NCBI GenBank assembly: GCA_014729135.1
Contig: WJKK01000001.1
Location: 455,599-519,598, forward strand
Direction: 5' to 3'
Length of the DNA: 64,000 nucleotides
DNA from: a candidate division WWE3 bacterium
GTDB taxonomy: Bacteria > Patescibacteriota > WWE3 > UBA101185 > UBA10185
Positions 1 through 64,000 of the stretch are shown here, in pieces. How positions within the stretch are numbered: the first letter of the stretch is position 1; every line of letters starts with the position of its first letter. A program made the translations under genes and the position numbers. Under the pieces are notes generated by a model, which was not told the origin of the DNA, did no database searches, and was given only the letters and a program-made list of their open reading frames with translations.

Positions 1-1
1 T

Positions 2-157
2 TTGCTTCTGGGAGTTTTTCTACAGGCAGTGCTTATTTGGTTTTTCCATGATTCCATTTTGCAAGTGGTAAATATTAACGTGCTGGTAACAGGACTGGTA
101 CTTTTAGGCTTGATTTTGTATTATAAGCTTATGAATTTTAAAAAGGATTTGTTTTAA
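2..157 (+). CDS. 3' end of an upstream membrane-protein gene (partial; hydrophobic C-terminus ...LVTGLVLLGLILYYKLMNFKKDLF)
   Basis: Frame is open from the window edge to TAA at 155-157. The stop abuts the ATG at 158, which looks like translational coupling. The tail is hydrophobic. Confidence 0.3.
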   Translation: MLLGVFLQAVLIWFFHDSILQVVNINVLVTGLVLLGLILYYKLMNFKKDLF

Positions 158-391
158 ATGGGCTTTTCTTTGTCTGGTGCAATTCGCGAACGCCGTGCTG
201 CTCAAGAGCAACGTGCTCGTGAGGAAGAGTTAAAAAGAATTGCTGCTGCAGGAGGTTTTTCTAAAGATGAGGCTCAGAAAAGACTCGATGCTCTTCCCGA
301 GGAGGAGGCGCGTGGATATGTACCTACAGGAGATATTGAGAAGCAGCAGAAGAAAGATAGGCAGGAACGTTCAGATCCTTTGTATAACTAG
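158..391 (+). CDS. small charged hypothetical protein (77 aa, E/R/K/Q-rich)
   Basis: ORF with an ATG directly after the upstream stop. No recognisable domain. Confidence 0.4.
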   Translation: MGFSLSGAIRERRAAQEQRAREEELKRIAAAGGFSKDEAQKRLDALPEEEARGYVPTGDIEKQQKKDRQERSDPLYN

Positions 392-420
392 TTAAGGCAA
401 GCTTTATCTTAGTAGAATTA

Positions 421-573
421 TTAGTTTTTACCTGCTTTTTGCTTGTTAGGTCTTTTTAATGCCTCTTCAATAGACGCTTTAACTTCGTCGAATTCCTCTT
501 CCAGATCTTCATAAGACTTTTTAAACTTAGGATCTTTAAGTTGTTTTTTTCTCCACTTTTTAAATGAAATCAT
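421..573 (-). CDS. candidate 50-aa small ORF (MISFKKWRKKQLKDPKFKKSYEDLEEEFDEVKASIEEALKRPNKQKAGKN), not in the ORF track
   Basis: Hand translation of the reverse complement of 421-573. ATG is preceded by GGAG. The charged helical peptide is reminiscent of the N-terminal segments of small antitoxin-like proteins. The region would otherwise be a 240-nt non-coding gap. Confidence 0.25.
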   Translation of the reverse strand: MISFKKWRKKQLKDPKFKKSYEDLEEEFDEVKASIEEALKRPNKQKAGKN

Positions 574-632
574 AACTCCATTATAACTCTCAAATACTGA
601 TGGATTATTAAATCTGCTAAAATGACCCCAGA

Positions 633-1433
633 ATGTTAGTTTCAGTAATCATTCCCACTTACAAAAAGGAAAAAACCATTGCAAAAAACATCGAGCGCAT
701 CCACAAGGTCATGCAAGAAACTCGTTGGGACTTTGAACTCATTATTGTAGACGACGGCTCTCCCGATAACACCTTTAAAGAAGCCAAAAAAGTAAAAAAG
801 AATAACGTTTCAATTGTGGGTTATAAGACAAATCGAGGCAAAGGCTATGCTGTTCGCTACGGCATGGCCCGTGCTAAAGGGGATTATGTGGCTTTTATAG
901 ATGACAGCATGGAAATTGATCCCAATGGAATTTCCATGGTTTTAGAGCACATGCAATGGTATGAAGCCGACATTATTGTAGGCAGCAAAAGGCACCCCGC
1001 TTCAAAAACTAATTTTTCATGGATTCGCCGTTTATACAGTTGGGGCTATCACTTAATTACAAAGTTTTTGTTTAGGGTGCCGGTTAAGGACACTCAAGCA
1101 GGTCTAAAGGTTTTTAAGCGTGAGGTTTTAGAACATGTTTTACCGCGTTTGGTGATTAAGCAATTTGCCTTTGATGTGGAGCTTCTGGCGGTTTCTAAGT
1201 ATTTAGGTTTTAGACGAATCTACGAAGCGCCTGTAAGCATCCATTTAAATGAATCCGACTCCACTTTTGATAAGTTTTTGTTTTTAAGTCCGCATATTAG
1301 AAAGATGCTTCTTGATACTTTAGCCGTTTTTTATCGGATGTACTTGTTGCGCTATTATCATCCGGATTCGAAGCAGTTGTGGGAGTACGACGAGGAGTTG
1401 CAGCTGCGAGTTAATACCGGTGAGCTGGAGTAA
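633..1433 (+). CDS. GT2 glycosyltransferase, DPM1/GtrB-like polyprenyl-phosphate hexose synthase
   Basis: N-terminal GT-A signature 'VSVIIPTYKKEKTIAKNI...ELIIVDDGSPDNT', with 'YVAFIDDS' as the DxD-like motif. The ~260 aa length and the C-terminal amphipathic segment match polyprenyl-P sugar synthases. Confidence 0.8.
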   Translation: MLVSVIIPTYKKEKTIAKNIERIHKVMQETRWDFELIIVDDGSPDNTFKEAKKVKKNNVSIVGYKTNRGKGYAVRYGMARAKGDYVAFIDDSMEIDPNGISMVLEHMQWYEADIIVGSKRHPASKTNFSWIRRLYSWGYHLITKFLFRVPVKDTQAGLKVFKREVLEHVLPRLVIKQFAFDVELLAVSKYLGFRRIYEAPVSIHLNESDSTFDKFLFLSPHIRKMLLDTLAVFYRMYLLRYYHPDSKQLWEYDEELQLRVNTGELE

Positions 1434-1479
1434 TTGATTGAGTTGCCGGCGCGTATGTGATTTACAGGGGAGTACGGCA

Positions 1480-1510
1480 CCGGCGAGCGTAGACGTTCTA
1501 CGCCCGCCGG
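1480..1510. other. GC-rich perfect/near-perfect hairpin (CCGGCGAGCGTAGA-cgt-TCTACGCCCGCCGG)
   Basis: 14-bp stem with one mismatch and a 3-nt loop. It sits in a local GC-rich patch (1440-1530) within an otherwise AT-rich genome. No U-tract follows. Confidence 0.45.
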
Positions 1511-1532
1511 CGATAAGTCCTAGTGCTGCCGG

Positions 1533-1864
1533 TTGGGAGGTGCTTTAGCTGCCCTTTCCCGGTTTATTCGCTCTTTTTTCTTTTCTGGGCGAGTGGGTCT
1601 TTTTTTTCGTAATTCTTTTTGCTTTTTCTTCCCTCGCTCGCTTTTTCATCTCTTCCCCTTTCTCGTTTTTTTCCAAGTCTTCTTTTTTTCCTTTGCTCGA
1701 CTATGTTTGTCGAACTCTTTACGCTGTTTTTCCTTTGCAGCATTATGTTCGGTTTCAGGGTCTTGGGGCATTTCCTCACCTCCTTTTTGTTAGGATGTCA
1801 ACTTGGGCGCATAATAACACAACCTCCCTTAAAAACGCCAAAAAATAAGCCCATAAAAATCTGA
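1533..1864. repeat. ~330-bp pyrimidine-rich (CT, + strand) low-complexity tract. The minus strand encodes K/R/E-rich peptides: a 71-aa GTG ORF at 1564-1779 and a 41-aa ATG ORF at 1646-1771 with a well-spaced GGAGG.
   Basis: Strong strand compositional skew, with runs of T and CTT/CTC. The minus strand reads AAAAAGGAGGTGAGGAAATG-CCCCAAGAC..., giving MPQDPETEHNAAKEKQRKEFDKHSRAKEKKKTWKKTRKGKR. Confidence 0.5.
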
Positions 1865-1868
1865 TAAA

Positions 1869-2894
1869 ATGCACCGGATGACATTTTTTAGCATAGTAAT
1901 TCCCGTTAGAACCATTAACGACTACATAAAAGAAAACATTACCCATCTTAAAAAACTTGATTATCCTTCATTTGAAGTTCTAATAATAACCGATAAAAAA
2001 GAGGATCCTCCAACAAACGACAAACGTTTTAAATTCATCTCAAGTGGTCCTGTAGGTCCCGGTGAAAAAAGAAATCTTGGGGTAAAAAAGGCTCTAGGAA
2101 GTGTTATAGCTTTTCTTGATGATGATGCTTACCCTAAATCCAATTGGCTAAGGGAAGCTGAGCGAATATTTCAGGCAAATCCTACGCTTTATGCCCTGGG
2201 AGCTCCCGCAATTACACCAAAAGATTGTCCGTTAAGAGAGCGCATGTCCGGTCGAATTTATGAGTCTTATTTAACAGGGGGTAATACAACTTATCGTTAT
2301 TTACCTCAACAACAAAGAAAAGTTAGTGACTACCCAACCGTAAATCTCTTTGTAAAAAAAGAAGCCTTTGAAAAAGTCGGTGGTTTTCCTATAGAGTTTT
2401 GGCCCGGTGAAGATACTAAGCTTTGTCTTGATCTTGTGAAACTTCATGGGGCACCTTTCTTGTATGATCCTGCTCCCATTGTTTATCATCATAGGCGCGA
2501 TGTGTTTTTAAAGCATTTAAAGCAAGTTTCTCGATATGGTCAGCATAGAGGACAGTTTGCTCGCATATTTCCTGAAACTTCCAGATTGCCGTTTTATTTT
2601 GTGCCCTCGCTTTTTATTTTAGGGCTGTTTTTCGGGCCTTTAACCTTTTTACTTCATCCAATTTTTAAATTCATTTATTTTTCGGTGGTTTTTATATATT
2701 TGGGTTTACTGCTCTTGGAATCTTTGAAAGTAGGCTTAATGGAGAAAGGTTTGAAAGCCTTTTTTTACATGGCTGTGGGAATTTTTCTAACGCACGTTGT
2801 TTATGGATGGAATTTTATTTGGGGTTATTTAAAGAAGCCTTCACTTAAGCTTAGATCAGTTGACTTAAAAACCGGAAATTATGTCGGCGGTTAG
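1869..2894 (+). CDS. GT2 glycosyltransferase with a C-terminal multi-TM domain
   Basis: 'FFSIVIPVRTINDYIKENITHL...EVLIITD' and 'IAFLDDDAYP' (DxD), followed by 3-4 predicted TM helices at the C-terminus. Confidence 0.8.
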   Translation: MHRMTFFSIVIPVRTINDYIKENITHLKKLDYPSFEVLIITDKKEDPPTNDKRFKFISSGPVGPGEKRNLGVKKALGSVIAFLDDDAYPKSNWLREAERIFQANPTLYALGAPAITPKDCPLRERMSGRIYESYLTGGNTTYRYLPQQQRKVSDYPTVNLFVKKEAFEKVGGFPIEFWPGEDTKLCLDLVKLHGAPFLYDPAPIVYHHRRDVFLKHLKQVSRYGQHRGQFARIFPETSRLPFYFVPSLFILGLFFGPLTFLLHPIFKFIYFSVVFIYLGLLLLESLKVGLMEKGLKAFFYMAVGIFLTHVVYGWNFIWGYLKKPSLKLRSVDLKTGNYVGG

Positions 2895-2942
2895 GTAATA
2901 CTGGTACTCGTTCTGAAAAATTAAAGTGGTAGAATAATTTGT

Positions 2943-4535
2943 ATGAAAGTTGCCATAGCCTATCCCCCAATAGAAACCAACAAGGGAGTCCCTCTACTAT
3001 CGCAAAACCGCCAGTTTCAATACTTTAATACACCCACCTACATCTATCCCATGGTTCCGGCATATGCAGCTTCCTTGGCACAAAAGCGTGGTCATGAAGT
3101 CATTTGGATGGATGGGATAGCTTCAGAGCAAACTTATGCTCAATGGCTAGAGCAGCTGGATCAAGAAAGTCCCGATGTTTTAGTTATTGAATCTAAGGCC
3201 CCTGTTATTCGAAAGCATTGGGAAATCATCAAAGAAGTTAAGCAAAAGCATCCCAAGATGATAACGATTTTGGTGGGCGATCATGTTACCTATGATCCTA
3301 AAGAGAGCATGGAAAATAGTGTTGTAGATATGATTATTAGAGGAGGGGATTTTGATTTTGTTTTGGCGGATTTATTGGATGCTATTTCTAGTCAAAATAA
3401 AGAGGCAAAGATCCCGGGAGGAGTATGGCTTCGAAAAGACAAATCATTTTTAGAAATTCCCAAGGAGCAAGGCAACTATGACGGCGAATTTTGGATTTCC
3501 GGGCCAATGGAAATGCACCACAACCTTGATAGTTTACCTTTTATTGATCGCGATCTAACTCAATGGAAGCTTTATGCCTATGAAAACGGTAATTTTAAGT
3601 ACAAACCGGGAACTTATGTTTATTCAGGACGTGATTGCTGGTGGGGAAAGTGCACTTTTTGTATTTGGAATCACAGCCTGTTTCCTCAAGGAACTTATCG
3701 GCACTTTTCTCCTCATCGCCTCTTTGATGAAGTTAAGCACCTGGTAGATAACTACAGAGTTCGCGAAATTTTCGATGATGCTGGCACTATGTTTGTGGGA
3801 GAGGATCTTAAGACCTTTTGCCGCCTGCTGATAGATTCCGGTTATAACAAAAAAGTGGTTTACAGCTGTAACATGCGTCTTAAAGCGCTGGACCAAGAGA
3901 CTTATGATCTAATGGGGGACGCAAACTTCCGCTATATTTTGTACGGTTTTGAATCAGGAAATCAGGAGACTTTGGATCGTATTGATAAGGGTCTGCAGGT
4001 AGAGGAAATTGAACAGGGTCTTCGAATGGCTAAAAATGCAGGTTTAGAGCCCCACATTACTATTATGGTAGGGTATCCGTGGGAAACGGAGGAGATGGCC
4101 CGTAACACTATTAATCTGGCTAAGGAGATGTTTAAAAAAGGTCTTGTAGACACAATGCAGGCAACAATCACGGTTCCTTATCCGGGAACTCCTTTGTACA
4201 AGGAGTGTGTGGAAAAGGATCTTTTGTTGGTGGATCCAAAGGATTATGAGAAGTTTGACATGCGGGGTCCTGTTATGAAGGTGCCTTTTGACGAGTCAAA
4301 GCTGCATGATTTAACGCAGGAGCTTTATACGGTTTTTATGACGCCAAAGTTTATTTTGCGAAAGGTTATGTCGATTCGTTCTTGGGATGATATTGCGTTT
4401 TTTATTATGGCAGGGCGAAAGTTAATGGGTCATTTGTTGGATTTTGATCGCAGCCAGGAAGAGGCTGTTAAAGATCACGCCGGTTTATGGAAAAAGGGCC
4501 TACGAAAGCTAATGGGGAAAAAGCAAAAAGCTTAA
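2943..4535 (+). CDS. B12-binding-domain radical SAM protein
   Basis: N-terminal Rossmann-like B12-binding-type region, then a radical-SAM cysteine triad 'DCWWGKCTFC' (Cx4Cx2C). The ~530 aa size matches this family. Confidence 0.8.
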   Translation: MKVAIAYPPIETNKGVPLLSQNRQFQYFNTPTYIYPMVPAYAASLAQKRGHEVIWMDGIASEQTYAQWLEQLDQESPDVLVIESKAPVIRKHWEIIKEVKQKHPKMITILVGDHVTYDPKESMENSVVDMIIRGGDFDFVLADLLDAISSQNKEAKIPGGVWLRKDKSFLEIPKEQGNYDGEFWISGPMEMHHNLDSLPFIDRDLTQWKLYAYENGNFKYKPGTYVYSGRDCWWGKCTFCIWNHSLFPQGTYRHFSPHRLFDEVKHLVDNYRVREIFDDAGTMFVGEDLKTFCRLLIDSGYNKKVVYSCNMRLKALDQETYDLMGDANFRYILYGFESGNQETLDRIDKGLQVEEIEQGLRMAKNAGLEPHITIMVGYPWETEEMARNTINLAKEMFKKGLVDTMQATITVPYPGTPLYKECVEKDLLLVDPKDYEKFDMRGPVMKVPFDESKLHDLTQELYTVFMTPKFILRKVMSIRSWDDIAFFIMAGRKLMGHLLDFDRSQEEAVKDHAGLWKKGLRKLMGKKQKA

Positions 4536-4541
4536 TATTTT

Positions 4542-5036
4542 GTGTTTTTAAATATGTCTTACCTTCTTTTTACTGAAATCCTTCACTTTTTGGGAGCTTT
4601 GGCTTTATTTTTACTCTTTCTCCGTTTTTACAAGTGGTATATAGCAGGATTTTCCTTTCTATTTGGTTTTCTAATAGATGTAGATCATCTTTTTGATTAC
4701 TTTTATTTTATGAAATTTTTTAATAGGGGCTTTAACTTACGGGATTTTCTTTCAGCACAGTCTGTTACAACCGGAAAAATTTTTATTCCTTTTCATGGAT
4801 GGGAATGGGTTGTCCTACTGCTTCTCTTAGCATTGCTTTTTAGGGCTCTTCTTAACAGTGGAACTTTAAAAAAGGACTTTTGGAAAATTTTGGCTCAGAT
4901 TCTTTTTGTTGCAGGTACTTCTTTATTTACACATATTTTAACGGATTACTTTACTAACGAGGTGGGTTTTGGGGCCTATTCTTTCTTTTGGCGTTGGAGC
5001 AATGGTTTCTATACATCTTTAATCTGTGGAAAGTAA
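4542..5036 (+). CDS. small polytopic membrane protein (possibly DUF457/YdjM-like membrane metal-dependent hydrolase)
   Basis: Four hydrophobic segments and a 'FLIDVDHLFDYF' Asp/His motif. The family assignment is tentative. Confidence 0.45.
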   Translation: MFLNMSYLLFTEILHFLGALALFLLFLRFYKWYIAGFSFLFGFLIDVDHLFDYFYFMKFFNRGFNLRDFLSAQSVTTGKIFIPFHGWEWVVLLLLLALLFRALLNSGTLKKDFWKILAQILFVAGTSLFTHILTDYFTNEVGFGAYSFFWRWSNGFYTSLICGK

Positions 5037-5110
5037 TTTTTACTTGACACAACAAGCAGAAGTGTCCTGAAAGTTTGGTAAAAGTGCAATTTTAATGCAA
5101 TAATGCTTCT

Positions 5111-6013
5111 ATGAGTGGAAATGAAATAGACTTTATAGGTATTGGAGGGTACCGCTGTGCTACTACCTGGATTTCTCGTTGTTTGCAAGAACATCCCGAT
5201 ATTTTATTTTCTGCTCAGAAATCTCAAAAGGAGCTTCACTTCTTTAATGATCAAATAATTTCCGGGCTTTATTACAAGAAAAACCCACGTTATGCAAAAG
5301 GACTAAAATGGTATTTAAAACAATTTCCTAAAGCAAAACCGGGGAAGTTGCGAGGGGAATATTCCGTTAGTTATCTTCCTGACAAAAAAGCTCCCCAAAG
5401 AATTAAAGAGGCATTCTCGAACGTAAAATTGATAGTTTCTTTAAGGAATCCTGTAGATGTTTTATATTCCGGATTTAAGTATTCTCGAGGCGGCATTTTA
5501 TCTGAGGTGGATGAATTTCCTTCAATTTTTGAGAAGGTCCTAGAGAGCAACGATTATCTGGATTTGGGGTTTTATAGTAACCATTTGAAGCGTTATTTTG
5601 ACTTATTTCCTCGAGAAGATGTATTTATAATTATTTATGAAGAAGATATTTTGGAAAAGCCTGCGGAAACGATACAGAATTTATATCGCTTTTTGGGGGT
5701 TGTGGATGATGTTATTCCTCCCACTCTAGAGCAGAGAATAAATAAGTCTTTCCAGGTAAAAATGCCCTATTTGAAGAAGCTAGGGGAAATTGTTTATACT
5801 TATTTGGGTGATTGGAGGATTCCTGTGCTTAACAAGACTATCTTTCAAACTCGGTTTTTTCGGGATCTCTATTCTTTGATAAATAAAAAAGACTCTGCTA
5901 TAGAGGCGATGCGTCCGGAGGTACGTAGCAAGTTAGAAAAGTTTTATCATAAGGATATATCCAGGCTGGAGAATCTCATAGGGCGTGATCTATCTTGTTG
6001 GAGGTCTGACTAG
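5111..6013 (+). CDS. sulfotransferase-family protein
   Basis: 'IGIGGYRCATTWISRCL' resembles the 5'-phosphosulfate-binding loop (PKxGTTW). 'SLRNPVDVLYSGF' resembles the 3'-phosphate-binding RDP motif. ~300 aa. Confidence 0.6.
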   Translation: MSGNEIDFIGIGGYRCATTWISRCLQEHPDILFSAQKSQKELHFFNDQIISGLYYKKNPRYAKGLKWYLKQFPKAKPGKLRGEYSVSYLPDKKAPQRIKEAFSNVKLIVSLRNPVDVLYSGFKYSRGGILSEVDEFPSIFEKVLESNDYLDLGFYSNHLKRYFDLFPREDVFIIIYEEDILEKPAETIQNLYRFLGVVDDVIPPTLEQRINKSFQVKMPYLKKLGEIVYTYLGDWRIPVLNKTIFQTRFFRDLYSLINKKDSAIEAMRPEVRSKLEKFYHKDISRLENLIGRDLSCWRSD

Positions 6014-6015
6014 AT

Positions 6016-7119
6016 ATGCGGGTTCTTTCTTTTATGAACTCCTATTCTTATGGCCTTTCCGGTAGTGATGTAGTTTTAATTCGCATAGCTCCGCAAGTTT
6101 TTAAGGATTTTAATCAAACTGTTATAACTTCAAGAATGGGGCGTCTTGTTTGTGAGAAAAATGATTTTACTCCAAATTTCATAGTTACAACCAAGGAAGA
6201 AAGGTTTAAAAGTATAATTTGGACTTATATTAAGAGGATTTTTCTTGCTTCCTTGAGCGTACTAAGGGAGCCTATTCCTAATATTTGTTTTGCTTCGTCT
6301 GATTTTTTGCCGGATGTTTTTCCCTGCTTTCTGCTCAAACTTAAAAATCCCGATACTTTATGGGTGCAGCACATTTATCATTCTATACCTAGGCAACGCG
6401 TAATTCCTTTTTTAGCTCAAAGAATAAGCTTTATTCTAATTCGTTTTCTAGCAGATAAAGTGGTTGTGGATAATAAAATTTTAAAGCAGGATCTTATTGA
6501 AATGGGTTTTAAGCCCTCCAGATTATATTTAAATTATCCGGGATTGGATTTTGAGAAGTTTGAAAATTTACCGGAACCCAAGAAAGAATATACCGCTTCT
6601 TTTATTGCCCAATTAAGGCGCTCTAAAGGTGTTTTAGATTTGCCGGAGATTTGGGCTCATGTTGTTAAAGACTTTCCCGATGCAAATTTAGCTATTATTG
6701 GAAGTGGTACTAAGGAACTTCTTGAGGAATTAAAACAAAGGATTCTATTTTTAGATTTGCAGGAGAATATAGATGTTTTAGGGTTCTTGCCTAATAAAGA
6801 GGCCTTTTCCATTATTAAGGATTCGGATGTTTTTGTCTTTCCCAGTTATGAGGAGGGTTTTGGGTTAGCTCCTTTAGAAGCACAGGCGTGTGGTACTCCG
6901 GTGGTGGCTCGGGATCTTCCGGTTTATGAGGAGATTTTCCCGGAGGGTATGGTTAAGGCTTCTTTGGGTGATTATAGGGGTTTTTGGCAGGCGGTTCTTG
7001 AGGTTCTGGTAGATCCAAGACTAGCTGATGATTTAGTTGAAGCATGTCATGTGAACTCCGCACTTTTTAGCTGGTCTAAAACCATTTCTCGAGAGAAGGA
7101 AATATTAGAACTGGCTTGA
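6016..7119 (+). CDS. GT4 (group-1) glycosyltransferase
   Basis: C-terminal 'FVFPSYEEGFGLAPLEAQACGTPVVARDLPVYEEI' (EX7E-type motif). Confidence 0.8.
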   Translation: MRVLSFMNSYSYGLSGSDVVLIRIAPQVFKDFNQTVITSRMGRLVCEKNDFTPNFIVTTKEERFKSIIWTYIKRIFLASLSVLREPIPNICFASSDFLPDVFPCFLLKLKNPDTLWVQHIYHSIPRQRVIPFLAQRISFILIRFLADKVVVDNKILKQDLIEMGFKPSRLYLNYPGLDFEKFENLPEPKKEYTASFIAQLRRSKGVLDLPEIWAHVVKDFPDANLAIIGSGTKELLEELKQRILFLDLQENIDVLGFLPNKEAFSIIKDSDVFVFPSYEEGFGLAPLEAQACGTPVVARDLPVYEEIFPEGMVKASLGDYRGFWQAVLEVLVDPRLADDLVEACHVNSALFSWSKTISREKEILELA

Positions 7120-7150
7120 TATAGTTAAGATAAATGGAGACAATAAACAT

Positions 7151-8173
7151 ATGAAATGGCCAAAAGTAACTATAGTAACCCCCACTTTAAATGCTGCTTC
7201 TGTAATGAAGGAGGAGTTAGAGTCAATAGCTAAACAGGATTATCCTAGAGATAAAATTGAAATTGTTGTTGCTGATGGAGGATCTACAGATAATACAAGG
7301 GAATTAGCTAAAGAATATGGTGCCAGAGTTGTTGATAATCCGTTAAAGACGGGCGAAGCAGGTAAGGCTGTTGGTGTTAGGGCGGCAACCGGGGATTTTA
7401 TTGCACTTATTGATTCGGATAACATTTTGCCCACCAAGAATTGGCTAAAGGAAATGATTAAGCCCTTGTTGGAAAATTCTGAAGCAGTTGGAAGCGAACC
7501 TTGGAAATACACATGGCGTGAAGAAGATAGCTTTATTACTCGTTATAGTGCCTTGATTGGTATGAATGATCCGTTTGTTCACTTTTTGGGTAACTACGAT
7601 CGGATGAACTCACTTACCGGAAAATGGACGGAAGTTCCTCATAAGGAAGAGGACAAAGGTGACTACTTGCTGGTAACCTTAGGCAACCGTGGAGTTCCTA
7701 CAATTGGGGCTAACGGGACGGTTTTTCGTGCTGAGTTCTTAAAACAAAACTTAACGGGAGATTACCTTTTTGACATAGACATTATCGCCAAGGCCATTAA
7801 AGAACAGGGGAGTGTTCAGTTTATAAAGACTAAAAATGGCATTATCCACACTTTTTGTGAAGCTAACATAGGTAAATTTGCTCGAAAGCAGAGAAGGCGC
7901 GTAAGAGATTTCTTGTATCACAAAGGAGTTAAGAAAGACCGCGAGTTTGATTGGGAGACCGGAAGTAACTTGGGAATGGTCAAGTTTTTGCTCTCTTGTG
8001 TAACGGTTGTGCCTTTGGTTGTGCAAGCGGTAAAGGGTTATAGCAAAAAGCCTGATTTAGCATGGCTTTTTCATCCTTTAGCCTGTGAAATTACACTTTG
8101 GGAGTATGGGTGGGGTACAGTTAGGAGTCTTTTCAATCGTAGTGAGTTGAGTAGGGAAGGTTGGGGGCAGTGA
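7151..8173 (+). CDS. GT2 glycosyltransferase
   Basis: 'VTIVTPTLNAASVMKEELESI...KIEIVVADGGSTDNT' and 'IALIDSDN'. Confidence 0.8.
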   Translation: MKWPKVTIVTPTLNAASVMKEELESIAKQDYPRDKIEIVVADGGSTDNTRELAKEYGARVVDNPLKTGEAGKAVGVRAATGDFIALIDSDNILPTKNWLKEMIKPLLENSEAVGSEPWKYTWREEDSFITRYSALIGMNDPFVHFLGNYDRMNSLTGKWTEVPHKEEDKGDYLLVTLGNRGVPTIGANGTVFRAEFLKQNLTGDYLFDIDIIAKAIKEQGSVQFIKTKNGIIHTFCEANIGKFARKQRRRVRDFLYHKGVKKDREFDWETGSNLGMVKFLLSCVTVVPLVVQAVKGYSKKPDLAWLFHPLACEITLWEYGWGTVRSLFNRSELSREGWGQ

Positions 8174-9195
8174 AAAGCCGGCCTATTTTTAGCATTCTAA
8201 TTCCCACATACAAAGGTGCAGAAGTTATTGGTGATACTCTGCGCAGTATATTGTCTCAAGATTTTCAAGACTTTGAAATTATTATTAATGAAGATTGTTC
8301 CGGAGATAATATTGAAGAAGTAGTTAAGTCTTTTGACGACTCCAGGATTAAATATTATGAAAACTACGAAAATTTGGGCTATCCAGGAAATCTTGAATCT
8401 GCTCGTAGGAAGGCTTCTGGTGAGTTTCTTTATTTAATGGGCCAGGATGATATTTTAGGGAAAGGCGCTCTGGAGGACACTTATGAAGCATTTCAACTTT
8501 CTGAGGATATTGGAGCGGTTACGCGGCCTTATTTCTGGTTTGATGAGGACATAAATAAGCCCGTCAGAGCAAAAGAGCAACTAAACCCAAGAGAAAATGA
8601 GGTAGTCACACTAGATGACTCTTTGGAACGAATAATAAAAATGTTTTCGACTTTAGACCAGCTTTCAGGTCTCGCTTACCGACGTGAGTTTGTTGATGTT
8701 CCTTTTCACCCGGATATTTTTCCCTGCCATGTTTATCCTTTTGCTTCAATTTTCAAAAGGCATCCGGTTGTTTTTTTAAGTGATTACAATATTGCAGTAA
8801 GAATAGCTACAAGTCAAACCCGCCATGTCTCTTCAATCTACGATAAATCGCCTATTCAAACTTGGGTAGATTTATTTAAGAATATCTATAATGAGGCTAG
8901 GTTTGTGGAGTTTAGAGAAAAGATGATTAGAGAATTTGTTGCAATTAATTATGTTGGTTTAATTCAAATTCGTAATTATGCTAAATACAAATATTTATTG
9001 AGAGAGATTTTTAAGCTAATAGAGTACCGCCCTAAGAACCTTTTCCATCCTGCCTTTTGGTTTTTTTCTTTTGGTACAATAGTCATGCCTCCAAAACTGT
9101 TAATTCCTTTGGTTGATTTTTATAAGAGTAGGGTGAATTCGAGGTTTCTTAAAAATATTAAGTTTGAATATGAATTGGCATGCTTAAATCAGTGA
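8161..9195 (+). CDS. GT2 glycosyltransferase (module A, paralog of 17538-18530)
   Basis: 'FSILIPTYKGAEVIGDTLRSI...EIIINEDCSGDN' and 'YLMGQDDIL'. Non-ATG start (TTG/GTG), overlapping the upstream gene. Confidence 0.75.
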   Translation: MGAVKSRPIFSILIPTYKGAEVIGDTLRSILSQDFQDFEIIINEDCSGDNIEEVVKSFDDSRIKYYENYENLGYPGNLESARRKASGEFLYLMGQDDILGKGALEDTYEAFQLSEDIGAVTRPYFWFDEDINKPVRAKEQLNPRENEVVTLDDSLERIIKMFSTLDQLSGLAYRREFVDVPFHPDIFPCHVYPFASIFKRHPVVFLSDYNIAVRIATSQTRHVSSIYDKSPIQTWVDLFKNIYNEARFVEFREKMIREFVAINYVGLIQIRNYAKYKYLLREIFKLIEYRPKNLFHPAFWFFSFGTIVMPPKLLIPLVDFYKSRVNSRFLKNIKFEYELACLNQ

Positions 9196-9881
9196 TAAAT
9201 AAGTTGCACAAATCTAAACTTTTAGGGACTATCTTTCATACACTCGATTATTGTTTACAAAAAGAGCTTGGTGATTGTAGGAGTGCTTTAGATTTAGGAT
9301 GTGGCCCCAATTCCCCTATTACTAAGTGTGTAAATATTGAACATTCTGTAGGCGTTGAGCTTTTCAAGCCTTATCTTAAAGAGGCTAGGGAAAATAGGAC
9401 ACATGATGAGTTCATTGAAGGAGATATTTTAGAGTTAGATTTTGAAGAGAATTCTTTTGATGCAGTTATTTTAATTGATGTTTTGGAGCATTTAAATAAA
9501 TCTTCCGGAAAGGCTGTTTTAGAGAGAGCCAAGAAGTGGGCTAAGAAGAAAGTGGTCGTAACTACGCCTAATGGTTTTATTGAGCAGGCTCCCGTGGATG
9601 AAAATCCCCATCAAGCGCATAAATCCGGTTGGAATTATAATGATATGCTTTCCTTAGGTTTTGAGGTTTATGGGTTGGCTGGGTTAAAATATTTGAGAAG
9701 AGCTAAAGAGGAGGATGACTCCATGGATGATAATTTACTTGTTTCTATAAAATATAAACCCAAGTTTTTCTGGTTTGGGATTGCTACTTTTAGTCAGATT
9801 TTTACTTATTTCTTTCCAGAACATGCTTTCGAGCTGTTTTGTGTTAAACATGACAATTTCAGTGGTAATACCTCTCCATAA
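9180..9881 (+). CDS. class I SAM-dependent methyltransferase (module A, paralog of 18520-19188)
   Basis: Motif I 'ALDLGCGPNSP' and post-I/II 'AVILIDVLEHL'. Confidence 0.8.
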   Translation: MLKSVINKLHKSKLLGTIFHTLDYCLQKELGDCRSALDLGCGPNSPITKCVNIEHSVGVELFKPYLKEARENRTHDEFIEGDILELDFEENSFDAVILIDVLEHLNKSSGKAVLERAKKWAKKKVVVTTPNGFIEQAPVDENPHQAHKSGWNYNDMLSLGFEVYGLAGLKYLRRAKEEDDSMDDNLLVSIKYKPKFFWFGIATFSQIFTYFFPEHAFELFCVKHDNFSGNTSP

Positions 9882-10809
9882 TGGTTCAACTACCATAATT
9901 GAAACTCTAAAAAGTTTGGAGTCTCATATAGGTTTGGTTGATGAGGTCTTTATTATGGAAAATGGATCTACTGATAACTCTCTGCAGCTTGTCCAAGATT
10001 ATGTGGATAGGAGTACCCACGGAAAGTATGTTCTATTCTCTACCTCCACTTCGCTTGGATTGTCTGGGGCATACAACAAGGGTATAGAAATGTCATCTGG
10101 TGATTTAATCATTACTCTTCATCAGGATGTCCTCCTAAAGGATTATGCAGTAGCCTCTTTGTTAGAACCTTTTTTTTCTGCAGAGAAAGGCGTTGTAGCT
10201 ACAAGTCATTGTGTTGAACATCCTAGCTTTGTATGGCGTGCATATCCTTTTTGGCAGAGATGCTTGTTCTCACGGCTTCTTGGCAAGACTTACTGTGGTT
10301 TGGACGGGAAGTTTGACTGTTTTTCCAGGGCTGCCCTTTATGAGGTGGGATTGTTTGATTCATTAAGGTTTAGGACTGCAGGTGAGGACGGGGATATAAG
10401 AAAGCGTTTATTAAAGAAAGGTAGAATTTCAAAAACGGAAAGCTTGATAATTCATTTACATGCCGTATCTGATAAATTCTCCATTTGGGATTACTTTTAC
10501 AAACATATGCAGTATAGTGAAGCCCAGGGTGTGCTTTTAAGGAAACACGGTATTGATAGCATCCAGAATTTTCTAAAGTCTTTTTTCAGAGAAGTTCTAG
10601 CTGTAGGTGTTCTTTTTCCCTATGTGCGCCTCATTTTTCTCCCTTTAACTCTTTTTTACGCTATTTGGTATTGTAAGAACAGCATTATTCACTGTGATAA
10701 AGAAGACCTCGCTAAATTACTTCTGATAGTTCCTGTAAATGTAGTGTTATTGTACGTCAGTTTTTTTTGTTCGCTAAAGGGATTTTTGTTAAAGAGACAG
10801 CGATTTTAG
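9850..10809 (+). CDS. GT2 glycosyltransferase (module A, paralog of 19190-20149)
   Basis: Probable start at ATG 9850 ('MTISVVIPLHNG'), inside the 3' end of the MTase gene. The track ORF starts at 9775. 'CVEHPSFVWRAYPFWQRCLFSRLLGKTYCGLDGKFD' is conserved with its paralog. Confidence 0.75.
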   Translation: MTISVVIPLHNGSTTIIETLKSLESHIGLVDEVFIMENGSTDNSLQLVQDYVDRSTHGKYVLFSTSTSLGLSGAYNKGIEMSSGDLIITLHQDVLLKDYAVASLLEPFFSAEKGVVATSHCVEHPSFVWRAYPFWQRCLFSRLLGKTYCGLDGKFDCFSRAALYEVGLFDSLRFRTAGEDGDIRKRLLKKGRISKTESLIIHLHAVSDKFSIWDYFYKHMQYSEAQGVLLRKHGIDSIQNFLKSFFREVLAVGVLFPYVRLIFLPLTLFYAIWYCKNSIIHCDKEDLAKLLLIVPVNVVLLYVSFFCSLKGFLLKRQRF

Positions 10810-10880
10810 TCACTATGTTGCTTGCATAGTTGGCCAGGACTTTGAAACGCTCTTAAAGAATTTTTATTTGATTTTTATCA

Positions 10881-12077
10881 TTGTATAATAGCTACGTTAT
10901 GCCAGTAAAAAGAGTAGCGTTTTTTATGTTGCCCAGACTTACCAGCGCAGCTGGGGCTGGGAAGTATTTTATCGAAATGGCCAGAAATGTAGGCAAATCC
11001 GGTAAAAGGGTTGATGTCATTACTCTTAATAAGAAGGATTTCTTAGTTTTCAGGCGCTTGCTTAGAATTTTCTACCATTTAGACTTTTTTTCACCGCTTG
11101 ACGCCAGTGGAACCGAGACAGAAGAGGCCATAAATGCTTTACTGGGACCTGCTAATTGGTTAGAACTTTCCCTCTCTGCTCTTAAGAAATCTCTTCGGAG
11201 TTATGATGTTATATATACCAAGAATGAGTTAGTGGAACTTTTAGTTTTAAAAATGTTGGGTTACTCAGAGTTACCCCCTATTGTAGTTGGTGTACATACG
11301 CCCCTCCGCTATGAAAGAGGTTCCTCTTTACTATCAAAGTTTCATAATTTCATATATGCTGGGTTTGTATATAGATGGCTTCTCTCTGGTGTTTCCTGTG
11401 TGCATGCCTCTAACAGATATACTAAGGATTTTGTGGAGAGAAGATTTAAGGTCCCTTGTATCCTAGTTAACTATCCTTTTTCTAGCAAAGAAATGTTAAC
11501 AACCGCAAAAGAATACCATTTTGATGATTATGATTTCTCTGATGAAAAGTTAAACTGTGCATTTATTGCGCGTTTAGGAGAACAGAAGGGTGTAGGAACC
11601 TTAGTACGATTATTACATAGAGTAGCAGAATTTTCAGAGCTAAAAAGTCGAGTTAGATTTAATATATTTGGGGAGGGGGATATGCGCTCTTTGGTCGAGA
11701 CTGCGGCCTCTCAATACGAGTTTGTCAATTATTTTGGTTATGTGGAAAATAGATACGTACCTTCGATTCTATCCGACCAAGATCTTTTTATTTCTACTTC
11801 TGGGTGGGAGGTTTTTCCCTTTAATATACTGGAAGCCCAGTCCATGGGTGTTCCTGTTATAGCTTTCAAGATCCCAGGTCCTGAGGATATAATAGAGCAT
11901 TCGAGAACAGGCTATCTCGCCAATGATTTTGAAGATTTCTTCCATTATTTGACTCTTGTCGTCCGAGGGAAGGTGGATTTTTCTCAGGATTTTATTATCC
12001 AACGAATAGATGAAAAGTATGCTCCCCCTATAATCATTAAAAAATTCATAAATATGCTCGAGGAGTTTTCAAATTGA
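10881..12077 (+). CDS. GT4 glycosyltransferase
   Basis: 'FISTSGWEVFPFNILEAQSMGVPVIAFKIPGPEDII'. An alternative start is at 10899. Confidence 0.8.
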   Translation: MYNSYVMPVKRVAFFMLPRLTSAAGAGKYFIEMARNVGKSGKRVDVITLNKKDFLVFRRLLRIFYHLDFFSPLDASGTETEEAINALLGPANWLELSLSALKKSLRSYDVIYTKNELVELLVLKMLGYSELPPIVVGVHTPLRYERGSSLLSKFHNFIYAGFVYRWLLSGVSCVHASNRYTKDFVERRFKVPCILVNYPFSSKEMLTTAKEYHFDDYDFSDEKLNCAFIARLGEQKGVGTLVRLLHRVAEFSELKSRVRFNIFGEGDMRSLVETAASQYEFVNYFGYVENRYVPSILSDQDLFISTSGWEVFPFNILEAQSMGVPVIAFKIPGPEDIIEHSRTGYLANDFEDFFHYLTLVVRGKVDFSQDFIIQRIDEKYAPPIIIKKFINMLEEFSN

Positions 12078-12138
12078 ACACAGGTATTTCCACTTTTTAT
12101 GCCGTATAGTCTTTTTTTAATCTGGGGTTTTACTTTCT

Positions 12139-15100
12139 ATGCTTAAATTCTTTTCTATTTTTAGGGATTATTCGGGATTCATTGGGGGTGACCAACTTTG
12201 GCTTCTTAATCCCTCTTTCAAGGGTATTTTACAGTCCGTCGCAACCTTTAATTACGGATCTGTTTCTTTTATTTCTGAGTTTTTCCCGTTGCAGGCCCTA
12301 TATTTGTTGTTTTCTGGGGTTGACCTAATTTACTTTCAATTGTTTTATGTCCTTTTTTTACACATAGTTGCTATTGTATCCTTTCATTTTTTATTACGCA
12401 CTCTTTTCAAGAGGGTATTTTTAGGGGTATCTCTCCTTTATGGCGCGAATTGCTTTGTAGTATCCTCATTTTTTCAGGATCGCTTAATGCCCATTTTTGC
12501 ACTATTTCCTCTTATATTCTTACTGTACTACAGACTGTTACACCAAAGAGATCTGAAATCTATTCTTTTTATCTCTCTATTAACCCCATTTTTCTCTGGG
12601 TCGTTGATTAACCCCCCTGTTGTTTTGTCTTTCTGTCTAATCCTCTTTCTTTATTTTGTCCACTATATCTATACTGAGAGAGATGTCGACTGGTCTTTCC
12701 TTTTACTCAGTCATTTTGCGTTGGGTTTTTTACTGATACTTGTTAATTTTTGGCACTTGACTACTTTAATTCCCTTTTTATTGTCTGGCTCGGATATCTC
12801 TTCTAAGGTTAATAGTTTTCGTGCTACAGGATCAGGTTATCTCTTTGATCACTTTAGGCTGCTGGGGCGTTGGTCCTGGTATACAGGCCATTACAAGTAT
12901 CCCTATTATTTGCATGCTTCCGACTACTATAAATTTCCCCTGATAGTTATTACTTATAGCACGCTTCTTTTTCCCTTGATATTCCTATACAAACTGTTGT
13001 CTTCCTGGCAGTATTCTAAGAAAGATAAAAGGTTGTACTCCTTTGCTGCTTTCCTATATCTGGTATCCATTTTTTTGGTTAATGGTTCAAAGCATCTTTT
13101 AGGTGTCCTGTTCAATTTGGTCTATTTATCTCATCCCTATTTTTGGATATTCCGGGAGCCTTATACCAAGTTTATGCCCCTCGCTGTATTCTCTCTGCCT
13201 ATAATATATAATGGTGCTTTTCTTTACGCTAGCCGTAAATTTAAGAGAGTAACTTACAGGCTTATCGCTGCTCTTTTCTTTCTGTTTATTTCTCTTGGGG
13301 TATACCCCATTGTCCTGGATAAGTTCAGCCCTGGTTATTGGAATGGAAATATGCGGTCTACCTTCTTCAAGATACCTAAGTACTGGGTGGAACTACGTTC
13401 TTACCTGCAAAAGGATTTTGGGGGTCATAAGAGGTTATTTGCTTTCCCTTATACAACTTATGGTACTGCCTACAATTGGTTGGAAGGGCTGTCCTCTACC
13501 ACTGACTTTGGCCGGCTCTATTTAGATATGTCTAACGTAAGTGCCACTCCCTTTAGTCTTAAATACTCCGACTTCATTATAAATAGCATTTACTCTCCCA
13601 GCGAGGCTACCTATTCTGCAAATTTTTTAGGTTTTCTCAATATCTTTTATGTTATTCAAGAAAACGATGTAGATTGGCGTTATGCCAGCTCCCGTACATT
13701 AGATCCTCAAAAGATGAATCAAATCATTTCCTCTATGGATTTAGAGCTTATAGAAACTTTTGGTCAATTTACCCCTAATTACTTGGAGCAGATTCCAAAT
13801 GAGGAACCTGATGATTCTCTCCGTAACGAAATGTACGTTAAGCTTTTGGGAGAGCCCGGCCTTGAGCTATATAAAATTCCTGATAAATACTACCTTCCGA
13901 AATTTTACGTTCCTAATCAGTACAATCATGTTTCTGGAAACTTTGATGATTTATTGAAACTGTATTCCGCCGAAAATACTGTTCGTGAGCCTGTCTACTA
14001 TTTTAGTTCAGAAGGATATCCTCAGACAGACTTTAGTGCACGTCCCCAACCTAGCAGGACCTTTGTGATAGGTTATTTGGATGAACCTCGTATAGATTTC
14101 GGTAAGCTTTTTTGGCATGAAGGCTGGGGTCTTCCTTCTGTGTCGGTAAATCCTAAAGATTCGAAGTACCGGCTGGTGCTATTAAAAGAGGGTGTGGAAA
14201 TTTTCAAAGAGCGGGACTATCTGCAGGAGGCCGATTTGCACGTTTGGTTTGCCTCCAAGCGTGTTGCCGAAATACAGGAGTTTGAGTTAAAAGGTGCTGC
14301 TTTAGAGCGCGCCGTTGATAACCTAGAAGGTCACTTGAATAGGGCTATGTTCTTACTTGAAGAGAATCCTGTTTTGGAATTTGATGCCGAAGCATATGAG
14401 ACTTATTGGGGTATGGTCGCAAAGGTGTTGATGTATAGCCAGAACAATATTGCTGCTCTGAAGGACTATCCTGCAGTAGAGTCTTCTGCCATTGAAGCTT
14501 TAATAGAGCGGTGTCATGCGTTTTACACATGGATAGAATCCCGCAATGATTACTCCTGTGAAGATACCTCTGTACCTTGTTACGTCTTTGATGTTCCCGT
14601 TGGCGGGGAGTATGAGTTTTCCGGGGGAGATGCGCGGATATTCCTGGAATCAGGCGAGTATAGCCGTAATGTACCTTCTGACTTTCCTTTAGTGAAGGCG
14701 GTGGAATCTCTTCCTTTGGAGGTTTTGTCTCCTACTGTGGAGATCCCTAATTGGGATGCGGACAAGGACTACCGTGTTTCCTTTGATTACAAGATTTTAA
14801 ATAGTTCCGTAGAAGTGGGTGTGCTTGAAGAACAATGGGACTATGGTGTGATAGGAGATGAGATTGGAAAGGTGGATTGGGAAAAAGTTCGCCAGGGCGA
14901 TTTTCCCGTGAGGAGGGAGCGGACTCAAGAACATGTTTTGAACTCTTCTCAAATCTGCTTCAGGGAAGGTGCGGTTTGTTATTCCAACTTCGAAATGATA
15001 GTAAATCCCTCTCGGAATAGTGTCGCCGGTTCCATTTATTTTAAGTTACCCTTGGAACAGGATTTTACAAAGAAGATTGAGATTAAGAATATTAAAATAG

Positions 15101-15663
15101 AGGAGTATACTGAGCCCTTTGTTTACTTGAAAGCTTTGGAGGTGTTGTCTCCCAAAGAACAGACTCCCCAAATAGAGTTTGAACGGGTAAATCCGACCAA
15201 ATATAAAGTACAGGTCTCCGGAGTGACCTCGCCTTTTGATTTGGTTTTTATTGAAAGCTATCATAAAGGGTGGAAACTTTATGCTCCTCAAAGTTCCAGG
15301 AGTATCGCTTTAAGGGATAGGTTTTTTGCATTGTTTGCAAATATCGGGCGCGGCTTGGTAGATGTTTTTGAATTAAATCTAGTAGCTGACTCGGGAATAT
15401 TCTTAGATAGTAAGACTTTTGAAACTTGGGGTAAGGAAGCGGTTCCTTTTGAAAATCACTTTATAGCAAATGGTTTTGCCAATTCCTGGAGAGTTACACC
15501 TGAAATGGTTGAGGATGGGGAAGGTACCTTTATTGTTGAATTTTGGTATCAGAGGTTGTTTTATGTGGGAATTTTTATTTCTGGTTTAACCTTTATTTTA
15601 GTTTGTACGTACTTAGTTATTGTTTTTCTAAAGAATGCCTACACCCAAGTGGTTAAAAGATAA
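12139..15663 (+). CDS. 1174-aa polytopic membrane protein with a GT-C-like architecture (YfhO/AftD-like): ~420-aa multi-TM N-terminus, ~700-aa extracytoplasmic domain, C-terminal TM anchor
   Basis: Hydrophobicity pattern. The C-terminal segment 'ESYHKGWKLY...FIANGFANSWRV...FIVEFWYQRLFYVGIFISGL' resembles the conserved C-termini of YfhO/AftD-type glycosyltransferases. Confidence 0.55.
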   Translation: MLKFFSIFRDYSGFIGGDQLWLLNPSFKGILQSVATFNYGSVSFISEFFPLQALYLLFSGVDLIYFQLFYVLFLHIVAIVSFHFLLRTLFKRVFLGVSLLYGANCFVVSSFFQDRLMPIFALFPLIFLLYYRLLHQRDLKSILFISLLTPFFSGSLINPPVVLSFCLILFLYFVHYIYTERDVDWSFLLLSHFALGFLLILVNFWHLTTLIPFLLSGSDISSKVNSFRATGSGYLFDHFRLLGRWSWYTGHYKYPYYLHASDYYKFPLIVITYSTLLFPLIFLYKLLSSWQYSKKDKRLYSFAAFLYLVSIFLVNGSKHLLGVLFNLVYLSHPYFWIFREPYTKFMPLAVFSLPIIYNGAFLYASRKFKRVTYRLIAALFFLFISLGVYPIVLDKFSPGYWNGNMRSTFFKIPKYWVELRSYLQKDFGGHKRLFAFPYTTYGTAYNWLEGLSSTTDFGRLYLDMSNVSATPFSLKYSDFIINSIYSPSEATYSANFLGFLNIFYVIQENDVDWRYASSRTLDPQKMNQIISSMDLELIETFGQFTPNYLEQIPNEEPDDSLRNEMYVKLLGEPGLELYKIPDKYYLPKFYVPNQYNHVSGNFDDLLKLYSAENTVREPVYYFSSEGYPQTDFSARPQPSRTFVIGYLDEPRIDFGKLFWHEGWGLPSVSVNPKDSKYRLVLLKEGVEIFKERDYLQEADLHVWFASKRVAEIQEFELKGAALERAVDNLEGHLNRAMFLLEENPVLEFDAEAYETYWGMVAKVLMYSQNNIAALKDYPAVESSAIEALIERCHAFYTWIESRNDYSCEDTSVPCYVFDVPVGGEYEFSGGDARIFLESGEYSRNVPSDFPLVKAVESLPLEVLSPTVEIPNWDADKDYRVSFDYKILNSSVEVGVLEEQWDYGVIGDEIGKVDWEKVRQGDFPVRRERTQEHVLNSSQICFREGAVCYSNFEMIVNPSRNSVAGSIYFKLPLEQDFTKKIEIKNIKIEEYTEPFVYLKALEVLSPKEQTPQIEFERVNPTKYKVQVSGVTSPFDLVFIESYHKGWKLYAPQSSRSIALRDRFFALFANIGRGLVDVFELNLVADSGIFLDSKTFETWGKEAVPFENHFIANGFANSWRVTPEMVEDGEGTFIVEFWYQRLFYVGIFISGLTFILVCTYLVIVFLKNAYTQVVKR

Positions 15664-16000
15664 AAAGAGTATTTTGCAGAAATTTCGGAGTGTGGGAGTT
15701 GCGGGCACACTAACACCTATCCTGGCCTTGGGAATGTTTGTTGATATTTTCCTTTTAGAAAAAGATGCAAATCTTCTAGTGGCATTTCTTTTGATTATTG
15801 TGCTTATTCTTATGCGCTCTCTTTCTTTAGGGTGGGAGTTCTTTATGAAGGTTGGTTTGGGATTCTTAGCCACTTTTCCTTTTTTTGTTTGGATTGATGC
15901 CTGGGCCATTGCAGAAAAGATGGCTGTTTGGTGTTACCTTTCTTTGTTTATTTCCTGCGTGAAACTGTTGGTGCGGGTGCGAGAGGAGAATTCATGCTAG
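15635..16000 (+). CDS. small membrane protein (121 aa)
   Basis: ATG overlaps the 3' end of the upstream gene. Its TAG (15998-16000) overlaps the next ATG (15994). Three hydrophobic segments. Confidence 0.45.
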   Translation: MPTPKWLKDKKSILQKFRSVGVAGTLTPILALGMFVDIFLLEKDANLLVAFLLIIVLILMRSLSLGWEFFMKVGLGFLATFPFFVWIDAWAIAEKMAVWCYLSLFISCVKLLVRVREENSC

Positions 16001-17541
16001 TTCTGGGCGGTTTGGATGATCAACTTTCATTTTTAATATGGACAAAAGTTTCTGAGAGCGTTTTTCAGCTGCCTTCTGCGTATAGTTTTTACCAAGATAA
16101 GCTCTGGGGTTTTATTCGGCCATTTGCCACAAGTAGACCGCTGTTCTCTTTTTTAAGTTCTGTCCTGGGTACTTTACTGGGGAGTTATGCTTATCCTCTG
16201 TTGATTGTTGTTTCAATAACTTTGGGGTTTTACTTTGTGCACAGGTTTTTTGGTCGTAGGAGATATACGATCGGTTATGCCCTGCTGTTTGTTTTTTCCG
16301 CCTACTTTTGGAATCATTACGATATTCATTTACCCTTGGCGCAGCTGTGGTTGGTCCCGCTGCTTCTTATGGATCTCAAAAAACGTTGTGTTTTACTTAT
16401 TGGCTTCCTTTTTGCCGCATCTTTGGCCGTTTCCAACTACATCGGATTCTTTCTCTTGATTTACTTTACACTTTACTCCTTCCTTAAATTTATTTATGAA
16501 AAAGATTGGAGATATGTTAAGAAATTTGCAGTAGTCTCAGCTCTTACGGCACTGTTTTCGCTCCCTTTTCTGTTTCCCTTTATTCGCGCCAATTATATCC
16601 GCCCGCCGATGGAGGTTGTCTCCACGGTGCAAGTCGTTCAGCGCCCCTACGAAGACTTTTTCCACTTCAGCTCTCGTCCTTGGTATTTTTTCATCCCTCC
16701 TGTTAAGAATCCTTGGTTAGGAGAGGTGGGACAAAAGATGGTTGCGCGTTTGGAGGCTACAAATTATTTTTTGGCGGATGATTATTTTCCGGGGGAACAT
16801 TCAGCTAATTACTTTGGCTTAATCTTTCTTATTTCTGTTACGGTTTTATCTATACTTGTTCTTCGAAGTGATTCTTCTGCTCCGAAGAAAAAGATAACCT
16901 TTTATTGGGTTTTGAACTTTTTGCTTTACCTTTTTATGCTTCCCCCGTTTTTTACTATTTCCGGGATAAAGATCTATACACCCGGAGAGTTGATGTACCG
17001 CTTTTTCCCTATGTTTAGGGTGACTACTAGGATGGCTCCGTTGTTGCTCTTAAATTTTCTGATTATCTTGGCAACTTCTGTGGATTACCTTTCGCGCCAG
17101 TCCGAAAAGTATAAGAAGTTCTTTCGGGTTTTTGTGCCGGTTTTAACCCTGATTACTTTAGCTGAGACTTTTATTCCCCCCAAAATTGTTTATTACAATG
17201 AACCCCCTGCCGTCTACTCCTATTTAGGTGAAATAGCCTCTCAGAAGAAGTTCGCCGTCTATCCCTATAGCCAAACGGATGAGGCTTTCTTCTGGTTAGA
17301 TGCTCATAAGGCCTATTTATTGAACCTCCGTGGTTATTCGGAGGAGGTTTATAACACAGAAGTTTTTACTAAGTCCCTTCCTACTCTAGGGGGAATCTCG
17401 ATCCTGGGGTCCCTAGGGGGAGAGTATCTGGTGGTATATAGGGATATTCCAAAAGAAGAGTTTGAATTTTTTTCAACAACCTCTCAGTTAGTGAGGGTGA
17501 AGGAGTTCCCAAATTCGGTGATCTATAAGGTGGTTAAATGA
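15994..17541 (+). CDS. polytopic membrane protein (515 aa; GT-C-like?)
   Basis: Start chosen at ATG 15994, which is preceded by AGGAG (15984-15988). The track shows an in-frame upstream start at 15928. More than 10 predicted TM helices. Confidence 0.6.
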   Translation: MLVLGGLDDQLSFLIWTKVSESVFQLPSAYSFYQDKLWGFIRPFATSRPLFSFLSSVLGTLLGSYAYPLLIVVSITLGFYFVHRFFGRRRYTIGYALLFVFSAYFWNHYDIHLPLAQLWLVPLLLMDLKKRCVLLIGFLFAASLAVSNYIGFFLLIYFTLYSFLKFIYEKDWRYVKKFAVVSALTALFSLPFLFPFIRANYIRPPMEVVSTVQVVQRPYEDFFHFSSRPWYFFIPPVKNPWLGEVGQKMVARLEATNYFLADDYFPGEHSANYFGLIFLISVTVLSILVLRSDSSAPKKKITFYWVLNFLLYLFMLPPFFTISGIKIYTPGELMYRFFPMFRVTTRMAPLLLLNFLIILATSVDYLSRQSEKYKKFFRVFVPVLTLITLAETFIPPKIVYYNEPPAVYSYLGEIASQKKFAVYPYSQTDEAFFWLDAHKAYLLNLRGYSEEVYNTEVFTKSLPTLGGISILGSLGGEYLVVYRDIPKEEFEFFSTTSQLVRVKEFPNSVIYKVVK

Positions 17542-18530
17542 GTGTAAGTGTAGTAATACCAGCCTATAAAGGTACTCCTTACATAAGAGAAACCTTAGAT
17601 TCCATATTTTCCCAAACGCACACGAAATTTGAGCTTATAATTTGCAATGATTCCCAAGAAGACGAAGAAAAGCTTCAAGAAATTCTAAGCGAGTACCCAC
17701 AAGAACAAATAAAATTCTATCAGAATGAAAAGAACCTAGGGTATCCATTGAACTTAAAAAAATGTGTTGAAAAGTCCACAGGAGATATTCTCTTTTTAAT
17801 GGGGCAGGACGATATTTTACTTGACCCTAAAGTTTTTGAGAAAGCCCTGGAAATATTTGAAAAACATCCCCGGATAGGAGCTATCACTCGCCCTTATTAT
17901 TGGTTTGAGGAGAAAGTAACTCAGCCAATTAGACAAGTTCCCAAATACCACAAAAGGATAATAAACCCTCAGGAAGCCACTTCAACAGACTTAAAAGCCG
18001 TATTAGAAACACTTGGGCAGCTTTCCGGCTTGGTTTATAGAAAAAAGCTAATCACGCATCCCTTTAACGAAAATGTTTTCACTGCTCACATTTACCCTTT
18101 TTTATCTATTATGAAAACAAACTATATTTACTTTTGGGAAGATTTTATGGTTGCAGTAAGAACTTCCAGTAGCCAAACTCGTTCTAAAGCAAGTATTTAT
18201 AATCCTTCACCTACTAAGACTTGGGTGGAGATGTTTAAAACTGTTTTTCCCGAGAAAGAATTTACCCACATTAGGAGAATCGGTATTGACCACATTACGC
18301 AAAATTACATTGGTTTGGTTCAAATAAAAAATTACGGGCGTTTTAAGGATTTAATTATAGATATTTATTATTTAATAAAACATCGTCCAAAAAATTTGCT
18401 TAGTCCTAGCTTTTGGTTAATTGGTTTAGGAGTTTTACTTATTCCCAAAGTTTTTTTACGCAGTTTAGTAGACTGGTATAAAAACGTGCTCAATAAAAGT
18501 AGGTTAAAAAATTTACTACATGAAAATTAA
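17538..18530 (+). CDS. GT2 glycosyltransferase (module B)
   Basis: 'VSVVIPAYKGTPYIRETLDSI...ELIICNDSQED' and 'LFLMGQDDIL'. Aligns along its length with the 8161-9195 product. Confidence 0.8.
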   Translation: MSVSVVIPAYKGTPYIRETLDSIFSQTHTKFELIICNDSQEDEEKLQEILSEYPQEQIKFYQNEKNLGYPLNLKKCVEKSTGDILFLMGQDDILLDPKVFEKALEIFEKHPRIGAITRPYYWFEEKVTQPIRQVPKYHKRIINPQEATSTDLKAVLETLGQLSGLVYRKKLITHPFNENVFTAHIYPFLSIMKTNYIYFWEDFMVAVRTSSSQTRSKASIYNPSPTKTWVEMFKTVFPEKEFTHIRRIGIDHITQNYIGLVQIKNYGRFKDLIIDIYYLIKHRPKNLLSPSFWLIGLGVLLIPKVFLRSLVDWYKNVLNKSRLKNLLHEN

Positions 18531-19188
18531 GTCTCTTTATCAAAATGCATTTTTAGAAAGAATCTTTAAGACACATTTGTACTTATTGAAAAGGGAATTG
18601 GCAGAAATGAATAGTGTTTTAGATTTGGGTTGTGGTCCCAATTCTCCATTGCAAAATTGCCCCGGTATTCAGTATAGTCTAGGTGTTGATGCTTTTTCCC
18701 CCTATTTAGAAAGGAGCAGGGAAAAAAATATTCACAACGATTATCTTTTGCAGAACATTAAAGATTTGAAATTTGATGAGAATAGTTTCGAGGCTGTGTT
18801 GTTATTGGATGTGTTAGAGCACTTACCCAAGGAAGAAGGCTTAGCTATGTTGGGAAAAGCTCAGAGGTGGGCTAAGAATAAAGTTATAGTAAGTACCCCT
18901 AATGGTTTTATTAAGCAGCCTTCCGTAGACAAAAATCCCCTACAGAAACATCTTTCCGGCTGGACTGTAAAGGATTTTAAGAATCTGGGTTTTAGTGTGC
19001 GGGGCTTGGCTGGTTTAAGGTTCCTTAGAAAAGCAAAGGAAGAGGGGGATTCAATGGATGATGATATTCTGGTTTCCATGAAGTACAAACCCCGCCTATT
19101 TTGGTTTTTTATAGCCGTGCTAAGTCAAACAATTACTTACTTTTGGCCAAAGAAAGCGTTTGGGCTTTTTTGCGTGAAAGACTTGTGA
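18520..19188 (+). CDS. class I SAM-dependent methyltransferase (module B)
   Basis: 'VLDLGCGPNSP' and 'AVLLLDVLEHL'. The C-terminus 'RRAKEEGDSMDDDILVSMKYKPRLFWF' is near-identical to 'RRAKEEDDSMDDNLLVSIKYKPKFFWF' of 9180-9881. Confidence 0.8.
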   Translation: MKIKSLYQNAFLERIFKTHLYLLKRELAEMNSVLDLGCGPNSPLQNCPGIQYSLGVDAFSPYLERSREKNIHNDYLLQNIKDLKFDENSFEAVLLLDVLEHLPKEEGLAMLGKAQRWAKNKVIVSTPNGFIKQPSVDKNPLQKHLSGWTVKDFKNLGFSVRGLAGLRFLRKAKEEGDSMDDDILVSMKYKPRLFWFFIAVLSQTITYFWPKKAFGLFCVKDL

Positions 19189-19189
19189 A

Positions 19190-20149
19190 ATGGATTCGAT
19201 AAGTGTTGTAATACCTGTTTATAATTCTGCTAGCACCCTAAAACGTACTTTGGGTTGTTTGCTTGATGCATCCCGTTTTATAGACGAGGTTTACATAGTA
19301 GATGATGCTTCTAATGATGATTCAGTAGAAATTGTTAAACAGTTTATCGAGAACCTTTCTTCCAAAATGCGAACTAAGTTTAATTTTATAACCCACGGTA
19401 AAAACCTTGGTTTGGCAGGGACCTACAATGATGGTTTAAGGAGATGTAAGGGGGATATCATTATTACCATTCATTCTGATATTATTTTTGGCTCTGAGGA
19501 AATACCCAAGCTTTTGAAACCTTTTAGCAGTGCTGATGTTGTTGCTTCCTGTCATTGTGTTAAACATCCTCTTAAAACTTGGAAAACTTACACCTTCTGG
19601 CAGAAATGCTTATTTTCACGCCTTTTGGGAAGAACTTCCTGTGGTTTAGATGGGAAATTTGATGCCTACCGTAGAAAGGCCCTGGAGCAGGTTGGTTATT
19701 TTGACGACAACCATTTTTATAGAGCAGGGGAGGATGGTGATTTACGTGAGAAGCTCTCTAGAATTGGAAAAATCGAAAAATCAGGAGCTGTCATAGTTCA
19801 TATTCATAATCAGAGCTCTAATTTTTCCTTGGAGGATTATATTTACAAACATGCTCAGTATGCAGAGGCCTTTGGTGTTTTATTAAGAAGACATGGAATA
19901 ACTAATTTCCCACGTTTTATTAGGACTCATTTTAGAGAGTTGATTTTTATTGCCTTATTAGTACCTTTTATAAGAATATTTGGAGCGTTTATTGCCTTGT
20001 CCTTTGCTTTTTTCTATACCAAAGCTGTTTTTATCTCCGAATTTCCGGATAGACGTTTGTTTTATCTTCCTTTAGTAAATTTGTTTCTTTTACCCATTTC
20101 CTTTATTTTTAGTCTAAAGGGATTTATACATGGTCAACAAACAGTTTGA
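19190..20149 (+). CDS. GT2 glycosyltransferase (module B)
   Basis: 'ISVVIPVYNSASTLKRTL' and 'CHCVKHPLKTWKTYTFWQKCLFSRLLGRTSCGLDGKFD'. Confidence 0.75.
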   Translation: MDSISVVIPVYNSASTLKRTLGCLLDASRFIDEVYIVDDASNDDSVEIVKQFIENLSSKMRTKFNFITHGKNLGLAGTYNDGLRRCKGDIIITIHSDIIFGSEEIPKLLKPFSSADVVASCHCVKHPLKTWKTYTFWQKCLFSRLLGRTSCGLDGKFDAYRRKALEQVGYFDDNHFYRAGEDGDLREKLSRIGKIEKSGAVIVHIHNQSSNFSLEDYIYKHAQYAEAFGVLLRRHGITNFPRFIRTHFRELIFIALLVPFIRIFGAFIALSFAFFYTKAVFISEFPDRRLFYLPLVNLFLLPISFIFSLKGFIHGQQTV

Positions 20150-20774
20150 AGCAGAAAAGTACGATGGGGTTTTTAATCCTATCGTGTTCTCAGAGGTTTC
20201 CCCGGATTCAAAAATCCTGGATGTTGGGTGTTGGAAAGGTGGCTTGGGTAAGGCTCTTATAAAGAAGAAGTCTTGTGTGGTAGATGGTGTGGATCTTAAC
20301 CCTGAGGCTTTAGAGGTAGCTTCTCAACGGGGTTATAGAGAGGTTTATGATTTTGATTTGAATCAGGGGAATCTGGACAAGCTTCCTTTAGAAGAGACTT
20401 ATGATTATATAGTCTTTGCAGATGTTTTGGAGCATTTGATAAATCCGGCTGAGGTTTTAGAAGCTTTTGCTCCCTTTCTTTCTAAGGAGGGTAGAATAAT
20501 AATTTCGATTCCAAATATTGCTTTTATTAAACAAAGATGGGACTTGCTTTGGGGTAAATTTGAGTATAACCCTTCCGGTGGGATAATGGATGAGAAACAC
20601 CTCCGATTTTATACTTATTCCAGCTTTAAGGATTTGGTAAATAATGCCGGTTTTAGAGTGAAAAAAAGCTATGGTTATTCCTTGGTTAAACCACGATTCA
20701 AATTCCTGAAACCCTTGAGTAAATTGTTTCCCTCACTTTTTGCCCTACAGTTCATTTTTGTTTTAGAGAGTTAG
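20130..20774 (+). CDS. class I SAM-dependent methyltransferase
   Basis: 'ILDVGCWKGGLGKAL' and 'YIVFADVLEHL'. Confidence 0.75.
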   Translation: MVNKQFEAEKYDGVFNPIVFSEVSPDSKILDVGCWKGGLGKALIKKKSCVVDGVDLNPEALEVASQRGYREVYDFDLNQGNLDKLPLEETYDYIVFADVLEHLINPAEVLEAFAPFLSKEGRIIISIPNIAFIKQRWDLLWGKFEYNPSGGIMDEKHLRFYTYSSFKDLVNNAGFRVKKSYGYSLVKPRFKFLKPLSKLFPSLFALQFIFVLES

Positions 20775-20861
20775 CATCTTTATTAGGGTATATTTACCTG
20801 TTATACTCTGCTTGTTTTTAAGATATTGAAAATCTAAGGAGATGGAAGGAGGGTGAGTGAG

Positions 20862-21662
20862 ATGGATAAGCGAGAAATTGGAGTTACGAGTATGGCGTTT
20901 TTCCCCTGGGTTTTACTACCGGGGGGACTGTTACTGGTAAATAGGTGGTCGCGAAAAGCCGGCTATGATTTTTTGCAGCCGGTTCCCTCTCGCGGGATTT
21001 TTCCATTTGTATTGCGAAGGATCCCCGCGGATCGAATTCCCCACACCCAGGGTTCGTGGCACCCGCGTCCGGGCCGTCCTCTTATGGCAGTTGCGCGGCA
21101 GTTTGGGTTGGTGGGGGACGAGTGGCCCTTGCCCGAAGATTGGATAGTCTTTGCCTCCGCGCGGCTGGTTGAGTGTCGCCTAAAACTTTTTCAGAGGAAC
21201 TTTCCGGATGTTCGTCGTGTAGGCCACAGCTGGGGAGACCCCCTTTTGGAGGTGAATCCCGACCTATTGACTTCCGCAGGGGAGCAGCCTGCTCTCGGTG
21301 ATCTTCTGGACTATCCGGGAGATCTAGTGATTGATCTCTGGCATGTTCGAAGAGAAGGTTGGCAGGGACAAGCTCCCTTGACCTCCGAACCCGTGGAGTT
21401 TTTTCAACAACTCCTATTTTCGGGTAAAGTAGTCCTTGTCCATTTTCAACCAGCGCGAGATGGTGCAGAGCTGGGAAGGTTTCTCCGGGGGGAACCAACG
21501 GTTTTGGATGAATTACTAGCTCTCCTACGTTTGTACCCGCGGATTCCTCTAGTGGTGGAGCTGGCTCCGCCCTCCACTGCGCCTGCCTCCTGGATGTTCC
21601 CCAGGTCGGCAATTCAGGGCCTGATTCAGGTCCGTCAGCGCATAGAAGAGGTCCTAACCTAG
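20862..21662 (+). CDS. hypothetical protein encoded on a GC-rich island (no recognisable domain)
   Basis: 266-269 aa ORF (GTG 20853 or ATG 20862), preceded by GGAGATGGAAGGAGGG. Local GC is ~58-62% against ~40% flanks. Pro/Arg/Ala/Gly-rich codon usage. A strong terminator follows. Confidence 0.55.
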   Translation: MDKREIGVTSMAFFPWVLLPGGLLLVNRWSRKAGYDFLQPVPSRGIFPFVLRRIPADRIPHTQGSWHPRPGRPLMAVARQFGLVGDEWPLPEDWIVFASARLVECRLKLFQRNFPDVRRVGHSWGDPLLEVNPDLLTSAGEQPALGDLLDYPGDLVIDLWHVRREGWQGQAPLTSEPVEFFQQLLFSGKVVLVHFQPARDGAELGRFLRGEPTVLDELLALLRLYPRIPLVVELAPPSTAPASWMFPRSAIQGLIQVRQRIEEVLT

Positions 21663-21669
21663 ATTAACC

Positions 21670-21718
21670 CGGATCTCGGGAGACAGCGTAACAGCTCCCG
21701 AGATCCTGCTTTTTGCTA
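21670..21718 (+). terminator. rho-independent terminator: GGATCTCGGGAG-(12-nt loop)-CTCCCGAGATCC + TGCTTTTTGC
   Basis: Perfect 12-bp inverted repeat followed by a T-run, 8 nt after the stop of the GC-rich ORF. Confidence 0.65.
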
Positions 21719-21729
21719 AAATACCCCTA

Positions 21730-23220
21730 ATGAGAGCCATCCTAAAAAAACACCCCTTCCTTACAATCGTAATCTCAGCCACACTTGTATACTTTTTCTC
21801 CTGGTTTTTTGCATGGAAAATTGGCGTTAACGACTTACCTATTCAATCCGAAGACACTTTACCCGCCATTTTTATGCCCGTTACAATCCTAAAAGAAGGC
21901 ACAATTTACCTTGACTCCTATTACGACATGCTTCTTTCGCGCTATCCTCACCCTGATGATAAGAGTTATGAAAAGGGGTTAGTTCCTTTTTATTTGCGGG
22001 AAGTGATTTCAGATTCACGGAATGACACACACTACGTCTCTGCATTTACTATAATAACGCCTCTGCTGGCTTTGCCGGTTTATTTTCTTCCGGTTCTTTT
22101 GGGAGTTTCTATAAATTGGACAAACTTGATTGTCCTTTCTCATTTAGCAGCTTCCTTCATTGTTGCTTTATCCGGTGGGTTTCTCTATTTGCTTTTAAGG
22201 AAGCACTTTTTTTCTCAAGATTCCGGCAAAACCTTTTTTAAACAAAAATCTCTATTGCTTACTGCAATTTATTTATTTGCAACCATAAATTTTGCGCACA
22301 TTTCTCAAGCTCTTTGGCAACACGGGACAGTTCAACTTTTTACGATTTTGGCTCTTTGGGCAATTTACGAAAAACGCTACCCTCTCACCGGACTCTTTTT
22401 TGGCTTAATGATCCTTTCTCGCCCCACCTCCGCCATCCCTGTCACCCTTCTTGGTTTAGCAGCCCTGACGAATTTGTTCAATACTTCTCCCTCTTCACAG
22501 GTTGAAGCCTCAGAAAGGAAAACTGAGAACACCTCTTTTAAGCGAACTTTTGCAGACCGCTATTGCGGTCGAAACGTGAGTCTAAAAGATGGTGTTCTCA
22601 GTTTAATTGCGCTTTCTTTAGGTTTCTTGCCTACCTTAATCTTCTTCCTCTGGTACAACAAAACCTACTACGGCAACATCTCCAATCAAGGCTACTCCAA
22701 CCAAATCTTCACCGAATGGAAAGGACGCTTCCCTGAAGGCTTCCTAGGCCTTTGGATCTCCCCATCAAAAGGAATCCTAATTTACTCACCAATCTTTATC
22801 TTTTCTCTTGCCGGCCTCTATTTAGCCGTCAAAAACCGGAAACAAAACTTAAACTGCATAATCCTTGGCTTAATCGTCTTAATTCACACACTTGTCCTTG
22901 GAAAATGGAAGCACTGGTATGGGGGATGGTCCTTTGGCTATCGCATGGCCTCCGATGTAATTCCCTTTTTAATCTTACTAATGGTCCCCTTTATAAAATC
23001 CTCCCATTTTCAAAAAGCAAAAAACTTATTTTTCATACTTTTTGGCCTTTCAATTTTTGTCCAATTCTTTGGAATAGTCTTTTACGATGGAACTTGGCAT
23101 TCTGCTTATGATCTGGGATATGAAAACACCTCTTGGCTTTGGTCCTTAAAAAATAGCGAACTAATCTTCAACATTCGTAGAGTACTTGTAAAAACAGGCT
23201 TACGCGCCACACCTTTTTAG
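21730..23220 (+). CDS. polytopic membrane protein (496 aa; possible GT-C/mannosyltransferase-like)
   Basis: About 12 predicted TM helices with a large loop. No soluble domain. Confidence 0.55.
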   Translation: MRAILKKHPFLTIVISATLVYFFSWFFAWKIGVNDLPIQSEDTLPAIFMPVTILKEGTIYLDSYYDMLLSRYPHPDDKSYEKGLVPFYLREVISDSRNDTHYVSAFTIITPLLALPVYFLPVLLGVSINWTNLIVLSHLAASFIVALSGGFLYLLLRKHFFSQDSGKTFFKQKSLLLTAIYLFATINFAHISQALWQHGTVQLFTILALWAIYEKRYPLTGLFFGLMILSRPTSAIPVTLLGLAALTNLFNTSPSSQVEASERKTENTSFKRTFADRYCGRNVSLKDGVLSLIALSLGFLPTLIFFLWYNKTYYGNISNQGYSNQIFTEWKGRFPEGFLGLWISPSKGILIYSPIFIFSLAGLYLAVKNRKQNLNCIILGLIVLIHTLVLGKWKHWYGGWSFGYRMASDVIPFLILLMVPFIKSSHFQKAKNLFFILFGLSIFVQFFGIVFYDGTWHSAYDLGYENTSWLWSLKNSELIFNIRRVLVKTGLRATPF

Positions 23221-23240
23221 TAGACTCTCTACGGTATAAT

Positions 23241-24167
23241 TTGGGTATGTCTAAAGACCAGGGTCTTCCAAAAGTTACTGTAATCATCACCACCTATAAC
23301 GATGGAGCTTTTGTTTCTAAGTGCCTTAATAACCTCAAAAAAATAAAGGAAGCAAGCTACTCCAATTTAGATGTTATTGTTAAGGATCAAAACACAACAG
23401 ATGGAACAAAAGAGCTAATTAAGCAGGATTATCCGTGGGTTACTTTAATTGAAGGTGAAAATGTTGGCTTATCTAAAGCCTATAACACTTCTTATAGGCA
23501 GGCCGATTCGGAATACTTGCTGTTTTTAGGTATGGATGCTTTTCCTGAGGAGAATGCGATAAAAACTTTGGTAGATTACTTTGAGGCACATTCTAAAGTA
23601 GGCGCAGCAACATGTAAGCTGGTTTTGGAGGATGGTTCCCTAGATATGGATGCTCATCGTGCTTTTCCAACTCCTTGGATTTCGTTAACTAAGTTTTTAG
23701 GCCTGAGTAAACTTTTTCCGCATTCTCCCTTGTTTAATGGATACTTTCTTCCCGGAAAAGACATGGAAAAGCCCCATGAAATTGACATGTTAATTTCGCA
23801 TTTTATGTTTACACGCAAGAGTGTTTTGGATGAAGTGGGCGGTTTTGATGAAGATTACTTTTTGTATGGTGAGGATGTTGACATTTGTTATCGTATTAAG
23901 GAGGCGGGTTGGAGGATTATGTATTTGCCCCAATGTCAGGCAATCCATGCTAAGGGAGGGGGTATAGGTATTCGTAAGACTACCCGAAATCGTGTTAAAA
24001 AGCCTTTAAAGCACAGGTTGAAGATGCAGCGTTTGTCTGCAGAGGCTATGGAAACGTTTTTGCGAAAGCATTATATGGAAAAGTATTCTAAGTTTTTAGT
24101 GCATCTGATGATCTTTTCTTCGCGTCTACTTGGGAAGCTGCGTGTTTTTATGGAGTCGTTTAGGTAA
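23241..24167 (+). CDS. GT2 glycosyltransferase
   Basis: 'VTVIITTYNDGAFVSKCL' and 'DEDYFLYGEDVDICYRIKEAGWRIMYLP'. Confidence 0.8.
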   Translation: MGMSKDQGLPKVTVIITTYNDGAFVSKCLNNLKKIKEASYSNLDVIVKDQNTTDGTKELIKQDYPWVTLIEGENVGLSKAYNTSYRQADSEYLLFLGMDAFPEENAIKTLVDYFEAHSKVGAATCKLVLEDGSLDMDAHRAFPTPWISLTKFLGLSKLFPHSPLFNGYFLPGKDMEKPHEIDMLISHFMFTRKSVLDEVGGFDEDYFLYGEDVDICYRIKEAGWRIMYLPQCQAIHAKGGGIGIRKTTRNRVKKPLKHRLKMQRLSAEAMETFLRKHYMEKYSKFLVHLMIFSSRLLGKLRVFMESFR

Positions 24168-24377
24168 ATTTAGTCAGCCTGCTTTTGTGTTTTTTGGTTT
24201 GGCGCTTTTCTTTAATGTTGATTCTAAAGTCTTAAACCACATTCTATCCTAACGGGAGTTTCTGTTGCCACTGCTTCTCCCTTCATTGGAGTCTCTTTTA
24301 CGTCCTTACCCCAAAAATTCCAGTTTTACTGGAAAATACCTCCTTTAAAACCCTCTAATTTTTGTTAAAATATATTT

Positions 24378-24611
24378 ATGTTTGGGAAGTTTATGAGAAA
24401 TTTAAAAAAGGATTCTAATCGAGAATACATTGATTCCTTGAACAAGGGGCTTATAAATTTTCCGGAGTTAAGGAAGCAATTTGTTCCGGAGGACCTTCCG
24501 GAAGAAGGTGATTATTCCGGGTGGATGGGTGCCCTTGATACTCCCGGTAAAACTATAACTACAGAAGATATTCTCACAACTTTAAAAAGATACAAAGGAT
24601 ACGACGTTTAA
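24378..24611 (+). CDS. small hypothetical protein (77 aa)
   Basis: ORF only; no domain recognised. Confidence 0.3.
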   Translation: MFGKFMRNLKKDSNREYIDSLNKGLINFPELRKQFVPEDLPEEGDYSGWMGALDTPGKTITTEDILTTLKRYKGYDV

Positions 24612-24728
24612 TTTCTCGATATGAAATGCCCTTAACAAATCCCCTTACCAAGCAGTTAGCGCCATCCCTTATCTACCTGTATAATTATCTAAAGGTCATT
24701 TATTTTCCTTGGCTGCTTCTAACTAAAT

Positions 24729-25928
24729 ATGCCAAAAGACAAACAAAAATTTAATATTATTGCCTTTTCCAATCAGCTCTGGGATTTTCCAAACTGGACT
24801 AACAAACGGCATGTAATGTCACGCATGGCAAAACTTGGACATAACGTTTTGTTTGTAGACCCTCCTATAAATCTAGGTAGAGTTTTCTTACGCCAGGTTC
24901 TACGCGGTCATTGGAGTTTAAAGCGTCTCTTAACGCAAACAAAAAAGGACCCTTCCGGGGCAATTATTTACTCTCCCGTTAACGTAATCCCAATTAAGTC
25001 AATAACAGCCTGGATTCATGCTCAAAGGCTTAAGCTCCTTGCTAAGAAGCATCTAAAAACTGAACAAAAAACACTAGTGTGGATTTATCATGTGGAAATA
25101 GCCCACCTTCCTACTTATTTAGAGGCTTTGGACAAAGATCTTTTAATTTATGACTGTGTCGACAATTACGAGGCCTTTCCAAAGTATGATACTGAAGAAA
25201 AAAAGGAAGTGGTTCGAAAGAAGGAGCGTTATTTAGCTTCAAAAGCAGATTTGATTTTTGCTACGGCACCGGGCCTATTGGATAAACTCAAAAAGTACAA
25301 CAAGAATGTGTTTTTTGCCCCTAACGTAGGTGATTTTGAGCGTTTCTATAAAGTAAAAGAGCGCATAAAAGATCTGCCGAAAGAATTTGCGGATATTCCT
25401 CAGCCACGCGTTGGTTATATTGGTGCAATGGATGAGTACAAATTTGATGCTGATCTAATGAGAAAAGTGGCTCAAGACCATCCCCACATTTCATTTGTAC
25501 TAATTGGTCAAATTGCTCTAAAAGATCGTTCTGCTACATTGGATGACATAGGTCTTGCCGGTTTAGATAACATTCATTTCCTGGGGTATCGCCCCTATCC
25601 TATTAGTGATGGTTACCATGCCGGTTTTGATGCTTACATTATTCCTTATCAGCTTAACGAATATACTGTAGGCGGTTGTTTTCCCGTTAAGTTTCATAAT
25701 GCACTTGCTGCAGGTTTGCCTACGGTGGTAACAGATCTGCCGGCTTATCTACCTTTTAAGGATGTTTGTTATATTGCAAAGACGCCTGAAGAGTTTTCGG
25801 AAATGGTTCAAAAGGCCTTAATTCAAGATGATGCCGATAAGATTAGAGCGCGTCAAAAGGTAGCTAAGGAAAATAGTTGGGATGGTAAAGTGCGTAAAAT
25901 GTTGGATATTGTTAAGCAACATCTTTAG
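24729..25928 (+). CDS. glycosyltransferase, GT1/GT4-like fold
   Basis: 'IIAFSNQLWDFPNWTNKRHVMSRMAKLGHNVLFVDPP' and C-terminal 'VKFHNALAAGLPTVVTDLPAY'. Confidence 0.6.
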   Translation: MPKDKQKFNIIAFSNQLWDFPNWTNKRHVMSRMAKLGHNVLFVDPPINLGRVFLRQVLRGHWSLKRLLTQTKKDPSGAIIYSPVNVIPIKSITAWIHAQRLKLLAKKHLKTEQKTLVWIYHVEIAHLPTYLEALDKDLLIYDCVDNYEAFPKYDTEEKKEVVRKKERYLASKADLIFATAPGLLDKLKKYNKNVFFAPNVGDFERFYKVKERIKDLPKEFADIPQPRVGYIGAMDEYKFDADLMRKVAQDHPHISFVLIGQIALKDRSATLDDIGLAGLDNIHFLGYRPYPISDGYHAGFDAYIIPYQLNEYTVGGCFPVKFHNALAAGLPTVVTDLPAYLPFKDVCYIAKTPEEFSEMVQKALIQDDADKIRARQKVAKENSWDGKVRKMLDIVKQHL

Positions 25929-25952
25929 CGGAGGGCTTTCTCGGAGGTACTT

Positions 25953-27098
25953 ATGAACATTCTTTATACTTTAAATTCAGGTCATCCGGGAGGCATGGAG
26001 CAGCATGTTTTGGATTTGGTGGAGGGGATGGTTCAGGAGGGTCACGAGGTTTATGTTTGGTGTAGGTCCGGTGCTATTGTTGATTGGTATGGGGATGCCG
26101 GGGCTTTGGTTACAGTAGCTGATATTAAAACCGATTTGGATCCTTTTTACATTTTCAAACTGGCACGCTTTTTAAAGCAAAAAAAGATTGATGTTTTACA
26201 TGCGCATGAGCTTAAGGCAGTTGGTAATAGTTTGATTGCAGGCTTTTTGGCGGGAACCTCCGTTAGAATTTCGCATACACATACTCCGCTTTCGGAATGG
26301 CAAGTTCCAAATGTGCAAAAAAGGCTAAACATTTTATTTAATAGCTTTGTTGTTAATACCTTTTCAACTAAGGAAATTGCTCTAACTGAAAGTAGAAAAC
26401 GTGTAAAAATTGAGGAAGGTATCAAAGAAGAGAAACTGGCTACCATTCCTAATGCTCTTCGTTTTGAGGATTTTTCGCTTACTTCTGCGGAGCGCCTGGA
26501 ATATAAAGATGAGATTGTTTCGCGTTATGACATTCCCAAAGGGAGTTACATATTTGGCAATGTTAGTCGTGTTAGTAAGGAGAAGGGTCACGAAGTTTTG
26601 ATTTCAGGTTATGCTCGATTTTGTAAACTTTTGGAAGCTCGTAGAGAGGAAAATAATTCGTTTTTGTTTATTGGTGGTGGTGGCCCTTTGGAGCAGGATT
26701 TGCGAGAGAAGGTTAGTTCCATTGGGTTGGAAGATCATGTGGTTATTACAGGACGCTTTTCCAAGGAAGATCACAAAAAGTTTTATGCTGCTTTTGATAG
26801 TTTTGTTTTTCCTTCGTTGGCTGAGGGCTTTGGCATTGTTTTAATTGAGGCTATGGCTTTTTGTTTGCCGGTGATTTGTTCCGATTTGGAGGTTTTACAG
26901 GAAGTGGGGGGCTCCACTGTTCGCTACTTTGAAACCGGATCCTCTGAGGACTTGAGCGAAAAGCTTTATGACCTTTACACACGCAAAGATCAGTATTACG
27001 ATTTTGGAGAGAAAGCTTGTGCTCGTGTTGAGGAGCTTTACACTATGGAACGCTTTGTAAAAAAGTATTTGGATTTATATCGAGAACTTTTAGCATGA
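25953..27098 (+). CDS. GT4 glycosyltransferase
   Basis: 'FVFPSLAEGFGIVLIEAMAFCLPVICSDLEVLQEV'. Confidence 0.8.
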   Translation: MNILYTLNSGHPGGMEQHVLDLVEGMVQEGHEVYVWCRSGAIVDWYGDAGALVTVADIKTDLDPFYIFKLARFLKQKKIDVLHAHELKAVGNSLIAGFLAGTSVRISHTHTPLSEWQVPNVQKRLNILFNSFVVNTFSTKEIALTESRKRVKIEEGIKEEKLATIPNALRFEDFSLTSAERLEYKDEIVSRYDIPKGSYIFGNVSRVSKEKGHEVLISGYARFCKLLEARREENNSFLFIGGGGPLEQDLREKVSSIGLEDHVVITGRFSKEDHKKFYAAFDSFVFPSLAEGFGIVLIEAMAFCLPVICSDLEVLQEVGGSTVRYFETGSSEDLSEKLYDLYTRKDQYYDFGEKACARVEELYTMERFVKKYLDLYRELLA

Positions 27099-28237
27099 GC
27101 AAAATAAAGGTTTTAATGTTAGGCCGTATAGGCCTTTTGGAGCAGGGGGGCGGCGATAAGGTTCAAATTGAAAATACGGCAAAAGAGCTTCGCAAACTTG
27201 GAATTGAGGTCGATATTGCAACCGGTTTAAAAACAGATATTAGTTCTTACGATCTTGTTCATGTATTTCAATTGGATTGGACTCCGGAAACATACCTCTA
27301 TGCCAAAAAAGTTAAGGAGGCTAACAAGCCCCTGATCCTTTCGCCCATTCACCACTCCGTAAAAGAAGTGATTAAGTTTGATGAGACTTATGCCTTTGAC
27401 TTGCGCCGTCTGTCTAAACTTCTTTTTAGAAAGCAGCATGCACGAGACACTTTTAAGAATGTTTATCGCTCCTTTTTTGATCTACGTAAATTTGGTCCCA
27501 CAGCAAAAAGCATTCTAGTTGGTTTAAAAAAGATGCATCGAAAAACGCTAAATTTGGCAGATACCGTTTTGGTGCAAACTAATCTGGAAGCCTTTGATTT
27601 AAAAGATACTTACGGGGTTGATTTTAATTGGGTTAAAGTTCCCAATGGAGTAGGGGAGCAATTTTTGAATTTAGGTGATGTAGAAGATCCCTTTGAGGAG
27701 GAGGAAATTCAGGATTATTTATTTTGTGTGGGAAGAATAGAGCCTCGTAAAAATCAGCTAAATATTATTGAAGCAGCTAAGTTAATGCGTGCGGAATTTA
27801 ACAAGGAAATTCCGCTTGTTTTTGTGGGCACTAAAAGTACAAAACGTCACTTTGAGTATGTTTGGCGATTTAATCGTGCTTTAAAGGCCAATCCCTGGAT
27901 CAAGCACATTTCCCGTGTTCCTTATGAGGAAATTCCGGCTTACTTTCACTTTGCAAAAGTAGGTGTGTCTGCCAGCTGGTTTGAAACTACCGGATTAACC
28001 AGTCTAGAAGCCTTGTTTTGTGGTACTAATGCTGTTGCTGCAGGACCTCGTGCAAAAGAGTACTTAGGGGATAAAGCGTTTTATTGCCGTCCTGATGACG
28101 TTACTTCCATTAAAGATGCTCTAGTTAAGGCCTACAAAGCCTCTCCACCAAAGATAGATTCCGCCATGAAAAAAGAATACACCTGGAAAAACGCCGCCAA
28201 AAAAACATTAGAAGTATATGAAAATAGTTTAAAATAG
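27095..28237 (+). CDS. GT4-like glycosyltransferase
   Basis: 4-nt start/stop overlap with the upstream gene. 'KVGVSASWFETTGLTSLEALFCGTNAVAA'. Confidence 0.7.
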   Translation: MSKIKVLMLGRIGLLEQGGGDKVQIENTAKELRKLGIEVDIATGLKTDISSYDLVHVFQLDWTPETYLYAKKVKEANKPLILSPIHHSVKEVIKFDETYAFDLRRLSKLLFRKQHARDTFKNVYRSFFDLRKFGPTAKSILVGLKKMHRKTLNLADTVLVQTNLEAFDLKDTYGVDFNWVKVPNGVGEQFLNLGDVEDPFEEEEIQDYLFCVGRIEPRKNQLNIIEAAKLMRAEFNKEIPLVFVGTKSTKRHFEYVWRFNRALKANPWIKHISRVPYEEIPAYFHFAKVGVSASWFETTGLTSLEALFCGTNAVAAGPRAKEYLGDKAFYCRPDDVTSIKDALVKAYKASPPKIDSAMKKEYTWKNAAKKTLEVYENSLK

Positions 28238-28244
28238 GTCTGAA

Positions 28245-31139
28245 ATGAGTTTGGAAATGGTTTTTGCAATTTTAATATTTGTTACTTCGTTGATTCTGAT
28301 TGTTTGGGACAAGAAACTTTCTATTTATATTTTGCTGATTCTATCTGTTCTTTTGCATAAAGAGCTTTTTAGCATTTATCGATGGAATCTGCTGCCGGTG
28401 CGAATTTTCATGTTCGCCTTTTTAGTATGGGCGGTTTACGAATTTACAAACTGGCTTTTTTACAATCGCAACTTTAAGGTGCTGTGGAATTACTTAAGAA
28501 AGCCTTTTATTGTGCTTTTAACAAGTATGTGGCTAATTCGCGGAGTCTCCATTATTTTCACTAAAAATCTATTTAGCAGTGTTACGCTTTTTGGCTTTTT
28601 TACTACAATGGTGGCTTTGGGTGTCTTTTTATATTTTCAACTAAAAGATAAGCCCGAGGAGGTTTTGGATTATCTTAAATTTTATATTCATGTGGTTTTT
28701 GCGCTTTGTTTATTTGCCTATTTACAGGCCTTTTTATATTTGCGCTATGAAATTATTATTGGGGCTTTATGGAATATTCCGGGAAAGTTCCCGCGTTTGG
28801 GGGCAATCTTTTGGGATGTAAATCATTTTGGAGGTTTGTTAGCTGCCTTGTTGCCTGTCTTAGGAGTTTTTATTCTTATTGCTAAATCCTGGAAAAAGCG
28901 TATTTGGTATTCATTTATGTTTTTGTCTATGACAGGTGTTTTGTTCTTGACTAACTCGCGCACTTCCTGGATTTTAGGCTTTGTAGCTTTTGTGGTGTTT
29001 TTAGGAATTCTTTTGTTTAGGCGTTTTGGAACAAAAGGTATTTTAGCTATTATGGCTGTTTTGATGTTAATTTCCTCCTTGGTTTTTGCTGAATACATGG
29101 ATAAGGATAGCCCCTTTCGCAAGCGCGTAAAGGATTTTTTCCACTATCGCATTGATTCTTTTGCTTCTCATATGATGCTTTTGGAGGGTTCTTATGAAAT
29201 TTTTGAGGAATATCCTGTTTTAGGTGGTGGTTATGGCGGCTTTTTTGAACACTTCTCTAAGACGGATGTAGCAGCTCGTTATTTCGGGAGGGACCCCGCT
29301 GCTCTTAACACCCGTGTTCCTGCGCATACAATTTGGGGAGAGGCTATTGCAGAAACCGGAGTCTTAGGCCTTGTATCTTTCGTCTTATTTGTAGGGTTGA
29401 TTTTAACTACGCTTTTATATCTTGCTTTAAATGGAGCTTCAACTGATTCGGTTTTAATTTCAGCAGCTATGTTTTCCGCTGTTCTGGGATGGTTGGTAGC
29501 CGGGACTTTTTATTCTTACAACAGTGAATTTTTCTTTATTGTTTTGTTTTTGTACTTCATTTATGCCGTTTCTGTTCTAGGAGAGGATTATGACGTTAAT
29601 CGCATCCTAGGCTTTTTTGGAAAGTTGGGTAAATTGCCTTTTCTTCTAGTGGGTGTCTCAAGCATTGTTTTAATCTTGTTTAGTTTAGGTAAAAACCATC
29701 TTATCCCTTGGGATGAGGCAATTTATGCCGGTATTGCCAAAAACATGGTTAAAAGTGGAGAGTATTTGATTCAGCAATGGCATAATCTTGATGTTTGGTA
29801 CGAGAAACCTCCTTTGTATATGTGGTTAATGGCAGGATTAATGCGTGTTTTTGGATTTTCTTCTTTGGCTGCACGTTTGCCCTCCGCTTTGTTTGGAGTG
29901 GGTATTGTTTTATCGGTGTATGCTTTTGCTAAGAAGTACTTTGGTAAGGTGGTTGGATTTTTTGCCTCTTTGGTGCTTTTAACAACTGTTCACTTTTTGT
30001 ATTACTCTCGCGCAGCAATGCTGGATGTTACTACGACTTTTTTTATTTCTGTTTCTCTGTTTTTATATTTTTCTGCTCGGAGTCGCTTGCTTTCTGTCGA
30101 AGGTTTAAAAGGCTTGTTAAAAGACATGGGCACTGTTTCGAGCTCTGACAAAAAGCTTAAAGCGCAATTTCCTTTCCGCTGGATTTTTTCCGGAGCTTTT
30201 GTAGGTTTAGCAGTTATGACCAAGGGAGTTGTGGGCTTTCTACCCCTGCCCGTTATGGCGTTGTATGAGCTTTACCTGTTAATTACTAAGCAATCCAATT
30301 TAAGTTGGAAACTTGTTTCTCGTTATGCATTCTTATTTGTAGCTGCTTGCCTAGTATTTTTACCCTGGCATGTTTACATGTATTTCCGCTTTGGCCCCGC
30401 CTTTATACAAAATTACATCGGTTATCACGTTTTAGATCGGGCTATGACCGCTATAGAGGATAAGGGGCGTCCTTTTTGGTGGTATACGGTCGTTTTAAAG
30501 GTAAGTATGCGCATCTGGTTTTTAGTGCTTATTCCGGCTTTGGTTTTTGCTGTTGTACGTGTTTTTAGACGTGATAACCGCATTGTATTTTTAAGCCTCT
30601 GGGCAGTTTTTGTATTTTTGTTTTTCTCTGCAGCCAAATCCAAATTGATCTGGTACATTATGCCTTTGTATCCTGCTTTGGCTTTATTAATTGGAGCCTT
30701 TGTTAAGCAGGCCTTAGATTTTATTTTTTCATTTTCCTTAAAACTTGATACTCCTTTGAATAGATTTCTGGTTTACTTTTTTATTGCTGTAGGAGCTGTT
30801 TTTTACCTGTTTTTAAATAAGGAATTGGTTTATACTTCTGACTTAACAGAGGAGCAGGCGCGTTTGCTGATGTTAAAGGATGAGGTTTATGGAGTGGATG
30901 CTAAGGTTTATGCAGATCGTATAGAGCTGCCTTTAGTTTTGTATTATACGGAGGGTCCCTTTGAGATTGTTGATTTTGGGCCTTTAAAGAGGACTCTAGA
31001 AAGTGCTCCTCTGAATGTAGAGATAGTTTTTATTACCAAGGAGAGTCGTTTTCGCGCTTTTAAAGAGATTCATCCATCTTTAAGGCTGGATATGCAAATT
31101 AACGAATGGGTTTTAGGTTCTCTTCCCGCTAGTCGCTAA
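28245..31139 (+). CDS. 964-aa fusion: O-antigen-ligase/Wzy_C-like polytopic domain + GT39/GT83 (ArnT/PMT)-like GT-C domain
   Basis: The N-terminal half carries 'FLTNSRTSWILGF' and many TM helices. The second half starts with 'IPWDEAIYAGIAKNMVKSGEYLIQQWHNLDVWYEKPPLYMWLMA' (ArnT/PMT first-loop motif), followed by further TM helices. Confidence 0.65.
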   Translation: MSLEMVFAILIFVTSLILIVWDKKLSIYILLILSVLLHKELFSIYRWNLLPVRIFMFAFLVWAVYEFTNWLFYNRNFKVLWNYLRKPFIVLLTSMWLIRGVSIIFTKNLFSSVTLFGFFTTMVALGVFLYFQLKDKPEEVLDYLKFYIHVVFALCLFAYLQAFLYLRYEIIIGALWNIPGKFPRLGAIFWDVNHFGGLLAALLPVLGVFILIAKSWKKRIWYSFMFLSMTGVLFLTNSRTSWILGFVAFVVFLGILLFRRFGTKGILAIMAVLMLISSLVFAEYMDKDSPFRKRVKDFFHYRIDSFASHMMLLEGSYEIFEEYPVLGGGYGGFFEHFSKTDVAARYFGRDPAALNTRVPAHTIWGEAIAETGVLGLVSFVLFVGLILTTLLYLALNGASTDSVLISAAMFSAVLGWLVAGTFYSYNSEFFFIVLFLYFIYAVSVLGEDYDVNRILGFFGKLGKLPFLLVGVSSIVLILFSLGKNHLIPWDEAIYAGIAKNMVKSGEYLIQQWHNLDVWYEKPPLYMWLMAGLMRVFGFSSLAARLPSALFGVGIVLSVYAFAKKYFGKVVGFFASLVLLTTVHFLYYSRAAMLDVTTTFFISVSLFLYFSARSRLLSVEGLKGLLKDMGTVSSSDKKLKAQFPFRWIFSGAFVGLAVMTKGVVGFLPLPVMALYELYLLITKQSNLSWKLVSRYAFLFVAACLVFLPWHVYMYFRFGPAFIQNYIGYHVLDRAMTAIEDKGRPFWWYTVVLKVSMRIWFLVLIPALVFAVVRVFRRDNRIVFLSLWAVFVFLFFSAAKSKLIWYIMPLYPALALLIGAFVKQALDFIFSFSLKLDTPLNRFLVYFFIAVGAVFYLFLNKELVYTSDLTEEQARLLMLKDEVYGVDAKVYADRIELPLVLYYTEGPFEIVDFGPLKRTLESAPLNVEIVFITKESRFRAFKEIHPSLRLDMQINEWVLGSLPASR

Positions 31140-31145
31140 CACTTA

Positions 31146-31170
31146 AGGATGATCCTTCATCCTTTCTTTC
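31146..31170 (+). terminator. hairpin GGATGA-tcct-TCATCC + TTTCTTTC after the 964-aa gene. Further AAGGAT/ATCCTT inverted repeats lie up to 31290, giving a convergent terminator region.
   Basis: Inverted repeats read directly from the sequence between two convergent genes. Confidence 0.4.
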
Positions 31171-31276
31171 AGAACATTATCACTAAGCTCAAACCGTACT
31201 TTTTAGCAAGGATTATCTTTGTGTCCGAAGGCACTCATCCTTGTTATCGTGGGTTTTGCTGAGGTTGTTTGAAGGA

Positions 31277-32488
31277 TTATCCTTGGATTTTTGGAAGGGT
31301 TTTTAAGGGAGATTCGTTTTTAGCAAATATAAACACAGCTGTTCCCAGGACAGCAACAATTGAGGCTAAAAGCTGTGCCAAAGCCAGCCCTCTTAATTGC
31401 ATTCCAGGTACCAGAAGTAACACACTTAAAATAAAGGTTCCCAGTTTTAACCCGTTAATCGCCAAAATTTTTCCCGTACTTTCCTCAATAAAAAAATAGT
31501 TTTCCATAAAGGAGGCTACAGCTGCTAAAGCTCCTGCAAAAACCAGAATATTTAAAAGATCCAAAGACGCCTCAAATTGGGGTCCAAAAAAATTCGCAAT
31601 AACAAATTTTGACCCAATAACTCCTAAAACGCCCATAACTAAAAGCAGCATGGCAAGTAACGCTGCCTCATCAAAACTATACTTAAGCTCTTGCTTTTTA
31701 CGCTTTGCATTTTTAGGAAGTAGAACCGAAAAGATTGAAAGTGACAGCAAAGCAAAAACTACCGAAACCTTGTTAGCCAATGCAAAAACTCCCACATCTG
31801 AAAACCCCTGAATTATTTTAGCTATAGCATTTGAAAGAGGTGACCATATTTCCGTAATTGTTTGCGACACTCCCGCAGGCCATGCCTCCAGTAAAAGTTT
31901 CCACGTAGATTTATCAATTTTTAGATTTAATTTTTTCAAGGGATTGTCTTTAAGGACAAGCAAAGCGCCTCCAAAAATAGAAAGCCCAAAAATTGCTGTT
32001 GTTAAAGGAACTGTTGGATTTACAATTCCAAAATAAAACAAGGGAGCTGCTAAGGCTTTTATTAAAGCGGGAAGTGTATACAAGAGAACAAGATAAGTGT
32101 ATTTTTCTTCCTTTTGGTAGAAGGCATATAAGGTGTAGTTAAGCGCATAAGCTAGGACACTTCCCAAGAAGATTAGTATTAAAGCCATGGTTGCCAGTTC
32201 AAGAACGTGCAAGGCGGTAACTCCCAAAATGATTGCCCCTATAAAAAGGGGGATTTTGGCAGGAACAAAGGCTTTCTTTTTAGACGGGTTTAGAATGGAG
32301 CCGGCAACAAAAGTGGAGTTGGTTCCAAAGTCGGTTAAGCGCCCTATGACAACGGTTAAGCTAATAAAAAGTGAGTATTTTCCAAAGTCTTCAACCGGAA
32401 GTGAGTTGGCAACTGCCCAAAGATAAATGAAACCGAGAAGGGCGTTAAACATGTTGCCTACAGCAACAAAGGATATCTTTTTTAACAT
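31277..32488 (-). CDS. Wzx-like polysaccharide/oligosaccharide flippase (MOP superfamily)
   Basis: 403 aa with about 12 TM helices. The N-terminus 'FVAVGNMFNALLGFIYLWAVANSLPVEDFGKYSLFISL' is typical of Wzx/PST flippases. Confidence 0.7.
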   Translation of the reverse strand: MLKKISFVAVGNMFNALLGFIYLWAVANSLPVEDFGKYSLFISLTVVIGRLTDFGTNSTFVAGSILNPSKKKAFVPAKIPLFIGAIILGVTALHVLELATMALILIFLGSVLAYALNYTLYAFYQKEEKYTYLVLLYTLPALIKALAAPLFYFGIVNPTVPLTTAIFGLSIFGGALLVLKDNPLKKLNLKIDKSTWKLLLEAWPAGVSQTITEIWSPLSNAIAKIIQGFSDVGVFALANKVSVVFALLSLSIFSVLLPKNAKRKKQELKYSFDEAALLAMLLLVMGVLGVIGSKFVIANFFGPQFEASLDLLNILVFAGALAAVASFMENYFFIEESTGKILAINGLKLGTFILSVLLLVPGMQLRGLALAQLLASIVAVLGTAVFIFAKNESPLKTLPKIQG

Positions 32489-32556
32489 GTGCTCATCTTA
32501 ACACACTGCTCTTGTGTAAGTTGCTTTTTGTTTCGGCGTAACTGTAAGATTAGATC

Positions 32557-33744
32557 ATGTCCAGAGATACTTCCTCGCTACCTTCTAAAAATTCTCCAAA
32601 ACACCTTCGAGATTTAAAAATAGCACTTGTTTTTGATGATTTAATTCAACAGGGAGGTGCGGAAAAGCTCCTTTTAGCTGTGCATGAAATGTGGCCAAAG
32701 GCTCCTGTTTTTACTTCGCTAGCTTCCAAAGAGTGGCAGGAAAAATGCCGCCAAAAAAACATCTCACTTAAAACCTCCTTTATGCAGGAACTGCCCTTTA
32801 AAAAACAACTTAATCGTTTTTATTCTATTTTAGGTTTGCACATGGTTGCTTTTGAGAGTTTTGATCTTTCCAATTATGATGTGATCCTTTCAATTTCCTC
32901 ACGATATGCTCATGGAATTATTACATCTCCAAATACAAAACATATTTGTTACATGAATTCCCCCTCGCGTCAGTTTTGGCAGTCTCGGGAATATTTCAGC
33001 CAAGAAGGTACTCTTATTAAAAAGTTACAGGGTCTTTTATTACCTTTTTTAAATCATGCACGCCTTTGGGATTACACCGCAGCCCAAAGAGTGGATTATT
33101 TCATTGCTAACTCTCCAATACCACATGCACGAATTAAGAAGCTTTACAAAACAGAGTCCGAAATAGTCTTTCCTTTTTTTGATCCTCCCATGGGTATGGA
33201 TGCTCTATCAAATTTAAGCGCGTCAAAAAACAAAGACGACTACTTTCTAGTGCTAACACGCCTTTCAGCATGGAAACGAGTCGATGTAGCAATTAAAGCC
33301 TGCGGTGCTCTAAAGCACTCCCTGAGAATAATAGGGGAAGGTCCTGCAGAAAAGAAACTTCAGAAACTTGGCTCTACATATGAAAATATTGAATTTCTTG
33401 GCTACGTCTCCGAAAAAGGAAAATGGAAACTTTTAAGAAACTGCAAAGCTTTAATAATGACCCAAAAAGAAGACTTTGGAATAACCGCATTAGAAGCAAT
33501 GTATGCGGGCAAACCTGTTATAGCTTATAAAAAAGGAGGGGCTCAAAGCACAGTTCTTCCCCAAAAAACAGGCGAATTCTTTTCGCAACAAACACCTCAA
33601 TCCCTTAGAGAAGTTCTCCAAAAATTTAACCCTCAAGCCTATAAGTCTCAAGACTGTAAAGATCAAGCAAATCGCTTTACAAAAGACAAATTCCAAGAAT
33701 CCCTCCAAGAAGCCGTAAATAAGGTATACTTTAATTTACTATGA
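32557..33744 (+). CDS. GT4 glycosyltransferase
   Basis: 'LKIALVFDDLIQQGGAEKLL' N-domain and 'GITALEAMYAGKPVIAYKKGG'. Confidence 0.75.
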   Translation: MSRDTSSLPSKNSPKHLRDLKIALVFDDLIQQGGAEKLLLAVHEMWPKAPVFTSLASKEWQEKCRQKNISLKTSFMQELPFKKQLNRFYSILGLHMVAFESFDLSNYDVILSISSRYAHGIITSPNTKHICYMNSPSRQFWQSREYFSQEGTLIKKLQGLLLPFLNHARLWDYTAAQRVDYFIANSPIPHARIKKLYKTESEIVFPFFDPPMGMDALSNLSASKNKDDYFLVLTRLSAWKRVDVAIKACGALKHSLRIIGEGPAEKKLQKLGSTYENIEFLGYVSEKGKWKLLRNCKALIMTQKEDFGITALEAMYAGKPVIAYKKGGAQSTVLPQKTGEFFSQQTPQSLREVLQKFNPQAYKSQDCKDQANRFTKDKFQESLQEAVNKVYFNLL

Positions 33745-34382
33745 AATTTTACGACGTGGGTAAACGACTCATGGATTTGATAGGCTCAATTATTGCACTC
33801 ATTCTTTTTTGGCCAATTATGGTCATTACGGCAATTCATATAAAGCGTGTCTCTAAGGATGGCCCGGTTTTAGCCGATATTCCCAAGCGCCAAGGCAAGG
33901 ATGGCAAAAAATTCACCTTTTATAAATTTCGCTCCATGATTCCCAATGCAACGCAATGGCTTTATGATCATCCGGAGTTTCACGAAAAGTATAAAAACAA
34001 TAACTACAAAATAGCAGCTGAGGAAGATCCGCGAATAATTAAAGGGGGGATTTTTATGCGTAAATACAGCATCGATGAGCTTCCTCAATTTTTAAATGTG
34101 CTTAAAGGGGATATGAGTATAGTTGGTCCGCGTGCTTATTATCCGTACGAAATAAAGGAGCAGTTGGAAAAGCATCCCGAGGCTAGACAACACGTAGAAG
34201 CTTTAGCAACAGTGAAGCCGGGAATTACAGGTCCTTGGCAAGTAAGCGGTCGTTCAGAAATTGGTTTTATGGAGCGTGTTAAAATGGACGCTGAATATGC
34301 AAAAAAGCGTTCACTATTGTATGATTTAGGGGTGATCTTAAAAACGCCCTACGTAGTTATTACAAAGAAAGGAGCTGAGTAA
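33741..34382 (+). CDS. small monotopic polyprenyl-phosphate phosphoglycosyl transferase (PglC/WbaP C-terminal type), the initiating enzyme
   Basis: 'KRLMDLIGSIIALILFWPIMV', 'YKFRSM' and 'DELPQFLNVLKGDMSIVGPRA'. Confidence 0.85.
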   Translation: MKFYDVGKRLMDLIGSIIALILFWPIMVITAIHIKRVSKDGPVLADIPKRQGKDGKKFTFYKFRSMIPNATQWLYDHPEFHEKYKNNNYKIAAEEDPRIIKGGIFMRKYSIDELPQFLNVLKGDMSIVGPRAYYPYEIKEQLEKHPEARQHVEALATVKPGITGPWQVSGRSEIGFMERVKMDAEYAKKRSLLYDLGVILKTPYVVITKKGAE

Positions 34383-34391
34383 TCAGTAATC

Positions 34392-36488
34392 ATGGCAGCA
34401 ACTAAATTTTGGAATCCCGGTAAAGGTAATAAGTTAGGACAGAAGTTTTCAGGAAAGGATCGTAAGCGTCAAAAGGCTGAGGGTCTTAAGGATTTATCGG
34501 CGGATGCTTCTACTGAGGCTTCCGGTGACGCAGGTGCTTCTTCGGTTAAGCCTGCGAAAGGTTTTAAAAATATGAAAAAAGGTAAATTTAGTGGAGCAAA
34601 GAATATGAAAAAGGTTAAAAATGGTAAAAAGGTAGGTAAAGCTGCCTTAAAACTTTCAGGTGGAGTAGTGGTTTTGTTGGCAGTTGTGGCACTGGCAGGT
34701 TACTTTTTTGTGGTGCGGCCTGCTACTAAGGTTTTGGCAAAGACTGCTGCGTTAAAGCGAGATGCACAGTTAATTAGCGAAGGCTTTGTTGGGCGGGATT
34801 TGGTTCAAGTGTCCGAGGGTTTAGATAAGATGGAAAATGATATGCACGAACTTGAGAAGGCGCGTGATGAGAATTTAGGTTGGCTTTCTAAGTTTGGTCC
34901 TACTAAGCCTTATTATCAAGACTCTGAAAGTTTCTTTAAAGCGGGGGAGCATTTAATTGCAGCCGGTAGAGAGGCTGTTGTTTTGTCAGAGCCTTTTGCG
35001 GATGCTGTTGGTTTACGCGTTTCTTCTGATGAGGAAGTAGTAGAGCAAAGTTTAATGGATGCTTTTTCCAGCTGGGTTTCGGTTATGCCTAAAATTGCCG
35101 AAGACTCCGATGAGATTATTAGCCAGCTTTCCATGGCCGGTGAGGCGTTAGAACGGGTGGATCCTTCGCGCTATCCTAAAGAGATTCGCGGTATGGAAAT
35201 TCGTTCTAATATTAAGCGTGGGCAATCGGTTTTAACTCAGCTAAATGAAGCTGCTCCCGATGTTAAGAAGGCTTTAACTTTAATTCCGGTTTTGCTAGGT
35301 ACGGAAGGCGAGGAAATCCGTTATATGATTATTATGCAAAACGATAAGGAAATTCGCCCTACAGGAGGTTTCTGGACTAACTATGCTACTTTTAAAGTTA
35401 AAAATGCCCTTTTAACTTCTGATTTTACTTCTAAGGATATGTACAGCATTGACTTGGCCTTAGAATCCATTGACTCCTATTATGACTTTCCCGATGCTCC
35501 TGCGCCTTACACAAAATATCTAAAAGTAGAGCATCTGTTTGCTCGTGACACTAACACCTCCCCCGATTATCCCACCTCTATAGCAAATTTTATGGAGTTT
35601 TATGACATGGGTATGAAGGTAGTTCCTTCTGAAATCAAGCCGGTAAGTGGTGTTTTTGCTATTGATACAAATGTTTTGGCTGAAATTATGGAGATTACCG
35701 GACCTGTTACTGTGAATGGGGTTACTTATGATTCAGACAATGTAGTTTTGGAGCTAGAGAGAATTGCTAGTTTAACTTTAGCCCAGCAGTCCGGTCGTAA
35801 GCGTGTTTTGGGATATTTAATGGAGGCTATGCTTATTAACCTTTTTGAATCTGATAAGAATCTTTGGCCAAAGCTAATTGAAAAAGGTGTGGATTTAGCT
35901 GTTAGAAAGCATGTTTTGGTTTACTTGGATGATTCCGAGGCGCAGGCTTTAGTAGAAAAGTACAATTTGGGAGGCACTATTCGTGAAGATGTTGAAGGGG
36001 ATTATGCCTATGTTGTGCAGACTAATTTGGGAGGGGATAAGACTAACTGGTTTGTTGAGAAAGATGTAACCCACAATTTGAGTCAAGAGGGTAATCGTTG
36101 GGTTAAGACGGTTTCTGTGACCTATTCTTATCCGGAGCCTTCCGGTGAGTATGCTGCTTTTGTTAAGCGTTTTGCGGATTGGACTCGTTTGTATGTTCCT
36201 TCAGGGAGTGAGTTGATTGCTAAAGAAGGCTTTGAGGATGAGTTTGGAGGAGGTTCTGAAAGCGGTAAGGATTACTTTGATGGTTATTTAACGCTTGGTC
36301 CGGGAGAAACAAAGACGGTGACTTTTAAGTATTATCTTCCGGAGGGTGTGATAGTTGAAGGTGCCCCTTATAAGTTTTTGATTCAGAAGCAGCCGGGAAT
36401 TGTTAGCGAAGATCATTTTATTGAGATTGGCGGAGAGACTACGGAGGTTGAGTTGACGAAGGATTTTGAGTTTACAAAAGTTCTCTAA
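34392..36488 (+). CDS. 698-aa type-II membrane-anchored exported protein with a lysine-rich cytoplasmic tail (DUF4012-like?)
   Basis: ~95-aa K/G-rich N-terminus, one TM helix 'VVVLLAVVALAGYFFVV', then a ~590-aa extracytoplasmic domain. The family assignment is tentative. Confidence 0.5.
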   Translation: MAATKFWNPGKGNKLGQKFSGKDRKRQKAEGLKDLSADASTEASGDAGASSVKPAKGFKNMKKGKFSGAKNMKKVKNGKKVGKAALKLSGGVVVLLAVVALAGYFFVVRPATKVLAKTAALKRDAQLISEGFVGRDLVQVSEGLDKMENDMHELEKARDENLGWLSKFGPTKPYYQDSESFFKAGEHLIAAGREAVVLSEPFADAVGLRVSSDEEVVEQSLMDAFSSWVSVMPKIAEDSDEIISQLSMAGEALERVDPSRYPKEIRGMEIRSNIKRGQSVLTQLNEAAPDVKKALTLIPVLLGTEGEEIRYMIIMQNDKEIRPTGGFWTNYATFKVKNALLTSDFTSKDMYSIDLALESIDSYYDFPDAPAPYTKYLKVEHLFARDTNTSPDYPTSIANFMEFYDMGMKVVPSEIKPVSGVFAIDTNVLAEIMEITGPVTVNGVTYDSDNVVLELERIASLTLAQQSGRKRVLGYLMEAMLINLFESDKNLWPKLIEKGVDLAVRKHVLVYLDDSEAQALVEKYNLGGTIREDVEGDYAYVVQTNLGGDKTNWFVEKDVTHNLSQEGNRWVKTVSVTYSYPEPSGEYAAFVKRFADWTRLYVPSGSELIAKEGFEDEFGGGSESGKDYFDGYLTLGPGETKTVTFKYYLPEGVIVEGAPYKFLIQKQPGIVSEDHFIEIGGETTEVELTKDFEFTKVL

Positions 36489-36547
36489 CTTTTTCAGGTT
36501 TTGTTAGGTTCAGAAGCAGTTTACCTCAATAATCTATAATAAGGGAA

Positions 36548-37258
36548 ATGGCCTACCAAGACAGACGTTGCTTTGTACTCAAATCCGTTAACTACAAAGA
36601 CGCCGACAAAATATTTACACTTTATTCCGATAAAGACGGTAGAATTAGTGCCTCAGCTAGAGGTGTTCGCAAAATCAGTTCCAAAAGAGCCGGCAGCCTA
36701 GACCGTTTAAATCTTGTTAAATTAAGCTACTATCAAGGCGCCTCCGGATACAAAACTATAACTGAAGTTACAGGAGTTTTCTCTTTTCGCCATCTCAAAT
36801 CGAATCCTGATAAAGTTAAAATTTCATATCAAATTATAGAAGTCTTGTTGAAAACTTTAGAAGAAGATGCTCCCGATAGGCGTTTATTTAACCTTTTAGA
36901 GCGTACTTTTTTGCTGTTGGATACTGATGCGGTTTATGCGCAGGCAGTTTTAGGTTATTTTTTGCTTAATTTTATGGAAATTTTGGGCTATAAACTTTCT
37001 TTAGCGGGTTGTGTTTTATGTGGTCATCGCCTATCTAAGGAGTGGGGAAGTGCTGCTTTTAATTACGATAAAGGGGGTTTAGTTTGTTCCAATTGCAAGA
37101 CGTTTGAACCTGCTTTGGAGTTGAAGTCAGCTGCTTTAATGGCTAAGTTAAAGGATTTAGCTGAAGTAGATTTCAGGTTTTTTCAAAAGGAGACGGTTTA
37201 TTTGCACAGTTTAATGGATGTTTTGCATCAGTATGTTCGTTTTAAGCTGGAAGGGTAG
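36548..37258 (+). CDS. recO: DNA repair protein RecO
   Basis: OB-fold N-terminus, then a zinc-finger 'CVLCGH...CSNCK'. 236 aa. Confidence 0.8.
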   Translation: MAYQDRRCFVLKSVNYKDADKIFTLYSDKDGRISASARGVRKISSKRAGSLDRLNLVKLSYYQGASGYKTITEVTGVFSFRHLKSNPDKVKISYQIIEVLLKTLEEDAPDRRLFNLLERTFLLLDTDAVYAQAVLGYFLLNFMEILGYKLSLAGCVLCGHRLSKEWGSAAFNYDKGGLVCSNCKTFEPALELKSAALMAKLKDLAEVDFRFFQKETVYLHSLMDVLHQYVRFKLEG

Positions 37259-37300
37259 GGGTTAAACTCTCTCCCTAAAACCATGTGATATACTGTTTCC

Positions 37301-38677
37301 ATGCCACGACGAAAAAACCCTGTTGTAGACATGAAAGACATAGTTAGCCTTTGCAAACGCCGAGGTTTTATTTTCCCCGGCTCCGAAATTTACGGTGGCT
37401 TAGCTAACACATATGACTTAGGACCTTTAGGTGTAGAAATGTTAAGAAACATAGTTGACTCTTGGTGGGAGTTTTTTGTCCATCAACGAGAGGAAATTTA
37501 TGGCTTGGACACCTCCATTCTAATGTCTCCTCGAGTTTGGGAAGCTTCCGGCCATACAGAAAGCTTTAACGATCTTTTAGTGGATTGTAAAAATTGTCAG
37601 TTACGCACACGCGCTGATCATATTATTGAGGATTATCTAACCAAAAACGGTAAAAGTGAAAAGGTAGAAGGGCGCTCTGCAAAGGAATTAGATACTCTTA
37701 TCAACAAGTACAAAATAGAGTGTCCCGAATGTGGAGAATTTGATTGGACACCTGCGCGCGCTTTCAACCTCTTATTTAAAACCCATATAGGCATAATTCC
37801 CGGTGAAAAATCCACCGCTTACCTCCGTGGAGAAATCGCCCAAGGAATGTTTGTAAACTTCAAAAACGTACTAGACACCATGCACCCAAAACTCCCTTTT
37901 GGTTTAGCTCAATTTGGTAAAGCATTCAGAAACGAAATAACCCTAGGAAACTACATTTTTAGAACCTTAGAATTTAACTTAGCCGAATTTGAATACTTTT
38001 TTGATCCTAATGAGCAGGATTGGATGGAATATTTCAAGTTTTGGAAAGAGCAAATGGTTAAATGGATTGTTGGTTTAGGTGTTAATGAAGATCATCTTCG
38101 TTGGCGGGTTCATACAGATGATGAGCGCTCCCACTACTCCGAAAGGACTGAGGATTTAGACTTTAGGTTCCCAATGGGATATAAGGAAATGTTTGGACTA
38201 GCTTATCGAACTGATTTTGATTTGCGTAATCACATGGAAAAGTCGGGGGTTGACATGACCTATACAAATCACAAGACGGGCGAAAAGATTATTCCACATG
38301 TTGTTGAGCCTACCTTTGGAATAAATCGTGTTTTGTTTGCGCTTCTAACGGATGCCTATAATGAGGATGGAAAGCGAACGGTTTTGGAGTTGGCTCCTGA
38401 GATAGCTCCTTATAAGTTTGCAGTTTTTCCTTTGGTGCGCAATAAGCCGGAGATAGTGGAGAAGGCTCGCGAGGTGTTTAAGCATCTAAATAAGGATTAT
38501 AACGTGGCATGGGATGATCGCGGAAACATTGGTAAGCGCTATTTAAGCCAGGATGAGATTGGTACGCCTTATTGTGTGACGATTGATTATGATACGTTGG
38601 AGGATGATACGGTTACGGTGCGTGATCGTGATACTACGGAGCAGGAGCGTGTGCCTTTTAGAGATATTGCTATTTAA
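37301..38677 (+). CDS. glyQS: glycine--tRNA ligase, dimeric class II (GlyQS type)
   Basis: 'IVSLCKRRGFIFPGSEIYGGLANTYDLGPLGVEM', 'FRNEITLGNYIFRTLEFNLAEFEYF' and the anticodon-binding C-terminus. An alternative start is at 37331. Confidence 0.9.
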   Translation: MPRRKNPVVDMKDIVSLCKRRGFIFPGSEIYGGLANTYDLGPLGVEMLRNIVDSWWEFFVHQREEIYGLDTSILMSPRVWEASGHTESFNDLLVDCKNCQLRTRADHIIEDYLTKNGKSEKVEGRSAKELDTLINKYKIECPECGEFDWTPARAFNLLFKTHIGIIPGEKSTAYLRGEIAQGMFVNFKNVLDTMHPKLPFGLAQFGKAFRNEITLGNYIFRTLEFNLAEFEYFFDPNEQDWMEYFKFWKEQMVKWIVGLGVNEDHLRWRVHTDDERSHYSERTEDLDFRFPMGYKEMFGLAYRTDFDLRNHMEKSGVDMTYTNHKTGEKIIPHVVEPTFGINRVLFALLTDAYNEDGKRTVLELAPEIAPYKFAVFPLVRNKPEIVEKAREVFKHLNKDYNVAWDDRGNIGKRYLSQDEIGTPYCVTIDYDTLEDDTVTVRDRDTTEQERVPFRDIAI

Positions 38678-38782
38678 TATTTTCTTTTGGATTACTTTTG
38701 CCACTGACCGATTTGTCTTTTTGGTTGTTTTGTAGTACTTTTCCCTCACGCAAGAGTTTTATAGGCTTCTAAAGGAGGTGAG

Positions 38783-39109
38783 ATGTACATGCCTAAGCAA
38801 CTGTCGTTTGTGCGCCCGTTCCGTGTCCGTTCTGGTGCAATAGGTGATCAGCTTTGGGAAATCCTGTATGAACTTGGTGTTCAGGATGGTGACGCAACCT
38901 TTACTGACCCCGAGGTTGAATTCGTGAGTAACCTACACGCCAACACGGCTCCCGGTGCTGAAATAGTCCTTATTACGGTGGCGGAACTATGGGAGGAGGC
39001 CTATCTTTTTCGCCGCAAAGTGGACTACCTCTATCGTGTTGATGTTGAGGGTCGCAAGCTAGCACTTCTTAAACGTCAGCTCCTTCGTATCCTTACTCAA
39101 CGCGATTAA
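38783..39109 (+). CDS. hypothetical 108-aa protein on a locally GC-richer segment
   Basis: Strong SD (AAAGGAGGTGAG-ATG). ~50% GC against ~40% surroundings. No recognisable domain. Confidence 0.45.
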   Translation: MYMPKQLSFVRPFRVRSGAIGDQLWEILYELGVQDGDATFTDPEVEFVSNLHANTAPGAEIVLITVAELWEEAYLFRRKVDYLYRVDVEGRKLALLKRQLLRILTQRD

Positions 39110-39352
39110 CGTTTTTATGGGGAGGCATCTCTGCAGCGGATGTCTCCCTATCCTCTGGTTAGATTGTAAATCAAGGTAAACTTCAGATTTCATACATATT
39201 CGACCCGTATATAATGGCAAAATCCTCATCTAATAAAAAAGTGCCCGTTTTTGAGTCAGATTTGATCCCAAATTTGGAGTAAATATTCATTTCGAGCGAA
39301 GCGAAACTGAACGAAAAACGAGTACTCCGAAGACTTTCGGGTTTTTTCTGTG

Positions 39353-39381
39353 TTGACATTGGATACTCTATGGTGGAATAT
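39353..39381 (+). promoter_or_regulatory. candidate sigma70-type promoter for mraZ: TTGACA (39353-39358), 17 nt, GAATAT
   Basis: Consensus -35 with correct spacing to an A/T hexamer, ~70 nt upstream of the mraZ ATG. Preceded by a weak hairpin+U6 (39327-39347). Confidence 0.35.
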
Positions 39382-39452
39382 AGATACAGATTGGTGATCA
39401 ATGGTGAAAAAGGACAGTCCTTTAAGAGGACTGTCCCTCCAGAAAAACGGGT

Positions 39453-39866
39453 ATGAAAATGTTTCTTGGGGAATACAACCCTAACATAACAAGTGGAAAT
39501 CGAATAGCGCTGCCCAAGAAACACCGCGAACAACTAGCGGGAGATACTGTAGTTTTAGCCAAAGGCTTTGAAAAATGCATATTGGTTTACGATCTAAATG
39601 ACTGGTCAGATCGTGTAGAACGCCAAGTAGACAACCTAGTTTCCGAGGGCGTTAAGCGCAGTAATTTGGAACGCTACCTCTACACATCAGCAGCGGAAGC
39701 CTCCGTTGATAGCCAGGGGCGTGTTGTAATTCCATCTGAACTTAGAGAATACTCTGGCATAAACGGAAAGACAGCAGTCATTGGAGTAGGCGATCACGTA
39801 GAAGTCTGGGATGACGAATCCTGGAAAAAGCACCTTAAAAAGATATCGGAAAAAATTCCGGAGTAG
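39453..39866 (+). CDS. mraZ: transcriptional regulator MraZ
   Basis: 'MFLGEYNPNITSGNRIALPKKHRE' (first SpoVT/AbrB-like half) and a second half 'SQGRVVIPSELREYSG'. Sits upstream of rsmH. Confidence 0.85.
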   Translation: MKMFLGEYNPNITSGNRIALPKKHREQLAGDTVVLAKGFEKCILVYDLNDWSDRVERQVDNLVSEGVKRSNLERYLYTSAAEASVDSQGRVVIPSELREYSGINGKTAVIGVGDHVEVWDDESWKKHLKKISEKIPE

Positions 39867-39878
39867 TTGGAGTAGCTT

Positions 39879-40799
39879 ATGCACTATCACGTTCCGGTTT
39901 TAAAAGACGAAGTTTTGACTTATTTGGCTCCTGCTGAAGGACAGAAGATTATTGACGCTACTTTGGGAGATGGAGGTCATACGCTTGCCCTTTTAAAAAA
40001 AGAGGCAGAGGTTTTGGGACTGGATTACAACCAAGAATCTTTGAAACGCGCGGAAAAAAGAATTAAAGAGCAGAGTTTAGAGAAAAATTTCACTCCAAAA
40101 TTAGGTAACTTTCGTAACATTGACAATTTAGCTACCAAAGAAGGTTTTGAGAAAGTTCATGGAATCCTTTTTGATCTCGGCTTTTCATCGACTCAGCTGG
40201 AACAAGATGAAACAGGCTTAAGCTTCCAAGAGAATCAACCTTTAGACATGCGCCTTGATAAAACATTGGGAGTTACCTCTAGCGATTTACTTCATGCGTT
40301 ATCTGAAGATGAGCTGGCTCGTTTATTTAAGGAATATTCCGATGAGCGCCATGCAAAGAGATTTGCAAGCGCAATAGTAAAGCATCGTGAATTGGAGAAG
40401 CTGCAGACCACTGAGCAACTTGCAAAATTGATTAGTGCTGCTGCCCCTCCAGGTTACGAAAAAGGGAGGATACATCCTGCTACCAGGGTTTTTCAAGCTC
40501 TGCGAATAGCAGTTAACGATGAAATTGAAAATTTGAAATTAGCACTGCCTCGGGCTGCACATTTATTACTGCCTGGCGGGCGAATGGTTGTTATAAGCTT
40601 TCATTCGCTTGAAGATAAAGCGGTCAAAGATTTTGGTCGCACTGTGCAGCCTGACCTAATTGAGCTTACTGATAGGCCTGTTACGCCATCCGATATTGAA
40701 TTGAAAAAAAATGTAAGGTCGCGAAGTGCTAAGATGCGTGTTTTTGAGAAGCAGGAGGCTGCTGAGAAAGAAGGCAGCGCTACCTCTGCCAATAATTAA
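39879..40799 (+). CDS. rsmH: 16S rRNA (cytosine1402-N4)-methyltransferase RsmH
   Basis: 'HVPVLKDEVLTYL...IDATLGDGGHT' and 'FDLGFSSTQLEQ'. Confidence 0.9.
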   Translation: MHYHVPVLKDEVLTYLAPAEGQKIIDATLGDGGHTLALLKKEAEVLGLDYNQESLKRAEKRIKEQSLEKNFTPKLGNFRNIDNLATKEGFEKVHGILFDLGFSSTQLEQDETGLSFQENQPLDMRLDKTLGVTSSDLLHALSEDELARLFKEYSDERHAKRFASAIVKHRELEKLQTTEQLAKLISAAAPPGYEKGRIHPATRVFQALRIAVNDEIENLKLALPRAAHLLLPGGRMVVISFHSLEDKAVKDFGRTVQPDLIELTDRPVTPSDIELKKNVRSRSAKMRVFEKQEAAEKEGSATSANN

Positions 40800-40811
40800 A
40801 AAATAAATAAA

Positions 40812-41150
40812 ATGAAAAAAATTAACCTAATAAACCGGAATATTCTCTCAGCAGATTTTCTAAAAAAGATTTGCAAAATTTCCGCAGCCATTTTTATTGG
40901 GTGTTTTATAGTTCAATTTTACTTAAGTAATCGCTATGCTGTGAAAAATGCATCCCTTCAGGGTTGTTTAAGTCAAAGTGCTTCCTTGGAAAAAGATCTG
41001 GCAAGACTTAAATATCGCGCCTCTCTGCTTTCTTCCCTTGAACATATAGAAAAGAAGGCAAAGGAACAGGGCTTTACTGAAATGGATCAAAATTTGTTGA
41101 CAATTGGGCCTACTACAGTGGCGTCAGCAGCTTCTTTAACAAATCGCTAG
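40812..41150 (+). CDS. FtsL-like cell-division protein (small bitopic)
   Basis: 112 aa with a single TM helix and a coiled-coil region, located between rsmH and ftsI. Confidence 0.5.
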   Translation: MKKINLINRNILSADFLKKICKISAAIFIGCFIVQFYLSNRYAVKNASLQGCLSQSASLEKDLARLKYRASLLSSLEHIEKKAKEQGFTEMDQNLLTIGPTTVASAASLTNR

Positions 41151-41216
41151 TTTCTGTGGGGAAAATTTCTATAGAGAAGCCATTAAAAGCGTCACCGGAA
41201 ACAGTAAATTTTTCCT

Positions 41217-42968
41217 TTGAAGACAGCTCTAAATAAATTTCCAAATCCAAACGTGCGAAAGTACAAAACTACAACATCTCAAAATCGAATAAAGTTCATT
41301 TCTGCTTGTTTTTTGGCAGCAGCTTCTCTTTTGGTGGCAAAGCTTTTTTACATTCAGGTGCTGTCGCATGAAAAATACGAGGCCTTGGCACAGGATCAGC
41401 ATTGGATAATAGAAGAAATTCCGGCCGGTCGTGGGACGATTTATACTAAAGATGGGGCGGTGTTGGCCTCAAATCAAGACTATTACCTTTTATATGGAGA
41501 GCCTTTGCGAGTTGATGATACGCCTTACTTGGCGGATAAATTGGCGCAGCTTCTTAGTGAAAGAGACTTTGGAACTTATGAGGAGCTTTATGCTAAGTAT
41601 GTTGATTTGTTGGATCGTGATCTCTGGTGGATTGCTTTGGAGCGCGATATTGATCCTTTAACTAAGGAGGCGCTTGAAAATCTGGAGTTGGCTGGCATTG
41701 GATTTGAGCTTGCTCCTAAGCGTTTTTATCCTGAGGAAACTTTAGCTTCGCACGTTTTGGGATTTGTGGCTTTTAACGAGGATGGCGAGCGGGTGGGCTA
41801 CTTTGGAGTTGAGGGTAATCTGGATGGTGATTTACGAGGTAAACCCGGAAAAGTAGTTCAGGAAAAAGATGCTGAAGGTAATCCCATTTTAGTAGGGGGT
41901 TATGAAAGAACTGATTCTATTAAAGGGCGTGATGTGGTTTTAACTTTGGAGCGTCCTGCTCAGTATTTAGTTGAGCGCGCCCTTGAGGATGCCGTAAAAA
42001 AATATGGAGCTGCTTCAGGAAGCGTTATTGTCATGGATCCTTTTACGGCCGAAATTATTGCCATGGCAAACTATCCGGAGTTTAACCCTGCTAAACTTGA
42101 GAGCGAATCTCAAGCTAAAAATTTGGCCATTGCAGACACTTACGAACCGGGTTCTGTTTTAAAAGCGTTCACTGTTTCTGCGGGTATTGACTCTGGTAAG
42201 ATCACGCCAGCAACTACTTTTGTGGATCGCGGTCCCGTAACTTATTCGGATTACACAATTGATAACTGGGATGGTAAACATCATGGTGTTCAGGATATAG
42301 CTCAACTCTTGCAAAAATCTAACAATATAGGAGCTGCTTGGATGGGTCATCAAGTTGGTTCTGACGACATTCACAAGTATTTTTCGCGTTTTGGTCTGGG
42401 GGAAAAGTCAGGAATTGGCCTAGAAGGTGAAGATACAGGAGTAATTCGCGATCCGGCTACTTGGACGGCAATTGATTTAGCTACTATTTCCTTTGGTCAA
42501 GGTATTTCTGCCACCCCTCTACAGGTTTTAAATGGTTTTAATGCTATTGCCAATGGAGGTGTTTTGTATCGCCCTCGAATTATTTCCGAAATTATTACAG
42601 AGGATGAGGCTTTAACAATGGAGACTAAAAAGATTCGCCGGGTTATTAGTTCAAAGACTTCGCAGACAATGGTTGATTTGTTGACTTCTGCGGTAGATCA
42701 AGGAGAGTCTAAGTTTTTTAACATTGATGGTTATAAAATAGCGGGTAAGACCGGTACGGCGCAGATTCCCGAGGAGGGTACTTATGATCCTTCGGAGACT
42801 AATGCTACGTTTGTGGGCTTTCTGGCGGGGTCTAAACAATTTTCTATGCTAGTTAGACTTGAGCGTCCTTCAACAAGTCCTTATGCAGCGGAGACGGCTG
42901 TCCCTTTATGGATGGATCTGGCGCACGAATTGGTGACTTATTACGGTATTCCCCCTGATAATTTGTAG
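41217..42968 (+). CDS. ftsI: peptidoglycan D,D-transpeptidase FtsI (class B PBP)
   Basis: N-terminal TM helix. Transpeptidase motifs 'GSVLK' (SxxK), 'KSNN' (SxN) and 'KTGTA'. Confidence 0.85.
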   Translation: MKTALNKFPNPNVRKYKTTTSQNRIKFISACFLAAASLLVAKLFYIQVLSHEKYEALAQDQHWIIEEIPAGRGTIYTKDGAVLASNQDYYLLYGEPLRVDDTPYLADKLAQLLSERDFGTYEELYAKYVDLLDRDLWWIALERDIDPLTKEALENLELAGIGFELAPKRFYPEETLASHVLGFVAFNEDGERVGYFGVEGNLDGDLRGKPGKVVQEKDAEGNPILVGGYERTDSIKGRDVVLTLERPAQYLVERALEDAVKKYGAASGSVIVMDPFTAEIIAMANYPEFNPAKLESESQAKNLAIADTYEPGSVLKAFTVSAGIDSGKITPATTFVDRGPVTYSDYTIDNWDGKHHGVQDIAQLLQKSNNIGAAWMGHQVGSDDIHKYFSRFGLGEKSGIGLEGEDTGVIRDPATWTAIDLATISFGQGISATPLQVLNGFNAIANGGVLYRPRIISEIITEDEALTMETKKIRRVISSKTSQTMVDLLTSAVDQGESKFFNIDGYKIAGKTGTAQIPEEGTYDPSETNATFVGFLAGSKQFSMLVRLERPSTSPYAAETAVPLWMDLAHELVTYYGIPPDNL

Positions 42969-43034
42969 CAAAAATTCTAGTTAAACTAGAATATTCCCCC
43001 TTGAAGTGTTTATTTGTGTTGCTATATTTAGTGT

Positions 43035-43403
43035 GTGGGTGTTTTAAGTTTAAAGTCAGGTGCTCAAGCGGAAAAAATTGCTGTTAAGTATCTGCAAAAA
43101 CTTGATTACGAAATTATAGATACAAACTGGAAGTGTAAGTGTGGCGAGATTGATATTGTTGCTTCTAAGGATTTTCAGCAGATTGTGTTTTTTGAGGTTA
43201 AGTATCGAAAGGATGCTCGTTTTGGTTATCCGGTGGAGTTTATTTCTGCCTCTAAGTTGGCTAAGTTGCGAAAGGCTATCGAGGTGTTTTTGCTTATGCA
43301 TGCTCCTGCTGACATTTCCTGGAGGCTTGATGGTTTGTGCCTTATGCCCAGGGAGGGTAAGTTGCGCCTTCGCTGGTATGAGTGTTTGTTCTCAGATATC
43401 TAA
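43035..43403 (+). CDS. YraN-family (UPF0102) endonuclease-fold protein
   Basis: 'GEIDIVA...FFEVKYRKD' core. GTG start. Confidence 0.7.
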   Translation: MGVLSLKSGAQAEKIAVKYLQKLDYEIIDTNWKCKCGEIDIVASKDFQQIVFFEVKYRKDARFGYPVEFISASKLAKLRKAIEVFLLMHAPADISWRLDGLCLMPREGKLRLRWYECLFSDI

Positions 43404-43416
43404 TATCAATATTTGT

Positions 43417-43555
43417 TGGAGAGATCTCGCTACTTCCTTACGTTTCGCCCGCACATATTTTTATAAATAAATGGACAGGCTGTGTTCATGGTAAATTTGC
43501 CCTTATATATTGGTTTTCGTGCGGGCTGCAAAAGTGCGTCAGTAGGAGATCTCTC
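43417..43555. repeat. 139-bp element bounded by 16-bp imperfect terminal inverted repeats (GGAGAGATCTCgCTACT ... AGTAGGAGATCTCTCC), with an inner 8-bp stem (GCCCGCAC/GTGCGGGC) and a ~64-nt AT-rich core
   Basis: Inverted repeats read directly from the sequence. Lies between the convergent yraN and LCP genes. Confidence 0.5.
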
Positions 43556-43563
43556 CACAAAGA

Positions 43564-44667
43564 TTAATTTGAAAGTATTACTAAATTTGGTTCTGTGGTT
43601 TTGCTAGTTGCCTGAGTTGTATCTTCCCCGGCGGGCCCAGCAGCTTCTTCCACAGGGAAAAGCATTTCCTGAATATCCTCATGCAAACTTGCAAAATCCG
43701 GCTCCCGTGGGATAAAAACCCACGCATGATACTCACTATTAGGATAAAGACCCGGATGATAAACATACTTCCCATCAACAACAAAGGAAACCACCTTGTA
43801 ATCCTCCCGATCCTTGTAAAAATCCCACAAATAGCGCACATCCTCCAATTTAAGCGTTGTGTACATCCGCTGAGCTGCCGTAACTGCCTTATAAAATTTC
43901 TCAATATCCATCGGCCAAAAATCACTTGCCGGTTGACTAACTCCCTCTACCATGCCTGCCAAAATTCTATGTTGTCTTTTAGCACGCATTAAATCACTAC
44001 CCTCACCATTAGTACCCTTACGGGAACGTGCAAAATCCAAAGCCCTCCAACCATCCATAACCTCACGACCCGCCTCAAAACTTACCGGCTTTAACCCCGT
44101 ATCCGTGTTATTTGGAAAGTGCGTATCTGTAAAACTTCGTTCAACCTCAACAGGAACACCTCCAAATGAGTCTACAATCCAACGGAAATCTTCAAAGTCG
44201 CAGCGAATATAACCATCCACCTCCAAACCGGTAACCTGCTCAAACGCATCAATTAAAGTTTCAGGACCCTTAACCGAATATAAAGCGTTAATCTTATTAC
44301 TATTTACCCAAAGATCCCGCGGTACTGAAGTTAAAAGCATAACATTATCCTCTGGATTTAAACTGGCAAGAATCATGACGTCGGTGTTATAAGTTGTAGC
44401 TGCTTTACTTCTGCGGTCTATGCCCAAAAGAAGCACATTAATAACATCTTTATTTGCAAGTTCGGACTTAGGTTTTTCTGCCTCTTTTGAGGCTAAATCT
44501 CCAAAACCAATGCCTCCGGAATTTTCATCTTCAGTACCTTCCTCCAAAGAACTTTTTGCCAAATTCTCCTCCTCCTGCCGAATAAAACGAGGCCTTAAAC
44601 CTAAAAAGATTCCTGTAGCAATTGCCCCTGTAACAACCGCTAATTGTATAAACAGTTTTTTGTTCAC
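43564..44667 (-). CDS. LytR-CpsA-Psr (LCP) family cell-wall glycopolymer ligase
   Basis: N-terminal TM helix, then 'INVLLLGIDRRSKAATTYNTDVMILASLNPEDNVMLLTSVPRDLWV'. Confidence 0.85.
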   Translation of the reverse strand: MNKKLFIQLAVVTGAIATGIFLGLRPRFIRQEEENLAKSSLEEGTEDENSGGIGFGDLASKEAEKPKSELANKDVINVLLLGIDRRSKAATTYNTDVMILASLNPEDNVMLLTSVPRDLWVNSNKINALYSVKGPETLIDAFEQVTGLEVDGYIRCDFEDFRWIVDSFGGVPVEVERSFTDTHFPNNTDTGLKPVSFEAGREVMDGWRALDFARSRKGTNGEGSDLMRAKRQHRILAGMVEGVSQPASDFWPMDIEKFYKAVTAAQRMYTTLKLEDVRYLWDFYKDREDYKVVSFVVDGKYVYHPGLYPNSEYHAWVFIPREPDFASLHEDIQEMLFPVEEAAGPAGEDTTQATSKTTEPNLVILSN

Positions 44668-44722
44668 CCTATCAGGATATTAGTGTTTACTTTTAGAGTC
44701 AAATTACTTATGATTAGTTCAT

Positions 44723-45121
44723 ATGAAAAAAATTCTCATCATAGAAGACGACCAATCCCTTTATAACGTTTACTCCGCTGAATTAAAGCTTCGAGGTTAC
44801 GAAGTAGAACATGAAGCCGACGGAATGAAAGCCATGGCTAAAATCGAGGATTACAAACCCGATTTAATCTTGCTTGACATAATCCTTCCGGGAAGAAACG
44901 GGCTGGAAATTCTGGAGGAAATGTTTAGTCGCGATGAATTTGAGGACATGAAAGTAATTATGGTTACAAATTACGGTAACGACTCTAATGTTAAAAAGGC
45001 TTTGGAGTTGGGCGCAATTGACTACGTATTAAAGTACAACATTGTGCCGTCTGAATTATCTGCCCGAGTAGCTGAGGCTTTGGGGGAGAGTGAAGATACT
45101 CCGGTTAAAATAACAAGCTAA
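44723..45121 (+). CDS. single-domain response regulator (CheY-like receiver)
   Basis: 'KILIIEDD', phospho-acceptor 'LILLDIILPG' and 'KVIMVTNYG'. Confidence 0.8.
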   Translation: MKKILIIEDDQSLYNVYSAELKLRGYEVEHEADGMKAMAKIEDYKPDLILLDIILPGRNGLEILEEMFSRDEFEDMKVIMVTNYGNDSNVKKALELGAIDYVLKYNIVPSELSARVAEALGESEDTPVKITS

Positions 45122-45136
45122 ACTACTAAAACACCA

Positions 45137-46783
45137 ATGGATTTGTGGGTTAAGATCTTAATAGGAATATCAATTCCCTTTTTTGCTCTTGTAGCTGTTG
45201 TAGTTTATCGCCTTCTAACTCTTCAGAAAAGCTTAGGTAAAACAAAATACCTGACGCTTGATCCTTCTGTCATTCATGCTTTGGTTACACGTGTAAGTAA
45301 AGAGTATGCAGAGGATTTGGATCTTAAGGCTGCTTTAGACTTGCTGATAGAAGTTTTAATTGACAATGTGTCTTTTACTGCAGCTTCGTTTTTAATTCCT
45401 GTTACGGAAAATAGTTCTGATTTTAATTTCAAATCTCACTTGGTTTATGAGGTTCCCGAGGCTTACGTTAAAGGCAATATTGACGTTTTGAAAAAGTATG
45501 TGGAAGAGCATATGGAGGTTTCCGTTGAGAATATTAATCGGGAGGTTGAAGGTGGGCCTATTAATTCTTCCAGTAATGTGCAAGCTTTATCTCGGGTTAT
45601 TTTGCCTATAGAGGTAGGCCTTCTGAGAGGGGCTTTATGCATAACTTCGCGAAAGCGTGATCATTTTTCTGAACAATTAACGGAGGATCTTAAAGAGCTT
45701 ATTCATTCGGTTTCAGAGTGTTTGGAGTTGTTATGGGGAGTGGCCCGTAGAGAGCGTCGCAAGTTTAAGGCCATGGTTGATAGCATGCGTGATGGTGTTT
45801 TTATGGTAGACGAGGAGTATCGCTTTTTAATTGCTAATCCTGCACTGAAGGACATGTTAGGGCTTTATTCATCTGAGTCCGTAAATGTTGTACGCGTTTC
45901 TAGCTTTTTTTCACGCCATCTTTCCTTTGAGGATTTGGTTTCGGAAGTTTTTGTTATGGGTAAGACCAAAAAGATTGAGCATCTGGAGCTCGAAGACAAG
46001 ATTTATACGCTTACGGTTATTCCGGTGAAGGTGAAAAATGTTGTGTCTGCAGTGGTTTGCCTTTTGGAGGATCAAACAAAAGATGCTGAACTTGAAGAAA
46101 TGCGTCGGGACTTTTCAGCCATGATTATCCATGAACTTCGTTCTCCTTTGTCGGTTATTCGAGGGACTTCTGACTTTTTGTTGAAGGAATCGGCTAATAT
46201 GGATGATTCACAAGAAATGACTTTTATGGAGCAGATTAAAGAGTCTTCTACTAAGCTTTTGGCTTTGGTTAACAATTTGCTGGATTCTGCAAAGATAGAA
46301 AGTGGAAAGATAGAATTGTCCAAAAAGATGACAGACTTGGCCAAGCTGATTAAGAGTGAGGTTGAATACTATGCTTATTCTGCCCGCCAAAAGAAGATAA
46401 ACTTAAAGTCAGATGTTGAGGTTGGTCTAGCCGAGGTGAACGTGGATTCGGAGAAGATTCAACAGGTGCTTAATAACCTTATTTCTAATGCGCTTAAATA
46501 CACTCCGGATGGTGGGGAGATAGTGGTTGGGGCTTTGCATACGGGGGACACTGTTCGTCTCTATGTATCTGATACGGGAAGGGGTATAGCAGATGAAAAT
46601 AAGGATCAGATATTTGATAAATATAAGCGTGTTGAAGGCGGCTCTTTAACTTCGGATGGTGAAAAGAGTACGGGGCTTGGTTTGGCTATTTCCAAGGGAA
46701 TTGTGGAGGCTCATGAAGGAAAGATTTGGGTTGAGGATAATGAGCCTAAAGGATCTCGCTTTATTGTTGAGTTGCCCGCTTAA
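45137..46783 (+). CDS. sensor histidine kinase (TM, PAS-like, HisKA, HATPase_c)
   Basis: H-box 'HELRSPLSVIRG', N-box 'NLISNALKYTPDGG', G1 'DTGRGI' and G2 'GLGLAI'. Confidence 0.8.
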   Translation: MDLWVKILIGISIPFFALVAVVVYRLLTLQKSLGKTKYLTLDPSVIHALVTRVSKEYAEDLDLKAALDLLIEVLIDNVSFTAASFLIPVTENSSDFNFKSHLVYEVPEAYVKGNIDVLKKYVEEHMEVSVENINREVEGGPINSSSNVQALSRVILPIEVGLLRGALCITSRKRDHFSEQLTEDLKELIHSVSECLELLWGVARRERRKFKAMVDSMRDGVFMVDEEYRFLIANPALKDMLGLYSSESVNVVRVSSFFSRHLSFEDLVSEVFVMGKTKKIEHLELEDKIYTLTVIPVKVKNVVSAVVCLLEDQTKDAELEEMRRDFSAMIIHELRSPLSVIRGTSDFLLKESANMDDSQEMTFMEQIKESSTKLLALVNNLLDSAKIESGKIELSKKMTDLAKLIKSEVEYYAYSARQKKINLKSDVEVGLAEVNVDSEKIQQVLNNLISNALKYTPDGGEIVVGALHTGDTVRLYVSDTGRGIADENKDQIFDKYKRVEGGSLTSDGEKSTGLGLAISKGIVEAHEGKIWVEDNEPKGSRFIVELPA

Positions 46784-46789
46784 TCTTTT

Positions 46790-48211
46790 ATGAAGGTACC
46801 GCAGCACATTTTTAGAAAATATGACATTCGCGGTTTATATCCTGAAGATATTAATAAGGATAATGCCTATTTGATTGGCTTGGCTATTGGTTCCATTTTT
46901 AAGGCGAGGGGTTATGCCTCTTGTGCTTTGGGGTGGGACAATAGAGATAGTTCTGAGGCCCTTCGTGATTCTGTTTCTTTTGGGCTTTCTGATATGGGAA
47001 TAAACGTGAAGCAGTTGGGGATAGTGCCTACTCCGCTTGTGTATTTTATGACTTGTGAGGATGACGTTGATTGTGGTGTGCAAATTACGGCAAGCCATAA
47101 TCCGAAGCAATTTAATGGGGTTAAGTCTGTGCACAATGATGCCTATAAGTTTGCACCTGAGGAGACTCAAGAGATTTATAAGCGTGTTTTGGAGTTTAAA
47201 GAGCAGGGGATTTCTTTGGAGGATCGGTTTGAAGATGCTTCTGCCACTGCGTCTGGTGAAATTTCGGATTTTTCCGATGCCGTAAGTCGTTATGTTAGTT
47301 ATTTTGTGAATCATTTTGAATTTGACCGTCCTTTAAAAGTAGTTTTAGGTTGCGGGCATGGCTCTTGTAGTGAAATTGCTCCTTTAATTTTTGAGAGTTT
47401 GGGTTGCGAAGTGATTTCAGAGGATTGTTTCTTGGATTCCGATTTTCCCAATGGAATGGCTAATCCGGAGGATCCTGCTTTTATGGAGCGTTTATCGTCT
47501 TTGGTAACAAAACACGACGCAGATCTAGGCATCGGTTTTGATAGTGATGGTGATAGAGTTGGCTTTATTGATGAGAAAGGGAGGCCTGTTCCTATGGCGG
47601 AAGTTTTGGCGCTTTTTACGCAGGAGGTTATGGAAGTTTATCCGGGGGAGGATGTAATTTATGATGTTAAGTTTAGTCCTTTAGTAGGAGATGTAATTGA
47701 GTCTTTGGGAGGTAATCCTATTCAGGTGGCTACGGGGCATCCTAATATTGACCCGCGTATCAAAGGGGGAGCAGCTTTGGGGGCGGAGTTTTCAGCACAC
47801 ATTTATTTTGGGCATGTTTATAGGAATCACGATGATGGGATTTATGCAGCTGCGCGCCTTTTGAAGGTTTTAGACGCGCGCAGTAAGCCTCTTTCTAGTT
47901 TGGTGGGGTTTTTACCGGAACGTTCTTCTTCTCCCGAGTACAAGATTCCCTGTCCCGAAGAGGATAAATGGCGGGTGATTGACTCCTTGGTTGACACGGT
48001 AAAAAAGGATTTTTCAGATGTTCTTACTTTGGATGGTGTAAAAGCTCGATTAACAAAGGGTGCTTGGTTTTTAATTCGTGCTTCCAATACATCGCCTTAT
48101 TTAAGTGTTCGCATGGAGGGTTCTTCACCGGAAGAGCTTGAAATGGTGAAGTCTAATGTTTTGCAAATTTTACGGAAGCATCCTGTGTTGGATTTAACTT
48201 CTTTGGTCTAG
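46790..48211 (+). CDS. phosphomannomutase/phosphoglucomutase (alpha-D-phosphohexomutase)
   Basis: Active-site 'ITASHNP', metal-binding 'GFDSDGDR' and sugar-binding 'GAEFSAHIYF'. Confidence 0.85.
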   Translation: MKVPQHIFRKYDIRGLYPEDINKDNAYLIGLAIGSIFKARGYASCALGWDNRDSSEALRDSVSFGLSDMGINVKQLGIVPTPLVYFMTCEDDVDCGVQITASHNPKQFNGVKSVHNDAYKFAPEETQEIYKRVLEFKEQGISLEDRFEDASATASGEISDFSDAVSRYVSYFVNHFEFDRPLKVVLGCGHGSCSEIAPLIFESLGCEVISEDCFLDSDFPNGMANPEDPAFMERLSSLVTKHDADLGIGFDSDGDRVGFIDEKGRPVPMAEVLALFTQEVMEVYPGEDVIYDVKFSPLVGDVIESLGGNPIQVATGHPNIDPRIKGGAALGAEFSAHIYFGHVYRNHDDGIYAAARLLKVLDARSKPLSSLVGFLPERSSSPEYKIPCPEEDKWRVIDSLVDTVKKDFSDVLTLDGVKARLTKGAWFLIRASNTSPYLSVRMEGSSPEELEMVKSNVLQILRKHPVLDLTSLV

Positions 48212-48359
48212 GGGGATCTTCTTTCTAAGGTGACAAACCCCTTTTCGTTTCCACGACTTCGCTTCGCTCCGAAATGTCACCGAAAAGGGGCCCATCACCT
48301 TATACGTATTTTCCAAATCATTGCAGGAAAAACCCACCTTGTATATACTTTAGTTATAT

Positions 48360-50628
48360 GAATAAATCCACTGCCCACATTCTCAAATTTTCCGATATTA
48401 GAAAAGCCGACCTTCCCTATGTTGGAGGTAAAGGGGCAAACCTTGGTGAGATGTTTGCTGCAGGCATTCCCGTTCCTGATGGTTTTGTAGTTACAGCAAA
48501 AGCTTATTTTGATTTTCTGGATACCACTTCTCTTAGACAAAAGATTCTCACAGAACTATCCGGTTTAAATACAGATGACTCTAATGCTCTATCTCAGGCG
48601 TCTAAAAATATAAAAACTGCAATTTTAGCAGCAAAAATGCCTGATTCTCTAAAAGAAGAAATCCGCAAAGCCTATCATCATCTTTCAGGAGATCACAATG
48701 CTTTGGTAGCTGTTAGATCCTCCGCTACGGCTGAAGACCTTCCGGATGCCTCGTTTGCAGGTCAACAGGAGACCTATCTAAATATTGAAGGAACTGAGGA
48801 TGTTGTTGAACATGTGCAAAAATGTTGGGCATCCCTTTTTGAGGCTCGGGCAATTTTTTACCGTACGGAAAATGGATTTGATCATCTTAAGGTTGGCATA
48901 GCAGTTCCGGTGCAGCTAATGGTTCAGTCGGAAGTTTCCGGAATTATGTTTACGGTTAATCCGCTGACTAACAATCGTGACGAGGTCTCTGTGGAGGCTG
49001 CTTTTGGGTTAGGTCAGCCCATTGTTTCCGGAGAGGTCACGCCGGATCAATTCATAGTTGACAAAGAATCCGGTGAAATAAAGTCAAAACATCTCTCCTT
49101 GCAGAAGTGGCAGCTGACTCAAGCCGGTAAAACTCCTATAGCAAAGGCACATCAAAAGGTTCAGAAGCTGGATGATTCTCATGTGAAGGAGCTTGCTCAA
49201 CTGGGTGTGAAAATTGAAGATCATTATGGGCGTCCTCAGGATATCGAGTGGGCTATGGAGGGTGGAGAGCTTTTAATAGTGCAGTCGCGTCCGGTTACAA
49301 CTTTGAAGCGCAAAAAAGAGGAGGAGGTTACAGTAGTAAATCCTGATGAAGCTGCAAAGTTTATTCTGGAGGGTTTGGGGGCTTCTCCGGGAGTAGCTTC
49401 AGGCCCGGTTAAAGTGATAAAGGATGCTTCCGAAATTTCCAAAGTTAAAAAAGGTGATGTTTTGGTTGCGGTTATGACTAATCCGGATTTTGTGCCGGCA
49501 ATGCGTAGAGCCTGTGCAATTTTAACGGATGAGGGTGGGCGAACTTCTCATGCTGCTATTGTTAGTCGCGAGCTTGGAATTCCCGCTATAGTTGGCTCTC
49601 AACAGGCTACTTCTATGCTAAGTCCCGGTGAGGTTATAACGGTGGATGGCTCCAATGGGAAGGTTTATTCAGATGATGTTACCAAAGTAGAAAAGGTGGA
49701 AGTTGAGGATATTGATTATGAAAGTCTAAAGACGGCTACAAAGATTTATATGAACTTGGCAGAGCCTGATTTGGCTGCGGAAATGGCTGAAAAAAATGTG
49801 GATGGTGTGGGGCTTTTGCGCGCGGAGTTTATGATTGCTCAAATTGGGAAGCATCCACGAAAGTTTATTAAGGAGGGTAAGCAGCAGGAGTTTATTGATG
49901 CATTAACGGAGGGTCTTACTCGATTTGCCGAAGCTTTTGATCCTCGTCCTGTGGTCTACAGATTTACGGACTTTCGAACTAATGAATATGCTAATTTGGA
50001 GGGCGGTCAGGAGTTTGAAAAAGATGAGCCTAATCCAATGATTGGCTTTAGAGGAGTTAGCCGTTACATAGAAGATGACGATGTTTTTGAGTTGGAACTT
50101 GAGGCAATTAAGAAGGTTCGCAATAAGTTGGGGCATAAGAATTTGCATGTGATGTACCCTTTTGTACGTACAGTGGATCAGCTTAAAGAAGTTAAAAAGA
50201 TTACAGCTGCTTCCGGTTTACAGCGAGGTCCCTCTTTTAAGGTCTGGATGATGGTGGAGATTCCCTCTAACGTAATTTTGCTGGATGACTTCATTGACGT
50301 GGGAATTGATGGCGTTTCTGTTGGTACCAATGATTTGACGATGCTTACTTTGGGAGTTGATAGGGATAATGAGCGTGTTGCTAACGTTTATAGCGAGATG
50401 AATCCGGCGGTTTTGCAGAGTTTGGAAAAAATTGTTAAGACTTGTAGAAAACGTAAAGTTACATGTTCGATTTGTGGTCAGGCGCCCTCTGTTTATCCTG
50501 AATTGGTTAAGATGTTGGCGGATTGGGGAATTACTTCCATTTCGGTGAGTCCCGATGTTTTAAACAAAACACGAAAGATTGTTTATGATGCTGAACATGA
50601 GGTTTTAAAGAAGGCGGGTAAGAAGTAG
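48360..50628 (+). CDS. ppsA: phosphoenolpyruvate synthase (pyruvate, water dikinase); a PPDK-like alternative is not excluded
   Basis: 'YVGGKGANLGEM', phosphohistidine domain 'GGRTSHAAIVSRELGIPAIVG' and PEP-utilizing C-terminus 'CGQAPS'. Start taken at ATG 48360; the track ORF opens at 48274. Confidence 0.75.
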
Positions 50629-50676
50629 TGGTTTTTGGCGGAGTTTCAGAAGCCTTTAACTTTAGCAACAGATTTT

Positions 50677-51939
50677 ATGAGTTTAATTAAGTCAATTACT
50701 GCCTATAAAGTTTTAAATTCCCGTAGTGACTGGACGGTTAGGGCGCAGGTGACTCTAGAGGATGGTACGGTTGCAAGTCAGACGGTTCCTGAAGGTGCTT
50801 CTAAAGGGGAAAATGAGTCTATTTCGGTTCCTATTGATGAGGCAATTAGAAATATTCGCATTGACATAGCGCCTGCTCTTGTAGGCAAGTCTCCTTTTAA
50901 TCAGCGTGATATTGACGAAACCATGATTAAGCTGGATGGTACTGATAATGACTCTAATTTAGGTGGGAATGCGGTTTTGGCGGTTTCTTTAGCTGTTGCT
51001 AAGGTGGCTGCTAAGTCTCAAGGGAAGGAGCTTTATACGTATTTGCGGGATTTGTATTTGGAAGGTAATGATAGTGCTGATTCCGGCGAGGCTCCTAAGG
51101 GCTCGGACTTTAAGTTTCCAACTCCGGTTTTTAACATTTTAAATGGTGGAAAGCATGCGCAAAATGGGCTTCCCTTTCAGGAGTTTATGGTTATTCCTGC
51201 TATGAATTTATCTTACGAGAAAAAGTTGGAGGTTGGTGTTGCTTGTTACAAGACTTTAAAGGAGCATCTTCATTCGGAGGATCTTTCCATTGGTGTTGGT
51301 GATGAGGGTGGTTTTGCTCCTGTAGGTTTGTCGGTTAAGGAGGCTTTGGATAAGCTGGTTTCTGCTGTTAAGGAGGCAAATTTTACTTTAGGCAAGGATG
51401 TTTTTTTGGGAACGGATGTGGCAGCGGGCAGTTTTTATGATCAGGAGCGTAGTTTGTACATTTTTGAGGATGCCGGTATGGAGCTTACTACTGATGAGTT
51501 TTTTGACTTTTATGAAGGCCTTTTAAAGGATTATCCTTTGATTTACGTGGAGGATCCCTTATTTGAAGCTGATTTTGCTGCTTGGCATAAGTTTTTTGGT
51601 CGCTTTAAGGAGAAAACCATGGTAGTTGGGGATGATTTGGTTGTAACTAATGCTAAGATTTTGGAAAAGGCTCTGCAGGAAAAGACTATTAATGCGGTTA
51701 TTGTGAAGCCTAATCAGGTGGGCAGTTTAACGGAGACTTTTGATTTTGTTCGTTTAGCACAGGAAAATGGTTTGGTGGTTACGGTTTCTCACCGGAGTGG
51801 TGATACAGCAGAGGATACCTTTGTTTCGGATTTAGCGCTGGCTGTGGGAGCTGACTTTGTTAAGTTTGGTGCTACAGCACGTGGAGAGCGTGTTGTTAAG
51901 TACAACCGAATTCTGGAAATCTACCACCAAAAAACTTAG
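50677..51939 (+). CDS. eno: enolase
   Basis: 'KPNQVGSLTETFDFVRLAQENGLVVTVSHRSGDTAEDTFVSDLALAVGA' plus N-terminal 'ITAYKVLNSRSDWTV'. ATG 50677 is preferred over the TTG at 50635 used by the track. Confidence 0.85.
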   Translation: MSLIKSITAYKVLNSRSDWTVRAQVTLEDGTVASQTVPEGASKGENESISVPIDEAIRNIRIDIAPALVGKSPFNQRDIDETMIKLDGTDNDSNLGGNAVLAVSLAVAKVAAKSQGKELYTYLRDLYLEGNDSADSGEAPKGSDFKFPTPVFNILNGGKHAQNGLPFQEFMVIPAMNLSYEKKLEVGVACYKTLKEHLHSEDLSIGVGDEGGFAPVGLSVKEALDKLVSAVKEANFTLGKDVFLGTDVAAGSFYDQERSLYIFEDAGMELTTDEFFDFYEGLLKDYPLIYVEDPLFEADFAAWHKFFGRFKEKTMVVGDDLVVTNAKILEKALQEKTINAVIVKPNQVGSLTETFDFVRLAQENGLVVTVSHRSGDTAEDTFVSDLALAVGADFVKFGATARGERVVKYNRILEIYHQKT

Positions 51940-52055
51940 ATCTCAATTACGACTATTGCTGTTTATCTGGATATATTTTTTATGACTTGCATAAACTTAT
52001 CTTGGATTTTAGTATTGGTGTATATCAAATTATTTAGTAAAGGAAAGGGCAAATC

Positions 52056-53166
52056 ATGTTGAAGGATCCTAGAAATACAAATTTAGCTAAGGTGTTAGTT
52101 GAGCATTCCCTAGAGGTTGGTAAAGGTGATAATGTAGTTATTTCTACTTCCGATCTTTCCACCGGGTTGTTGGGTATTAAAGTATGATTCTGATGATTTT
52201 GGGGACAAAATTTTTGTACGAAGTAATGGGACTAAGGTTTATACTGCAAAAGATACCGCTTATCATCTTTGGAAGTTTGGCCTTTTGGGTAAGGACTTTT
52301 TATATAAATTATGGGATTCTGAATCCTTGACTCAGCCGACTTATCGGACTTCCCTGGAAGGTAAATCTTTCGATTCCTTCGGTAGTGCGGATATCATTGT
52401 TAACTTGATCGATGAACGTCAAACATATCCTCAAGAGATGGTTAAGCATGCCCTACATAGTTTGGGTTATGCAGAAGAGGCTGCGGAATATAATCACATA
52501 GCGTATGGAGTTGTTTCACTTTCAAAGGATACCGCGGAAGCTCTCGGAGTGGAAGTTTCGGATGACAAAGAAGTTTATGCTATGTCCGGTCGTAAGGGAA
52601 TCGGAGTAAAGGTTACCGATTTACTTGATTTATTGTGTAAGGAAATTTCGCAAATCCAGAGGAAATCCGGAGTTGATTTAACAGATCCAGATCTTGCCTC
52701 CTCTCAAGAGATAGCATTGGCAGCTATAAAGCACTATATGCTAAAAAATAATCCCTACACACCTATCTTGTTTGATTACAAGCAGGCGCTGAAATTAGTG
52801 GGGAATACAGGTCCTTACCTTCAGTATTCTCATGCACGTGCTTGCAGTATCTTAAAGAAATTTGAGCCCTTTGACACTAGTTGTACTAAGGGAGCGGAAC
52901 TTGCCTCAACTGAAGAGGCATTGTTAAAAGATTTGGAAAGTTGGCCTTTTATAGTAGGTCGTGTCTTGGAGGACTTCAACTTAGCCATTTTGTCGGAGTA
53001 TGCCTTTACTTTAGCGCAATCTTTCCACACGTTTTATGAGCATAACAATGTCTCTCAGTCAGAAGGTTCTGTTAAAAATTTTCGTCTAACCTTGATTCTG
53101 GCTTTTACTAAAGTTATGCAAGAGGTTTTGCAGGTTATGGGTATTTCTGCTCCTAAAAGGATGTAG
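52056..53166 (+). pseudogene. argS: chimeric gene remnant. The first ~29 codons (ATG 52056) look like an M29 aminopeptidase N-terminus and are fused in frame to the middle of arginine--tRNA ligase. A +1 frameshift (extra T at ~52258-52261) follows, then an intact 293-aa ArgRS C-terminal half. The HIGH region is absent.
   Basis: Frame 0: 'MLKDPRNTNLAKVLVEHSLEVGKGDNVVI' is AmpS/PepS-like. 'GCWVLKYDSDDFGDKIFVRSNGTKVYTAKDTA' is the ArgRS 'GALWFDL..FGD..V.RKSDGT.TY.TRDIAYH' block. Frame +1: 'YHLWKFG...', 'AMSGRKGIGVKVTDLLDL' and the DALR anticodon-binding 'GPYLQYSHARACSILKKF'. Only 340 nt separate the enolase stop from this block, so about 280 N-terminal ArgRS codons are missing. Confidence 0.6.
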
Positions 53167-53170
53167 TTTC

Positions 53171-54550
53171 TTACTCAATCACATAAGCAGCATAGTCTTG
53201 GCCTAGTTGAGTTTCTATAGTTGCAGTTTCCTCATCGCTTAATTCTTCAAAGTACTTTCTAAAACATCGAATAGAGTTTCCATGACAAGAAACTGCTACA
53301 TTAATCTGTTTTTCCTTCATTTCCTTAACGAGATCCTCTGCAAAAGCGCTAACACGTTTATAAACCATGCCAATGCTTTCTCCATGTGGGGGCTGTCCAT
53401 GATAAGTCCTTCTAATACGATGCAAAAACTCCGGATCCTTTTTATGCCACTCTAACTTACTTTGTCCCTGTAAATCACCATAGGAGCGCTCTTTAATACG
53501 TTCATCCTTTTCAATTTTTAAGTTCTTAGCGCTTTCATTTTTAGACATTGCAATTTTCATAGTTTGGAGTGCTCGCTTTTGCGGGGAAGATATTAGCTTA
53601 TCTATTTTTTTATCCTTTAACTTTTCTGCCAAAACTTCCGCCTGCTCTTCTCCTCTTTCTGTTATTGGAGCTGTTCTCCATCCGCTAAAGACGTATTTTT
53701 TATTGTCTACACTTTCACCATGCCTAAAAATATACAAAGTAGGTTTCTCATTGGATTCCTCTTTAGGCAGTTCATCTACCTCACGATACTCTAAACGAGC
53801 TTCTACTTCTGCTAATTCTTCCTTTGTTATTTCAGGAACCGGCTTATTCTTTAACTCTTTGTACTTTGCTAAAATCTCCGGATGATCTTTTTCATTTGGA
53901 ACTTCTTTCAACAGAGTTCCCTTCTCGCGCTTTCTATAAAAGTAGTAAAACCCTACGGCTAGGGCAGCTAAAAACAGTATTTCCATAATAGTAGAAGCAC
54001 TCTCAATCCCCTCAGATAACTGCTCGGAAGCAGCTAATCCCGTAAAGCCTAAATAAAGGAAAAACAAGTTTCTAACAATGCTTCCTAAAAAAGTTCCAAC
54101 AGCAAAAACTTTATAGTTTAATTTAATTAATCCGCAAACCACCGAAATAGGGGAGCTTGGCATAACAGGGATGCTTCTTAAAATTGTAAGAGTGGTGTAG
54201 TCTCTGGTGGTACCTTCAAAGCGGGAGCCAATTTTTTCTACATGTTTATGAGAGATTCCTAAGAACTTGCCAAATTTGCCAACGACTAAGTCTTCTCCCA
54301 AGTCAGCTAAAAAGTATAAAACGCTTGCACCTATGACTCTTCCAAAAGCGCCAAAAACTGCTACTACTCCTAAATACCAAAGAGCCTTTTGCTGCGCCTG
54401 CGCTATGCTTCCTGTGGCGGTCATTACAAAGGGGGAGGGGATTGGTGCAATAATCTCCTCGACAATTGTTCCTAGGACGCTAAAAAGTTCTAAGGGAATT
54501 GATCTTGCTAATGTTTCCAGATATGTGGTTATTTCAGTTATGAAATGCAT
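53171..54550 (-). CDS. fusion protein: DedA/SNARE-associated (TVP38-like) membrane domain + 2,3-bisphosphoglycerate-dependent phosphoglycerate mutase-like histidine phosphatase domain
   Basis: Residues 1-200 have DedA-like TM helices. Residues ~265-459: 'LYIFRHGESVDNKKYVFSGWRTAPITERGEEQA' (RHG catalytic motif; compare GpmA 'RHGESQWNKENRFTGW'), 'ERSYGDLQG' and 'HGNSIRCF'. Single uninterrupted frame with no internal Met/RBS. Confidence 0.7.
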   Translation of the reverse strand: MHFITEITTYLETLARSIPLELFSVLGTIVEEIIAPIPSPFVMTATGSIAQAQQKALWYLGVVAVFGAFGRVIGASVLYFLADLGEDLVVGKFGKFLGISHKHVEKIGSRFEGTTRDYTTLTILRSIPVMPSSPISVVCGLIKLNYKVFAVGTFLGSIVRNLFFLYLGFTGLAASEQLSEGIESASTIMEILFLAALAVGFYYFYRKREKGTLLKEVPNEKDHPEILAKYKELKNKPVPEITKEELAEVEARLEYREVDELPKEESNEKPTLYIFRHGESVDNKKYVFSGWRTAPITERGEEQAEVLAEKLKDKKIDKLISSPQKRALQTMKIAMSKNESAKNLKIEKDERIKERSYGDLQGQSKLEWHKKDPEFLHRIRRTYHGQPPHGESIGMVYKRVSAFAEDLVKEMKEKQINVAVSCHGNSIRCFRKYFEELSDEETATIETQLGQDYAAYVIE

Positions 54551-54601
54551 GTAATTAGCTTACATGAGGTTTTATGCAAAGCCAAGTTATTTCCGATCTT
54601 G

Positions 54602-55234
54602 TTATTTAGCGTATTTTCTTACAACTCCTGTGACCTTACCCTGAATTTGCAAGTCTTTAGCGTCAACAAAAATAGGATCCATCTTTGAATTTGCCGGTTG
54701 CAATCTAATTTGACCCTTACCTTCATTATAGTAGCTTTTAAGTGTTGCAAATCCGTTGTCAATAAGTGCCACAACAATATCTCCATCTTTTGCTGTGTTT
54801 TGCTGCTGAATAACAACGTAATCTCCATCAAAGATTCCCTGATCAATCATAGAATCTCCCTTTACTTGCAAAACATAACATCTTCGATTTTTAGAAACCA
54901 AATCAGCTGAAACCATTACAGTTTCCAGCGAGTTTTCAATAGCCTCAATTGGTTCTCCTGCGGCAATATAACCAACCAAAGGAAGTTCTATACCCTGTAA
55001 AGAAGTGTCAATAAGCTCCGTAATGATTTCAATTCCTCTAACTGCTCCATCGTAGCGCTTAATAAAACCTTTCTTTTCTAAAGCACTTAAATGTTCATGC
55101 ACTGTTGCTAGTGAGGAAAGCCCCATGGCATCAGCAATTTCTTGTAAAGTGGGAGAAGTATTATTCTTTTGAATAAACTGGGAAACGAAATTTAGTACTT
55201 GTTTTTGCCTTTTGTAAAGAGTTACGGGACTCAT
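54602..55234 (-). CDS. lexA: LexA repressor (S24 peptidase)
   Basis: wHTH N-terminus 'LQEIADAMGLSSLATVHEHLSALEKKGFI', catalytic 'GDSM' Ser and 'ATLKS' Lys. Confidence 0.9.
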   Translation of the reverse strand: MSPVTLYKRQKQVLNFVSQFIQKNNTSPTLQEIADAMGLSSLATVHEHLSALEKKGFIKRYDGAVRGIEIITELIDTSLQGIELPLVGYIAAGEPIEAIENSLETVMVSADLVSKNRRCYVLQVKGDSMIDQGIFDGDYVVIQQQNTAKDGDIVVALIDNGFATLKSYYNEGKGQIRLQPANSKMDPIFVDAKDLQIQGKVTGVVRKYAK

Positions 55235-55333
55235 TAGACCTCCTTTGTTAAATTGTTAAGTAATTCCCAAACTCATTTGTGACTTTGGGTTTTGTTTGTG
55301 TAAATTTAGTGTACCGAAAATTTTACGAAGGTG

Positions 55334-55939
55334 TCAAGAGTTTTGTTTTTTTAGGACATTTTCAAAGCTTATATTCAGATGTCGTTGTATAAAACGGATG
55401 TCCTCGGTATTGGTTGTTATTTGTCTGTGATTTGCAAAGTAGACTCTGGTTAAGTCTTTAATATCGTCCCTTATTCTTCTTTCTGTGGATTCGATCAGGG
55501 TTCTTAATGTTTTGTGATCTTGGAAGCGCTCGTCACTTGTTTTATAGTCAATCTCTTTAATTTCCTCCTTAAGATTTTTCTCCATGTTTTTCAGGTCATT
55601 TTCTACTTGTTTTAATTTATTTGCCAGCTTAGTCTGTTTTCCTTTAACTGACTTTAGGTCTGTTTTGACGCCTTTGATATCCGTTTTTAGGTCTGTTTTA
55701 ACGCCTATGATGTCCTCTTTTAAGTTTGCTTTAACGGCTTTGATATCCTCTTTCAGGTTTGTTTTAACACCTATGATATCCTCTTTTAGATCTGTTCTAA
55801 CGCTTTTGATATCCTCTTTTAACTCTTTTCTCAGAGCGTCAATCTTTGTGTTCAACTTAGTATCCAAGTCATTTATAAGGTTTGCTATTTCTTCAATTTG
55901 CATTACTTTAAATTTACCAAAACCCCCTAAACATGTCAA
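55334..55939 (-). CDS. hendecad (11-residue) repeat, K/D/E-rich coiled-coil/amphipathic-helix protein
   Basis: Six or more tandem 11-aa units 'VKTDLKEDIKG' (LKEDIKSVRTD / LKEDIIGVKTN / LKEDIKAVKAN ...). True start is probably Met13 (MQIEEIANL), directly behind TTGACA-17-TAAATT (leaderless). Confidence 0.6.
   Translation of the reverse strand: MTCLGGFGKFKVMQIEEIANLINDLDTKLNTKIDALRKELKEDIKSVRTDLKEDIIGVKTNLKEDIKAVKANLKEDIIGVKTDLKTDIKGVKTDLKSVKGKQTKLANKLKQVENDLKNMEKNLKEEIKEIDYKTSDERFQDHKTLRTLIESTERRIRDDIKDLTRVYFANHRQITTNTEDIRFIQRHLNISFENVLKKQNS
55625..55822. repeat. about six tandem 33-bp DNA repeats (e.g. GTCTGTTTTAACGCCTATGATGTCCTCTTTTAA) encoding the hendecad units
   Basis: Units phased at 55658, 55691, 55724, 55757 and 55790, with a degenerate unit at 55625. 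Confidence 0.75.
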
Positions 55940-56018
55940 TAGGAATTGTATTGTTTTAACAACAGCAATAAATCACATTAACAAATAAAACCCGAAAATA
56001 ATGTGCTAAAATCTGCAT

Positions 56019-58082
56019 GTGTTTAAGTTAATTTCAGACTACAAACCTACCGGTGATCAACCGCAAGCAATTAAGCAGCTTACAGAAGGTATCGAAAAAG
56101 GCAAAAAGCATCAGGTTCTTTTGGGTACTACAGGTAGCGGTAAAACTTATTCTGCTGCAAATGTTATAGCCAATGTAAACAAACCCACACTTGTGATTTC
56201 GCATAATAAAACCCTAGCAGCGCAACTTTATCAGGAATTTAGAGATTACTTTCCTGAAAATGCTGTTGAATATTTTGTAAGTTATTACGATTATTATCAG
56301 CCGGAAAGTTACATTCCTTCAACAGATACTTACATAGAAAAGGATGCAGATATAAATGAGGAAATTGACAAGTTGCGCCTTTCTACAACAACTTCTTTAA
56401 TGACGCGTGAGGATGTTATTGTTGTGGCTTCAGTTTCGTGTATTTATAACTTGGGATCTCCCGCAGAGTATTCAAAAATTGCTTTGGAGTTGCGGGAAGG
56501 TATGAAGCTTCGTATGACGGATTTGCTGACACGTTTAACGCAGCTTTTTTATGAAAGAAATGATGTTAACTTTACCCGCGGGGCTTTTAGAGTTAAGGGC
56601 GATGTAGTTGATGTTTTCCCGGCTTATCAGGATTACGCTACTCGTTTGGAAGTGTTTAACGACGTTTTAACTAAGGTTAGTTTTTTTGATCCTTTAACGG
56701 GAGAGATCTTGAATAAAAAGGGTCTTCCGGTTAAGCGTAAAGGAAGCGCCACTCGAAAAAACACTCAAGATGAAAAGGATTATGCAGATCATATGGCAGC
56801 TCAACCGGGTTTAGTTCTAATTTATCCCGCAAAGCACTATGTTGCTGCAGAGGAAAATCGCGAAGAGGCTTTTGAGCAAATCCAAAAAGATCTAAAGTCT
56901 CGTTTAAAGGTTTTGCGTCAGGCCGGCAAAGATTTGGAAGCCTATCGTTTAAAGCAAAAGACTGAATATGATCTGGAAATGATGCGCGAAATAGGTTATT
57001 GCAAAGGTATTGAAAATTACTCTCGTTACTTTGATGGACGTTCTCCGGGGGAAGCGCCTTATACTCTTCTGGACTTTTTTCCTGAGGACTATCTAACAAT
57101 AATAGACGAGTCTCACATAACGGTTCCGCAAATTAGAGGCATGCACAATGGTGATCGCTCTCGAAAGGAGACGCTTATTGATTACGGTTTTAGGCTTCCA
57201 TCTGCGCTAGATAATCGCCCCTTAAACTTTACGGAGTTTCAAAAGCGTATGAATCAAGTGATTTACACAAGTGCAACTCCGAAGGATTGGGAGATAAACA
57301 AGTCGCGTGGTCGTGTTATAGAGCAAATAATTCGCCCTACAGGAATTGTGGATCCGGAAATTCAGGTTTTACCCACGGAGAATCAGGTTCCTGATTTGTT
57401 GCAGCGTATTAAGGAGCGCATTGATCGAAAAGAGCGCGTTCTTGTTACAACTTTAACCAAAAAGATGGCGGAGGAGTTGGCAAATTACTTTATAGAAAAG
57501 GGTATTAAGGCCACTTATTTGCATTCTAATATTGATACTTTGGAGCGTACTGATATTTTGGATGATTTGCGCAAAGGTAAACATGACGTTTTAGTGGGGA
57601 TTAATTTGTTACGGGAAGGTCTGGATTTGCCTGAAGTTTCCCTAGTGGCAATTTTAGATGCTGATAAAGAAGGTTTTTTGCGATCTGAAGGCGCTTTAAT
57701 TCAGATTATGGGAAGGGCTGCTCGCCACATTTCAGGTGAGGTGGTTATGTATGCGGATAATATGACGGGAAGTATGCAACGTGCTATTGATGAGGTTAAT
57801 CGTCGTCGTGAGATTCAGCTAGCCTATAATGAGGAGCATAATATTACACCTCAGCAGATTGTTAAGCCTATTAGAGAGCGTTTAATTCAGCAGCTTTCCT
57901 CTGAGAAGGGGGATGAAGAGGCTGTTCTAAAGCAGGAGTTGTCGCAGCTGCCTCCGGATGAGTTAGAGGAGGAAAGAGCTCGTTTAGAAAAGCTTATGCA
58001 CTACGAAGCGGAGGTTTTAAACTTTGAGAAAGCTGCAGAGTATCGGGATCTCATTAGGAAAATCAACAAACTTATAGTATAA
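56019..58082 (+). CDS. uvrB: excinuclease ABC subunit B
   Basis: 'LLGTTGSGKT' Walker A, 'YYDYYQPE', helicase motifs and C-terminal UVR domain 'NFEKAAEYRDLI'. GTG start. Confidence 0.9.
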   Translation: MFKLISDYKPTGDQPQAIKQLTEGIEKGKKHQVLLGTTGSGKTYSAANVIANVNKPTLVISHNKTLAAQLYQEFRDYFPENAVEYFVSYYDYYQPESYIPSTDTYIEKDADINEEIDKLRLSTTTSLMTREDVIVVASVSCIYNLGSPAEYSKIALELREGMKLRMTDLLTRLTQLFYERNDVNFTRGAFRVKGDVVDVFPAYQDYATRLEVFNDVLTKVSFFDPLTGEILNKKGLPVKRKGSATRKNTQDEKDYADHMAAQPGLVLIYPAKHYVAAEENREEAFEQIQKDLKSRLKVLRQAGKDLEAYRLKQKTEYDLEMMREIGYCKGIENYSRYFDGRSPGEAPYTLLDFFPEDYLTIIDESHITVPQIRGMHNGDRSRKETLIDYGFRLPSALDNRPLNFTEFQKRMNQVIYTSATPKDWEINKSRGRVIEQIIRPTGIVDPEIQVLPTENQVPDLLQRIKERIDRKERVLVTTLTKKMAEELANYFIEKGIKATYLHSNIDTLERTDILDDLRKGKHDVLVGINLLREGLDLPEVSLVAILDADKEGFLRSEGALIQIMGRAARHISGEVVMYADNMTGSMQRAIDEVNRRREIQLAYNEEHNITPQQIVKPIRERLIQQLSSEKGDEEAVLKQELSQLPPDELEEERARLEKLMHYEAEVLNFEKAAEYRDLIRKINKLIV

Positions 58083-58098
58083 TGTACCCCATAATCTT

Positions 58099-60759
58099 AT
58101 GCTAGGGGATGTAATAAATAAGTTAATACAATTTCAGATTTTTCTTGGACGCTTAGTTATTAATGCGGTATTGGGTGTATTGAAAGGACTTTTCTTTCTA
58201 ACTTTTTATTCTTTAAAGCTTTTGCTTACAGGACTATTGTGGGTACTAGATGCTTTAGCTCATCTTAAGTTTTTACCTCAGGTAGGCTATTCTTGGGGGC
58301 AAAAAGCTGCTTTATTTGTGAAGCGTTCCTTGGAGGTGTTTAAAGAAAAAAGGCAGGAACGAAGAGCTCAGAAACAGCTTGTTTGGGAGAGGTGTTTGGA
58401 GGAGAAGTTGAGAAAACAGGCGCAGAGGAAGCTTGAGGAAGGCAGTTCTGTTGAGGAGGGTGTCGATTTAACTGAAGAAGTAGAAACTGATTTTCCCGAG
58501 GAGTCCGCTGGTTTTGAACAAAATTTAGAAAGCTTATCAAAGGCAAATATTTCACCACCACTCCAGCTCCTTCAACTGACAGCTCCTCCCTTTGGAAGAC
58601 GCTTTTTACAGCAGCTGAAAAAAGCCTTAAAAAATACGTTTAATTTTCTGTTAAAAACTATTCTGAAGGCCCTTGGGTTTTTAGTTCTTCTTATAGATGT
58701 CACTTTTTCAACACTTAAAAACATTTTCATCTTTATAATTAGTTTTCCGCTAAATTTGCTAAAAAGGCTACTTCAGCCGGACTTTCTCTTTTTTGTATCT
58801 GGAGTCATTTTTGCGATAGTCTTTATTGTTGCTCCTTTTGAAATTTATCTTTTAGCGGATAGTTTGCCTTCCACAGATTTGTTGGTAGAAAAAGGTAACC
58901 GCCGATCTACTAAGATTTTAGATAGAAATGGAAACCTTCTTTATGAAATTTATGAGGATCGGAAGTACGAACCGGTTGAGTTAGATCAAATTCCTGAACA
59001 CGTTATTCAGGCAACTCTAGCTGTTGAGGATGCTCACTTTTACAAGCACAATGGAATTCGTCCGCTTAGTATGCTCCGCGCTGTTAAAGCAATAGTATTT
59101 GAAGACGATCTTCAAGGAGGTTCTACCATAACGCAGCAGCTTATTAAAAATGTTTTACTGACCCCTGAGCGCACCATTTCACGAAAACTTAAAGAAGTGG
59201 TTTTGGCTGTTTTAGTAGAGAATCGTTATTCCAAAGATCAGATTTTAGAGCTTTACTTGAACAATATTTCTTATGGTGGAACTGCTTGGGGAATCGAGGC
59301 TGCTTCCCAAAAGTTTTTTGACAAGCCTGTTTGGGAGTTGAATTTAGCAGAAGCTTCTATGCTAGCCGGGCTTCCCTCGGCTCCATCGGTTTATTCGCCG
59401 TTAAATAAGGACAGCACTCTAGCTAAGCAGCGTCAAAGATTTGTTCTGGATCGTATGGTGAGGGAGGGCTATATAACAGATGAAGATGCTACTGAAGCTT
59501 CCGAGAAGGACCTGAAGTATGCTTCTCAAAATACATTTATACGTGCGCCCCATTTTGTGTACTATGTACGTTCTTTGTTAGAGCAAAAATATGGTTCTCG
59601 GTTTGTTACGTTTGGGGGACTTACGGTTAAGACAAGTTTAGACCTGGAGTTACAGGAGAAAGTTCAAGATTTGGTTGCTGAAGGTGTGGCGGAAAATTCT
59701 TATTTAAATCTAACTAATGGTGCTGCTGTAGTTTTAGATGCTGAAACGGGTGAAATTTTGGCTTATGTTGGTTCTGTTGACTTTTTTGGAGAGGAGTGGG
59801 GAGCCTTTGATGTTGCCTCTGCAGAGCGTCAGCCGGGTTCTTCCCTAAAGCCTATTACATACGCGCTTGCTATGGAAAGGGGAGATACTCCCGCTACTTT
59901 AATTAATGACTCTCCTACGGCGTTCCCTATTCAGGGTCAAGAACCTTATAAGCCTGTTAACTATGATGGCCGCTTTCATGGGATGGTAACAATTCGGCAG
60001 GCTTTGGCAAATTCCTATAACATTCCTGCAGTTAAGACGGTGCAAAAAGTAACTCCTGAGGGTATGGCAGAATTGGCGCATGAAATGGGATTAAGTACAT
60101 GGACTGAAGACGCTTTCTATGGATTGTCCGTAACTTTAGGCGGGAAAGAGGTTCGTCTAGTAGATTTAACTAATGTTTATGCTACTTTTGCTCGTGGAGG
60201 TGTGTATAAAGATACTAAGCCGCTTTTAAGTGTTAAAGATTCTAACGGTAAGGAGTTGGTAGCCGGATGGTATGAAGAGCCTCGCCGAGTTTTAAGTGAG
60301 GGCGTGTCCTTTTTAATAACGCATATATTGTCCGATAATAATGCGCGTGCGCCTACATTTGGTTATCGCAGTCCTTTGTATATTTCGGAAAATCAGGTAG
60401 CTGTAAAGACGGGTACTACGGATAACAAGCGGGATAACTGGACTTTGGGTTATTCGCCTTCTTATGTAGTGGGAGTTTGGGTCGGGAATAACGATAATAC
60501 TCCGATGAATCAGAATTTGGCTTCAGGTTTAACGGGGGCTGCTCCTATTTGGAACGATATTATGACGCTTGTTTTGGAGGAGGAGACGCAAAATAAGTTC
60601 GTTAAGCCGGATAGTGTTTTCTTAAAAGTGGATGAGGAGTGTGGTCGTCGGGAGTATTTTGTGAAGGGATCTAATGTGCCTGCATTTTTGTGCCCTCAAA
60701 AGGATGATGTTGACGATAAGGATTCTGATAAAGACGACGATTCTGATGATGAACGCTAG
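58099..60759 (+). CDS. class A penicillin-binding protein (GT51 transglycosylase + transpeptidase), with a long N-terminal extension and an acidic C-terminal tail
   Basis: GT51 motifs 'EDAHFYKHNGI' and 'GGSTITQQL'. Transpeptidase motifs 'GSSLKP', 'NSYN' and 'KTGTT'. Tail 'DDVDDKDSDKDDDSDDER'. Confidence 0.85.
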   Translation: MLGDVINKLIQFQIFLGRLVINAVLGVLKGLFFLTFYSLKLLLTGLLWVLDALAHLKFLPQVGYSWGQKAALFVKRSLEVFKEKRQERRAQKQLVWERCLEEKLRKQAQRKLEEGSSVEEGVDLTEEVETDFPEESAGFEQNLESLSKANISPPLQLLQLTAPPFGRRFLQQLKKALKNTFNFLLKTILKALGFLVLLIDVTFSTLKNIFIFIISFPLNLLKRLLQPDFLFFVSGVIFAIVFIVAPFEIYLLADSLPSTDLLVEKGNRRSTKILDRNGNLLYEIYEDRKYEPVELDQIPEHVIQATLAVEDAHFYKHNGIRPLSMLRAVKAIVFEDDLQGGSTITQQLIKNVLLTPERTISRKLKEVVLAVLVENRYSKDQILELYLNNISYGGTAWGIEAASQKFFDKPVWELNLAEASMLAGLPSAPSVYSPLNKDSTLAKQRQRFVLDRMVREGYITDEDATEASEKDLKYASQNTFIRAPHFVYYVRSLLEQKYGSRFVTFGGLTVKTSLDLELQEKVQDLVAEGVAENSYLNLTNGAAVVLDAETGEILAYVGSVDFFGEEWGAFDVASAERQPGSSLKPITYALAMERGDTPATLINDSPTAFPIQGQEPYKPVNYDGRFHGMVTIRQALANSYNIPAVKTVQKVTPEGMAELAHEMGLSTWTEDAFYGLSVTLGGKEVRLVDLTNVYATFARGGVYKDTKPLLSVKDSNGKELVAGWYEEPRRVLSEGVSFLITHILSDNNARAPTFGYRSPLYISENQVAVKTGTTDNKRDNWTLGYSPSYVVGVWVGNNDNTPMNQNLASGLTGAAPIWNDIMTLVLEEETQNKFVKPDSVFLKVDEECGRREYFVKGSNVPAFLCPQKDDVDDKDSDKDDDSDDER

Positions 60760-60811
60760 TAGCCCGATTTTTTTCGATATGCTAACATTTTATTTATAAA
60801 TAGCCATTACA

Positions 60812-61753
60812 GTGAAGAACCTTAGCTTAAAAACAAATTACTCTGTTAATCTTTTCCATTTCGTGGATTCTCTCTCTCGTTGGGATTATTATGTGTCGCC
60901 TCATATACTGGAATTTTTTCAAAGAAATTGGGAGGTTACAGAAGAGGATAAAAAGTTACTAGGGGAGTATAGAAAAAGCAGAAAAGTTTTTGGGTGGGCT
61001 GCTATCTCGGAATTACTTGCATGGTCTTACGCAAAGTTTCCCCACCACAAGGAGTATTCTCCGCTATTTTCTATAATTTCTCACTTCGAATTTCGAGAAG
61101 ATTTATCCGGAAATTCCCTACAATGTAACATCAGCGCCATACTTGAGGAGCTGAATTTTGGAATTGCTTATATGAGGAAAATGATGGTGGACTCTCACCT
61201 TGAAGAAAGGCTGATTAAGATACAGGAACTTTTTGATTCAGAAAGTCCTGATAGCCCTATACCTGTTTATGTTCTCTATTCTTACGAAGAGGGCTCTAGT
61301 TCCGGAAATGCAGATGGTAATTCTATCTATGTTGAGATTCCTAAAGGGGGTGAATTTGAACGGGCCTATCAGATACTTGTACATGAATACGCACATAAGA
61401 TAATACATCCAAATAGTTATTTTCGGGAGTCCTCCTCTGCGCTCGTTCGGGATCTTTCACGGAAAGTGTACCCGCACGTATATAAGGACGAACTCTACGG
61501 CTTTTTTGAGGAAGCCGTAATCTATGCGCTATGTGAAATCCTTTTCTTTTCCCACGATCCTGATCAGAAGATTCAAAATTTGAAAAGGTCTTCTTCCTTA
61601 TCTGATGTAGCTAAGGGTAGATATGCCCACATCTGGAGACTTTCTAAGAACCTAACTTCTCTTTTTGATTTGTATCTACGCGGTATCAAATCCGCTGATG
61701 TGACAATAAAGGATCTAGAAAGAACGCTGGTGAATTATATTGGAGGTGTCTAG
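60812..61753 (+). CDS. hypothetical protein with an HExxH motif ('ILVHEYAHKIIHP'), possibly a zinc metallopeptidase-like fold
   Basis: 313-aa ORF. The single HExxH is followed by a downstream Glu/His. No other family signature. Confidence 0.45.
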   Translation: MKNLSLKTNYSVNLFHFVDSLSRWDYYVSPHILEFFQRNWEVTEEDKKLLGEYRKSRKVFGWAAISELLAWSYAKFPHHKEYSPLFSIISHFEFREDLSGNSLQCNISAILEELNFGIAYMRKMMVDSHLEERLIKIQELFDSESPDSPIPVYVLYSYEEGSSSGNADGNSIYVEIPKGGEFERAYQILVHEYAHKIIHPNSYFRESSSALVRDLSRKVYPHVYKDELYGFFEEAVIYALCEILFFSHDPDQKIQNLKRSSSLSDVAKGRYAHIWRLSKNLTSLFDLYLRGIKSADVTIKDLERTLVNYIGGV

Positions 61754-61790
61754 GGGCTGGGTTTTTTGTCCCCCTAGTTTTTTTGTGAGT
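61752..61790 (+). terminator. hairpin CTAGGGG-(loop ctgggttttttgt)-CCCCTAG, followed by a T-run
   Basis: Inverted repeat directly after the stop of the 313-aa gene. The uvrA -10-like TATAAT at 61816 follows. Confidence 0.45.
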
Positions 61791-61831
61791 ATGTTTGCAA
61801 ACCCGAAGAAATACCGTATAATTTTGACTTG

Positions 61832-64000
61832 ATGTCGTCTAAAAATCTTGAAAAGCTACAAAAAAATCCTAGAAGCTCTAAAACTTTAGACAAAATAACC
61901 GTAAAAGGTGCTCGGCAGCATAACCTTAAAAACGTAAATCTGGAAATTCCTAAAAATCAATTCGTTGTTTTCACAGGAGTCTCGGGTTCGGGAAAATCTT
62001 CCTTAGCTTTAGATACTCTTTATGCAGAAGGGCAGCGTCGTTATGTTGAAAGCTTATCTTCATATGCGCGTCAGTTCTTGGGTGTCATGGACAAACCTGA
62101 TGTGGACAGCATTGAGGGGCTTTCTCCGGCAATTGCAATTGACCAAAAAACCACCTCCGCTAATCCCCGCTCCACCGTAGGAACCGTAACCGAAATATAC
62201 GACTTTTTCCGCCTTCTATTTGCACGCATTGGCCATCCTCACTGTCCTGAATGCGGCAGGGAGGTTAAACGGCAAAGTTCCGATCAGATTCTTGAGGCAG
62301 TTTTAGACACGATAAAAAGTCAACCTGAATTTTCATCGTCTAAAGGCGTGCGTTTTATGCTTTTAGCTCCTCTAGTTCAAGAGCGCAAGGGGGAATATAC
62401 AGATCTCTTCCAAAACCTGCAGAAACAGGGAATAGTTCGTGCTCGTATAGACGGCCAAATTCGTCGACTTGACTCCGATTTTACACTTCTAAAAAATAAT
62501 AAGCATACAATTGAAGCTTTAATTTCACGGCAGGTGCTGACAAAGAAAAAATATGAAAAAGAAACATCCCAAGTAGAGAGCCTCCTTTTTGGCTCTATGG
62601 AAACAGCTTTAGAATTAAGCGAAGGGCTTTTAATTTTAGCAATAGTAAAGGATGCCTCTTTTGATTTTCCCGAGAATCCTGAAAAAACGGAGGACTTTTT
62701 GTTTTCCGAAAAATTTTCCTGCCCTGTTTGTGATGTGTCTCTTCCTGAAGTAGAGCCCAGAAACTTTTCTTTTAACTCTCCCCAAGGGGCTTGTGAAGAA
62801 TGTGACGGCATTGGAAGCAAGTTGGCAATAGATCCCGATTTAATACTAAATCCAAAGCTTTCGGTTAATGAAGGTGGGATACTCCCTTGGGCAAAGCTTT
62901 CTACAGGAAATACGTGGACTTACCAGAAAATTAAGACGGTAGCCGATGCCCATGACATTTCACTGGATGAGCCTTTAGAAGACCTACCTCCTAAAAAGCT
63001 GGAAATTCTCCTTCAAGGAACCGGAAACAAAACTTACGATGTTTCTTACTTTAAAAATGGGCGTAAAAAAACTTACACAACTCGTTTTGAAGGGGTCATT
63101 CCCAATTTAACCCGCCGCTACCATGAAACAAGCTCAGACTACAGTCGGCGTCAAATTCAAAACTACATGGTTAAAGAGCCTTGTCCTGTTTGTAATGGCG
63201 CGCGTTTAAAGCAGGAGTATCTAGGCGTGACTATAGAAGGCAAAAGTATTCATGATGTTACGCAAATGCCTTTAGGTGAAACGCAACGTTGGTTAAATAA
63301 TCTTTCGCATCAAATAGAACCCACGGAAAAGGAGATAGCAGAGATTATTCTTCGTGAGGCCAATTATCGTCTGAAGTTTTTGCTGGACGTGGGTTTAGGG
63401 TATTTGAATCTGGCTCGTACAGCAGGGCATCTTTCCGGCGGAGAATCTCAAAGGATTCGTCTAGCCTCGCAAATTGGTACCGGACTTTCAGGGATTATGT
63501 ACGTGCTGGATGAGCCCTCAATTGGGCTTCATCAAAAGGACCAAGGACGCCTCATTAACACTTTAAAGCACCTTCGTAATATTGGAAATACTGTCATTGT
63601 GGTGGAGCACGACAAGGACACCATGTTAGAAAGCGATTACATTTTCGACTTTGGTCCGGGAGCCGGTGAGAACGGTGGAGAGATTGTAGCGGAAGGGACT
63701 CCACAGGAGTTGCAGCAAAACAAGAAATCTTTAACAGGTGCTTATCTGTCAGGTCGAAAAGTAGTAGGTCAGGTTGAAGTTTCAACAAAAAAGCAGAAAA
63801 CTGCAGATAATTCAGGAAAATGGCTAAATCTTAAAAAAGCTTCAGGGCGCAACTTAAAAAACATCAATCTGGAGATTCCTCTAGGAAAGTTTACTTGTAT
63901 TACAGGCGTTTCAGGCTCGGGCAAATCTACTTTAATTATGGACACGCTTTTGAAAGCAGTTAAAGAACATTTTGGGTTAAAGGTGGAAGAACGTCCTCTG
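61832..64000 (+). CDS. uvrA: excinuclease ABC subunit A (5' ~723 codons; continues beyond the window)
   Basis: 'GVSGSGKSSLALDTLYAEGQRRYVESLSSYARQFLG', zinc-finger cysteines and a second ABC signature 'LSGGESQRIRLA'. Open to the window end, so absent from the ORF track. Confidence 0.9.
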   Translation, partial: MSSKNLEKLQKNPRSSKTLDKITVKGARQHNLKNVNLEIPKNQFVVFTGVSGSGKSSLALDTLYAEGQRRYVESLSSYARQFLGVMDKPDVDSIEGLSPAIAIDQKTTSANPRSTVGTVTEIYDFFRLLFARIGHPHCPECGREVKRQSSDQILEAVLDTIKSQPEFSSSKGVRFMLLAPLVQERKGEYTDLFQNLQKQGIVRARIDGQIRRLDSDFTLLKNNKHTIEALISRQVLTKKKYEKETSQVESLLFGSMETALELSEGLLILAIVKDASFDFPENPEKTEDFLFSEKFSCPVCDVSLPEVEPRNFSFNSPQGACEECDGIGSKLAIDPDLILNPKLSVNEGGILPWAKLSTGNTWTYQKIKTVADAHDISLDEPLEDLPPKKLEILLQGTGNKTYDVSYFKNGRKKTYTTRFEGVIPNLTRRYHETSSDYSRRQIQNYMVKEPCPVCNGARLKQEYLGVTIEGKSIHDVTQMPLGETQRWLNNLSHQIEPTEKEIAEIILREANYRLKFLLDVGLGYLNLARTAGHLSGGESQRIRLASQIGTGLSGIMYVLDEPSIGLHQKDQGRLINTLKHLRNIGNTVIVVEHDKDTMLESDYIFDFGPGAGENGGEIVAEGTPQELQQNKKSLTGAYLSGRKVVGQVEVSTKKQKTADNSGKWLNLKKASGRNLKNINLEIPLGKFTCITGVSGSGKSTLIMDTLLKAVKEHFGLKVEERPL

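Follow-up and report, generated by a model that had tools for sequence, protein, structure and literature searches.

Palindromic repeats in bacteria and the yraN/LCP junction

In proteobacteria, extragenic palindromes of the REP, BIME and REPIN types are often located at 3′ ends and between convergent genes, where they stabilise mRNA 3′ ends or bar read-through without a U-tract. The genomes of the candidate phyla radiation (CPR) are small, their non-coding features are poorly annotated, and they often lack recognisable terminators; to our knowledge, they are not known for repeat families. Rickettsia palindromic elements (RPEs), which insert in frame in genes, provide a precedent for palindromic repeats that lie both in genes and between genes (PMC10969869).

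The inspection of a 64,000-nt stretch of DNA from a candidate division WWE3 bacterium (64 kb; hereafter the window) showed the 160-nt gap between the 3′ ends of two convergent genes, yraN and an LCP gene, to be occupied by a compound hairpin of ∼150 nt, named here el1. This element is real and non-random, and it is not a known RNA, a canonical terminator or a demonstrable miniature inverted-repeat transposable element (MITE). Most probably, el1 is a new, low-copy addition to the palindromic repeat elements of bacteria, a class of wide scope. The explanation preferred here, to which a probability of roughly 45% is assigned, is that el1 is a low-copy palindromic element of the RPE or REP type, related to a second hairpin in the window (el2), tolerated at the junction, and capping the tails of both mRNAs.

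RPEs resemble the WWE3 hairpins in being palindromic units of ∼100-150 bp that fold into stable hairpins, in having members both in intergenic regions and in frame in tolerated gene loops, as el1 and el2 would be if related, in having no associated transposase or clear target duplication, and in residing in a reduced-genome, host-dependent bacterium (PMC10969869). However, RPE families comprise tens of recognisably similar copies per genome, whereas the two hairpins found here in 64 kb share only a central module of ∼35 nt; further, a hairpin whose stems show compensated changes persists in the el2 orthologues, suggesting constraint rather than decay. A likeness to REPs is seen in the GTAG tetranucleotide that adjoins a palindrome in each arm of el1 (AGTAG-GAGATCTC), but REPs are ∼35 nt long, occur in hundreds of copies and come with a RAYT transposase gene, while the window contains no further copies and no Y1/RAYT protein, and GAGATCTC is too short for a REP hairpin. 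MITEs such as Correia, ERIC, RUP and SPRITE (the last a terminator-like palindromic repeat) are similar to el1 in size, terminal inverted repeats, hairpin-forming transcripts and intergenic location (PMC10969869); el1 differs from them in having no target-site duplication, no termini in common with el2 and, in the 64-kb window, no parent IS. Like an intrinsic terminator, el1 is a stable stem-loop placed directly after convergent stop codons. However, its 150 nt with ∼50 paired positions contrast with the typical stem of 5-20 bp, its apical region measures 64 nt, and a U-tract is lacking on either strand. The description of the locus in a first-pass annotation as more elaborate than an ordinary terminator holds.

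If el1 and el2 do form a family, a CPR bacterium would have a palindromic element resembling the RPEs, with one copy in frame in a conserved membrane protein, its hairpin kept across species, and a younger copy capping a convergent gene pair. This would offer a handle on transcript ends in CPR organisms, and would bear on how palindromes arise, spread or persist in reduced genomes. If the similarity between el1 and el2 is due to chance, el1 is merely a curious local palindrome of little consequence.

Structure and position of el1

The genes flanking el1 are those named in the first-pass annotation. The yraN gene (43035-43403, + strand), taken from the list of open reading frames, encodes a UPF0102/YraN protein (Pfam PF02021, E = 2.8e-24) and is the last of a string of genes, mraZ-rsmH-ftsL-PBP-yraN; its stop codon lies 9 nt before the base of el1. 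On the other side, the LCP gene (43564-44667, − strand) encodes a LytR_cpsA_psr domain (Pfam PF03816, E = 1.5e-32), and its stop codon is 3 nt from the base of el1. With 100% identity, the LCP protein corresponds to GF360_02515, encoded on an 864-kb contig (864,248 bp) of a candidate division WWE3 bacterium. According to Pfam, the window contains glycosyltransferases, envelope genes and housekeeping genes.

The structure of el1 and its place in the junction were observed directly. The left outer arm, TGGAGAGATCTC-g-CTACT (43417-43434), pairs with the right outer arm, AGTAG-GAGATCTCTCCA (43541-43557). The first 12 bp of this inverted repeat, TGGAGAGATCTC (43417-43428) and GAGATCTCTCCA (43546-43557), are 100% complementary; past a 1-nt G bulge at 43429, CTACT (43430-43434) pairs with AGTAG (43541-43545), giving 17 paired positions out of 18. 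The 8-bp palindrome GAGATCTC is contained in the left outer arm. Pairing extends outward, TTTGT (43412-43416) facing ACAAA in the 43557-43561 region, which brings the whole compound hairpin to 43412-43561. Inside the outer arms, an inner stem of 8 nt with 100% complementarity, GCCCGCAC/GTGCGGGC (43447-43454/43519-43526), encloses a core of 64 nt (43455-43518) with a G+C content of 28%. The outer arms, inner stem and A+T-rich 64-nt core proposed earlier are thus all present, although each feature lies one base to the right of the position first assigned to it. The BglII-like cores at the two ends, which had been singled out as notable, are unremarkable: AGATCT occurs 19 times in the window, with 16.9 occurrences expected.

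When the 160-nt gap was folded as RNA, minimum free energies (MFE) of -57.2 (+ strand) and -55.3 (− strand) kcal/mol were obtained, with z-scores of -6.25 and -7.65, respectively; none of 200 shuffled sequences folded as well. The element shows no strand preference, folding about equally well in either direction. Among 4257 sliding windows covering the 64 kb, el1 was one of the two most extreme outliers in GC-corrected folding. Its gap is by far the most structured of the intergenic gaps of ≤330 nt in the window; only one other such gap is significantly structured, and both are convergent junctions (el1 and the hairpin h3 described below). By chance alone, 64 kb of sequence should contain about one perfect 12-bp inverted repeat with its arms within 300 nt, and a further example is present at 30419/30569. 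The non-random character of el1 therefore follows from its nested, colinear stems rather than from the bare 12-mer arm. The + frame running through el1 is fully open, and a peptide search performed with it yielded no candidate.

Four contigs, which come from three relative assemblies, show the same gene order, response regulator-LCP><yraN-PBP; their LCP identities are 63-66%. Contigs L002 and L003 represent one relative (they carry the same P0004 protein); in them, the stop codons of LCP and yraN are 40 nt apart, while on L004 and L005 the ends of the two genes overlap. All three syntenic assemblies lack el1, as was observed directly. The element is thus an addition relative to them and particular to this lineage, whether through insertion at this junction or through repeated loss elsewhere. 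The nearest LCP homologue among 5.8 billion proteins has an identity of only 70%, so there is no truly close relative for comparison. The contig carrying this homologue (L001, JGI Ga0374083_0264923) stops 12 nt past the LCP stop codon, at the place that el1 takes up in the window. The assembly may have broken at a repeat, or the agreement may be coincidental.

A second hairpin, el2, and the module shared with el1

A sliding-window folding scan flagged a further long hairpin, el2 (22499-22633, + strand; MFE -60.8, z-score -6.5), 21 kb from el1 and likely paralogous to it; two weak blastn matches of el1 fall at its centre. It lies in frame inside a gene for a GT39/PMT_2-like membrane protein (21730-23220, 496 aa), in a variable loop of a protein that is conserved across WWE3 (364 homologues). 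In an orthologue with 69% amino-acid identity (L037), a hairpin occupies the same place, with 84% nucleotide identity over 82 nt (E = 6e-17) and an apical stem that is symmetrically shortened (GACGC-GAA-GCGTC). Across el2, third-codon-position identity is 0.73-0.83, versus 0.45 gene-wide, while amino-acid identity there is ∼0.5. Nucleotide identity this high where protein identity is low points to a nucleic-acid constraint, not a protein one, and suggests that the coding region here harbours an element at the level of RNA or DNA. A hairpin was found at the el2 site in six of the six orthologues examined, its stem sequences differing (L037, 3864-3955; L038, ∼3113-3195; L039, ∼2330-2408; L040, ∼3000-3075; L041, ∼10730-10815). 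The sense strand folds better in four of the six, the two strands being essentially equal in one and the order being reversed in L040. This conserved intragenic hairpin is arguably more interesting than el1 itself.

Upstream of the el2 gene, a 269-aa open reading frame (20853-21662) has a G+C content of 53-62%, against ∼40% for the genome, and no Pfam domain. It shows 30% identity (E = 2e-19) to an open reading frame at the same place in L037; in L038 it is missing, and the UDP-glucose dehydrogenase gene is followed directly by that of the membrane protein. It was possibly acquired horizontally. The region had been considered as a hidden structured RNA, but was rejected as such: it is a protein gene conserved in L037, it has no Rfam match, and its extreme folding energy is an effect of G+C content only.

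On its minus strand, el1 has an inner module (ACTTTTGCAG-GC stem-CGAAACGT) that resembles the central part of el2 (module at 22546-22580), a similarity that was observed directly. Written out, the minus strand of el1 is GCGCACTTTTGCAGCCCGCAC-(64 nt)-GTGCGGGCGAAACGTAAG, and el2 is GCGAACTTTTGCAGACCGC-TATT-GCGGTCGAAACGTGAG. The search patterns for the two halves of the module, each with 14 specified bases, were derived from the el1-el2 comparison: the 3′ half, GCGGGCGAAACGTAAG in el1 (43437-43452, − strand), matches GCGGNCGAAACGTNAG exactly, and the 5′ half, ACTTTTGCAGCCCGC in el1 (43521-43535, − strand), matches ACTTTTGCAGNCCGC exactly, the only other match of either pattern in the window being el2. 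Identities between the two modules are 17/19 and 14/16, and the single difference in the stem is compensated (C:G versus A:T). The two modules occupy equivalent places next to the GC stem at the apex, and their bulges follow the same pattern. The loop of el2 has 4 nt where el1 has its 64-nt core, and in covariance-model alignments this appears as a 67-nt insertion at the apical loop.

In Smith-Waterman alignments of one arm of el1 with el2, a design that avoids counting complementary arms twice, 3 of 3000 shuffled sequences scored as high as the real one; for the full-length alignment the figure was 2 of 400. The module match therefore has p ∼0.001-0.005 when only the two hairpins are compared. 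A covariance model built from el2 and its orthologues alone gave the el1 module 14.3 bits and E = 0.41 in a scan of the whole window, ranking it below one unrelated hairpin. With this value in the unbiased scan, the homology of the two members found in 64 kb (el1, intergenic, and el2, in frame) is significant in the restricted hairpin-to-hairpin comparison only. On these sequence comparisons, the two modules are quite likely to be truly homologous. The el2 that shares a genome with el1 is nearer to it in sequence than the L037 version is. Homology of the outer stems could not be demonstrated: purine/pyrimidine agreement is 16/19, with no peak at the anchored offset, and this agreement was dropped as evidence of full-length homology since it is weak and not offset-specific.

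Taken with its structure and position, these similarities would fit the following origin for el1. We infer that it is a lineage-specific copy from a small family of hairpin elements native to this WWE3 lineage, of which el2, in frame in the variable loop of the glycosyltransferase-like membrane protein gene, would be an older member sharing a common ancestor with it. A copy with the same central module (CUUUUGCAG, GC stem, CGAAACG) may have come into the harmless 3′-3′ junction of yraN and LCP, where it now would combine a long perfect outer stem with the 64-nt A+T-rich apical insert. The assembly GCA_964638225.1, the source of L002/L042 and of L037, has el2 and not el1, which makes el1 the younger or less widely kept copy. 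Being palindromic, el1 would be transcribed at the tail of both convergent mRNAs and, in either direction, would fold into a compound stem-loop of ∼50 bp; most plausibly, this blocks read-through and 3′-exonucleases, as REP and BIME do. To judge from its structure and location, el1 probably caps or insulates both transcripts at the 3′-3′ junction.

An alternative is that el1 is a palindrome formed in situ and devoid of a dedicated function, its stems having been made by template switching during replication, with inverted copying of adjacent sequence, and its resemblance to el2 being the product of chance or convergence. A single template-switching event can both generate and preserve perfect hairpins (PMC8794818); compensated stems are also present in the el2 orthologues, and el1 folds with equal ease in both directions, as expected of a palindrome at the DNA level. 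The lack of a target-site duplication, of a transposase and of another copy, and the modest E value of the module in the unbiased scan, are consistent with this origin too. However, it leaves the 64-nt non-palindromic core unexplained, and it has to attribute to coincidence a module that matches hairpin to hairpin at the p value given above, at an equivalent place and with the same bulge pattern. An in-situ origin is considered unlikely.

The first-pass annotation had also offered a small structured RNA as an alternative. In its fuller form, el1 would be a cis-acting or small RNA whose core, an internal loop plus a GC stem (CUUUUGCAG ... CGAAACG), is where a protein or RNase acting on cell-envelope mRNAs binds or cleaves, the outer helix needing only to pair. 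The module is invariant in el1, el2 and the L037 orthologue, and the stems are 100% paired, 12 of 28 pairs having changed on both sides and none on one; this count, however, is inflated, as the three sequences aligned were selected as hairpins. All three copies (el1 on its minus strand) lie in the sense orientation of a cell-envelope gene, and el2 is conserved beyond coding needs, its sense strand folding better in most orthologues. The conserved module and the nucleotide-level conservation of el2 thus lend the idea some indirect support. Against it, no Rfam family was recovered for el1 in the scan that had been proposed as a check: at the gathering score there was no match in the whole window to any family, 6S, SRP, tmRNA, RNase P and riboswitches included, and at E ≤ 10 the region 43300-43700 gave only a spurious lncRNA match. 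Further, no promoter-like site was found in or near el1, el1 has no strand preference, and relatives do without it. A structured RNA is therefore a distinctly unlikely explanation. Equally doubtful is the extended proposal that el1 and el2 define a new WWE3/Katanobacteria structured-RNA motif, a long helix whose internal loop (CUUUUGCAG/CGAAACG) does not vary and adjoins the GC stem at the apex, sense in cell-envelope mRNAs (once in a coding region, once in a 3′ UTR), which a dedicated protein or RNase would read to control the transcripts, the intragenic copy being kept by compensatory change across at least six orthologues.

Searches for further copies of el1 and mobility genes

No second full copy of el1 was found in the 64-kb window by pattern search, blastn, nhmmer or covariance models with filters off, the only hit being the partial one to el2. 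The first-pass annotation had linked uniqueness in the genome to a mere elaborate terminator; el1 has no second full copy in the window, but with a partial paralogue that shares the interior module it is, strictly, not unique. Nor did a second full copy appear among 185,579 GTDB representatives, in JGI metagenomes or IMG/VR, or among phages and plasmids, collections from which the source lineage is absent. The scans of the first three required both 11-mer ends at the right spacing, and returned 7 loci in the GTDB representatives, 24 in the JGI metagenomes and 0 in IMG/VR. The resulting 31 loci were rejected as copies of el1, since they have no similarity to its interior, and are chance matches or unrelated palindromes. 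The module pattern had no match in IMG/VR, blastn searches of phages and plasmids gave none either, and ∼75 kb of sequence from relatives contained no further family member except the el2 orthologue. A literature search for the 11-mer returned primers only.

About half of the 31 loci belong to an unrelated, widespread repeat carrying GTCGAGATGAC. This repeat has GTCGAGATGAC 5-15 nt outside a GGAGAGATCTC unit; the GTCGAGATGAC motif is absent from the flanks of el1, which is not a member of the GGAGAGATCTC...GTCGAGATGAC repeat, and the window contains 5 matches to this repeat (≤2 mismatches) versus 6.3 expected. The second motif, GTCATCTCGAC/GTCGAGATGAC, was seen 5-15 nt outside the 11-mer in loci L006, L010, L012, L014, L019-L026 and L031 (e.g. 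L026, 11046-11226), and the loci of the GGAGAGATCTC scan that carry it come from distant phyla (Nitrospiraceae, Adhaeribacter, Parvimonas, Myxococcota and metagenomes). Some consist of inverted repeats of ∼35 bp around a 115-nt non-palindromic core, with four copies in the assembly SDBV01. These GGAGAGATCTC/GTCGAGATGAC loci resemble an interspersed repeat of wide distribution, and Rfam has no match where they lie. Five other loci (L017, L018, L028, L032 and L036), on five contigs of the Ga0123352-Ga0136643 metagenome sets, form a family of ∼140-nt hairpins with almost perfect pairing and GGAGAGATCTCTGCATCCGGGC... ends, flanked by a TATATATA-GTGCGCGCAC inverted sequence and with an interior unrelated to el1. 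On the metagenome contig L026, two Acido-Lenti-1 RNA motifs (RF01687; 51.9 and 39.9 bits) lie inverted and ∼115 nt apart (6335-6380, − strand; 6494-6539, + strand).

These searches bear on the suggestion, also made in the first-pass annotation, that el1 is MITE-like. As a classical MITE it would be a non-autonomous IS derivative, mobilised in trans by a DDE transposase recognising the TGGAGAGATCTC termini. In favour are the terminal inverted repeats (12 bp perfect, 17/18 overall), with TG...CA ends, the size of 141-150 bp and the A+T-rich interior; in addition, presence or absence differs between the source genome and its relatives, and the copy number of a MITE can be as low as 1 per genome (PMC10969869). 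However, el1 has no target-site duplication: the flanking TTTGT(T) and (A)CAAAG are inverted, not direct, and extend the hairpin. No transposase, integrase, RAYT or Y1 protein was found among the open reading frames of ≥120 aa in the 64 kb, no other copy with the same termini exists in the window, and the same-end loci of the collections share nothing of the interior, IMG/VR, phages and plasmids being empty altogether. The sole relative, el2, shares the interior and not the termini, the reverse of the pattern of a MITE family. A classical MITE is therefore very unlikely.

Terminators and other structured sites in the window

A canonical bidirectional intrinsic terminator that is merely long is the least probable explanation, indeed a most improbable one: el1 does lie exactly between convergent stop codons, and another convergent junction (31140-31276) also holds a hairpin of ∼145 nt, but no T-run or U-tract follows the stem of el1 on either strand (for which reason it is not a canonical intrinsic terminator), the scanner found 0 terminator-like sites in 43000-44000, relatives do not require a structure of this kind, and the hairpin at the other junction, h3, is strand-asymmetric and followed by TTTTT, unlike el1. 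Canonical hairpin-plus-U terminators are used elsewhere in the genome, at 21671-21711 and after h3.

The hairpin h3 (31143-31286; MFE -47.8, z-score -4.1) lies in the convergent gap between a Wzy_C/PMT gene and a Polysacc_synt gene. Its two strands fold at -47.3 versus -34.5 kcal/mol, with seven G:U pairs on the + strand. Given this asymmetry and the TTTTT after the stem, h3 looks like an ordinary long terminator, unlike the symmetric el1. It has no sequence similarity to el1 or el2, and at the corresponding sites of L037 and L038 the genes either overlap by 4 nt or leave 4 nt between them, with no hairpin. Each outer arm of h3 contains a near-palindrome, AAGGATnATCCTT, the centres of the two being 127 bp apart.

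No tRNA or tmRNA was found in the window, and several other intergenic gaps were inspected. The 435-nt gap at 1434-1868 contains a G+C-rich stretch (∼57%; 1440-1560) and a perfect 16-bp hairpin followed by U-runs; its sole Rfam match is a weak one to C4 antisense RNA (19.7 bits, E = 0.43), and folding yields modest z-scores (-1.2 and -2.4). The gap probably harbours a cluster of terminators or a small RNA. Three more gaps, at 38678-39452 (775 nt), 51940-52284 (345 nt) and 61754-62376 (623 nt), have no open reading frame of ≥120 aa and no Rfam match. The last of these is the third convergent junction of the window, and contains a 25-nt palindrome at 62114-62157.

Follow-up and report, generated by a model that had tools for sequence, protein, structure and literature searches.

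What is left of argS, the ArgRS gene, downstream of eno in the genome of this candidate division WWE3 bacterium, and how did the gene come to be cut to half its length? In the window (the whole 64,000-nucleotide stretch of DNA analysed here), an intact eno is followed by a short coding head with its own ribosome-binding site and ATG, which meets, one base out of frame, the C-terminal half of an archaeal-type ArgRS. ArgRS is a universally essential enzyme. We ask what each of the two joined parts is, whether the joint reflects an event in the genome or a fault of the assembly, and what the remaining half could do.

Layout of the locus and its reading frames

The locus consists of the following features, given with window coordinates, strand, identity, and the data on which the identification is based.

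50677-51939, forward strand: eno (enolase), the intact upstream neighbour (NCBIfam TIGR01060, E 5.9e-125; exact sequence look-up)
52039-52049, forward strand: Shine-Dalgarno-like sequence AAAGGAAAGGG, its end 6 nt upstream of the start codon (ATG, 52056) (direct sequence reading)
52056-52163, forward strand: gene head with an ATG start, 36 codons in frame 0 (MLKDPRNTNLAKVLVEHSLEVGKGDNVVISTSDLST) (codon-usage log-odds, ribosome-binding site, ATG)
52056-52187, forward strand: the 43-codon head ORF in frame 0, from the ATG start to a TGA stop
52155-52166, forward strand: junction interval between the head and ArgRS (end of the head similarity and start of the ArgRS homology)
52165-53166, forward strand: ArgRS C-terminal half, stop codon included, corresponding to residues 298-630 (Pfam, NCBIfam, tblastn, and the match to structure 2ZUE)
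52185-52187, forward strand: TGA closing the 43-codon head ORF after seven ArgRS-derived codons read out of frame
52285-52287, forward strand: TTG, the first canonical start in the ArgRS frame, opening a 293-aa ORF (52285-53166), with GGAAG 9 nt upstream
52438-53166, forward strand: first in-frame ATG to the stop, a 242-aa product (MBD3366204.1)
53171-54550, reverse strand: convergent neighbour, a fusion of a DedA/UptA-like domain and a histidine-phosphatase (dPGM-family) domain (domain searches, sequence look-up)

In NCBI, eno is MBD3366203.1, named phosphopyruvate hydratase, and the 242-aa product is 'hypothetical protein GF360_02545 [candidate division WWE3 bacterium]', encoded on a contig of 864,248 bp. 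The stop of the convergent gene lies 4 nt from the argS stop, and the 3' end of argS is thus in its natural setting.

Three-frame translation of 51940-52420 places the opening of the ArgRS frame after the TAG at 52135-52137 (that is, from 52138), and the frame ends with the stop at 53164-53166. Translation runs through FGDKIFVRSNGTKVYTAKDTAYHLWKFGLLGKDF... and ...PPGCWVLKYDSDDFGDKIFVRSNGTKVYTAKDTAYHLWKFGLLGKDFLYKLWDS... in one frame with no break; the extra T and the frameshift that a preliminary description of this DNA had placed at 52258-52261 are not there. The only change of frame falls at about 52155-52166, where, around the GGG run at 52164-52166, the ArgRS frame is shifted by one base relative to that of the head. 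The ORF that begins at 52056 had been taken to continue directly into ArgRS, whereas it is read in the other frame and ends at the TGA at 52185-52187; likewise, the distance between eno and the ArgRS block, earlier put at about 340 nt, is 225 nt when measured from the eno stop at 51939. The first 40 codons of the ArgRS homology hold no in-frame start codon; the first canonical start in the ArgRS frame is the TTG at 52285, and hence 52285-53166 (293 aa) is all that the ORF finder lists of it. The earlier statement that a 293-aa half is intact is right as to intactness and short as to extent, since the 293 residues are counted from that TTG and the homology begins 40 codons earlier, with GCWVLK at 52165.

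The ArgRS half that is present and the half that is missing

The C-terminal 333 residues of an archaeal-type ArgRS are encoded in an uninterrupted frame at 52165-53166. In the tblastn search, residues 298-630 of the closest full-length relative found, the 630-aa ArgRS of an uncultured bacterium (locus L001), align to 52165-53163 with 54% identity (E 9e-115). According to Pfam, the anticodon-binding domain DALR_1 (PF05746) is complete at the C-terminus (E 1.8e-26, profile positions 1-117 of 117), and tRNA-synt_1d (PF00750) is present in part, namely, at profile positions 231-349 of 349, the last third of this catalytic-domain model. Of the NCBIfam models, NF002447 matches over profile positions 300-613 of 613 with 229.7 bits, below its cut-off of 460, and TIGR00456 scores 167.5 bits, also below its cut-off (261.65). 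The best solved structure in the PDB search is ArgRS of Pyrococcus horikoshii (2ZUE, residues 321-629), which assigns the sequence to the archaeal-like type of ArgRS. This type also occurs in Paenibacillus, Dormibacterota, Thermoanaerobaculia, and a few CPR genomes (loci L003-L045), and archaeal proteins are also among the database matches to the N-terminal half of the L001 enzyme; no other WWE3 protein is among the top matches listed.

The retained part comprises the distal catalytic core and the DALR anticodon-binding domain. Its similarity to archaeal-type enzymes (2ZUE/2ZUF; NF002447) is colinear and conserved over residues ~298-630, including the GCWVLK...YTAKDTAYHLWKFG block, the NxIDxRQxYPQ block, the MSxRxG (KMSKS-equivalent) loop, present as AMSGRKGIGVK and lying in invariant alignment columns, and the DALR domain ending in ...GISAPKRM. 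Unlike these enzymes, the remnant is missing ~297 residues (Add-1 domain, HIGH motif, and first Rossmann half), scores below the 460-bit cut-off, and has no start codon where the homology begins. Profile, tblastn, and structure matches agree on this point, and they bear out the earlier proposal that argS has been cut down to its C-terminal half, with HIGH and the first Rossmann half gone.

The missing half was searched for with tblastn and the family HMM in six frames, and neither yielded a match in the 64-kb window to residues 1-297 of L001. The Add-1 profile (PF03485) does not match the head, which is only 36 residues long, and the bulk of the Add-1 domain is certainly absent. Among the top 120 database matches to the N-terminal half of the L001 enzyme, none comes from the 864,248-bp source contig; an N-terminal half about 50% identical would have come top of this ranking. 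According to the established architecture of class I synthetases, a protein with no HIGH motif, first Rossmann half, or Add-1 domain cannot activate arginine. Judged from its sequence, the argS remnant as assembled is catalytically dead and cannot be active as a synthetase.

Such an arrangement is not typical of the family. In 79 out of 80 species-representative genomes with an archaeal-type ArgRS, the N- and C-terminal halves are contiguous and encoded in one frame, and the remaining one, a long-read MAG (locus L047), has a frameshift; since these 79 genomes have a single ORF, neither truncation nor splitting is a trait of the ArgRS family.

Half-length products of the ArgRS family are nevertheless common in databases on long contigs, both "DALR-only" (345-465 aa) and "N-terminal-only" (326-470 aa), e.g., P0003, P0069, P0080, P0085, P0106, P0131, P0132, P0214, and P0215. 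In the one case inspected, L047 (9127-10933), the two halves of ArgRS are adjacent and lie in different frames, which suggests that these products are frameshift artefacts rather than split genes.

The retained half carries no marks of decay. The stop-free run of 343 codons (52138-53166) has a chance probability of ~1e-10 at the local base composition. At the 52 positions conserved in at least 95% of 78 relatives, the remnant keeps 48 residues, the same count as the L001 enzyme, and its four changes are all conservative; moreover, every invariant column of an eight-sequence family alignment is kept. GC content, GC3, GC skew, and AT skew all lie within 0.3 SD of the means of 47 other genes of the window. 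The remnant is, therefore, a native, undecayed coding sequence. A recent horizontal origin was also considered and rejected, given that base composition and skews deviate by at most 0.3 SD from the window gene means. The preliminary description had named a loss and an artefact as alternatives, and the undecayed state proves compatible with either a very recent loss or an artefact.

The coding head and the junction

The head (52056-52163) scores 0.67 bit per codon in frame 0 in the codon-usage log-odds, compared to -1.0 and -1.2 in the other two frames; this score is higher than that of 89% of true in-frame 36-codon windows from this genome and is reached by none of 794 off-frame windows. With its ribosome-binding site, ATG, and native codon usage, the head is the true 5' end of a gene, and its strong frame-0 signal means that the junction joins two coding sequences, as a deletion would do.

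The head had been described as opening like an M29 (AmpS/PepS) aminopeptidase, and a fusion of the 5' end of such a gene to the 3' half of argS by a deletion, from an ancestral order eno - pepS - argS, is possible, though in our view doubtful. Pfam reports no family other than Peptidase_M29 (PF02073) for the head, which is real coding sequence, and the match is positionally sensible, N-terminus to N-terminus: query residues 6-33 align to profile positions 4-31 of 406, with the weak pattern LAxxLVxxSLxVxKGDxVVI that is seen at the N-terminus of M29 proteins (AmpS/PepS/aminopeptidase T). The resemblance thus stands as a weak pattern, whereas its significance does not: the match reaches 12 bits (E 0.089), where the gathering threshold is 27, and one of nine shuffled or reversed controls, a reversed one, matched an unrelated family equally well (E 0.059). 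In profile searches, 52056-53166 thus matches the C-terminal half of ArgRS, as had been expected, and stays below threshold for M29 at its start. The catalytic, metal-binding C-terminal domain of M29 is missing, the head ORF ending after 43 codons. The head has no match in NCBIfam and no candidates in a word-indexed search of 5.8 billion proteins; an exhaustive phmmer search of 1.84 billion representatives (E <= 0.001) returned two ankyrin-repeat proteins only, and the PDB search designed repeat proteins only, with no M29 structure. No relative with the order eno - M29 - argS was found, the related eno loci being at most 43% identical and non-syntenic.

The head could equally be the poorly conserved N-terminus of argS itself, in which case the deletion would be internal to the gene. 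This is compatible with the data and the simpler assumption, as it needs fewer steps than a fusion with the start of another gene. Against the HMM of the ArgRS N-terminus the head scores 0.0 bits, with 624 out of 5000 shuffles equal or better, but genuine N-termini score as poorly: in a leave-one-out analysis, the first 37 residues of genuine close ArgRS relatives obtain -0.8 to 6.3 bits. Smith-Waterman comparison of the head with 64 real ArgRS N-termini gives p 0.1-0.18, in a test that, according to the leave-one-out analysis, has no power. In tblastn against 88 loci, the head produces chance matches only, including KVLVEH against KVLVEHTS of the strand before HIGH. The origin of the head, be it M29 or argS, is orthogonal to the question of whether the locus reflects a deletion, an artefact, a retained fragment, or a split enzyme.

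The junction is delimited by the weak similarity of the head, which extends to about 52154, and by the ArgRS homology, which begins at 52165. If any single base directly before 52165 is deleted, the head and ArgRS residues 298-630 form one ORF of 369 aa; a single-base change at this point could thus permit an expressed fusion of the two. The junction contains neither Ns nor low-complexity sequence. No repeat of at least 14 nt in the window matches it, so there is nothing in the window to make an assembler skip sequence, and among repeats, promoters, and terminators that might explain the junction, nothing above chance was found. The frame opened by an ATGA overlap at 52184 is the third one and not that of ArgRS. 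Programmed frameshifting or recoding was rejected, as the junction has no slippery or RF2-like site.

Origin of the truncated gene

The most likely reading, which we put forward tentatively, is a real and recent deletion, which would have left the remnant catalytically dead, a functional argS lying elsewhere in the genome. The deletion would have taken the DNA for roughly ArgRS residues 37 or 1 (depending on the origin of the head) to 297, possibly together with the rest of the upstream gene, and would have brought a true gene start (ribosome-binding site, ATG, and 36 codons, 52056-52163) up against ArgRS codon 298 (52165), with the two frames differing by one base. The remnant would then be a pseudogene, giving at most a fragment of 242-293 aa through internal initiation, and arginylation would probably be provided by another argS in the ~0.86-Mb genome. 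For the deletion we count the restriction of ArgRS homology to residues 298-630 in one frame, the absence of the N-terminal half from the window, the lack of an N-terminal half from the source contig among the top 120 matches, the unsplit gene in 79 out of 80 relatives, and the native composition of the remnant. The locus resembles bacterial pseudogenes and remnants made by deletion in that a coding sequence which has lost its 5' part follows another coding start out of frame, between intact neighbours. It is unlike older pseudogenes in having undergone no secondary decay (stops, indels, or lost conserved residues), which is consistent with a deletion that is evolutionarily recent, and unlike bacterial pseudogenes in general in that the affected gene is normally essential and single-copy.

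An artefact of assembly or consensus is less likely, yet it is a serious competitor. Here, an intact argS of ~630 aa would lie 3' of eno, and the MAG contig would be short by ~0.8-2 kb the assembler having made a mis-join, followed a chimeric read path, or picked a minority deletion variant. The universal essentiality of ArgRS argues for this, as do the native composition and wholly undecayed state of the remnant, which are those expected from half of a working gene: a native, undecayed remnant would also fit the sole ArgRS of the organism, and its real loss would then be lethal. The source is a MAG with no independent assembly in the databases, the protein clusters are all single-member, and the NCBI annotation of the remnant is that of a plain hypothetical protein. 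On the other side, the window holds no repeat (at least 14 nt) that could mediate a skip, the junction is free of Ns and of low-complexity sequence, and all other genes of the window that were examined are intact, among them PGM/PMM, pps (PEP synthase), eno, LexA, GT2s, UvrB, PBPs, and the DedA-histidine phosphatase fusion, so neither degradation nor assembly errors are widespread in the window.

Retention of the C-terminal half as a free-standing, expressed tRNA(Arg)-binding protein is improbable. The product would be 242-293 aa long if translated through internal initiation, or, should a sequencing error account for the one-base offset, a 369-aa fusion with the head. In favour of retention, the fragment has lost neither the DALR domain nor any family-invariant residue, a ribosome-binding site and an ATG head lie directly upstream, one base from being in frame, and the TTG at 52285 has GGAAG 9 nt upstream. 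Precedents exist as well: in humans, the DALR-domain protein DALRD3 targets tRNA-Arg for METTL2 (PMC7237682), and NCBIfam describes NrtL (NF045898), a 327-aa 'ArgS-related anticodon-binding protein'. Like both, the remnant has an intact DALR_1 domain and no functional catalytic site, and its length (242-333 aa) is comparable to that of NrtL (327 aa). However, it scores 19.4 bits with the NrtL model against a cut-off of 340, only the DALR part aligning (positions 210-326 of 327), and so is not a member of this family. In contrast to free-standing DALR proteins, the remnant is a straight ArgRS orthologue (54% identical to the intact enzyme) rather than a diverged paralogue, and no partner enzyme is evident for it; a search of the literature on NrtL or truncated ArgRS yielded nothing usable. 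Besides, the break cuts through the middle of the catalytic core instead of falling between domains, the protein would carry half of a Rossmann fold that is functionless alone, the head and ArgRS are out of frame as assembled, the architecture is absent from homologues in 80 related genomes, and a recent event explains the lack of decay equally well.

Should the junction be real and the WWE3 genome have no other argS, the cell would have to obtain arginyl-tRNA or ArgRS from a host or partner, or else the C-terminal half would have been kept as a tRNA(Arg) anticodon-binding protein; we regard this combination as quite improbable. The fragment could in this case be expressed from the upstream ribosome-binding site and the ATG head, one base off frame.

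Natural split synthetases are exemplified by LeuRS of Aquifex and AlaRS of Nanoarchaeum, and the C-terminal half considered here is intact, but a split ArgRS, made up of two polypeptides pairing in trans, with the gene for the N-terminal half at another place in the genome, is highly improbable, given that this half is missing from the 64-kb window, that no protein of the source contig is among the top 120 database matches to it, that no proper start codon stands where the C-terminal homology begins, and that the family is unsplit in 79 out of 80 genomes, the exception being the frameshift in the long-read MAG.

If the deletion is real, a synthetase gene that is normally essential has been caught very soon after its inactivation in a reduced-genome CPR bacterium, and a second, replacing argS is implied, which would make the locus an example of synthetase displacement. 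If the junction is an artefact, the locus is a local error in a public MAG, whose remnant is now listed as a 'hypothetical protein'. Neither the deletion nor the artefact reveals a new mechanism: the locus is nothing out of the ordinary in kind, being either a broken gene or a local fault of the assembly, albeit with an unusual target, and it is not a new system. The remnant should be annotated as 'arginine--tRNA ligase, C-terminal fragment / pseudogene', and the practical value of the finding lies in such curation and in caution with metabolic or essential-gene completeness calls on this genome.

Gene order and other features of the window

No gene order is common to the window and either the argS locus of L001 or the eno loci from metagenomes (at most 43% identity), and the window contains no Rfam families or tRNAs. 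The convergent gene at 53171-54550 (reverse strand) encodes 459 aa, with the DedA/UptA-like membrane domain at residues 23-208 and the histidine-phosphatase/dPGM-family domain at residues 265-451; this fusion lies beside the pgm-pps-eno cluster and is annotated as a hypothetical protein only.

Three large ORFs have no Pfam match, namely, 12139-15663 (1174 aa) and 60812-61753 (313 aa) at an E cut-off of 1e-3, and 15928-17541 (537 aa) at 1e-5. Two further ORFs, also with no Pfam matches, look like a compositionally foreign pair: 20853-21662 has a GC content of 0.551 compared to the window mean of 0.40, and 21730-23220 (496 aa) has a coding-strand GC skew of -0.21, the most extreme of the few negative values (the two others are -0.02 and -0.11). 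Finally, the ORF at 55334-55939 (reverse strand) encodes a 201-aa protein with repeats of the form (K/T)EDIK.VK.(D/N)LK and a weak Apolipoprotein-like match, and is overlapped by an antisense ORF of 134 aa.

Follow-up and report, generated by a model that had tools for sequence, protein, structure and literature searches.

What does a gene make when a DedA-type membrane domain and a phosphoglycerate-mutase-like domain are read as one chain, and does the membrane part contribute to the chemistry or only hold the enzyme in place? The question is raised by a single reading frame in the 64-kb stretch of candidate division WWE3 DNA analysed here (the window). With a probability of roughly 0.6, we read this gene as encoding a membrane-anchored, cytoplasm-facing, cofactor-dependent phosphoglycerate mutase (dPGM). 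Such a membrane-tethered PGM was the conservative proposal of the first-pass annotation, and it fits the evidence best, namely the dPGM residues, the TIGR01258 match and the synteny with eno and pps.

Reading frame and domain architecture

The ORF list and the sequence both give one uninterrupted frame of 459 aa on the minus strand, running from ATG to stop without interruption, as had been described from the letters alone. From N- to C-terminus, the protein consists of a DedA/VTT membrane domain, a short linker and a histidine-phosphatase domain (Table 1). Pfam confirms both domains within the one ORF: VTT_dom (DedA) matches aa 37–168 with an E-value of 4e-15 (56.7 bits against a cut-off of 33.9), and His_Phos_1 matches aa 272–446 with an E-value of 3e-39. 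The identical protein is GF360_02550, encoded on an 864-kb contig of candidate division WWE3. Additionally, ~80 clusters of full-length homologues with 48–77% identity were recovered from independent assemblies in NCBI, JGI, ENA and Logan, and the single-ORF fusion is present in ~18 species-level WWE3 genomes. These homologues collapse into one 50%-identity cluster. HMMER, run exhaustively over 1.84 billion representatives, detected the two domains together in only one such cluster; taken singly, each half has more than 100 free-standing relatives.

The architecture had been noted as uncharacterised, and that judgement stands: a literature search for a fusion of DedA with a histidine phosphatase or PGM found nothing relevant, and no characterised example turned up. 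A soil-phosphatase paper with DedA proteins deals with other proteins. We regard DedA::dPGM as a novel architecture made of known parts. In annotation pipelines the fusions go under several names ('hypothetical', 'histidine phosphatase family protein', 'PhoE/DedA', 'phosphoglycerate mutase'), and this variable naming affects the scoring of glycolysis completeness in metabolic reconstructions of WWE3.

Table 1. The fusion gene, its parts and its neighbours in the window
Feature	Coordinates	Strand	Evidence and remarks
PEP synthase / pyruvate phosphate dikinase-type	48274..50628	(+)	Pfam PPDK_N, PEP-utilizers, PEP-utilizers_C; directly upstream of enolase
Enolase	50635..51939	(+)	Pfam; next glycolytic step
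293-aa ORF, argS fragment	52285..53166	(+)	Direct convergent neighbour of the fusion
Whole fusion ORF	53171..54550	(-)	459 aa plus stop; ORF list, Pfam, NCBIfam, homologues
Short-form dPGM core, aa 271–459	53174..53740	(-)	His_Phos_1, TIGR01258, 1FZT, Foldseek, conservation
Pre-domain extension, aa 222–270	53741..53887	(-)	Conservation, free-standing orthologues, AF2 helices
Linker, aa 211–221	53888..53920	(-)	Variable, low-confidence; pLDDT, alignment, charge counts
DedA-superfamily membrane domain, aa 1–210	53921..54550	(-)	VTT_dom, AF2, motif alignment, HMM scores
lexA–fusion intergenic spacer, 51 nt	54551..54601	(-)	Sequence, terminator and motif search
lexA	54602..55234	(-)	Upstream, co-directional; TIGR00498, 212 bits

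The histidine-phosphatase domain and its likely reaction

The dPGM motifs RHGES..N..FSGW, ERSYGDLQG and HGNSIR picked out by the first pass are all found in the C-terminal domain. The closest PDB entry by sequence is the PGM of S. pombe, a small monomeric enzyme (1FZT, E-value 2e-21), dPGMs rank top in a Foldseek search of the PDB, and the subfamily model TIGR01258 scores 92.5 bits against a cut-off of 81.7. The key residues match the yeast enzyme residue for residue. Specifically, R276, the nucleophile H277, N283, R326, E354 and H423 correspond to the catalytic R7, H8, N14, R59, E86 and H181, while S280, S289, Y357, K365, R380, R381 and N425 correspond to the substrate-binding S11, T20, Y89, K97, R113, R114 and N183. 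Twelve of these 13 residues are invariant in 38 fused proteins, S280 being the one that varies, and nine of the 13 are fully invariant in 79 WWE3 orthologues. In the larger set, S280 (S/T) and S289 (S/C) vary conservatively, R380 is kept in 78/79 (one H), and the S found at H423 in two orthologues is probably an alignment offset. When substrate-binding residues are set against those of generic phosphatases, it is the phosphoglycerate-binding set that has been kept.

Based on family membership, the domain would act as an S. pombe-type short dPGM, converting 3-phosphoglycerate to 2-phosphoglycerate and back by the standard ping-pong mechanism. His277 would carry the phosphate after priming by 2,3-bisphosphoglycerate, and Glu354 would serve as the acid/base. 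Arg276, Arg326, His423 and Asn283 are predicted to hold the transferring phosphate, and Tyr357, Lys365, Arg380/381 and Asn425 to bind the carboxylate and the distal phosphate. The product would pass to the enolase and the PEP synthase/PPDK encoded alongside. An unrelated contig carries a short-dPGM::enolase fusion beside a pps gene, which gives independent support that a short dPGM of this kind works with enolase. No iPGM-like sequence was found in the 64-kb window or in ~1 Mb of syntenic loci, and no second His_Phos_1 domain within the 64-kb window; the literature found on WWE3/Katanobacteria and phosphoglycerate mutase does not state which PGM these bacteria use.

The protein has no C-terminal tail. 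It continues for 15 residues beyond the 1FZT-aligned region and stops with its last β-strand, and the tail is likewise absent from all 79 orthologues, which all terminate in ...AAY-x-I-x. In the dPGMs of S. cerevisiae and E. coli, this tail closes over the active site; without it, mutase activity is lost but phosphatase activity remains. Given this role, the missing tail counts against a mutase, as do scores far below all NCBIfam dPGM equivalog cut-offs (best NF002217, 107.5 against 320). The domain might instead be a dPGM-derived phosphatase, acting on 2,3-bisphosphoglycerate, phosphoglycolate or phosphoserine in the manner of the dPGM-like PspA of Hydrogenobacter, because the C-terminal lid that would shield the phospho-histidine from water is absent. 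We consider this unlikely, if well short of negligible. It agrees with NCBIfam matches to alpha-ribazole phosphatase (95 bits) and PspA (78 bits), both below their cut-offs, and with PhoE and PspA structures at TM ~0.8 in Foldseek. However, the distal-phosphate/carboxylate residues are conserved, with Y357, K365, R381 and N425 present in 79/79 orthologues, and their retention is not known from the superfamily's generic phosphatases; the domain inserted in CPR IleRS (P0095) is without them, unlike the fusion. The passing of the TIGR01258 cut-off and the phylum-wide linkage to eno and pps also weigh against a phosphatase.

A substitute for the tail may lie at the other end of the domain. The core is preceded by a conserved 50-aa extension, consisting of two helices (224–234 and 243–253 in the AF2 model) followed by the motif L-x-Y-x4-D/E-L-P-K-x-E, and this extension could serve as a replacement lid. 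The free-standing WWE3 orthologues carry it too, at their N-terminus, and their match to the query begins from ~aa 243. If the domain is active as a mutase, it would be a dPGM that works without a C-terminal tail and with a conserved N-terminal extension.

The membrane domain and its relation to the mutase

The N-terminal domain belongs to the DedA superfamily (PF09335 VTT) by its above-gathering score and by its re-entrant elements and TM helices, which bears out the TVP38/DedA-type assignment made at the outset. The AF2 model of the domain (pLDDT mostly 80–95) contains two re-entrant helix-loop-helix elements, at aa 20–52 and aa 115–141, and three long TM helices at 58–97, 146–170 and 176–209. 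The first element carries an invariant PIPSP, and the second carries the motif R125-x-x-P-x-x-P-x-x-P-I-S. The UndP flippases of COG0586 have four charged hallmark residues, E39, D51, R130 and R136 in YghB, while COG0398 has been argued not to flip UndP and is marked by the lack of an acidic RH1-tip pair, the loss of at least one RH2 arginine and a eukaryote-like RH2 motif (Todor et al. 2023, PMC10127716). We aligned the motifs of the domain with those of YdjZ, YdjX, YghB and the canonical WWE3 DedA. The equivalents of YghB E39 and R130 are kept as E31 and R125, whereas those of D51 and R136 are replaced by an invariant P40 and a near-invariant P131, so that two of the four flippase hallmarks are missing. 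The RH2 motif and its spacing are as in YdjZ, but the acidic E31 is retained and identity is only ~20%. The N-domain HMM scores best in E. coli with YdjZ (22.9 bits), compared with 2.5 bits for YghB. By motifs and HMM score rather than by phylogeny, the domain thus appears to be YdjZ/COG0398-like. Members of this group are presumed lipid scramblases or transporters.

The linker is variable and modelled with low confidence, with pLDDT below 50 at aa 215–221 and gapped, unconserved columns in an 80-sequence alignment. An RKREK stop-transfer cluster follows the last TM helix directly before it, and at least 12 K+R residues lie on the side that bears the C-terminus, against 2 on the opposite side. 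From this distribution, the mutase domain is predicted to lie in the cytoplasm. Comparison across WWE3 shows the DedA part to be a separate, autonomous membrane protein, apparently of the YdjZ/COG0398 kind, whose gene has long stood beside the mutase gene. In the favoured reading, the fusion would tether the mutase to the inner membrane face via a flexible linker of ~15 residues, and the DedA part would not be needed for the mutase chemistry. We infer that joining the two domains results in tethering rather than in a coupled reaction.

A closer relation between the two domains has nevertheless to be weighed. A DedA-family gene adjoins the mutase gene in 63/79 WWE3 species, which could reflect a functional link beyond synteny; as the whole region is syntenic, this adjacency is weak evidence. 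An improbable reading is that the pairing of DedA with a tail-less dPGM-like domain serves a joint membrane function, either as a cytoplasm-facing histidine phosphatase acting on a lipid-linked or membrane-delivered phosphate ester or as a transporter-enzyme pair for scavenged phosphoglycerates. De novo undecaprenyl-pyrophosphate or phosphatidylglycerophosphate in the inner leaflet are possible substrates, and the enzyme that dephosphorylates them there is unclear in many bacteria. If this were true, the fusion would be more than a passive tether.

The more specific proposal of the first pass, a DedA flippase of UndP or phospholipid joined to a phosphatase for C55-PP, C55-P or another lipid phosphate, does not survive well and is in our estimate very improbable. 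It could draw on the DedA::PAP2 fusions known in the UndP-flippase subfamily (Todor et al. 2023, PMC10127716), on the adjacency just described, on nearby peptidoglycan and LCP genes, and on UptA as the top NCBIfam match of the N-domain. That match, however, reaches 58.8 bits against a cut-off of 250 (another reaches 42.4 against 300), and P40/P131, the RH2 motif and the best E. coli match all point to YdjZ/COG0398. Furthermore, the DedA slot beside the mutase gene holds either of two different subfamilies or nothing, while the mutase active site is unchanged. Two loci of the fused clade (L029 and L031) have lost the DedA part and kept the mutase, and most WWE3 species have the same enzyme free and soluble. 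The active site itself, with its phosphoglycerate residues kept, suits a small, doubly anionic phosphoglycerate.

Equally hard to credit is a coupling of transport to metabolism, in which the DedA domain would carry phosphoglycerate or a related small anion, for example one scavenged from a host, through the membrane and deliver it to the mutase anchored there. The support is circumstantial: Patescibacteria are believed to rely on other cells, and the fusion persists down to 48% identity with both halves conserved. The inverted-repeat architecture of DedA proteins is also transporter-like (PMC10127716). Yet no DedA protein is known to transport anything of this sort, the large N-type DedA family of free-standing proteins mostly has no mutase gene linked to it, and unfused genes on opposite strands suffice in most WWE3 species.

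Gene order in WWE3 and the origin of the fusion

The locus belongs to a conserved WWE3 block, uvrB<- lexA-> [DedA gene] dPGM-> <-eno <-pps. Within it, lexA is conserved as the upstream, co-directional neighbour in 73/79 species loci, eno and pps are syntenic with the mutase gene in 75/79, and enolase is convergent with the mutase gene in 75/79 and lies no more than 150 nt away in 51/79. The earlier description of the fusion as convergent to enolase therefore holds for the orientation and for the lineage. In the window itself, enolase lies 1.2 kb away and the argS fragment intervenes, an ORF corresponding to no more than the C-terminal half of arginyl-tRNA synthetase and ending 4 nt from the fusion stop.

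In most species the DedA gene stands apart, usually on the other strand. Canonical COG0586 DedA genes are scarcely picked up by the N-domain HMM, and the DedA-neighbour classes were therefore assigned by ORF inspection; most loci without an N-type match carry a canonical COG0586 DedA. On this basis, the divergent state comprises 12 N-type and 26 canonical loci, the co-directional but unfused state is represented by L026, and the fused state by ~18 intact single ORFs. In the C-domain tree, the same-strand loci group in one clade, with the sole exception of the unfused L026, which lies outside it. Since co-directional-unfused, fused and DedA-lost states all occur beside the separate genes, the fusion looks like a merger of old neighbour genes in one sub-branch of the uncultured WWE3 (Katanobacteria), where the DedA and mutase genes turned co-directional and lost the intervening stop. 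An artefactual joining of two genes, through frameshift, chimeric assembly or an overlooked stop, can be regarded as refuted for practical purposes: some assemblies do hold split or frameshifted versions (separate genes in L026, a frameshift in L030), but the frame in the window is clean and the same single ORF recurs across the independent assemblies.

The position of lexA upstream on the same strand had suggested that the fusion might be co-transcribed in the SOS response. The gap between the two genes is exactly 51 nt as stated, and neither a terminator-like hairpin nor a Shine-Dalgarno sequence before the fusion ATG was found in it. WWE3 lexA promoters share the motif TTCG-N7/8-TTCGGTA. 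In the window, the N7-spaced form has an exact match at lexA and a one-mismatch match at 14087–14104 (+), no more than expected by chance, and the search for the N8-spaced form gave 0 matches. As the 51-nt gap holds no copy of the motif (≤1 mismatch), a dedicated LexA site for the fusion was dropped from consideration. Because the gap is short and no terminator was found, co-transcription with lexA by read-through is possible in this clade; it would not be ancestral, because in most relatives an opposite-strand DedA gene lies between lexA and the mutase gene.

If the tethered-mutase reading is true, an ultra-small bacterium would here provide a natural case of central glycolysis with one of its enzymes permanently fixed to the cell membrane. 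The series from opposite-strand through co-directional and fused genes to loss of the partner is unusually complete, and offers a clean case of the birth of a multi-domain protein from neighbours. The payoff, practical or conceptual, is modest unless the two domains are functionally coupled.

Among known systems, the C-terminal domain most resembles the S. pombe PGM (1FZT), with which aa 272–444 (~175 residues) align with three single-residue gaps. Both are short forms that lack the ~25-residue insertion found in tetrameric and dimeric dPGMs, and they share the catalytic and substrate-binding residues. Identity is only ~38%, the S. pombe protein is ~12 residues longer at the C-terminus, where the window protein has no tail, and the window protein adds the N-terminal extension and a six-helix membrane domain. 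The free-standing WWE3 dPGMs, such as that of the complete genome RAAC2_WWE3_1 (CP006914, L050), are 52–66% identical over aa 243–459 and have the same extension, residues and position between lexA/DedA and enolase, but they are unfused, and the DedA gene next to them runs on the other strand and in many cases belongs to canonical COG0586. PGAM5, a mitochondrial protein phosphatase of the PGAM family, is anchored by a single N-terminal TM and is without mutase activity. It likewise has a phosphoglycerate-mutase-fold domain tethered to the membrane by an N-terminal segment, whereas in the window protein the anchor is a polytopic DedA domain and the set of dPGM substrate residues is complete.

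On the membrane side, YdjZ and the window domain have in common the Pfam domain, the RH2 motif R-x-x-P-x-x-P-x-x-P-I-S-x-x-x-G-L and a short P-x-P tip on re-entrant helix 1. Besides the low identity, they differ in E31, which is Gln in YdjZ, and in a 12-residue insertion after the first TM helix of the window domain. The fusion partners reported for COG0398 are pyridine-nucleotide disulfide oxidoreductase domains, and a histidine phosphatase is not listed among them (PMC10127716). The DedA::PAP2 proteins of COG0586 resemble the window protein in joining a DedA-family membrane domain to a phosphatase, but they retain all four hallmark residues (PMC10127716), two of which are missing here. Their PAP2 part is an integral-membrane acid phosphatase with an outward-facing site, whereas the window protein carries a soluble histidine-phosphatase domain with a phosphoglycerate site, predicted to lie in the cytoplasm.

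Domain architecture and the probable mutase domain

The 459-aa fusion protein is encoded by a single uninterrupted ORF of 459 codons with an ATG start, as the first-pass annotation had read it, and Pfam profile searches recover both of the proposed halves, a VTT/DedA domain (residues 37–168, E 4e-15), then a histidine phosphatase domain of branch 1 (residues 272–446, E 3e-39). The nearest NCBIfam models of the C-terminal domain are those of cofactor-dependent phosphoglycerate mutase (dPGM); it passes TIGR01258 (92.5 bits, cut-off 81.7) and scores far under the cut-offs of the dPGM equivalog models. Among solved structures, its closest match in sequence is the small PGM of S. pombe (1FZT), an active, monomeric enzyme, which aligns over residues 272–444 (~175 residues) and needs no more than three gaps of one residue each. 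The dPGM signatures noticed earlier are real: in the 1FZT and yeast alignments, every mapped dPGM residue has a counterpart, with R276, H277, S280, N283, S289, R326, E354, Y357, K365, R380, R381, H423, and N425 corresponding to yeast R7, H8, S11, N14, T20, R59, E86, Y89, K97, R113, R114, H181, and N183, respectively. Across 38 fused proteins these residues are invariant except S280. Among 79 WWE3 orthologues, 9 of the 13 are fully invariant, position 280 being S or T, position 289 S or C, and R380 changing to H in one sequence; the S found at the H423 position in two orthologues is probably an alignment offset. Additionally, the best Foldseek matches in the PDB of the AlphaFold2 model (mean pLDDT 86, core 90–98) are dPGMs.

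In S. cerevisiae and E. coli dPGMs the C-terminal tail acts as a lid. The fusion chain ends at the last β-strand, and the tail is missing in all WWE3 dPGM orthologues, which makes a phosphatase rather than a mutase a serious rival for the C-terminal domain; complete conservation of the residues that bind phosphoglycerate speaks against it, as does the linkage of the mutase gene to enolase (eno) and a PEP synthase/PPDK-type gene (pps). Ahead of the core lies a conserved ~50-residue segment (residues 222–270) comprising two helices and the motif L-x-Y-x4-D/E-L-P-K-x-E. Such an N-terminal extension of ~50 residues is also present on free-standing WWE3 dPGM orthologues, and it might take over the lid function of the missing tail. 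We infer mutase activity: the domain would catalyze the 3PG/2PG step via phospho-His277, between PGK and the enolase and PEP synthase/PPDK encoded alongside.

The membrane domain and its predicted orientation

We aligned the N-terminal domain with E. coli YghB (COG0586), YdjX and YdjZ (COG0398), and the canonical DedA found elsewhere in WWE3, while YqaA (COG1238) was scored against the N-domain HMM only. Residues E31 and R125 align with YghB E39 and R130; the place of YghB D51 is taken by an invariant P40, and that of R136 by P131. In spacing and residues, the second re-entrant motif (R-S-I-P-V-M-P-S-S-P-I-S-V-V-C-G-L) matches R-L-L-P-F-V-P-F-D-P-I-S-Y-A-A-G-L of YdjZ. Scores against the N-domain HMM are 22.9 bits for YdjZ, 2.5 for YghB, and 0.3 for YqaA, and in NCBIfam the domain is weakly nearest UptA (58.8 bits, not reaching the cut-off of 250). 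COG0586, the subfamily of undecaprenyl phosphate (UndP) flippases, is characterized by four charged hallmark residues, whereas COG0398 proteins lack them, are unlikely to be UndP flippases, and are akin to eukaryotic scramblases (Todor, Herrera and Gross, PMC10127716). By these criteria we provisionally treat the N-domain as COG0398-like, because of its YdjZ-type motif, the best HMM score for YdjZ, and the replacement of the D51 and R136 equivalents.

This assignment, with the missing hallmark residues, disfavours the earlier proposal of a lipid or UndP phosphatase joined to a DedA flippase, as do the nature of the C-domain active site, the DedA neighbour that is interchangeable or absent across loci, and the fact that the DedA part was secondarily lost. 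It is very improbable that a genuine phosphate chemistry linked to the membrane underlies the pairing, and DedA transport coupled to the mutase would be pure speculation; the two domains more plausibly act without interdomain coupling. In the model helices, K/R residues gather on one side, in loops 83–118 (6) and 142–147 (2) and the post-TM RKREK 206–210, and the other side carries two (N-terminus 1, loop 53–57 1, loop 173–186 0). By the positive-inside rule, this bias predicts a cytoplasmic location for the linker and the mutase domain. Phosphoglycerates are cytoplasmic as well. The DedA-type domain would thus hold the mutase at the inner membrane face and may retain a lipid or transport function of its own.

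Distribution, history and genomic setting

An identical protein is on record (GF360_02550, candidate division WWE3 bacterium, 864-kb contig), and full-length two-domain homologues form ~80 clusters (48–77% identity) in NCBI, JGI, ENA, and Logan assemblies; together with the clean frame, these several sources exclude an artefactual gene. Scanning one genome per species gave 79 loci, 78 of them labelled WWE3, Patescibacteria or similar CPR and one (L085) Aenigmatarchaeota. When 1.84 billion representatives at 50% identity were searched exhaustively with HMMER, a single protein spanned both domains, followed by >100 free-standing relatives of each half. The fusion does occur in other genomes, and its architecture is narrow, restricted to one WWE3 subclade.

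Throughout WWE3 a conserved gene order is seen, uvrB← lexA→ (slot) dPGM→ ←eno ←pps, with lexA upstream of the mutase gene in 73 of the 79 loci and enolase convergent with it in 75 (≤150 nt away in 51). In the slot separating the mutase gene from lexA, 22 loci have a PIPSP/YdjZ-like (N-type) DedA sequence, the kind recruited as fusion partner, immediately before the mutase sequence and on its strand (intact single ORFs in ~18); another 12 have it on the opposite strand. A canonical COG0586 DedA (FLPGDSLL ... ARFIPIVRTFAPFVAG) with all four hallmark residues occupies the slot on the opposite strand in 26 loci and on the same strand in 3, and ~11 loci have nothing there. Across L032–L081, two very different DedA subfamilies use the same slot in different WWE3 species. 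In a neighbour-joining tree of the C-domain, all loci of the fused class (N-type DedA on the same strand) but L026 fall into one clade with the window. Within this clade, L029 and L031 carry the mutase gene alone, immediately after lexA; outside it, the N-type DedA and mutase genes of L026 are unfused but point the same way. The simplest history suggested by these sequences is that an old gene pair turned co-directional and then fused once, the DedA part being dispensable for retention of the mutase.

Features around the fusion gene (window numbering)
Feature	Position	Strand	Remark
Enolase	50635..51939	+	1.2 kb from the fusion gene, beyond its direct convergent neighbour
Short out-of-frame ORF	52056-52184		MLKDPRNTNLAKVLVEHSLEVGKGDNVVI...; precedes ArgS-fragment ORF
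ArgS C-terminal-half ORF, 293 aa	52285..53166	+	directly converges on fusion; matches ArgS profile positions 326-613 only
DedA::dPGM fusion	53171..54550	-	
Residues 222-270 of fusion	53741-53887	-	
lexA–fusion spacer	54551-54601	-	weak TTGGCT-N17-TAAGCT promoter-like pair, ending 6 nt before fusion ATG
lexA	54602..55234	-	upstream of fusion, same strand, 51-nt gap
lexA promoter motif	55308-55337	-	sole exact copy in window
Coiled-coil protein, 201 aa	55334-55939	-	lexA–uvrB interval
One-mismatch motif match	14087-14104		no more than chance

The position of lexA agrees with the first-pass annotation; enolase does converge on the fusion gene, although an ArgS-fragment ORF intervenes. TTG is the sole plausible start of this ORF, whose frame runs upstream to ~52160, and the short ORF before it presumably resembles an aminopeptidase start. 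Since enolase abuts the fusion gene directly in close relatives, 52056–53166 appears to be what is left of an inserted gene, or the junction of a rearrangement. The predicted coiled-coil protein has ~8 tandem 11-residue repeats (LKEDIxxVKTx) and weak sub-threshold apolipoprotein-like matches only; the related locus L001 has an unannotated 183-aa gene at this position.

No terminator-like hairpin was found after lexA and no Shine-Dalgarno sequence in the spacer before the fusion ATG, versus a strong AAGGAGG for lexA itself, so read-through or translational peculiarities are possible in the fused clade; there are hints of a leaderless or read-through transcript. In 77 upstream regions (76 related loci from L001–L087 and the window), WWE3 lexA promoters share a strikingly conserved TTGACA-N2-TTCG-N7/8-TTCGGTA-N2-AT, a direct TTCG repeat between -35 and -10, often with CGAAG ~15 nt downstream, which is a candidate LexA operator of this lineage. 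A motif search of the window found no recurrence before the fusion gene. In most relatives an oppositely oriented gene separates lexA from the mutase gene, so SOS control is not ancestral for the mutase. Of the suggested SOS co-transcription, possible read-through is what stands.

Relation to known systems

The literature searched contains no description of a DedA::dPGM combination, although both of its halves are known families; its value lies in a neat case of protein evolution and in a correction to annotation. One to five PGM-like histidine-phosphatase domains are inserted in three proteins, P0209 (1161 aa), P0095 (728 aa), and P0237 (771 aa), of which P0209 (unlabelled) and P0095 (labelled Candidatus Paceibacteria) are isoleucyl-tRNA synthetases (IleRS); these match a remark on split IleRS in SR1 (Kantor et al. 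2013). The inserted domain of P0095 lacks the substrate-specific residue set, whereas the WWE3 C-domain has it. An unrelated 160-kb metagenomic contig (L091), probably non-bacterial because it also encodes a TFIIS-type zinc-ribbon gene, carries at 5001-6917 a 638-aa fusion of short dPGM to enolase (P0093) adjoining a PEP synthase-type gene, which is an independent 'Rosetta stone' linking short dPGM to enolase.

Follow-up and report, generated by a model that had tools for sequence, protein, structure and literature searches.

A lineage-restricted, fast-evolving coiled-coil rod gene lies between uvrB and lexA in this WWE3 genome. We consider it probable that its product is a small rod protein, soluble and all-alpha, of an undescribed WWE3-subclade family, which is dispensable, constitutively expressed and serves as a self-associating spacer of variable length. 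In this lineage, a 33-bp unit would have been amplified in tandem, extending the rod to 5–7 hendecads, and the same kind of amplification, with a 21-bp heptad unit, may have acted on a sister member. The window, as referred to below, is the whole 64-kb stretch of DNA that was analysed.

Locus layout, start codon and promoter

The minus-strand gene order given in a preliminary description of the locus was borne out. The repeat-protein ORF (maximal extent 55334–55939) is followed by lexA (54602–55234; TIGR00498, 212.4 bits; LexA_DNA_bind, PF01726, and Peptidase_S24, PF00717), and 3′ of lexA lies a gene for a fusion of DedA/VTT with a histidine phosphatase, His_Phos_1 (53171–54550; PF09335 over residues 37–168, PF00300 over residues 272–446). 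The uvrB gene (56019–58082, plus strand, GTG start at 56019) is divergent and shows 63–80% identity to other WWE3 loci by tblastn. As also proposed earlier, the repeat gene sits directly upstream of lexA on the same strand, and no terminator-like site was found between the two. An Rfam search over 54400–56300 matched no family.

The product had been taken to be a 201-residue protein starting at TTG 55939. This start was rejected: TTGACA at 55939–55934 is the −35 hexamer of the gene's own promoter (55911–55939, minus strand), which continues through a 17-nt spacer to an extended −10, TGgTAAATT, at 55919–55911. The likely start is ATG 55903, giving a coding sequence of 189 residues (55334–55903, minus strand, with the TGA stop at 55336–55334) that exactly matches the NCBI hypothetical protein GF360_02560. 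The divergent spacer shared with uvrB does exist, but because of this start its limits are 55904–56018 and not 55940–56018. The promoter is near-consensus and sigma-70-type (10 of 12 consensus matches, plus the TG), and the mRNA is probably leaderless, since the ATG lies only 7 nt downstream of the −10. The uvrB gene has a similar layout: its extended −10 (TGCTAAAAT, 56004–56012, plus strand) ends 6 nt before the GTG, and TGnTAnAAT stands 6–7 nt ahead of the uvrB start codon in nearly all of 24 WWE3 loci, so that uvrB mRNA appears to be leaderless across the lineage.

On the opposite strand of the repeat gene, a mirror ORF spans 55584–55988; it is broken in L003, one of the related genomes described below.

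Hendecad array and predicted rod

Tandem Repeats Finder detected a 33-bp unit in 5.1 copies at 55653–55821 (82% matches, no indels, score 226); nowhere else in the window is there a tandem repeat. Around this core, the hendecad array extends over seven 33-bp rows at 55637–55867 on the minus strand. In the protein, five clean 11-residue units (V-K-T-D-L-K-E-D-I-K-G) occupy residues 24–78, with a degenerate unit before them (13–23) and a truncated one after (79–89). The array had been described as six or more units at 55625–55822; the repeats are real, but the count and limits are replaced by those given here. The hendecad periodicity itself was confirmed by Fourier analysis, in which the hydrophobicity power of the array was 90.6 at a period of 3.667 residues versus 0.3 at 3.5. 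Residues 91–118, beyond the array, peak at about 3.54 residues.

On a helical wheel, positions a/e/i (V/L, L and I) are followed in order by b/f (K/R) and then d/h (D/E/N). The hydrophobic stripe is thus narrow, confined to a/e/i or three of 11 positions, and is bordered by Lys along one side and by Asp along the opposite side. Position e is always Leu, yet its codon is TTA, CTA or CTG. Differences between units are spread evenly over the three codon positions (48/51/52), so the individual surface residues of the array would be under weak selection. We infer that the 11-residue repeats are a recent local expansion.

AlphaFold2 predicted a helix over residues 2–118, a break at 119–124 and a second helix over 125–188 (pLDDT 88.6). 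With a maximum Kyte–Doolittle 19-mer value of only 0.13, the protein has no transmembrane segment; it also contains no signal peptide, LysM domain or Pro. An 11-residue repeat, 3.67-residue periodicity and a continuous predicted helix, the characteristics by which a hendecad coiled coil is recognised, are all found in it. The amplified hendecads present a V/L-L-I stripe between a Lys flank and an Asp/Glu flank, and the rod may self-associate as a coiled coil that is either untwisted or has a slight right-handed twist, held together by this stripe and by inter-helix Lys–Asp salt bridges.

The WWE3 family and predicted LexA sites

Four other WWE3 genomes (L003, L085, L086 and L087) carry a diverged ortholog between uvrB and lexA, which answers a search for homologs beside lexA in relatives that had been suggested previously. 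With the window protein, these orthologs (P0019/L003, P0020/L085, P0021/L086 and P0022/L087) make up the family. In all five genomes, the gene lies on the lexA strand, has its own promoter and ends inside the −35 of lexA. The homologous promoters of the four orthologs read TTGACA-17-TATAAT or TAAAAT, then 6 nt, then ATG; the window gene, whose TGA also sits inside the lexA −35 hexamer, was assigned to the same pattern (TTGACA-17-TAnAAT, ATG 6–7 nt past the −10, TGA in the lexA −35). Its promoter, with flanks, aligns to that of L003. An ACAAT-ACAAT element just 5′ of the −35 (55945–55954, minus strand) is conserved at all five family loci, from which it was read off; it could function like an UP element or bind a regulator.

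At the protein level, hhalign aligned the family with the window protein at a probability of 83% (E 8.9e-6; 88 columns, 31–118 onto residues 92–179), and a shuffle test with the array removed gave z = 8.1. A family profile search brings back exactly the five members. Plain BLASTP was not significant, and the N-terminal similarity is weak. We are moderately confident, on these alignments, that the window protein is homologous to the family outside the variable rod. Family dN/dS values of 0.10–0.28 (least saturated pair L003/L086: dS 0.83, dN 0.23) indicate that these are real proteins, and the chance of 189 stop-free codons at the local base composition is about 3.6e-6. By these measures, the repeat gene is real.

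The family alignments show short conserved N- and C-terminal segments on either side of a central helical rod, the length of which differs freely between genomes (92, 143, 169, 189 and 194 aa). None of the four orthologs contains hendecads, and L087 has a heptad array instead (21-bp unit × 5.6); the 11-residue periodicity would therefore not be a conserved functional property. Length variation had been expected of the repeats between strains; among relatives, rod length does differ, and strains of Tissierella carry an analogous family whose copy number changes by exact 11-aa steps (133, 122 and 111 aa). The rod could thus serve as a variable-length spacer between conserved end segments, in the manner of a scaffold or adaptor.

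The gene is present in few relatives. A tblastn search of 80 lexA loci with the repeat protein gave no match, and the commonest state of the uvrB–lexA spacer is an empty one of 81–225 bp, seen at 14 loci including that of the closest relative, L002. Nine WWE3 loci hold unrelated small ORFs in the spacer, and the one in L020 stands behind a duplicated lexA-type promoter with operator. Within each of the sister pairs window/L002 and L003/L001, one genome has the gene and its partner does not. In the empty spacers of L001, L002, L004 and L005, a search for gene remnants found none, the alignable sequence being limited to the promoters on either side. That sister genomes have lost the gene repeatedly suggests that it is dispensable.

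The repeat gene had been placed at the head of the lexA transcription unit. A dependence of lexA on the promoter of this gene is not supported: lexA has its own promoter (55308–55337, minus strand: TTGACA at 55337–55332, an 18-nt spacer, TACACT at 55313–55308), which is conserved as TTGACA-18-TACACT in all 24 WWE3 loci examined plus L085–L087, and the spacer upstream of lexA is empty at 14 loci.

For the LexA motif of Patescibacteria, the original study is reportedly that of Sanchez-Osuna et al., 2017, in Environ Microbiol. The one piece of outside support for the operator model below is a citing passage which states that LexA of Patescibacteria recognises a direct repeat (PMC7739468). We modelled the LexA operator from 44 conserved WWE3 sites as an 11-bp-phased direct repeat, TTYGG-N6-TTYGG, with a position-weight matrix on which the training sites score 12.6–23.6 bits. 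The best match in the window (TTCGGGTTTTATTTGTTA, 55979–55996, minus strand, 20.5 bits) is a putative operator on the uvrB promoter, and in WWE3 loci the motif is conserved at a distance of roughly 20 nt from the start of uvrB. The second best, candidate operator A (TTCGTAAAATTTTCGGTA, 55312–55329, minus strand, 19.0 bits), covers the spacer and −10 of the lexA promoter. The third, candidate operator B (TTTGGGTTTTGTTTGTGT, 55284–55301, plus strand, 14.7 bits), is inverted and lies at the start of the lexA leader; the candidate operators of lexA, B included, are conserved in relatives. Matches at 39336–39353, upstream of mraZ (10.9 bits), and at 61801–61818 (11.6 bits) were rejected as below the lowest training score. 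At the repeat-gene promoter the best score was 3.2 bits, the nearest predicted operator lying 76–93 nt upstream of the start; with 10-bp phasing or relaxed spacing, no site at any of the five family promoters exceeded 7 bits, which is within background. The earlier suggestion of SOS inducibility is not supported by this distribution, in which the three best sites of the window fall on the uvrB and lexA promoters; the case against SOS control holds only if the modelled operator is the true LexA site.

Transcription of the repeat gene would accordingly be constitutive and free of LexA control under this model. Read-through probably carries it as far as the lexA promoter, where it would be stopped by LexA bound at the two sites there, so that any co-transcription would contribute less to lexA than its own autoregulated promoter. 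From sequence we infer that the protein oligomerises, that the gene is expressed constitutively with a leaderless start, and that transcription reads through.

That five genomes keep the gene beside lexA may point to a functional link; vertical inheritance by itself can account for the constant position. A link is assumed if the gene is read as a CPR-specific SOS effector, such as a checkpoint or division inhibitor, coupled to LexA via read-through or interference at the lexA promoter. In Gram-positives, non-homologous small genes beside lexA encode SOS-induced division inhibitors (PMC6851548), and the parallel with YneA, SosA, ChiZ and DivS favours such a role, as do the small size, fast evolution and unvarying lexA adjacency of the family and the other small ORFs in nine WWE3 spacers, that of L020 with its lexA-type promoter and operator among them. 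We nevertheless regard it as unlikely, because the gene is co-oriented with lexA and not divergent, its promoter has no predicted operator, its product has neither a transmembrane segment nor a LysM domain, repeated loss points to dispensability, and inheritance can explain its position. Slightly less likely still is the extended proposal that the uvrB–lexA spacer is a dedicated slot for small, fast-evolving effector genes next to the SOS operators and that the family is a CPR-specific DNA-damage checkpoint or division effector, whose transcripts, started at a leaderless promoter and crossing the lexA −35 and operators, would be gated by a LexA roadblock and feed back on lexA. Should the family prove to be linked to SOS, no effector of this kind would have been proposed for Patescibacteria before it.

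Similar proteins and known systems

Searches of curated families gave no above-threshold match to the repeat protein, and hits from NCBIfam and PADLOC (SMC, ZorA and LmuB) were discarded as coiled-coil noise. Foldseek returned zero matches in the PDB; the family profile found nothing below E 0.04 among PDB sequences, with ApoA-IV/ApoA-I weakly matched at E 0.04–0.1. The metagenome scan gave a single protein, L084, an unrelated high-GC coiled-coil protein, and a look-up of contigs by the exact protein sequence gave no entry.

Similarities were found to the widespread proteins built of xELKEDIxxVRT hendecads in phage and bacterial families (phrog_9415, Tissierella and Mariprofundus), and the array or the whole gene might have been acquired from a phage or bacterium by horizontal transfer. 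The phrog_9415 match reaches E 8.6e-12 but is partial (residues 14–96 on profile positions 57–137 of 168), 18 array-bearing proteins of unrelated phyla match at 37–51% identity, and hhalign with the Tissierella family gives a probability of 97.6% over residues 11–105. The matches, however, are confined to the array and the helix before it, covering at most 60% of the query. The C-terminal half (residues 85–189) found only itself when 1.84 billion representative proteins were searched with phmmer, yet aligns to the WWE3 positional orthologs, with which the gene also shares promoter, start and stop although they have no array. The Tissierella gene lies in an unrelated context, between smpB and argS, and a scan of viral contigs found no relative of the repeat protein. 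Units that are 82% identical at the DNA level fit local amplification. We therefore judge transfer to be quite improbable. The likeness to these uncharacterised proteins may be homology or convergence.

The preliminary description had suggested a possibly SOS-inducible, stress-protective protein with an amphipathic 3-11 helix, akin to LEA proteins, apolipoproteins or synucleins. On this reading, it would shield membranes or macromolecules under stress and be encoded by the first gene of a lexA operon. The 11-residue periodicity is real, Apolipoprotein (PF01442) is the top Pfam match (E 3.9e-8), and array windows score 0.58–1.37 on a HeliQuest-type discriminant, in the 'possible lipid-binding' range; the gene moreover adjoins lexA and uvrB with no terminator ahead of lexA, in a synteny kept in five genomes. 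The PF01442 match, however, reaches 33.7 bits where the Pfam gathering threshold is 90, and neither LEA (LEA_4) nor synuclein is among the 25 Pfam matches listed of 26 (E ≤1), all of them below cut-off. In a class-A lipid helix the apolar face is broad and bordered by basic residues on either side, and the 22-mers of apolipoproteins are punctuated by proline. The repeat protein has instead the a/e/i stripe only, Lys and Asp on opposite flanks, and no Pro. Its orthologs have no hendecads, one having heptads, the gene is missing from the closest relative and most WWE3 loci, lexA has its own conserved promoter, and operator-like sites are found at the uvrB and lexA promoters but not at that of the repeat gene. 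A protector of this kind is thus very unlikely.

Weakest of all, and highly improbable, is the view that the intergenic spacer has merely expanded and that its DNA repeat is overlain by an ORF which arose by chance or is in decay: orphan status, repeated loss, the even spread of inter-unit substitutions over codon positions and the mirror ORF would suit it, but the low family dN/dS, the promoter, start-codon spacing and stop position kept in five genomes, the invariant core residues with synonymously varying Leu codons, the rarity of such an ORF by chance, the antisense ORF broken in L003 and the lack of any Rfam match in the region all speak against it.

As a dispensable rod protein, the gene offers an example of orphan coiled-coil gene evolution in reduced CPR genomes, in which one small family varies in rod length via independent amplifications (33 bp and 21 bp) and differs in presence, by gain or loss, from one sister genome to the next. 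For annotation, the locus provides the true start, the leaderless layout and a warning against a LEA or apolipoprotein homolog label. The by-products may outweigh the gene itself: a clear candidate architecture of three direct-repeat LexA operators for WWE3, lineage-wide evidence of leaderless uvrB, and the uvrB–lexA spacer as a variable cargo site.

Hendecad (11/3) coiled coils occur, for example, in the tetrabrachion stalk and in stalk segments of trimeric autotransporters. The repeat protein resembles them in its 11-residue repeat, hydrophobics spaced 4-4-3, 3.67 periodicity and long predicted helix; it has no sequence relationship to them and is predicted to be soluble, cytoplasmic and unanchored, with three hydrophobic positions per unit. 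Its 11-residue periodicity and Lys/Glu/Asp-rich composition are also those of exchangeable apolipoproteins, group-3 LEA proteins and alpha-synuclein, and it matches PF01442 and ApoA-IV/ApoA-I weakly, but it differs in scoring far below cut-off, in its narrow stripe with oppositely charged flanks, in the absence of Pro and in having orthologs with no 11-mer. Weak profile matches over the array link it to CCDC90-like/DUF1640 (PF07798; 18.7 versus a cut-off of 33.5 bits) and DUF1664 (PF07889; 17.3 versus 34.6); it has no C-terminal transmembrane helix. YneA, SosA, ChiZ and DivS are likewise products of small, poorly conserved genes directly beside lexA (PMC6851548), but these genes are divergent and LexA-controlled and encode membrane-anchored proteins, whereas the repeat gene is co-oriented, has no predicted operator and encodes a soluble product. 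The xELKEDIxxVRT proteins of Tissierella, Mariprofundus and phrog_9415 have nearly the same hendecad unit and a similar preceding helix, but differ in their C-terminal parts and genomic contexts, and several of them are membrane-anchored at the C-terminus, as the repeat protein is not.

The repeat gene, its start and its neighbours

An 11-residue-repeat gene does lie upstream of lexA, and the preliminary description had both its 33-bp array and the gene order right. The maximal open reading frame (ORF) spans 55334–55939 on the minus strand and is followed there by lexA (54602–55234; TIGR00498, 212 bits; LexA_DNA_bind and Peptidase_S24) and by a DedA/VTT::histidine-phosphatase fusion as the third gene in the row (53171–54550), with uvrB (56019–58082) divergent from all three. 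Tandem Repeats Finder reported 5.1 copies of a 33-bp unit at 55653–55821 (82% matches, no indels), the sole tandem repeat across the 64-kb window. In the protein register, this gives five clean 11-residue units (hendecads; residues 24–78), with a degenerate unit before and a truncated unit after them.

The start codon had previously been placed at TTG 55939, giving 201 aa. This TTG instead opens a TTGACA hexamer; a 17-nt spacer and an extended −10 element (TGgTAAATT) come next, and ATG 55903 lies a further 7 nt on. The 189-aa product from this ATG is identical to the NCBI entry 'hypothetical protein GF360_02560 [candidate division WWE3 bacterium]'.

The ORF at 53171–54550 (minus strand, 459 aa) fuses DedA/VTT to a histidine-phosphatase (PGM-like) domain; in four other WWE3 loci (L009, L016, L024 and L028) DedA is encoded by a gene of its own, on the other strand. 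At 51940–53166 (plus strand), only a C-terminal arginyl-tRNA synthetase (ArgRS) fragment is open (293 aa, DALR domain), and the 345 bases 5' of it hold out-of-frame pieces, among them further ArgRS-like sequence and a peptide resembling an aminopeptidase (MLKDPRNTNLAKVLVEHSLEVGKGDNVV). The region could represent a pseudogene, a gene that is split, or a fault in the assembly.

WWE3 relatives and the uvrB–lexA spacer

A LexA-seeded scan yielded 24 WWE3 loci that include the uvrB–lexA junction (L001–L005, L007, L008, L010–L025 and L028; LexA identity 70–91%). The two genes are divergent neighbours in all 24, and tblastn of the repeat protein found no match in any of these loci. In 14 of them the spacer measures 81–225 bp and holds no ORF, while in nine (L007, L008, L010, L013, L015, L016, L017, L020 and L025) it extends to 349–1936 bp and contains unrelated small ORFs, including membrane peptides and a lipoprotein-like ORF. 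The spacer is a variable cargo site for unrelated small ORFs. Its contents include two membrane proteins in L008, a 52-aa membrane peptide in both L013 and L025, a 152-aa lipoprotein-like ORF in L016, a 357-aa gene in L015 and, in L020, an 83-aa ORF behind a duplicated lexA-type promoter with a candidate operator.

One locus of the 24, L003, carries a 143-aa coiled-coil ORF in the position and orientation of the repeat gene. Its promoter region can be aligned with that of the window (ACGATACAATATCTATTGACAT against ACAATACAATTCCTATTGACAT), TATAAT is followed by 6 nt and then ATG, and its stop codon is a TGA inside the lexA −35 hexamer, as in the window. Searches with this ORF, then with a four-sequence profile, added three further members: P0020 (locus L085), P0021 (L086) and P0022 (L087). 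Two results place the window protein in this family: hhalign aligned it with the family (probability 83%, E 8.9e-6, family columns 31–118 onto residues 92–179), and even without the array its pairwise score lay 8.1 SD over shuffles. Homologs next to lexA in relatives, which the preliminary description had proposed to look for, were found in L003, L086 and L087, with lexA immediately downstream in the latter two; uvrB upstream is also seen in L086, and L085 ends in the family promoter and the lexA promoter. An ACAAY..ACAAT element (TTGT..ACAA-like; window 55945–55954, minus strand) lies just 5' of the family-promoter −35 in five of five members and could serve as an UP element or as the site of a regulator.

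Family dN/dS values of 0.10–0.28 were obtained, and in the L003/L086 pair dS is 0.83 and dN 0.23, with lexA dN at ~0 in the same pair. By these comparisons, the members are real, fast-evolving proteins. The gene is present in one genome and absent from the other in two sister pairs, window/L002 (90.9% LexA and 80.5% UvrB identity) and L003/L001 (92.9% and 84.6%). At the empty sites, nothing but the promoter elements of uvrB and lexA on either side is retained, with no remnant of the gene, which shows that it has been lost (or gained) repeatedly and is dispensable.

The five members measure 92, 143, 169, 189 and 194 aa, and the difference is confined to the central rod. None of the other four contains hendecads. 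P0022 (194 aa) has its own 21-bp × 5.6 array (L087, 172–288); the heptads that it encodes (IEERLGK/VEERLGR...) sit centrally, just where the window protein has its hendecads. The 33-bp units of the window share 82% identity with one another. In the hendecads, Leu at position e is invariant and is encoded by TTA, CTA and CTG. The simplest reading of these sequences is local tandem amplification in a pre-existing rod, independent and with different unit lengths across lineages; the 11-residue periodicity would therefore belong to the insert of this lineage and not to the family. The window hendecads are a recent local expansion.

Promoters and a candidate LexA operator

The uvrB–lexA spacers of L001–L028 and the window contain up to three copies of a conserved direct repeat, TTYGG-N6-TTYGG(TA), with 11-bp phasing: one ~20 nt away from the start of uvrB, another within the spacer of the lexA promoter, and a third, inverted, just 3' of the lexA −10. 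A matrix derived from 44 different sites ranked the corresponding window sites first to third: 55979–55996 (minus strand, uvrB promoter, 20.5 bits), 55312–55329 (minus strand, lexA promoter spacer, 19.0 bits) and 55284–55301 (plus strand, lexA leader, inverted, 14.7 bits; operator B). The next match in the window reached 12.6 bits. Judged by sequence, this repeat is probably the WWE3 LexA operator; outside support is limited to a later paper (PMC7739468), which counts a Patescibacteria SOS study among the examples of LexA having evolved direct-repeat recognition.

The repeat gene had been proposed to head the lexA operon and possibly to be SOS-inducible, and neither proposal found support. Its promoter scores 3.2 bits on the putative operator matrix, the five family promoters reach 7 bits at most for an operator with 10-bp phasing, and the closest candidate operator lies 76–93 nt upstream of the start codon, so that direct LexA control is not predicted. 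At each WWE3 locus, lexA is served by a promoter of its own (TTGACA, 18-nt spacer, TAnnnT). The repeat gene ends in a stop codon within the lexA −35, and no terminator-like site was found between the two genes. Polymerases leaving the repeat gene would meet both candidate operators of lexA; transcription could continue into lexA and might be stopped by bound LexA.

For uvrB, a conserved extended −10 (TGnTAnAAT) stands 6–7 nt ahead of ATG or GTG in nearly all 24 WWE3 loci (window 56004–56021, plus strand). The uvrB mRNA appears to be leaderless, and such mRNAs appear normal in the lineage, which supports a leaderless reading of the repeat gene.

Two further features were observed in this region. 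A potential stem in the lexA leader (55266–55289, minus strand) pairs CCCAAA (55289–55284) with TTTGGG (55271–55266); both arms recur in L001–L005, L086 and L087 with differing loop lengths, and the 5' arm overlaps operator B. A 134-aa antisense ORF (55584–55988, plus strand) mirrors the array with hydrophobic FRSVLTP repeats, overlaps the promoter and operator, is broken in L003, and was judged an artefact of the repeat array.

Rod architecture and comparison with known systems

AlphaFold2 (single sequence) predicted helices at residues 2–118 and 125–188 with a break at 119–124 (mean pLDDT 88.6). The protein contains no proline and no hydrophobic segment (maximum Kyte–Doolittle 19-mer 0.13). 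The proposed eleven-residue periodicity was corroborated, with a hydrophobicity power in the array of 90.6 at period 3.667 versus 0.3 at 3.5; in residues 91–118 the period peaks near 3.54, which is heptad-like. On an 11/3 wheel, three positions (V/L, L, I) form an apolar stripe, flanked by b and f (Arg/Lys) on one side and by d and h (Asp/Glu/Asn) on the other. This is the layout that inter-helix salt bridges in coiled coils need, and it is unlike that of class-A lipid-binding helices, although the HeliQuest-type discriminant of 0.58–1.37 for the array would, taken alone, be compatible with lipid binding.

Along with this charge layout, membership tests spoke against the suggested LEA-like protectant. 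No curated family was reached at Pfam cut-offs: Apolipoprotein scored 33.7 bits (cut-off 90), CCDC90-like 18.7 (33.5) and DUF1664 17.3 (34.6), and neither LEA nor synuclein was among the listed Pfam matches. On these scores and the matches listed, apolipoprotein, LEA, synuclein and CCDC90-like identities were rejected.

No more than 18 proteins came out of a word-indexed search of 5.8 billion clusters; their sources are Tissierella, Mariprofundus and unnamed metagenome contigs. All align to the array and the preceding helix (at most 60% of the query) and share the unit xELKE[DE]Ixx[VR]T; the phage family phrog_9415 matches them and the window protein (E 8.6e-12 for the latter). The Tissierella gene (L081–L083) is flanked by smpB and argS, and lexA is not in its vicinity. 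The near-identical hendecad-repeat proteins P0006, P0008 and P0016, of Tissierella carlieri and relatives, measure 133, 122 and 111 aa, one 11-residue unit apart, a clear case of copy-number variation between strains. Tissierella-type arrays align with residues 11–105 of the window protein (hhalign 97.6%), a likeness that may reflect convergence or old homology. The C-terminal half (residues 85–189) returned only itself in an exhaustive search of 1.84 billion representatives.

The product of the repeat gene is a coiled-coil rod protein that is lineage-restricted, evolves fast and is dispensable. It would work like hendecad coiled coils, yet without sequence kinship to known ones, and our best-supported guess is that it may act as a self-associating spacer or scaffold. 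We think it quite improbable that it is a CPR effector coupled to the SOS response and placed in a variable slot. In Gram-positives, SOS division inhibitors are encoded next to lexA (PMC6851548); the repeat gene differs from these in orientation, operator and membrane anchor, and we regard the genomic analogy as a lead only.
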